A DNA stretch of 11,484 bases from positions 1-11,484 of the forward strand of contig JAHLWE010000123.1 in NCBI GenBank assembly GCA_019058135.1, read 5' to 3'. How positions within the stretch are numbered: the first letter of the stretch is position 1; each line of letters begins with the position of its first letter. A program made the position numbers and the translations under genes. Positions 1-11,484 of the stretch are shown piece after piece. Source of the stretch: Promethearchaeota archaeon (GTDB lineage Archaea > Asgardarchaeota > Lokiarchaeia > Sigyniarchaeales > SOKP01). Below the pieces are notes generated by a model. It had not been told where the DNA came from. It was given only the letters and a program-made list of their open reading frames with translations, and did no database searches.

Positions 1-1
1 A

Positions 2-328
2 TTTTGTCCAAAATGTAATAATTTATTACGAAAGAAAATAATTGATAAGAAATTTATTTATTCTTGTGCTTGCGGATATTCAGAACCGTTTGAAGAAGAT
101 ATACAAGAAAAGGAAATGATCGCTAAAAGTAAAAACAAAAAATATTCAGATAAAACAATTGTCTTACCAGAAATAAATGCTATAATTTACCCAATAACTA
201 AGTCAGAATGTAGAAAATGTGGAAATAAAGAAGCAGAATATTGGCAATCCCAAACACGTTCGGCAGATGAAGGATCAACAACTTTTTTTCGTTGCACAAA
301 ATGTAAATTTACTTGGCGTGAATATTAA
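2..328 (+). CDS. tfs: Transcription factor S (TFS, TFIIS/RpoM-type transcript cleavage factor); 5' end cut by the window edge, only a few codons missing
   Basis: The frame of the 116..328 ORF stays open back to nt 2 and reads FCPKCNNLLRKK...YSCACGY, an N-terminal Zn ribbon. The C-terminal Zn ribbon is CRKCGNKEAEYWQSQTRSADEGSTTFFRCTKCKFTWREY, with the acidic RSADE hairpin typical of TFIIS domain III / archaeal TFS. Confidence 0.85.
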   Translation, partial: FCPKCNNLLRKKIIDKKFIYSCACGYSEPFEEDIQEKEMIAKSKNKKYSDKTIVLPEINAIIYPITKSECRKCGNKEAEYWQSQTRSADEGSTTFFRCTKCKFTWREY

Positions 329-335
329 ATCTTTT

Positions 336-536
336 TTAGGTTAAAACTTCTAAAATTTTTGTTAAAATATTAGCTTTACCTCCAGTAGATTGTGTTAAAG
401 GCTTACCACATACATGACAAACAACTTTAGTGGAAGCACAACCAAAAATGACTTGTTCATTACCACAATTCAAACATTTAACGCCCAGGAATCTTGATTT
501 AGGACTTGGTATTAATTTTCGAATTTCTCTTGACAT
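336..536 (-). CDS. rps27e: 30S ribosomal protein S27e (eS27)
   Basis: 66 aa with a C4 zinc knuckle, [37 protein letters not shown], matching the eS27 signature (VKCxxC...VxCxxCGxxLxxxTGGKA). It lies directly downstream of L44e, as in most archaea. Confidence 0.9.
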
Positions 537-556
537 TTTTTTTTATTCCTTTTTTT

Positions 557-838
557 TTATACTTCAATTAATTCAAATCGTTTTACCCGATAAGATTTTC
601 CAATTGACTTTTTTGAACACTCCGTACATTGAAATACAGGCGTAGATTTCTTATTAATTTTGGCAAAATTATGCTGAACTGGCTTGGGCTGCGAACCATA
701 GCCTTTTTTCTTTCGCTCGTATCTTCTTTTGCCTTCCGCAGTTGTTCGCTCTTTTCCTTTCTTATAAATAGTTACCTTGTGTTCTGTATGCTTTTTACAA
801 TGTTTACAATATCTTCTTTGGGTCTTGGGATACTTCAT
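557..838 (-). CDS. rpl44e: 50S ribosomal protein L44e (eL42)
   Basis: 93 aa: MKYPKTQRRYCKHCKKHTEHKVTIYKKGKERTTAEGKRRYERKKKGYGSQPKP...CTECSKK. This is the canonical eL42 N-terminus and CxxC...CxxC zinc ribbon. ATG start. Confidence 0.9.
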   Translation of the reverse strand: MKYPKTQRRYCKHCKKHTEHKVTIYKKGKERTTAEGKRRYERKKKGYGSQPKPVQHNFAKINKKSTPVFQCTECSKKSIGKSYRVKRFELIEV

Positions 839-974
839 AAATGTTTTTTCTCGATATTATACATATCATAAAAATTGATAAATTTTAAATTTTTTCACAA
901 AGAGCAAGTTTCAAAACTAATTAAACAATTATTATATTTCAAGAAAATTTTTATATAATAAAAAAACTTCCTAA
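839..974. promoter_or_regulatory. Divergent promoter spacer between rpl44e (minus) and pyrB (plus)
   Basis: 136-bp AT-rich spacer. TTTATATA lies at 950..957, preceded by purine-rich AGAAAA (BRE-like). Its centre is about 21-27 nt upstream of the ATGs at 975 and 981, which fits a leaderless pyrB mRNA. TATA-like runs on the minus strand (revcomp of about 854..875) could serve rpl44e. Confidence 0.45.
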
Positions 975-1907
975 ATGATAATGAGGGATTTTAAAAACCA
1001 GCATATATTAAGTGCAAGAGATTTTACTAGGGAAGAAATAGATTTTATTCTGGAAATCGGTAAAAAGATGGTAAATAATAAGTATTCTAAATTATTAGAT
1101 AATAAAATAATGGCTGCTTTATTTTTTGAACCTTCAACCAGAACAAGATTAAGCTTTGAATCTGCAATGCTTAGATTAGGAGGAAAAGTTATTGGATTCC
1201 AATCTCGTGATGTCTCATCAGTTAAAAAGGGAGAATCTATTGCAGATACAATTAGAACAGTTGAAAATTATTCAGATATTATTGTAATCCGTCATCCTTT
1301 GGAAGGTGTAGCACGTATGGCAGCCAAATTTTCTTCAATTCCGATTATTAATGGTGGATCAGGAAGCGCAGAACACCCTACACAGGCGTTATTAGATTTA
1401 TTTACAATCAAAGAAGAATGTGGAACCATTGATGGACTAAATATTGGACTCTGTGGTGATTTAAAATATGGCCGGACAGTTCATTCGCTAGCCTATCTTT
1501 TTAGTAATTATAATATAAATTTATATTTTATATCTCCTGCTTCATTGAAAATGCGATTTAGAATAACTGACTGGTTGCGTAACAAAAAGATGAAATTTAA
1601 AGAAACTGAAAAGTTCAAGGAGATATTACCAATATTAGACATTTTGTATATGACACGAATTCAAGAAGAACGTTTTTTAGAAGCAGAAGAATATGAAAAA
1701 GTTAAAGACGTATATATCTTAACTAAAAAGGATTTAGATAATACAAAAAAAGGCTTTCGTTTAATGCATCCATTACCAAGAGTAGGTGAAATATCTCCTG
1801 ATATTGATAAATCTCCTAAAGCAATATATTTTAAGCAAATGAAATATGGGTTGTATCTAAGAATGGCACTGCTTGCATTAATTTTGAAAGGAAATAATTT
1901 TTTATAG
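975..1907 (+). CDS. pyrB: Aspartate carbamoyltransferase catalytic subunit
   Basis: 310 aa with the carbamoyl-phosphate motif FFEPSTRTRLSFE, plus HPTQALLD and the HPLPRV aspartate-domain motif. The start could be ATG 975 or ATG 981. Confidence 0.93.
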   Translation: MIMRDFKNQHILSARDFTREEIDFILEIGKKMVNNKYSKLLDNKIMAALFFEPSTRTRLSFESAMLRLGGKVIGFQSRDVSSVKKGESIADTIRTVENYSDIIVIRHPLEGVARMAAKFSSIPIINGGSGSAEHPTQALLDLFTIKEECGTIDGLNIGLCGDLKYGRTVHSLAYLFSNYNINLYFISPASLKMRFRITDWLRNKKMKFKETEKFKEILPILDILYMTRIQEERFLEAEEYEKVKDVYILTKKDLDNTKKGFRLMHPLPRVGEISPDIDKSPKAIYFKQMKYGLYLRMALLALILKGNNFL

Positions 1908-1920
1908 ATTTTATAAAAAT
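1897..1920. repeat. A/T-only inverted repeat spanning the stop codons of two convergent genes
   Basis: The core stem is 9 bp: TTTTTATA (1899..1906) pairs with TATAAAAA (1912..1919) and A1897 pairs with T1920 (T1898 has no partner), around a 5-nt loop GATTT. The pyrB TAG (1905..1907) and the TAA of the 709-aa gene (revcomp of 1911..1913) sit inside it. T-runs are present on both strands. Confidence 0.35.
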
Positions 1921-4040
1921 CTATTTACAATTTTTTTATTTAAGAATTCAGAATCTATATATTCAGTATCTGGTCTTATAAGAACACCTTTTTTATTAAT
2001 AGATTCATTGTAATAATTTAATTGCTTTGATGAAAAACAAAAATAATGAATCCCATATGTAATTAAATATTTTATTTTTTCGTAGAAATCTTCTATATTT
2101 TTTGAATTGGGTAGTAATATGTTAAAGAGTGAACCCCCATCTACAATTTTCTGAAATATTTTAAATAAAGAGATTTTTCTTTCAAAGCTCAATTTTGATT
2201 CAAATCGTATGAATTCTGTACTGAAACTATCATACTTATGAGAAATATTATCAAATTCAAAATTCCATCTATTCATAAGATAATTACCTACATGAGGCTG
2301 GGAGAAAATGAAGTATTCATTTTGTTCATTATTTATTTCATTTATTCTGTTATTAATTGTAGTTAAAATTTGTTTTGCAAACTCTTGACTTTGATCAATT
2401 CGATCTAGCTCGATATTACAATGATATAGAATGGATTCATTTAAACCAAAAAAACTGATTGCTTTAAAAACATGATCTGGTAATATACAATTTTTATTAT
2501 TAAAGAGAATTCTAGAAAGAGACTGCCAATGATGAAATGAATTTAAATATTTTTTTATTAAATCTTGTTTTATTTTAAAAATTTCAAATACCCCTGTGAT
2601 ATTTAAATCTAATAATTCGAGAAAGTGTTGATCATTTTGTTTTGATTCTAATGCAATTTTTGGTAAATTTATAAAGATTTTATCCAATAATATTTTGTTA
2701 AATGAATTATGGATGGAATCAAAATCTTGAGTTATTGAAGTTAATATATTGTTTATAGGATTTGATCCTCGATTTCTATAGAAAAGCAAATTTGATTTAT
2801 CAATTATATTGAAAAATCGAGTAAGAACACTTTCTTTGAAGTTTTGAGAATTAATATCACTACAATCATATAATATCAATGGATTTAAATGAACAAAATT
2901 TCGAAATGGATCAATTTTTATTGATTCAATCAAATTATTCTCTAATTCTGTGATAAGACTCGGGTCAAATTCTCTCTTTCGTAAAAAATCGTGTGAAAAA
3001 TCTAAACTGATTTGAGATTTTCCTAAATTTAAATTTAAATTTAATTTAAAGAATTGTTCCAAAAGGAATAATAATAAACTTTTAGTATCTTTTTGATTAA
3101 ATCTTGAAAGTATTGAAAGTAATATTTCATTAAACCTATTTAACAAAATATCTTCATTAAAAAATTTCTTAATATCAGTTAGAATTGAGATAAAATTTGT
3201 GAAATAAGATTTTATTTGGGTTTTTTCAAGAGTTTCATCGATTTTTAGAAAACTTTTATTCAAATTATTTGTATTCTCTAAATTAGAAATAGAAATAGAC
3301 AAAGGGCGTAAAGCCCAAGAATCTAGATGTAATAACGATATCTGACCTGAAAGATAGAGATCTGCTAATTCACGTGGTAATAAATTTAATAATAGATATT
3401 GCTCTGATACTTCACTACCCAATTTTTTTAAAAATTCTTTAGGATCAGAAAATTGTTGGCTTCTTATTAAGGATTCTACCTCGAAAGGTGGTAAGCCTAA
3501 TCGTGTAAGTTTGTGTCTATATTCCTCAAAACCCTTTTCGATTAAAATGCCATTTATATATTCTCTTATTAGAGGAGTAGTTAAGTAATTTACTTTTGAA
3601 TTAGATAACTTTAACTTTACTTCATTTGCAATTTTTCTTGCTAATTTTTCTGGCATCTCTGATTCTCGAATTAAGTATTCGACGATTTTCTTTAAATCAA
3701 ATAATTCAAAAGTGTAATTTGATGTTCGGATTTGAAGATTTCTTTTTTCTTCATTAATTATATCTCCTATGTCTAATAATTTCTCCAATATTCTCCCACC
3801 CAATTTTGTTAAAAAATAACCTTCGTCTCCTGATAATATGAAATTGTTTTCTTTTAGAACGTTTAAATGATATGAAATTTTACTGCTATCTCCTTTTTCT
3901 TCTAAAATTCTTCTCTTTAAAGCCATAAACGGAATTGGGCTGTTTATTTCATATAAAATCTTGAGAATTCGTAATCTTATATTTTTTCCAATAATTTGCA
4001 AATGCTTTTCTAAATTACTTGAACTGTTTTTTGTATTCAA
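1911..4040 (-). CDS. Fusion protein: ArsR-like winged-helix DNA-binding domain + ATP-cone + degenerate class III ribonucleotide reductase (NrdD)-like core lacking the glycyl-radical domain; putative nucleotide-sensing regulator
   Basis: N-terminus: RLRILKILYEINSPIPFMALKRRIL...ISYHLNVLKENNFILSGDEGYFLTKLG, an ArsR/SmtB wHTH pattern. Residues about 103-180, IRTSNYTFELFDLKKIVEYLIRESEMPEKLARKIANEVKLKL...LIREYINGILIEKGFEEYRHKL, follow the ATP-cone pattern. NrdD-core landmarks appear in order: LPRELADLYLSGQISLLHLD (cf. AHxxGxIHxHDxD), IFINLPKIALESKQNDQHFLELL (cf. T4 NrdD VTLNLPRIALDS), ISFFGLNESILY (cf. GYIGxHE), FIFSQPHVGNYL (cf. LYSTPAE), and DGGSLFNILLPNSKNIEDFYEKIKYLITYGIHYFCFS (cf. GGHISYVELP...LDYFGVN). 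The start codon is TTG (4038..4040), bounded upstream by an in-frame TAA. The first ATG, at residue 39, would delete the wHTH. Confidence 0.65.
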   Translation of the reverse strand: MNTKNSSSNLEKHLQIIGKNIRLRILKILYEINSPIPFMALKRRILEEKGDSSKISYHLNVLKENNFILSGDEGYFLTKLGGRILEKLLDIGDIINEEKRNLQIRTSNYTFELFDLKKIVEYLIRESEMPEKLARKIANEVKLKLSNSKVNYLTTPLIREYINGILIEKGFEEYRHKLTRLGLPPFEVESLIRSQQFSDPKEFLKKLGSEVSEQYLLLNLLPRELADLYLSGQISLLHLDSWALRPLSISISNLENTNNLNKSFLKIDETLEKTQIKSYFTNFISILTDIKKFFNEDILLNRFNEILLSILSRFNQKDTKSLLLFLLEQFFKLNLNLNLGKSQISLDFSHDFLRKREFDPSLITELENNLIESIKIDPFRNFVHLNPLILYDCSDINSQNFKESVLTRFFNIIDKSNLLFYRNRGSNPINNILTSITQDFDSIHNSFNKILLDKIFINLPKIALESKQNDQHFLELLDLNITGVFEIFKIKQDLIKKYLNSFHHWQSLSRILFNNKNCILPDHVFKAISFFGLNESILYHCNIELDRIDQSQEFAKQILTTINNRINEINNEQNEYFIFSQPHVGNYLMNRWNFEFDNISHKYDSFSTEFIRFESKLSFERKISLFKIFQKIVDGGSLFNILLPNSKNIEDFYEKIKYLITYGIHYFCFSSKQLNYYNESINKKGVLIRPDTEYIDSEFLNKKIVNRFL
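3025..3050 (-). repeat. In-frame hexanucleotide tandem repeat (AAATTT x3, then a degenerate unit) inside the NrdD-like CDS
   Basis: aaatttaaatttaaattt (3025..3042) continues as aatttaaa and encodes KLNLNLNLG in the protein. The 6-bp unit means copy-number slippage would not shift the frame. Confidence 0.7.
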
Positions 4041-4123
4041 ATTATTGTGTTAATTTTTTCTTCTTTTTTAAACTAGATTTAACCAAATACAAATATAAAA
4101 TTTGCTAATACCATATAATTGGG

Positions 4124-4150
4124 AAAAATTAAGGATTTTTATTATCCCTT
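4124..4150 (-). terminator. Possible terminator downstream of rps7
   Basis: The minus strand reads AAGGGAT-AATAAAA-ATCCTT, a 6-bp stem with one bulged G, followed by AATTTTTCCC (T5). It lies about 66 nt after the rps7 stop. Archaeal RNAP terminates at oligo-T. Confidence 0.35.
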
Positions 4151-4215
4151 CCGACAAAAATCATTTTAGAATATGGTAAATAATTAAGAAGAATAGAGAA
4201 AGAGTTTAATTCTAA

Positions 4216-4833
4216 CTATCGAGCAGAAACCGCAATTCTTTCAATTTCGTCTTTTCTTTTAATTGCTCTAGAATTTTGACTTTTTTTTGAAGCCGCTATT
4301 AATTCCTGGGCGATGGCTTCTTCAATTGTAATTATATTATCATGAGTGATATTAACAATAGCATGAACAAGTAATTTTAATGCAAGGTCTACTCGACGTT
4401 GCGGAGCAATATCAACAGCACTTGCATATGAAATACCACCCATTGCTATTTTTGTAGTTTCCTCTCTAGGAGCAACATTTTCAATTGCATTAATTAACAC
4501 TTGCAAGGGATTCATGCCCGTTTTTAACTCAATTAATGAAAATGCAGTCTCAACCAATTTAATTAGTTTACTTTTTTTACCTGAATTATAAGAGCTTTTA
4601 TGACCCTTTACTTTTCCACTTATATAACCCGGAGATTGAAGTTTATTAATTAAACGTTCTATAATAGATATATTAGATTTCCAAAATCTTTTGTGCGTAT
4701 GGCGACCTTGAGAATCTGGTATTATAATTGGTTTTAAATTAATGTATCTCTCTAAACTATAATCATGAATTTCAATATCGAAATCCCATTTATTAAAAAA
4801 TTTTATTGTAGGTTTTTTCTTTGTTTTGCTCAT
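4216..4833 (-). CDS. rps7: 30S ribosomal protein S7 (uS7 / S5e-type)
   Basis: 205 aa: ...LIKLVETAFSLIELKTGMNPLQVLINAIENVAPREETTKIAMGGISYASAVDIAPQRRVDLALKLL...AIKRKDEIERIAVSAR. This is the canonical archaeal uS7 core and C-terminus. ATG start. Confidence 0.92.
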   Translation of the reverse strand: MSKTKKKPTIKFFNKWDFDIEIHDYSLERYINLKPIIIPDSQGRHTHKRFWKSNISIIERLINKLQSPGYISGKVKGHKSSYNSGKKSKLIKLVETAFSLIELKTGMNPLQVLINAIENVAPREETTKIAMGGISYASAVDIAPQRRVDLALKLLVHAIVNITHDNIITIEEAIAQELIAASKKSQNSRAIKRKDEIERIAVSAR

Positions 4834-5021
4834 ATATTCAATTTAACACCATTACAATCAAAAATATCCATTGTTGAATATAAAATTCCATTTCTCTTAA
4901 ATTTATCTTTCTCCTAAAGAAAAATTAGAAAGTAATGAAGCGAAAATAACAGTAAAATTTAATTAAAGTGATTAAATATTAAAATATAACAAAAAAATTT
5001 TCACAATAAATTGAGTTTTAA
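4834..5021. promoter_or_regulatory. Divergent promoter spacer between rps7 (minus) and the inverted rps12 (plus)
   Basis: 188-bp AT-rich spacer. TATA-like TAAATATTAAAATATAA at about 4973..4989 lies about 35-45 nt upstream of the rps12 ATG. On the minus strand, TTTTATATTC (revcomp of about 4875..4884) and a GGTG (revcomp of 4847..4850) lie upstream of the rps7 ATG. Confidence 0.4.
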
Positions 5022-5453
5022 ATGCCGCCTAAGGGTCTATATAGTGCCAAAGCACTAAAACGAAATAGGAAAAAATTTAGATGGAGTAAGACAAAATATA
5101 AAAGAAAAAAACTTAAATTAAAACAAAAAGCAGATCCATTACAAGGAGCTCCCGCCGCTGAAGGAATAGTGCTTGAGAAGGTGGGCAGAGAGAGTAAACA
5201 ACCTAACAGTGCAATACGTAAATGTCTTAGAGTCCAATTAAGAAAAAACGGCAAAACTATAACTTGTTTTCTTCCGGGTGATGGTGCGCTTAACTTCATC
5301 CAGGAGCATGACACTGTATTGGTGGAGGGCATAGGTGGTGCAAAGGGAAGGGCAGTGGGTGATTTACCTGGTGTTAGGTGGAAAGTAACAAAGGTTAACG
5401 GAGTAAGTTTAGAAGCTTTAATAGCTGGAAAGCGAGAAAAAACTATGCGTTAA
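5022..5453 (+). CDS. rps12: 30S ribosomal protein S12 (uS12 / S23e-type)
   Basis: 143 aa: [16 protein letters not shown]...[69 protein letters not shown]...[18 protein letters not shown]. Near-consensus archaeal uS12. It is encoded on the opposite strand to all its usual operon partners. Confidence 0.95.
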
Positions 5454-5480
5454 CTTATTTATATGTATGTATTAAAACTA

Positions 5481-5502
5481 GGGCTTTTTATTGAATAAAC
5501 CC
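5481..5502 (+). terminator. Possible rps12 terminator (weak hairpin containing a T5 tract)
   Basis: GGGCTTTTTATTGAATAAACCC: GGG/CCC closes a TTTAT/ATAAA inner stem. The T5 run at 5485..5489 starts about 30 nt after the rps12 stop. Confidence 0.3.
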
Positions 5503-5581
5503 AGATATTATTAAATATTTATTTAATTTATTTAGATCAAGCTAATTTAATCCAATTAGTAATTATATTAAAAATTAAGAA

Positions 5582-5588
5582 GTAAAAA
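5582..5588 (-). terminator. Oligo-T (T7 on the minus strand) downstream of nusA
   Basis: The plus strand reads taaaaaaact, i.e. T7 on the minus strand, about 15 nt after the nusA stop (5603..5605). Oligo-T tracts are the known archaeal termination signal. Confidence 0.4.
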
Positions 5589-5602
5589 AACTACGATTAT
5601 AT

Positions 5603-6064
5603 TTAATTTTTCGTGTTGACAATACAATTATCAACATCAAAATGTCGTAGTACGAGGAGCTTGGTTTTCTTTATCATTATTCCATTCTTTCCGATGGCTT
5701 TACCCTTATCTTCGGGGGCAACTGTAATTATTACGGTTTTTTTTTTTGATATATTTTCTCTAATTTCAACATTACGGACTTTACTTGTATTAAGAATATT
5801 TTGAATAAATTCTTTAATATCTTCGGAAAATCCAATTATATCTATAGTTTTCTGTAGTTTTTCCTTTAAAACTTTAACATTCTCTCCATTTCTACCAATT
5901 GCTTTTCCTACATCTTCTTTTAATACAAGAAATATGACCTTATCTCGTACTCCCATTTTTCCAGGGACCACAATGCAATCTTTAACAACAGCACCAGTTA
6001 AATTATTAAATAGAGAAATTAACTTTATAGATTCCTCATCAATTTTTACAGTTTTTCTATGCAT
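5603..6064 (-). CDS. nusA: Archaeal NusA-like transcription termination/antitermination protein (two KH domains)
   Basis: 153 aa with two KH GxxG loops, VGKAIGRNGENVKVLKEKL and KGKAIGKNGIMIKKTK. Size and position (after rpl30e) are canonical. GAGGA SD-like, 7 nt upstream of the ATG. Confidence 0.85.
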   Translation of the reverse strand: MHRKTVKIDEESIKLISLFNNLTGAVVKDCIVVPGKMGVRDKVIFLVLKEDVGKAIGRNGENVKVLKEKLQKTIDIIGFSEDIKEFIQNILNTSKVRNVEIRENISKKKTVIITVAPEDKGKAIGKNGIMIKKTKLLVLRHFDVDNCIVNTKN

Positions 6065-6086
6065 TAGAATTCCTCATTAAATGATT

Positions 6087-6449
6087 TCATTTTATTAATT
6101 GTAATAGATCCGAATCTCCTTCGTCATAAATTCCCAATGTTGAAACCATAAAGGGTTTTCCACAAGCTAAACCTAACTCCCAACTTGAAGAATTGAATTT
6201 ATATACAAAAATAGGGTCATCTAAAAGAGAATTTTGATATCTAATCTTATTCGCAATATTCGCAGGACAATTATCAGCCAGTATAATCATTTTAAATCTA
6301 TGAAGTCTTATCTCTTGTATGATTCTTTTTGAACCAATAATTACATTTCCACTTTTAACTGCAATATTAATGTTTTTTCTAACGTCGAATTCTTTTTCTT
6401 TTCTTTTTCGTTCTGTTTTATATTTAGAGACAAAACTTTTGGTAGACAT
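6087..6449 (-). CDS. rpl30e: 50S ribosomal protein L30e (eL30) with a basic N-terminal extension
   Basis: 120 aa. The core AVKSGNVIIGSKRIIQEIRLHRFKMIILADNCP...SSSWELGLACGKPFMVSTLGIYDEGDSDL matches the eL30 pattern (KxGxxxxG...LVIxAxNCP...ELGxACGKPFxVSxLxIxDxGxSxI). It sits between rpoA2 and nusA. Confidence 0.85.
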   Translation of the reverse strand: MSTKSFVSKYKTERKRKEKEFDVRKNINIAVKSGNVIIGSKRIIQEIRLHRFKMIILADNCPANIANKIRYQNSLLDDPIFVYKFNSSSWELGLACGKPFMVSTLGIYDEGDSDLLQLIK

Positions 6450-6562
6450 ACTTATTTTTCCCGCAGAATTTTTTGGAATAATGGGTTTATTTTCAATTAT
6501 TAAATAATTAATCCTTTAACCTTTATATTTAATAAGTTATGTATTGATAAATAAAATCTTTA

Positions 6563-7798
6563 TCATTCATCATTTAAATCTTCTGATAATAACTTTTTCT
6601 CTTTCTTTTCTTTTTCCTTTAGAATCTTTAGATTATCGTCCAATGACATCATTAATTCAACACCACCAGTTCCCATAGGGACTATCTGACCAATTATAAC
6701 ATTTTCAGGAATTCCAAGCAAAAGTTCTTCTTCTCCATATATTCCGGCATCTAAAAGTTGATTTACTGTCACTTCAAACGCTGCTCTTGCAAATACACTT
6801 GATTTTGACCCAGAAATTCCATGCCGTCCAATAGATAAAACTGTTCCATTTTGACACATTAAGTCTGACAAAATCAGTAGATGCCTTAAATCAACATCTA
6901 AACCTTGATCTTCAAGAACTTGCAATGCTTCATTAATTAAGAGGTTACGAGCTGCTTCGATTCCGAAAATTTTTTGAACCTCATGAATATGATTTGAGTA
7001 GGTTCTTGTTGAATCTACACCTTCAATCTCAAGAACGCCTTGTAAATTAGTTCCTTCTGTCTGTATTATCCATTCATTAACCTTTGAATCTTTTGTTATT
7101 AATCCTCTCTTTATACCTCTTACTCCCTTAATTACTTTCTTTAGGATTTTTTCTCTTAGTTTTTGAAGTTTTTGTAAATCTTCTATTCCAGGATCTATTA
7201 TAATCGAATTTTGTTCTTTTTTAATTGAACCTTTTTTTTTGTAACGTTTTAAAATCTTGGGAATTTCATCAATACTTATACCTTTTTTTTTTAACATTTC
7301 TGGGATTAAATTGATGTGGATACGCCATTCTATGAAATCTAAATCTACATCATATGTAATATTTTCAATTCTGATTTGTTCAATACGATTATGAACTTCT
7401 TTAGCCTTTTCTTCATCATGAGCATATTCTTCTCCTAAAAATATTTTCATAATTGGAGTTGAAGGAAATCGGCGAGCATCAACCAATTCGATTAAACGTG
7501 GAAGACCTTGAGTAACCGAGAATTCTGCAACGCCTGCGTAATGGAACGTCCGCAAAGTCATTTGTGTTCCTGGTTCTCCTATACTCTGAGCCGCAACTGT
7601 TCCAACTGGTTCAGCAGGCTCTACTAGTGAATTCATATATATAATGTAAAGTCTATCTGCTAAGTAATCTATTTGAGATTCGGTTAGTTGTTCCTTCATT
7701 AATTTTTCTTTAGCATGTTTTACTAAATCATGAGGAATTCCATCTTTTTCAAGACTTTCTAAACAATTATCGATATATCTTTCCGACGCTTTTGACAT
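6563..7798 (-). CDS. rpoA2: DNA-directed RNA polymerase subunit A'' (Rpo1C)
   Basis: 411 aa: [51 protein letters not shown] (trigger-loop region) and a C-terminal ...[41 protein letters not shown]. It starts 27 nt after the rpoA1 stop. The length excludes an intein. Confidence 0.95.
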
Positions 7799-7825
7799 TA
7801 ATTATTATCTCTAGATTGTAAAATT

Positions 7826-10765
7826 TTATTTTTTAACTCCATATTTTTCTTTTTTCCATTCATTAAATTGTTTTGTTTGTTTTCCACGCCAGATTGCCTT
7901 TTTCCCTGTTTCATTTTCAAATTCTTGAATTAGAGATTCTTCATCAAGACTTTTTTTATCTTTTTTCGTTGGTTGCTTTAGAATTTTGTTTTTTGTTTTT
8001 TTTACAGGAACTTTTTTCACTGATGCTTTTTTCACTGGTGCTTTTTTCACCGAAGTTTTAATAGTTGGTATTTTCTTGATAGATTTTAACGCTTTGGCTT
8101 TTAATATTAAAAGATCAAGGTTTATTGCTAAACCATGGTCGCTCTTAGAGGGGTCAATTCCATCATCTCCAAATTGAAATTGAACAATACTCTTATTAGC
8201 ATCTCTTACAGTATTATCATTTTCAACCTTTACATCTTGTAATGCATTAACTAACCTTCTTTGCATATATCCACTCTGACTGGTTCTAACAGCAGTATCA
8301 ACAAGTCCCTCTCTACCACCCATTGAATGGAAGAAAAACTCTTCAGGATTTAAACCTTTTCGATATGATGAGGAAACAAATCCTCTTGCTTTAGCAGAGA
8401 GATCACTAATCTTATAGTGAGGTAATGTTCTCTTTATATAACCTCGATGTATTCTTTCACCCCGAATTGCTTGTTGCCCAACCACTGCAGCCATTTGACC
8501 AAGATTTAGAGGATTACCTCGCGCTCCAGACTTTGTCATTATAACCGAATGGGCTTGATCTCCAATATCAATGGAGGCAATGGTTTCAGCTTTCTTTCTT
8601 GCATCGTTTAATATCCCTCTAATTCTTAATTCCAAAGTTTCTTTTAAAGTTCTTCCCGGGGCTCGAGATAAAATAGTGTCATCTTTATTATGGTATGCTT
8701 CTATGAGTTCTTCACATTCTATATTTGCTTTATCTATAGCATTTATGATTTCTTCCATTGCATCACCTTTTACAAAAACTTCATCTAGACCAATAGTAAT
8801 CCCATTCATTCTGATTACATAAAGGAGCATTTGTATCGAATTATCCAAAAACACTCTCCCTCTTTCATTTCCATTATCTTTTATTATTCGGTGTAAAATA
8901 CTATTTGGTTTCATTGCTCCAAAAGTTGCTTCATCAATAGTTCCAGTTAACAATTTCCCGTTTTCAATATGAACATATGCATCATATTCACAATCATCCT
9001 CTTTACATACGTCACATTTCTTGCAAAACTTTGATCTTTTCCGTAAATTTAAGTCTTGTGGAAATAATGCACTAAAAATTGACTTTCCAGAATATTTTGG
9101 CTCTGGATCAGTTATTACTGGTGTTAAATCAATTATTGAAAAATCTGGATTTGTGTCAAATATTCTACCTAAATATAATAATTTTAAAGTATCCTTAATA
9201 TTATAAACAGAGTCCTTACTTGTAAATTGATAAACAGTAGATATAAAATCCTGAATTCCACCTATTATTGGCCCACCAAAACGAGGAGATAACATATGTT
9301 CTTGAACTTTTAAAAGTAATTCTGCTTCAGTCCTTGCCTCTTCACTCTGAGGGACATGTAAATTCATCTCATCCCCGTCAAAATCTGCATTATATGGAGG
9401 ACAAATTGTCAAATTTAATCTAAATGTTCTTCCGTCCATAATTTTTACTTCATGAGCCATAATTGACATTCTATGAAGTGAAGGTTGGCGATTAAATAAA
9501 ACTAAATCTCCATTATTAAGGTGCCTTTCAACAATATAACCAGGCACTAGAGTTTCTGCAATTACATCTCTATTCTTAACATATCGGAGATCTATTCTAC
9601 GATTATCAGTTCTTATTATATAATTTGCTCCCGGATGCTCAATTGGTCCATTTATAACCAGTTGTTTCATCTCTTCAATATTCCAAGGATTTACGTTTGA
9701 TGGAATTGTGAGTATTTTTGCAATACTGGTTGGTACTCCCACATCATTAATACTAATATGAGGATTAGGTGAAATTACACTTCTGGCGGAAAAATCTACT
9801 CGTTTTCCACTCAAATTACTTCTAAATCGTCCCTCCTTACCCTTTAATCTCTGTGTAATTGTTCTTAAGGCTCTACCAGATCTATGCCGTGCAGGAGGAA
9901 TTCCAGAAACTTCATTATCAAAATATGTTGTAATATGATATTGTAAAAGTTCCCACAGGTCTTCCACAATAAGATGTGGTGCGCCAGCGTCAAGATTTTC
10001 TCTCAATCTTTGGTTTATACGGATTACATCAACTAATTTATGAGTTAAATCATCCTCCGATCTAATTCCACTATCTAAAGTAATTGAAGGTCTAACACAA
10101 ACTGGTGGGATGGGTAAAACCTCCAATACTGTCCATTCAGGTCTAGCAGAAGCTGGAGAGATTCCCATAATTCTAAGGTCATTATCAGAAATTTTTATTA
10201 ACCTTTCTCTAATATCCATTGGAGTCAATCTTCTTGAACCTTTACCCTCCTCCTCTTCATAAAAAGTAGTGGGTTTCTCAATAACAATTTTTTTCTTTCT
10301 TGCTCCACAATATGGACATTTTTTTGTTTTTCTCGCTGATTTAAAAATTAACTTAGTTAATTCTTCATCACTTTCAAAATACATCTCACGATGTTTCTCT
10401 TGTTCTTTAATAGATTTTTCCTTTTCTTCATGTGTGAGCATGAGCATTGAACATTCTGGGCATATGCTACGGAGGATCTTTAAAACCTTCTTTGCATATC
10501 CGCAATGAATAATGGGTCTTGCCATTTCGATGTGGCCAAAATGTCCCATACATTGACTTACAAGATTTCCGCACGTTCGACAACGTTGGCCAGGTTCAAT
10601 CGTGCCCAAACGTTGATCCATAAGGCCAGATGGGATAGGGAGACCATCTTCATCATATGTATCGGCAGTAATTATTCTAGCACTAGATAATTTACGTATT
10701 TCATCTGGAGAGAGGATTCCGAACCTAATTTTTTCGACTATCTTGGTTTTTAAATAACTACTCAA
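7826..10765 (-). CDS. rpoA1: DNA-directed RNA polymerase subunit A' (Rpo1N) with a lysine-rich C-terminal extension
   Basis: 979 aa: FGILSPDEIRKLS, Zn motifs CRTCGN...CMGHFGH and CPEC...CPYCG, RSNLSGKRVDFSARSVISP, and the catalytic PYNADFDGDEMNLHVPQS. The start codon is TTG (10763..10765), with an in-frame TGA 4 codons upstream. The first ATG is at residue 49, downstream of the conserved N-terminal block FGILSPDEIRKLS. GAGGT lies 9 nt upstream. Confidence 0.95.
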   Translation of the reverse strand: MSSYLKTKIVEKIRFGILSPDEIRKLSSARIITADTYDEDGLPIPSGLMDQRLGTIEPGQRCRTCGNLVSQCMGHFGHIEMARPIIHCGYAKKVLKILRSICPECSMLMLTHEEKEKSIKEQEKHREMYFESDEELTKLIFKSARKTKKCPYCGARKKKIVIEKPTTFYEEEEGKGSRRLTPMDIRERLIKISDNDLRIMGISPASARPEWTVLEVLPIPPVCVRPSITLDSGIRSEDDLTHKLVDVIRINQRLRENLDAGAPHLIVEDLWELLQYHITTYFDNEVSGIPPARHRSGRALRTITQRLKGKEGRFRSNLSGKRVDFSARSVISPNPHISINDVGVPTSIAKILTIPSNVNPWNIEEMKQLVINGPIEHPGANYIIRTDNRRIDLRYVKNRDVIAETLVPGYIVERHLNNGDLVLFNRQPSLHRMSIMAHEVKIMDGRTFRLNLTICPPYNADFDGDEMNLHVPQSEEARTEAELLLKVQEHMLSPRFGGPIIGGIQDFISTVYQFTSKDSVYNIKDTLKLLYLGRIFDTNPDFSIIDLTPVITDPEPKYSGKSIFSALFPQDLNLRKRSKFCKKCDVCKEDDCEYDAYVHIENGKLLTGTIDEATFGAMKPNSILHRIIKDNGNERGRVFLDNSIQMLLYVIRMNGITIGLDEVFVKGDAMEEIINAIDKANIECEELIEAYHNKDDTILSRAPGRTLKETLELRIRGILNDARKKAETIASIDIGDQAHSVIMTKSGARGNPLNLGQMAAVVGQQAIRGERIHRGYIKRTLPHYKISDLSAKARGFVSSSYRKGLNPEEFFFHSMGGREGLVDTAVRTSQSGYMQRRLVNALQDVKVENDNTVRDANKSIVQFQFGDDGIDPSKSDHGLAINLDLLILKAKALKSIKKIPTIKTSVKKAPVKKASVKKVPVKKTKNKILKQPTKKDKKSLDEESLIQEFENETGKKAIWRGKQTKQFNEWKKEKYGVKK
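7997..8056 (-). repeat. 4 x 15-bp tandem repeat inside the rpoA1 3' extension, encoding pentapeptide xxVKK repeats
   Basis: Plus-strand units: tttttttacaggaac / ttttttcactgatgc / ttttttcactggtgc / ttttttcaccgaagt. Minus-strand translation: TSVKK-APVKK-ASVKK-VPVKK. Confidence 0.85.
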
Positions 10766-10800
10766 AGAGTAAGGACCTCATTTTATTTTTTTATATATTG
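10766..10800 (-). promoter_or_regulatory. rpoA1 translation-initiation and proximal promoter elements
   Basis: The minus strand reads CAATATATAAAAAAATAAAATGAGGTCCTTACTCT-TTG. The SD-like GAGGT is the revcomp of 10775..10779, with 9-nt spacing to the TTG. The TATA-like ATATATAA is the revcomp of 10791..10798. That TATA sits close to the SD, so the real TSS may lie further upstream. Confidence 0.35.
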
Positions 10801-11088
10801 ATTGAAATAAGAAATAAACCTACAAAACAAGTTAGAATAAATCTTATAATTTTGGTTTGTAATATTTTCTCATGAAGCAAATCTTAAAAATTTTTCTAAA
10901 ATTTTAGTTTTAACTCGATTAAACAGCAAATTAAGTCAAACAAAATAAGCCTTTTTTTATATTTAAAATTTTATCTAAATATTAGCCATCATATCAAAGA
11001 AAAGTTATCTACAACGCAAAAAGACATAATAAATCTAAAATAAAGAAAATATATTGAGAAATATTGGCAAATTGAGCGAATTGAAACC

Positions 11089-11112
11089 AAAAATCGTTAT
11101 TCCCAGCAACGA
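11089..11112 (-). terminator. Hairpin plus T5 terminator candidate downstream of the right-edge small ORF
   Basis: The minus strand reads TCGTT-GCTGGGAAT-AACGA-TTTTT, a 5-bp stem, 9-nt loop and T5. It lies about 37 nt after the TAG stop at 11149..11151. Confidence 0.4.
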
Positions 11113-11148
11113 AACACGATTCTCTACATAAAATTCAAGGGATCGCCA

Positions 11149-11484
11149 CTATACTTTTTGATTTAATATTGTAAAGCCGCAAGAAGAAACATTGAACTTT
11201 TTTATGTATTTTTCTATAATCTCCCTTGTCCGAATATCCTTTTCATTCGCTTCAAGAAACTCTTCAAAGTTTTCAAGATCTTTGAAGACCATTTGCTCTG
11301 TATATTTGTTTTTTTTCTGAGTAAATTGGTAGGAAAAGTACTTTTTCACTTCCATGGGCATAAATAATTCATACCGCTTACAGTAGTGGGATTCATAAAG
11401 CGGTTTCAATTTTTCCCTTGCAAACTTAATGAAGTCTTCCAACTTTTCTGGAGGCACCTCACACGACCATTGAACCAGAATCAA
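11149..11484 (-). CDS. Hypothetical small protein, predicted beta-alpha-beta-beta-alpha-beta (ferredoxin-like, ABM/Dabb/NIPSNAP-like) fold; 5' end may run off the window
   Basis: Uninterrupted 111-codon frame to the window edge. The first in-window codon is TTG, so the M in the ORF track is not proof of a start. The alternating pattern is ILVQWSCEV (strand), PEKLEDFIKFAREKLKPLYESH (helix), KRYELFMP (strand), YTEQMVFKD (strand), LENFEEFLEANEKD...IEKYIKKF (helix), CGFTILNQ (strand). I recognise no family-specific motif. Confidence 0.45.
   Translation of the reverse strand: MILVQWSCEVPPEKLEDFIKFAREKLKPLYESHYCKRYELFMPMEVKKYFSYQFTQKKNKYTEQMVFKDLENFEEFLEANEKDIRTREIIEKYIKKFNVSSCGFTILNQKV

Follow-up and report, generated by a model that had tools for sequence, protein, structure and literature searches.

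A winged helix fused to an ATP-cone and a catalytically inactive anaerobic ribonucleotide reductase barrel in Lokiarchaeia and other archaea, a candidate nucleotide-responsive regulator

The bacterial regulator NrdR combines a DNA-binding module with an ATP-cone, is associated with ribonucleotide reductase (RNR) operons and uses its cone to gate DNA binding according to nucleotide status; some archaea also have NrdR (PMC9110341). The archaeal gene described here has the same combination of DNA-binding module, ATP-cone and RNR-operon association, and we propose an equal logic for its product. The two differ in that the N-terminus of NrdR is a zinc ribbon and that of the fused protein an ArsR-type winged helix-turn-helix (wHTH; Pfam DUF7347) with no Cys4. 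The fused protein is also four times the size of NrdR, includes a whole dead RNR barrel and is homologous to NrdR in the ATP-cone only. With ArsR/SmtB repressors (Pfam HTH_5, HTH_20; DUF7347) it shares the wHTH topology, the recognition-helix signature S-x-H-L-x-x-L-x-x-x-x-L/I and long flanking helices similar to their dimerizing alpha1 and alpha5. Unlike those repressors, it has no evident metal-sensing site, and its wHTH does not stand alone but is joined to a sensor or scaffold of 600 residues.

The remainder of the protein has common ancestry with the ATP-cone-bearing anaerobic (class III) RNR, NrdD, of Bathyarchaeia, Archaeoglobi and Thermoprotei. Shared features are the VRTSK hairpin, the YTRLGxP linker, the ten-stranded barrel with its NLPRIA, GLNE and GG..H/F.I motifs and, in many genomes, the locus itself. 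Unlike these enzymes, the fused protein lacks the thiyl Cys, the first-strand Cys, HxHD, the NxN flap, the PAE Glu and a conserved radical Gly; the branch studied here additionally lacks the zinc ribbon. The fused protein also has the extra N-terminal wHTH and, judged by its residues, is a non-enzyme. Noncatalytic reuse of an RNR large-subunit scaffold is likewise seen in M45/vIRA, the inactive herpesvirus R1 homolog (PMC12845177). Proteins of that type are, however, class I homologs of animal viruses involved in cell-death signaling, whereas the present protein is a class III derivative of archaea with a DNA-binding domain. Full-text literature searches found no published description of the family, and the RNR phylogeny of Burnim et al. 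mentions neither Asgard nor inactive forms.

The window, that is, the whole 11,484-nucleotide stretch of Promethearchaeota DNA analysed (contig JAHLWE010000123.1 of assembly GCA_019058135.1), encodes a 709-residue protein of this kind between rps7 and pyrB (table 1). The initial annotation had proposed the order wHTH, ATP-cone and catalytically dead NrdD, which is confirmed and generalizes to a very large family. Residues 14–86 match DUF7347 (E 2.8e-10, 40.7 bits against a cut-off of 27.6), and AlphaFold2 (AF2) models a helix-helix-helix-wing topology with helices at 20–32, 38–47, 55–64 and 79–98 and strands at 68–71 and 74–77 (pLDDT 80–93). The family profile matches ArsR/CzrA structures at E 0.04–0.09, and HTH_5 itself scores above its cut-off in two relatives (P0148 and P0151).

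Table 1. Features of the locus, in coordinates of the window
Feature	Position	Strand	Basis or remark
Whole CDS, 709 aa	1911..4040	(-)	TTG start 4038-4040, stop 1911-1913; ORF list
ArsR-type wHTH, aa 10-98	3747..4013	(-)	Pfam DUF7347, AF2, dN/dS
wHTH recognition helix ISYHLNVLKENNFI, aa 55-68			
ATP-cone, aa 103-178	3507..3734	(-)	Pfam PF03477, AF2, conservation, dN/dS about 0.1
Class III RNR (NrdD)-like alpha/beta barrel without catalytic residues, aa 179-672	2025..3506	(-)	Foldseek, hhalign, Pfam
Degenerate H-x-H-D motif LYLSGQISLLHLDSW	3315..3359	(-)	Alignments; intact enzymes read AHxSGxIHIHDLEYF
SISIS	3285..3299	(-)	S248 at first-strand catalytic Cys position (E. coli C175; RPFCQ in archaeal NrdD)
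Former finger (Cys-radical) loop, aa 418-445, FYRNRGSNPINNILTS	2706..2789	(-)	hhalign, MAFFT
NLPKIALES, best-conserved NrdD barrel motif	2643..2669	(-)	Alignments; enzymes read NLPRIALE
C-terminal tail, aa 673-709, vestigial glycyl-radical domain without zinc ribbon	1914..2024	(-)	Alignment, pLDDT, dN/dS
Intergenic region, rps7 to gene	4041..4215	(-)	Sequence only
TATA-like AAATTTTATATTT	~4091-4103	(-)	Presumed own promoter, judged from the sequence
pyrB, convergent neighbor	975..1907	(+)	Pfam OTCace_N/OTCace; context, not a functional part

Residues 103–174 match the ATP-cone profile PF03477 above its gathering score (E 1.4e-6, 29.2 bits against 25.8). The AF2 model has the expected beta-hairpin (strands 103–107 and 110–113) followed by four helices (116–127, 131–146, 155–169 and 172–178). 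In the cone of P. copri, a basic pair in the hairpin, K7/R8, binds the triphosphate (PMC11226230). The hairpin here reads IRTSNY versus V-x-K-R-D-G in bacterial cones, so that T106-S107 occupy the place of the K-R pair with R105 one position earlier; R105, T106, S107, Y109, E112 and F114 are invariant across 119 sequences. An altered KRDG-type motif had been listed at the outset along with the losses. The altered reading, (R)TSNY, stands, but it is no degeneration: because catalytically intact sister-clade archaeal NrdDs carry the identical V-R-T-S-K and the VRTSK...YTRLGxP pattern, RTS(K) is a lineage variant and no proof of loss. The cone is probably still competent.

The family comprises 757 clusters at 50% identity, with at least 580 loci in species-representative genomes, and ranges across Asgard lineages, Bathyarchaeia and Methanomethylicota. 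Branches outside the Loki clade have kept the zinc ribbon (as in all 109 sequences of the longer branch) and lost the catalytic Cys and the conserved Gly, the radical-Gly column of the zinc-ribbon branch reading G48/A33/S21. The closest active relative is the neighboring intact NrdD, 28.5% identical over 733 aa (E 1.6e-73; the E. coli enzyme gives 1.5e-27). When intact NrdD was sought in Asgard by profile search, the named top hits were only from Bathyarchaeia, Archaeoglobi, Thermoprotei and Hydrothermarchaeales. The gene is a paralog of the archaeal ATP-cone-bearing anaerobic RNR that gained an ArsR-type wHTH. Genome pipelines mislabel the family as an active enzyme, PGAP naming its proteins “anaerobic ribonucleoside-triphosphate reductase”, and class III RNR counts in Asgard and Bathyarchaeia reconstructions (e.g., of oxygen relations) may include a non-enzyme.

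Gene order ties the family to nrdD. In Bathyarchaeia-type loci, the gene immediately precedes grx, for glutaredoxin, and a fully intact nrdD, after which comes a convergent pyrB. Of 84 metagenome loci, 30 show the same-strand order gene-grx-intact nrdD, and many of the remaining ones are too short for a verdict. R[IVT]xG[YF] and the zinc ribbon are present in all 24 complete downstream nrdD genes, and the Gly motif in none of the ~84 fused genes of these loci. Loki-type loci have pyrB adjoining the gene in 85 of 86 cases, and adjacency to rps7 is confined to them. Placement beside pyrB and after rps7 had initially been taken to suggest a link to nucleotide pools, but synteny explains it better: given the Bathyarchaeia-type order of gene, grx and nrdD with a convergent pyrB behind them, the contact with pyrB in the window is best seen as what remains of an ancestral [gene][grx][nrdD]<pyrB layout. 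No nrdD adjoins the gene in Loki, Odin, Baldr or Methanomethylicota loci, and the window lineage has no nrd gene nearby. No NrdG activase was found near the gene by tblastn, and the ORF list has none adjacent in the window, as first reported.

On balance, we lean towards the fused protein being a DNA-binding dimer that responds to nucleotides and regulates dNTP supply, an analog and not a homolog of NrdR; we infer for it DNA binding, nucleotide binding, dimerization and a regulon. ATP or dATP would be bound by the ATP-cone, whose motif is of the type found in the active sister enzymes, and the NrdD-like barrel would serve dimerization and possibly provide a nucleotide pocket. A bound nucleotide would alter either how the protein oligomerizes or where its two winged helices sit, and thereby its binding to DNA. 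The ancestral target was likely the adjacent grx-nrdD operon, which would make the protein a functional analog of bacterial NrdR. In Lokiarchaeia, the gene, parted from nrdD, would be expressed from a promoter of its own, with the RNA polymerase/ribosomal cluster on one side and pyrB on the other.

In weighing this regulator, we counted for it the nrdD adjacency of Bathyarchaeia-type loci and the strongest selection falling on the wHTH and ATP-cone, and against it the lack of an operator, T-S in place of the bacterial K-R and a window lineage without a nearby nrd gene. Lokiarchaeia have up to three diverged paralogs, which suit a single dedicated nrd repressor less easily. A more inclusive formulation is possible but doubtful, namely that a dead-RNR regulator of Asgard, Bathyarchaeia and Methanomethylicota reads ATP/dATP (or dNTP) and controls dNTP supply as an independent counterpart of NrdR, having been uncoupled from nrdD and multiplied in Lokiarchaeia, perhaps with a wider replication or cell-cycle regulon. 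If a regulator of this kind is confirmed, archaea would have solved RNR control independently and without NrdR, through a duplicated reductase that was stripped of its chemistry and given a winged helix. It would also be a clear case of enzyme-to-sensor conversion on a scaffold with well-understood allosteric sites, in a family widespread among hundreds of species-level genomes of Asgard and Bathyarchaeia/Methanomethylicota, and the Lokiarchaeial regulon would lie in the closest prokaryotic relatives of eukaryotes.

In the orthologs of other Loki lineages, the promoter is laid out differently, in a way that is conserved among them, and the Lokiarchaeal upstream blocks ATATCACCnnnATATTAT and ATATTATTTAGTTAAGCAG are missing from the window clade. 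These blocks occur upstream of the gene itself only, apart from extra copies that are duplication relics beside duplicated acyltransferase genes. They were rejected as an operator, the neighboring pyrB and L44e promoters being equally conserved, as was a direct repeat at one locus (L091), to which it is specific. The gene's promoter and the grx-nrdD promoter of Bathyarchaeia-type loci have no motif in common, and the search of the gene and grx-nrdD promoters yielded no shared operator or NrdR-box-like site.

The fixed Lokiarchaeial place of the gene, between the rpoA-nusA-S12-S7 and L44e-S27e-TFS-PCNA-primase-GINS clusters, could instead point to a DNA- or chromatin-associated factor that does not control nrd, such as a replication or cell-cycle regulator or a nucleoid protein, reusing the RNR scaffold. 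The separation from nrdD in Lokiarchaeia and the several paralogs there would suit such a factor. We nevertheless regard it as unlikely: conservation of gene order in those clusters is general and implies no function, the deeper synteny points to nrdD, and the kept ATP-cone argues for nucleotide control.

Pseudoenzymes often regulate active paralogs. Here, the gene is paralogous to intact nrdD and directly beside it in many loci, its barrel is retained, as is the zinc ribbon outside Loki, and intact NrdD works as a dimer. The protein might then form a heterodimer with, or dock on, intact NrdD and tune its activity or activation, the wHTH being an interaction or tethering module and not a reader of specific promoters. 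This seems to us unlikelier still, given the Loki, Odin, Baldr and Methanomethylicota loci with no adjacent nrdD, the wHTH and ATP-cone being under the strongest selection and the barrel under weaker, and an ArsR recognition-helix signature S-x-H-L-x-x-L retained in the wHTH.

The fold of the NrdD-like part is that of the RNR/glycyl-radical-enzyme type, a ten-stranded alpha/beta barrel, according to Pfam, Foldseek and hhalign alike. The NRDD profile matches residues 456–672 (E 8e-19, 68 bits against a cut-off of 26.2), and the AF2 model retrieved the NrdD structures 9d3x, 8p28, 4con and 1h7b from the PDB (E 6e-18 to 5e-11, TM 0.5–0.6). An hhalign comparison with intact archaeal NrdDs, needed to align the N-terminal half, extends over 540 columns (99.8%, E 6.8e-30). 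All NrdD landmarks named in the initial annotation align to the proposed NrdD motifs.

The catalytic residues are gone from this fold, largely as had been suspected from the first reading. The first barrel strand of the enzymes carries a second catalytic Cys (C175 in E. coli, C171 in P. copri), which had been thought replaced within SISIS. S248 of that motif indeed aligns to it; Loki-branch sequences have S or G in this column and the others E, S, D or N, with Cys in 0 of 377 long family sequences. The thiyl-radical Cys, which tips the finger loop in the enzymes (E. coli C384, P. copri C416), is absent from the 709-residue protein, the QCCR/PMGCRS of intact enzymes aligning to a Cys-free N-I-L-T, again as proposed. 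This position was scored by a motif-anchored count together with hhalign; a large automatic MAFFT alignment misaligned the loop. In every branch of the family, the 60 residues leading up to the NLP motif are free of any conserved Cys. The accompanying claim that FYRNRGS lies in a Cys-free stretch of over 100 residues needs correcting in detail: C393 sits 27 residues upstream, outside the finger loop and confined to the window clade. Leu452 replaces the Asn that precedes NLPRIALE in the enzymes (GRNNLG). Four residues, H540, C541, E544 and H583, are invariant in the Loki branch specifically. Class III RNRs further have an NxN flap over the substrate and a PAE glutamate (PMC11226230). By hhalign, the flap is absent from the fused protein, with a ten-residue deletion at the ENANLQ position, as is the substrate-binding Glu, PAE reading P-H-V.

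The C-terminus tells the same story. IHYFCFS, the YF(C/G)xN landmark, ends at residue 670, and the 39 residues beyond it contain a single Gly (G685) and zero Cys. There is no R-x-x-G-Y or R-V-x-G-Y glycyl-radical motif in the protein, and a CxxC...CxxC zinc site before the Gly loop is absent both from it and from all ~660–709 aa orthologs; the early reading of a truncated tail without either element thus holds. The tail is found only in the window clade (P0001–P0009), is missing from the ~660-aa orthologs, is modeled with pLDDT <40 and evolves almost neutrally (dN/dS 0.5–1.9). It is not featureless, however: KKGVLIRPD (1968–1994), which aligns with RVCGYLGSPD of E. coli, is what is left of a decaying glycyl loop, and the terminal IVNRFL aligns with the NrdD C-terminal tail. 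Most orthologs stop short of this loop. The vestigial Gly is not conserved within the clade (N in P0006).

Judging by these alignments, the protein has none of the residues needed for catalysis and nucleotide reduction is impossible. That it is still an RNR, using unconventional residues or an external radical source, is very improbable. The NrdD fold and ATP-cone are kept, G685 lies in a loop-like vestige and the PGAP name is that of the enzyme; against this, the protein has neither essential Cys and no NxN flap, PAE Glu, zinc ribbon or conserved Gly, the tail is unstructured and neutrally evolving, and the TIGR02487 score of 60.4 bits is far below the equivalog cut-off of 326.

The gene itself is intact and functional. 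Its TTG start directly follows an in-frame stop and is required because a conserved N-terminal helix lies 5' of the first ATG. At the other end, a frameshift or run-on into a glycyl-radical domain was ruled out: the stop abuts the convergent, full-length pyrB, so the truncation is real and no frameshifted continuation is possible. Rfam had no match within the window. Against relatives at 90–95%, dN/dS is 0.21–0.28 for the whole gene and falls to about 0.1 in its most constrained parts, the wHTH and ATP-cone (about 0.07–0.3 for the wHTH by itself), with weaker selection on the NrdD-like barrel; the gene is under purifying selection. A decaying pseudogene or assembly artefact, which the TTG start and the truncation of the catalytic C-terminus might suggest, is effectively refuted already by a frame intact in hundreds of genomes, a dN/dS well below 1, many invariant columns (67 across 119 family sequences) and the identical protein in public Lokiarchaeota MAG data from independent assemblies.

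The ORF encodes 709 amino acids from a TTG start immediately after an in-frame stop; the first ATG comes only after a conserved N-terminal helix, so this start is real. An identical 709-aa protein is found in public Lokiarchaeota assemblies. The domains detected by Pfam are listed in the table, and against the NCBIfam NrdD equivalog the protein scores 60 bits versus a cut-off of 326. An AlphaFold2 model built from 119 homologues has a mean pLDDT of 79 and a pTM of 0.72, with disorder confined to the last 37 residues. Its top Foldseek matches in the PDB are class III RNRs only, from S. thermophilus, P. copri, T. maritima and T4 (E 6e-18 to 5e-11, TM 0.5-0.6); matches to RNRs of class I and class II are far weaker. 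Profile-profile comparison with seven intact archaeal NrdDs (99.8% probability, E 6.8e-30) extends over 540 columns, with the ATP-cone at one end and the last barrel strands at the other. Together these analyses confirm the architecture proposed in the initial annotation, a winged helix, an ATP-cone and an NrdD barrel.

Features of the window and of the protein encoded at 1911-4040
Feature	Position	Strand	Remark
TFS/RpoM-like zinc-ribbon ORF	1-328	+	cut by window start; listed from internal ATG at 116
L44e, S27e		-	
pyrB	975-1907	+	
Fused gene	1911-4040	-	709 aa
DUF7347 (ArsR-like winged helix)	aa 14-86		Pfam, above gathering cut-off
ATP-cone	aa 103-174		Pfam, above gathering cut-off
NRDD	aa 456-672		Pfam, above gathering cut-off
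H540, C541, E544	2409-2423 (aa 540-544)		
P582, H583	2292-2297 (aa 582-583)		
rps7		-	
Inverted repeats around rps12	4957-4988, 5506-5537		AT-rich, 32 nt, 75% complementary
rps12	5022-5453	+	
nusA, L30e, rpoA'', rpoA'		-	
RpoA' C-terminal extension	7826-8155	-	aa about 870-979
Region upstream of rpoA'	10766-11484		rpoB not found
ORF, 111 aa	11149-11484	-	upstream of rpoA'; no Pfam match

The window protein cannot be a reductase, and it fails six defining features of active NrdD. It was compared with E. coli NrdD, three phage NrdDs and intact archaeal NrdDs in a three-tier MAFFT alignment and by hhalign, with residue roles taken from work on P. copri NrdD (PMC11226230). HIHDLEYF of the intact enzymes reads SLLHLDSW, the first-strand Cys (RPFCQ; E. 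coli C175) is S248, the ENANLQ 'NxN flap' is deleted, finger-loop QCCR/PMGCRS has become N-I-L-T, the Asn preceding NLPRIA is L452, PAE is P-H-V and the zinc ribbon is absent. The initial annotation had reported the zinc ribbon, finger-loop Cys and first-strand Cys as gone, and this is borne out; its statement that no Cys lies within 100 residues of the finger-loop segment is wrong in detail, as C393 is 27 residues away, though clade-specific. Its reading of the ATP-cone hairpin (RTS) as altered also needs correcting: intact archaeal NrdDs carry VRTSK, so the hairpin is characteristic of the lineage and no sign of decay. In alignment, the tail sequence KKGVLIRPD...IVNRFL falls opposite the glycyl loop (E. 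coli RVCGYLGSPD) and the NrdD C-terminal tail; it is confined to the window's own clade, with the Gly replaced in one member, is unstructured in the model and evolves near-neutrally.

H540, C541, E544 and H583 (the last replacing the Ala of PAE) are invariant in Loki-type orthologues, and P582 is invariant or nearly so; all five are unconserved in the zinc-ribbon branch and in intact NrdDs. Possibly these residues make up a new site for a ligand or a metal, close to where the active site used to be.

Judging from its substitution pattern, the gene is functional. In comparisons with relatives whose proteins are 90-95% identical, the whole gene has a dN/dS of 0.21-0.28. The winged helix and the ATP-cone with its linker each come to about 0.1, the barrel to 0.2-0.5 and the tail to 0.5-1.9. 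Across 119 sequences only about 40% identical to the window protein, 67 columns are invariant. The protein is conserved, its winged helix and ATP-cone being the most constrained parts.

A phmmer search of 1.84 billion representatives returned 757 clusters at E <= 1e-3, of which 140 reach E <= 1e-30, and relatives are encoded at no fewer than 580 loci of species-representative genomes. The best 80 of these at least 580 loci are all Asgard save one record labelled Nanopelagicaceae bacterium. In this GTDB representative (L072, DATKTW010000033.1, titled 'Candidatus Nanopelagicaceae bacterium') the locus is of the Asgard type throughout, rpoA'-...-S7-gene-pyrB-L44e-S27e, and complete; an error in binning or labelling the contig is the probable cause. 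The family has a second branch, about 760 aa long, that retains the zinc ribbon and is found in Hel-, Baldr-, Odin-, Frey-, Jord-, Njord- and Lokiarchaeia and, beyond Asgard, in Bathyarchaeia and Methanomethylicota. Its four zinc cysteines are present in 109/109 sequences, the first-strand Cys never is, no conserved finger-loop Cys was found in the branch, and the radical-Gly column is split G48/A33/S21. There is a stepwise drop in Pfam NRDD score from the intact neighbour (487 bits) through the zinc-ribbon branch (269) to the window protein (68), and a further diverged Loki paralogue scores 21.

More diverged paralogues occur in Lokiarchaeia (proteins P0147, P0151 and P0183; locus L094), one of which, 1164 aa in length, has extended low-complexity inserts rich in Asn and Lys. 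In Clostridium phage c-st, NrdD (L088, 395-3331) has an intein exactly at the finger-loop Cys pair (junctions ALASC/CFDG...THN/CRLTSS), and several intact archaeal NrdDs of about 1140-1190 aa also contain intein/LAGLIDADG Pfam domains.

In Loki-type loci the gene lies downstream of rps7 on the same strand (80/86, some with inserted genes between) and is followed by convergent pyrB (85/86), then L44e, S27e and TFS, with PCNA, primase and GINS after TFS in the longer loci inspected. In Bathyarchaeia-type metagenome loci the fused gene is immediately followed, in the same orientation, by a glutaredoxin-like gene and a fully intact nrdD, after which come convergent pyrB, pyrI, NAC and a PUA protein. 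The intact nrdD is visible in 30 of 84 such loci, many others being too short to tell; all 24 complete copies encode the Gly-radical motif and zinc ribbon, and no fused gene matches the former. Odin and Baldr loci run from the gene to convergent pyrB and pyrI. In Methanomethylicota, and for one Loki zinc-ribbon paralogue, the order is HMG-CoA synthase, thiolase, DUF35, gene, NAC, PUA.

The closest active relative of the fused protein is the neighbouring intact NrdD. We read the origin of the fused gene as a tandem duplication of nrdD with fusion to a winged helix. The pyrB adjacency in the window would then be a remnant of the older arrangement once the locus had lost nrdD, not a sign of pyrimidine control or of the link to nucleotide pools that the initial annotation suggested. 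Lokiarchaeal pyrB has no adjacent pyrI; the two are divergent neighbours in Odin, Baldr and Bathyarchaeia loci (L091, L093, L096, L098), and in L094, a Loki paralogue locus, pyrI is about 7 kb from the paralogue.

In the best-supported reading, to which we give moderate confidence, the gene product would be a DNA-binding regulator that responds to nucleotides and whose ancestral target was the adjacent grx-nrdD operon. Neither Loki promoters nor comparison of the gene and grx-nrdD promoters yielded an operator, and the latter two have no motif in common. The promoter blocks of Loki loci are gene-specific yet no better conserved than neighbouring promoters, the pyrB/L44e divergent promoter being conserved to the same degree, and the window clade lacks them. 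Of the two main rivals, a factor that associates with DNA but serves another regulon seems to us improbable, and a pseudoenzyme partner of intact NrdD, such as the one encoded beside it in Bathyarchaeia-type loci, slightly more so. As a nucleotide-responsive regulator it would work as NrdR does (PMC9110341), with homology restricted to the ATP-cone; it lacks the zinc ribbon that is NrdR's defining feature.

The Loki promoter blocks have a conserved layout about 30-125 nt upstream of orthologues in loci L011-L086: ATATCACCnnnATATTAT and AAATTTTTATATA are separated by about 20 nt, and ATATTATTTAGTTAAGCAG..TTAAAGAA follows some 10 nt further on. In L040 (5196-5290, 7878-7965) and L056 it is duplicated along with a duplicated acyltransferase gene.

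By profile and fold the window protein belongs with both ArsR-type winged helices and ATP-cones, and we rate it a variant of enzyme-derived regulators and ATP-cone regulators. Full-text literature searches found no description of the architecture, which the initial annotation had not recognised as a described family. Automatic annotations read 'anaerobic ribonucleoside-triphosphate reductase', 'ArsR family/helix-turn-helix transcriptional regulator' or 'hypothetical protein'. The family matters for its breadth, testability and effect on annotation.

The window itself is an archaeal segment of low GC (about 24-35%). Its rps12 is opposite to the otherwise co-directional rpoA'-rpoA''-L30e-nusA-[S12]-S7 cluster, an inversion common to the window clade (L001-L003, L007-L010) with a separate occurrence in L041; S12 is co-directional in all other Loki loci. 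RpoA' extends roughly 110 aa past its Pfam Rpb1 domains, with Lys-rich repeats (KKAPVKKASVKKVPVKK) and then IWRGKQTKQFNEWKKEKYG; orthologues in other Loki loci are of similar length (973-975 aa). With no rpoB upstream of rpoA' in the window, and unknown ORFs likewise upstream in the related 208-kb contig L002, the RNA polymerase operon is split in this lineage. Orthologues of the truncated TFS/RpoM-like ORF are 111 aa long.
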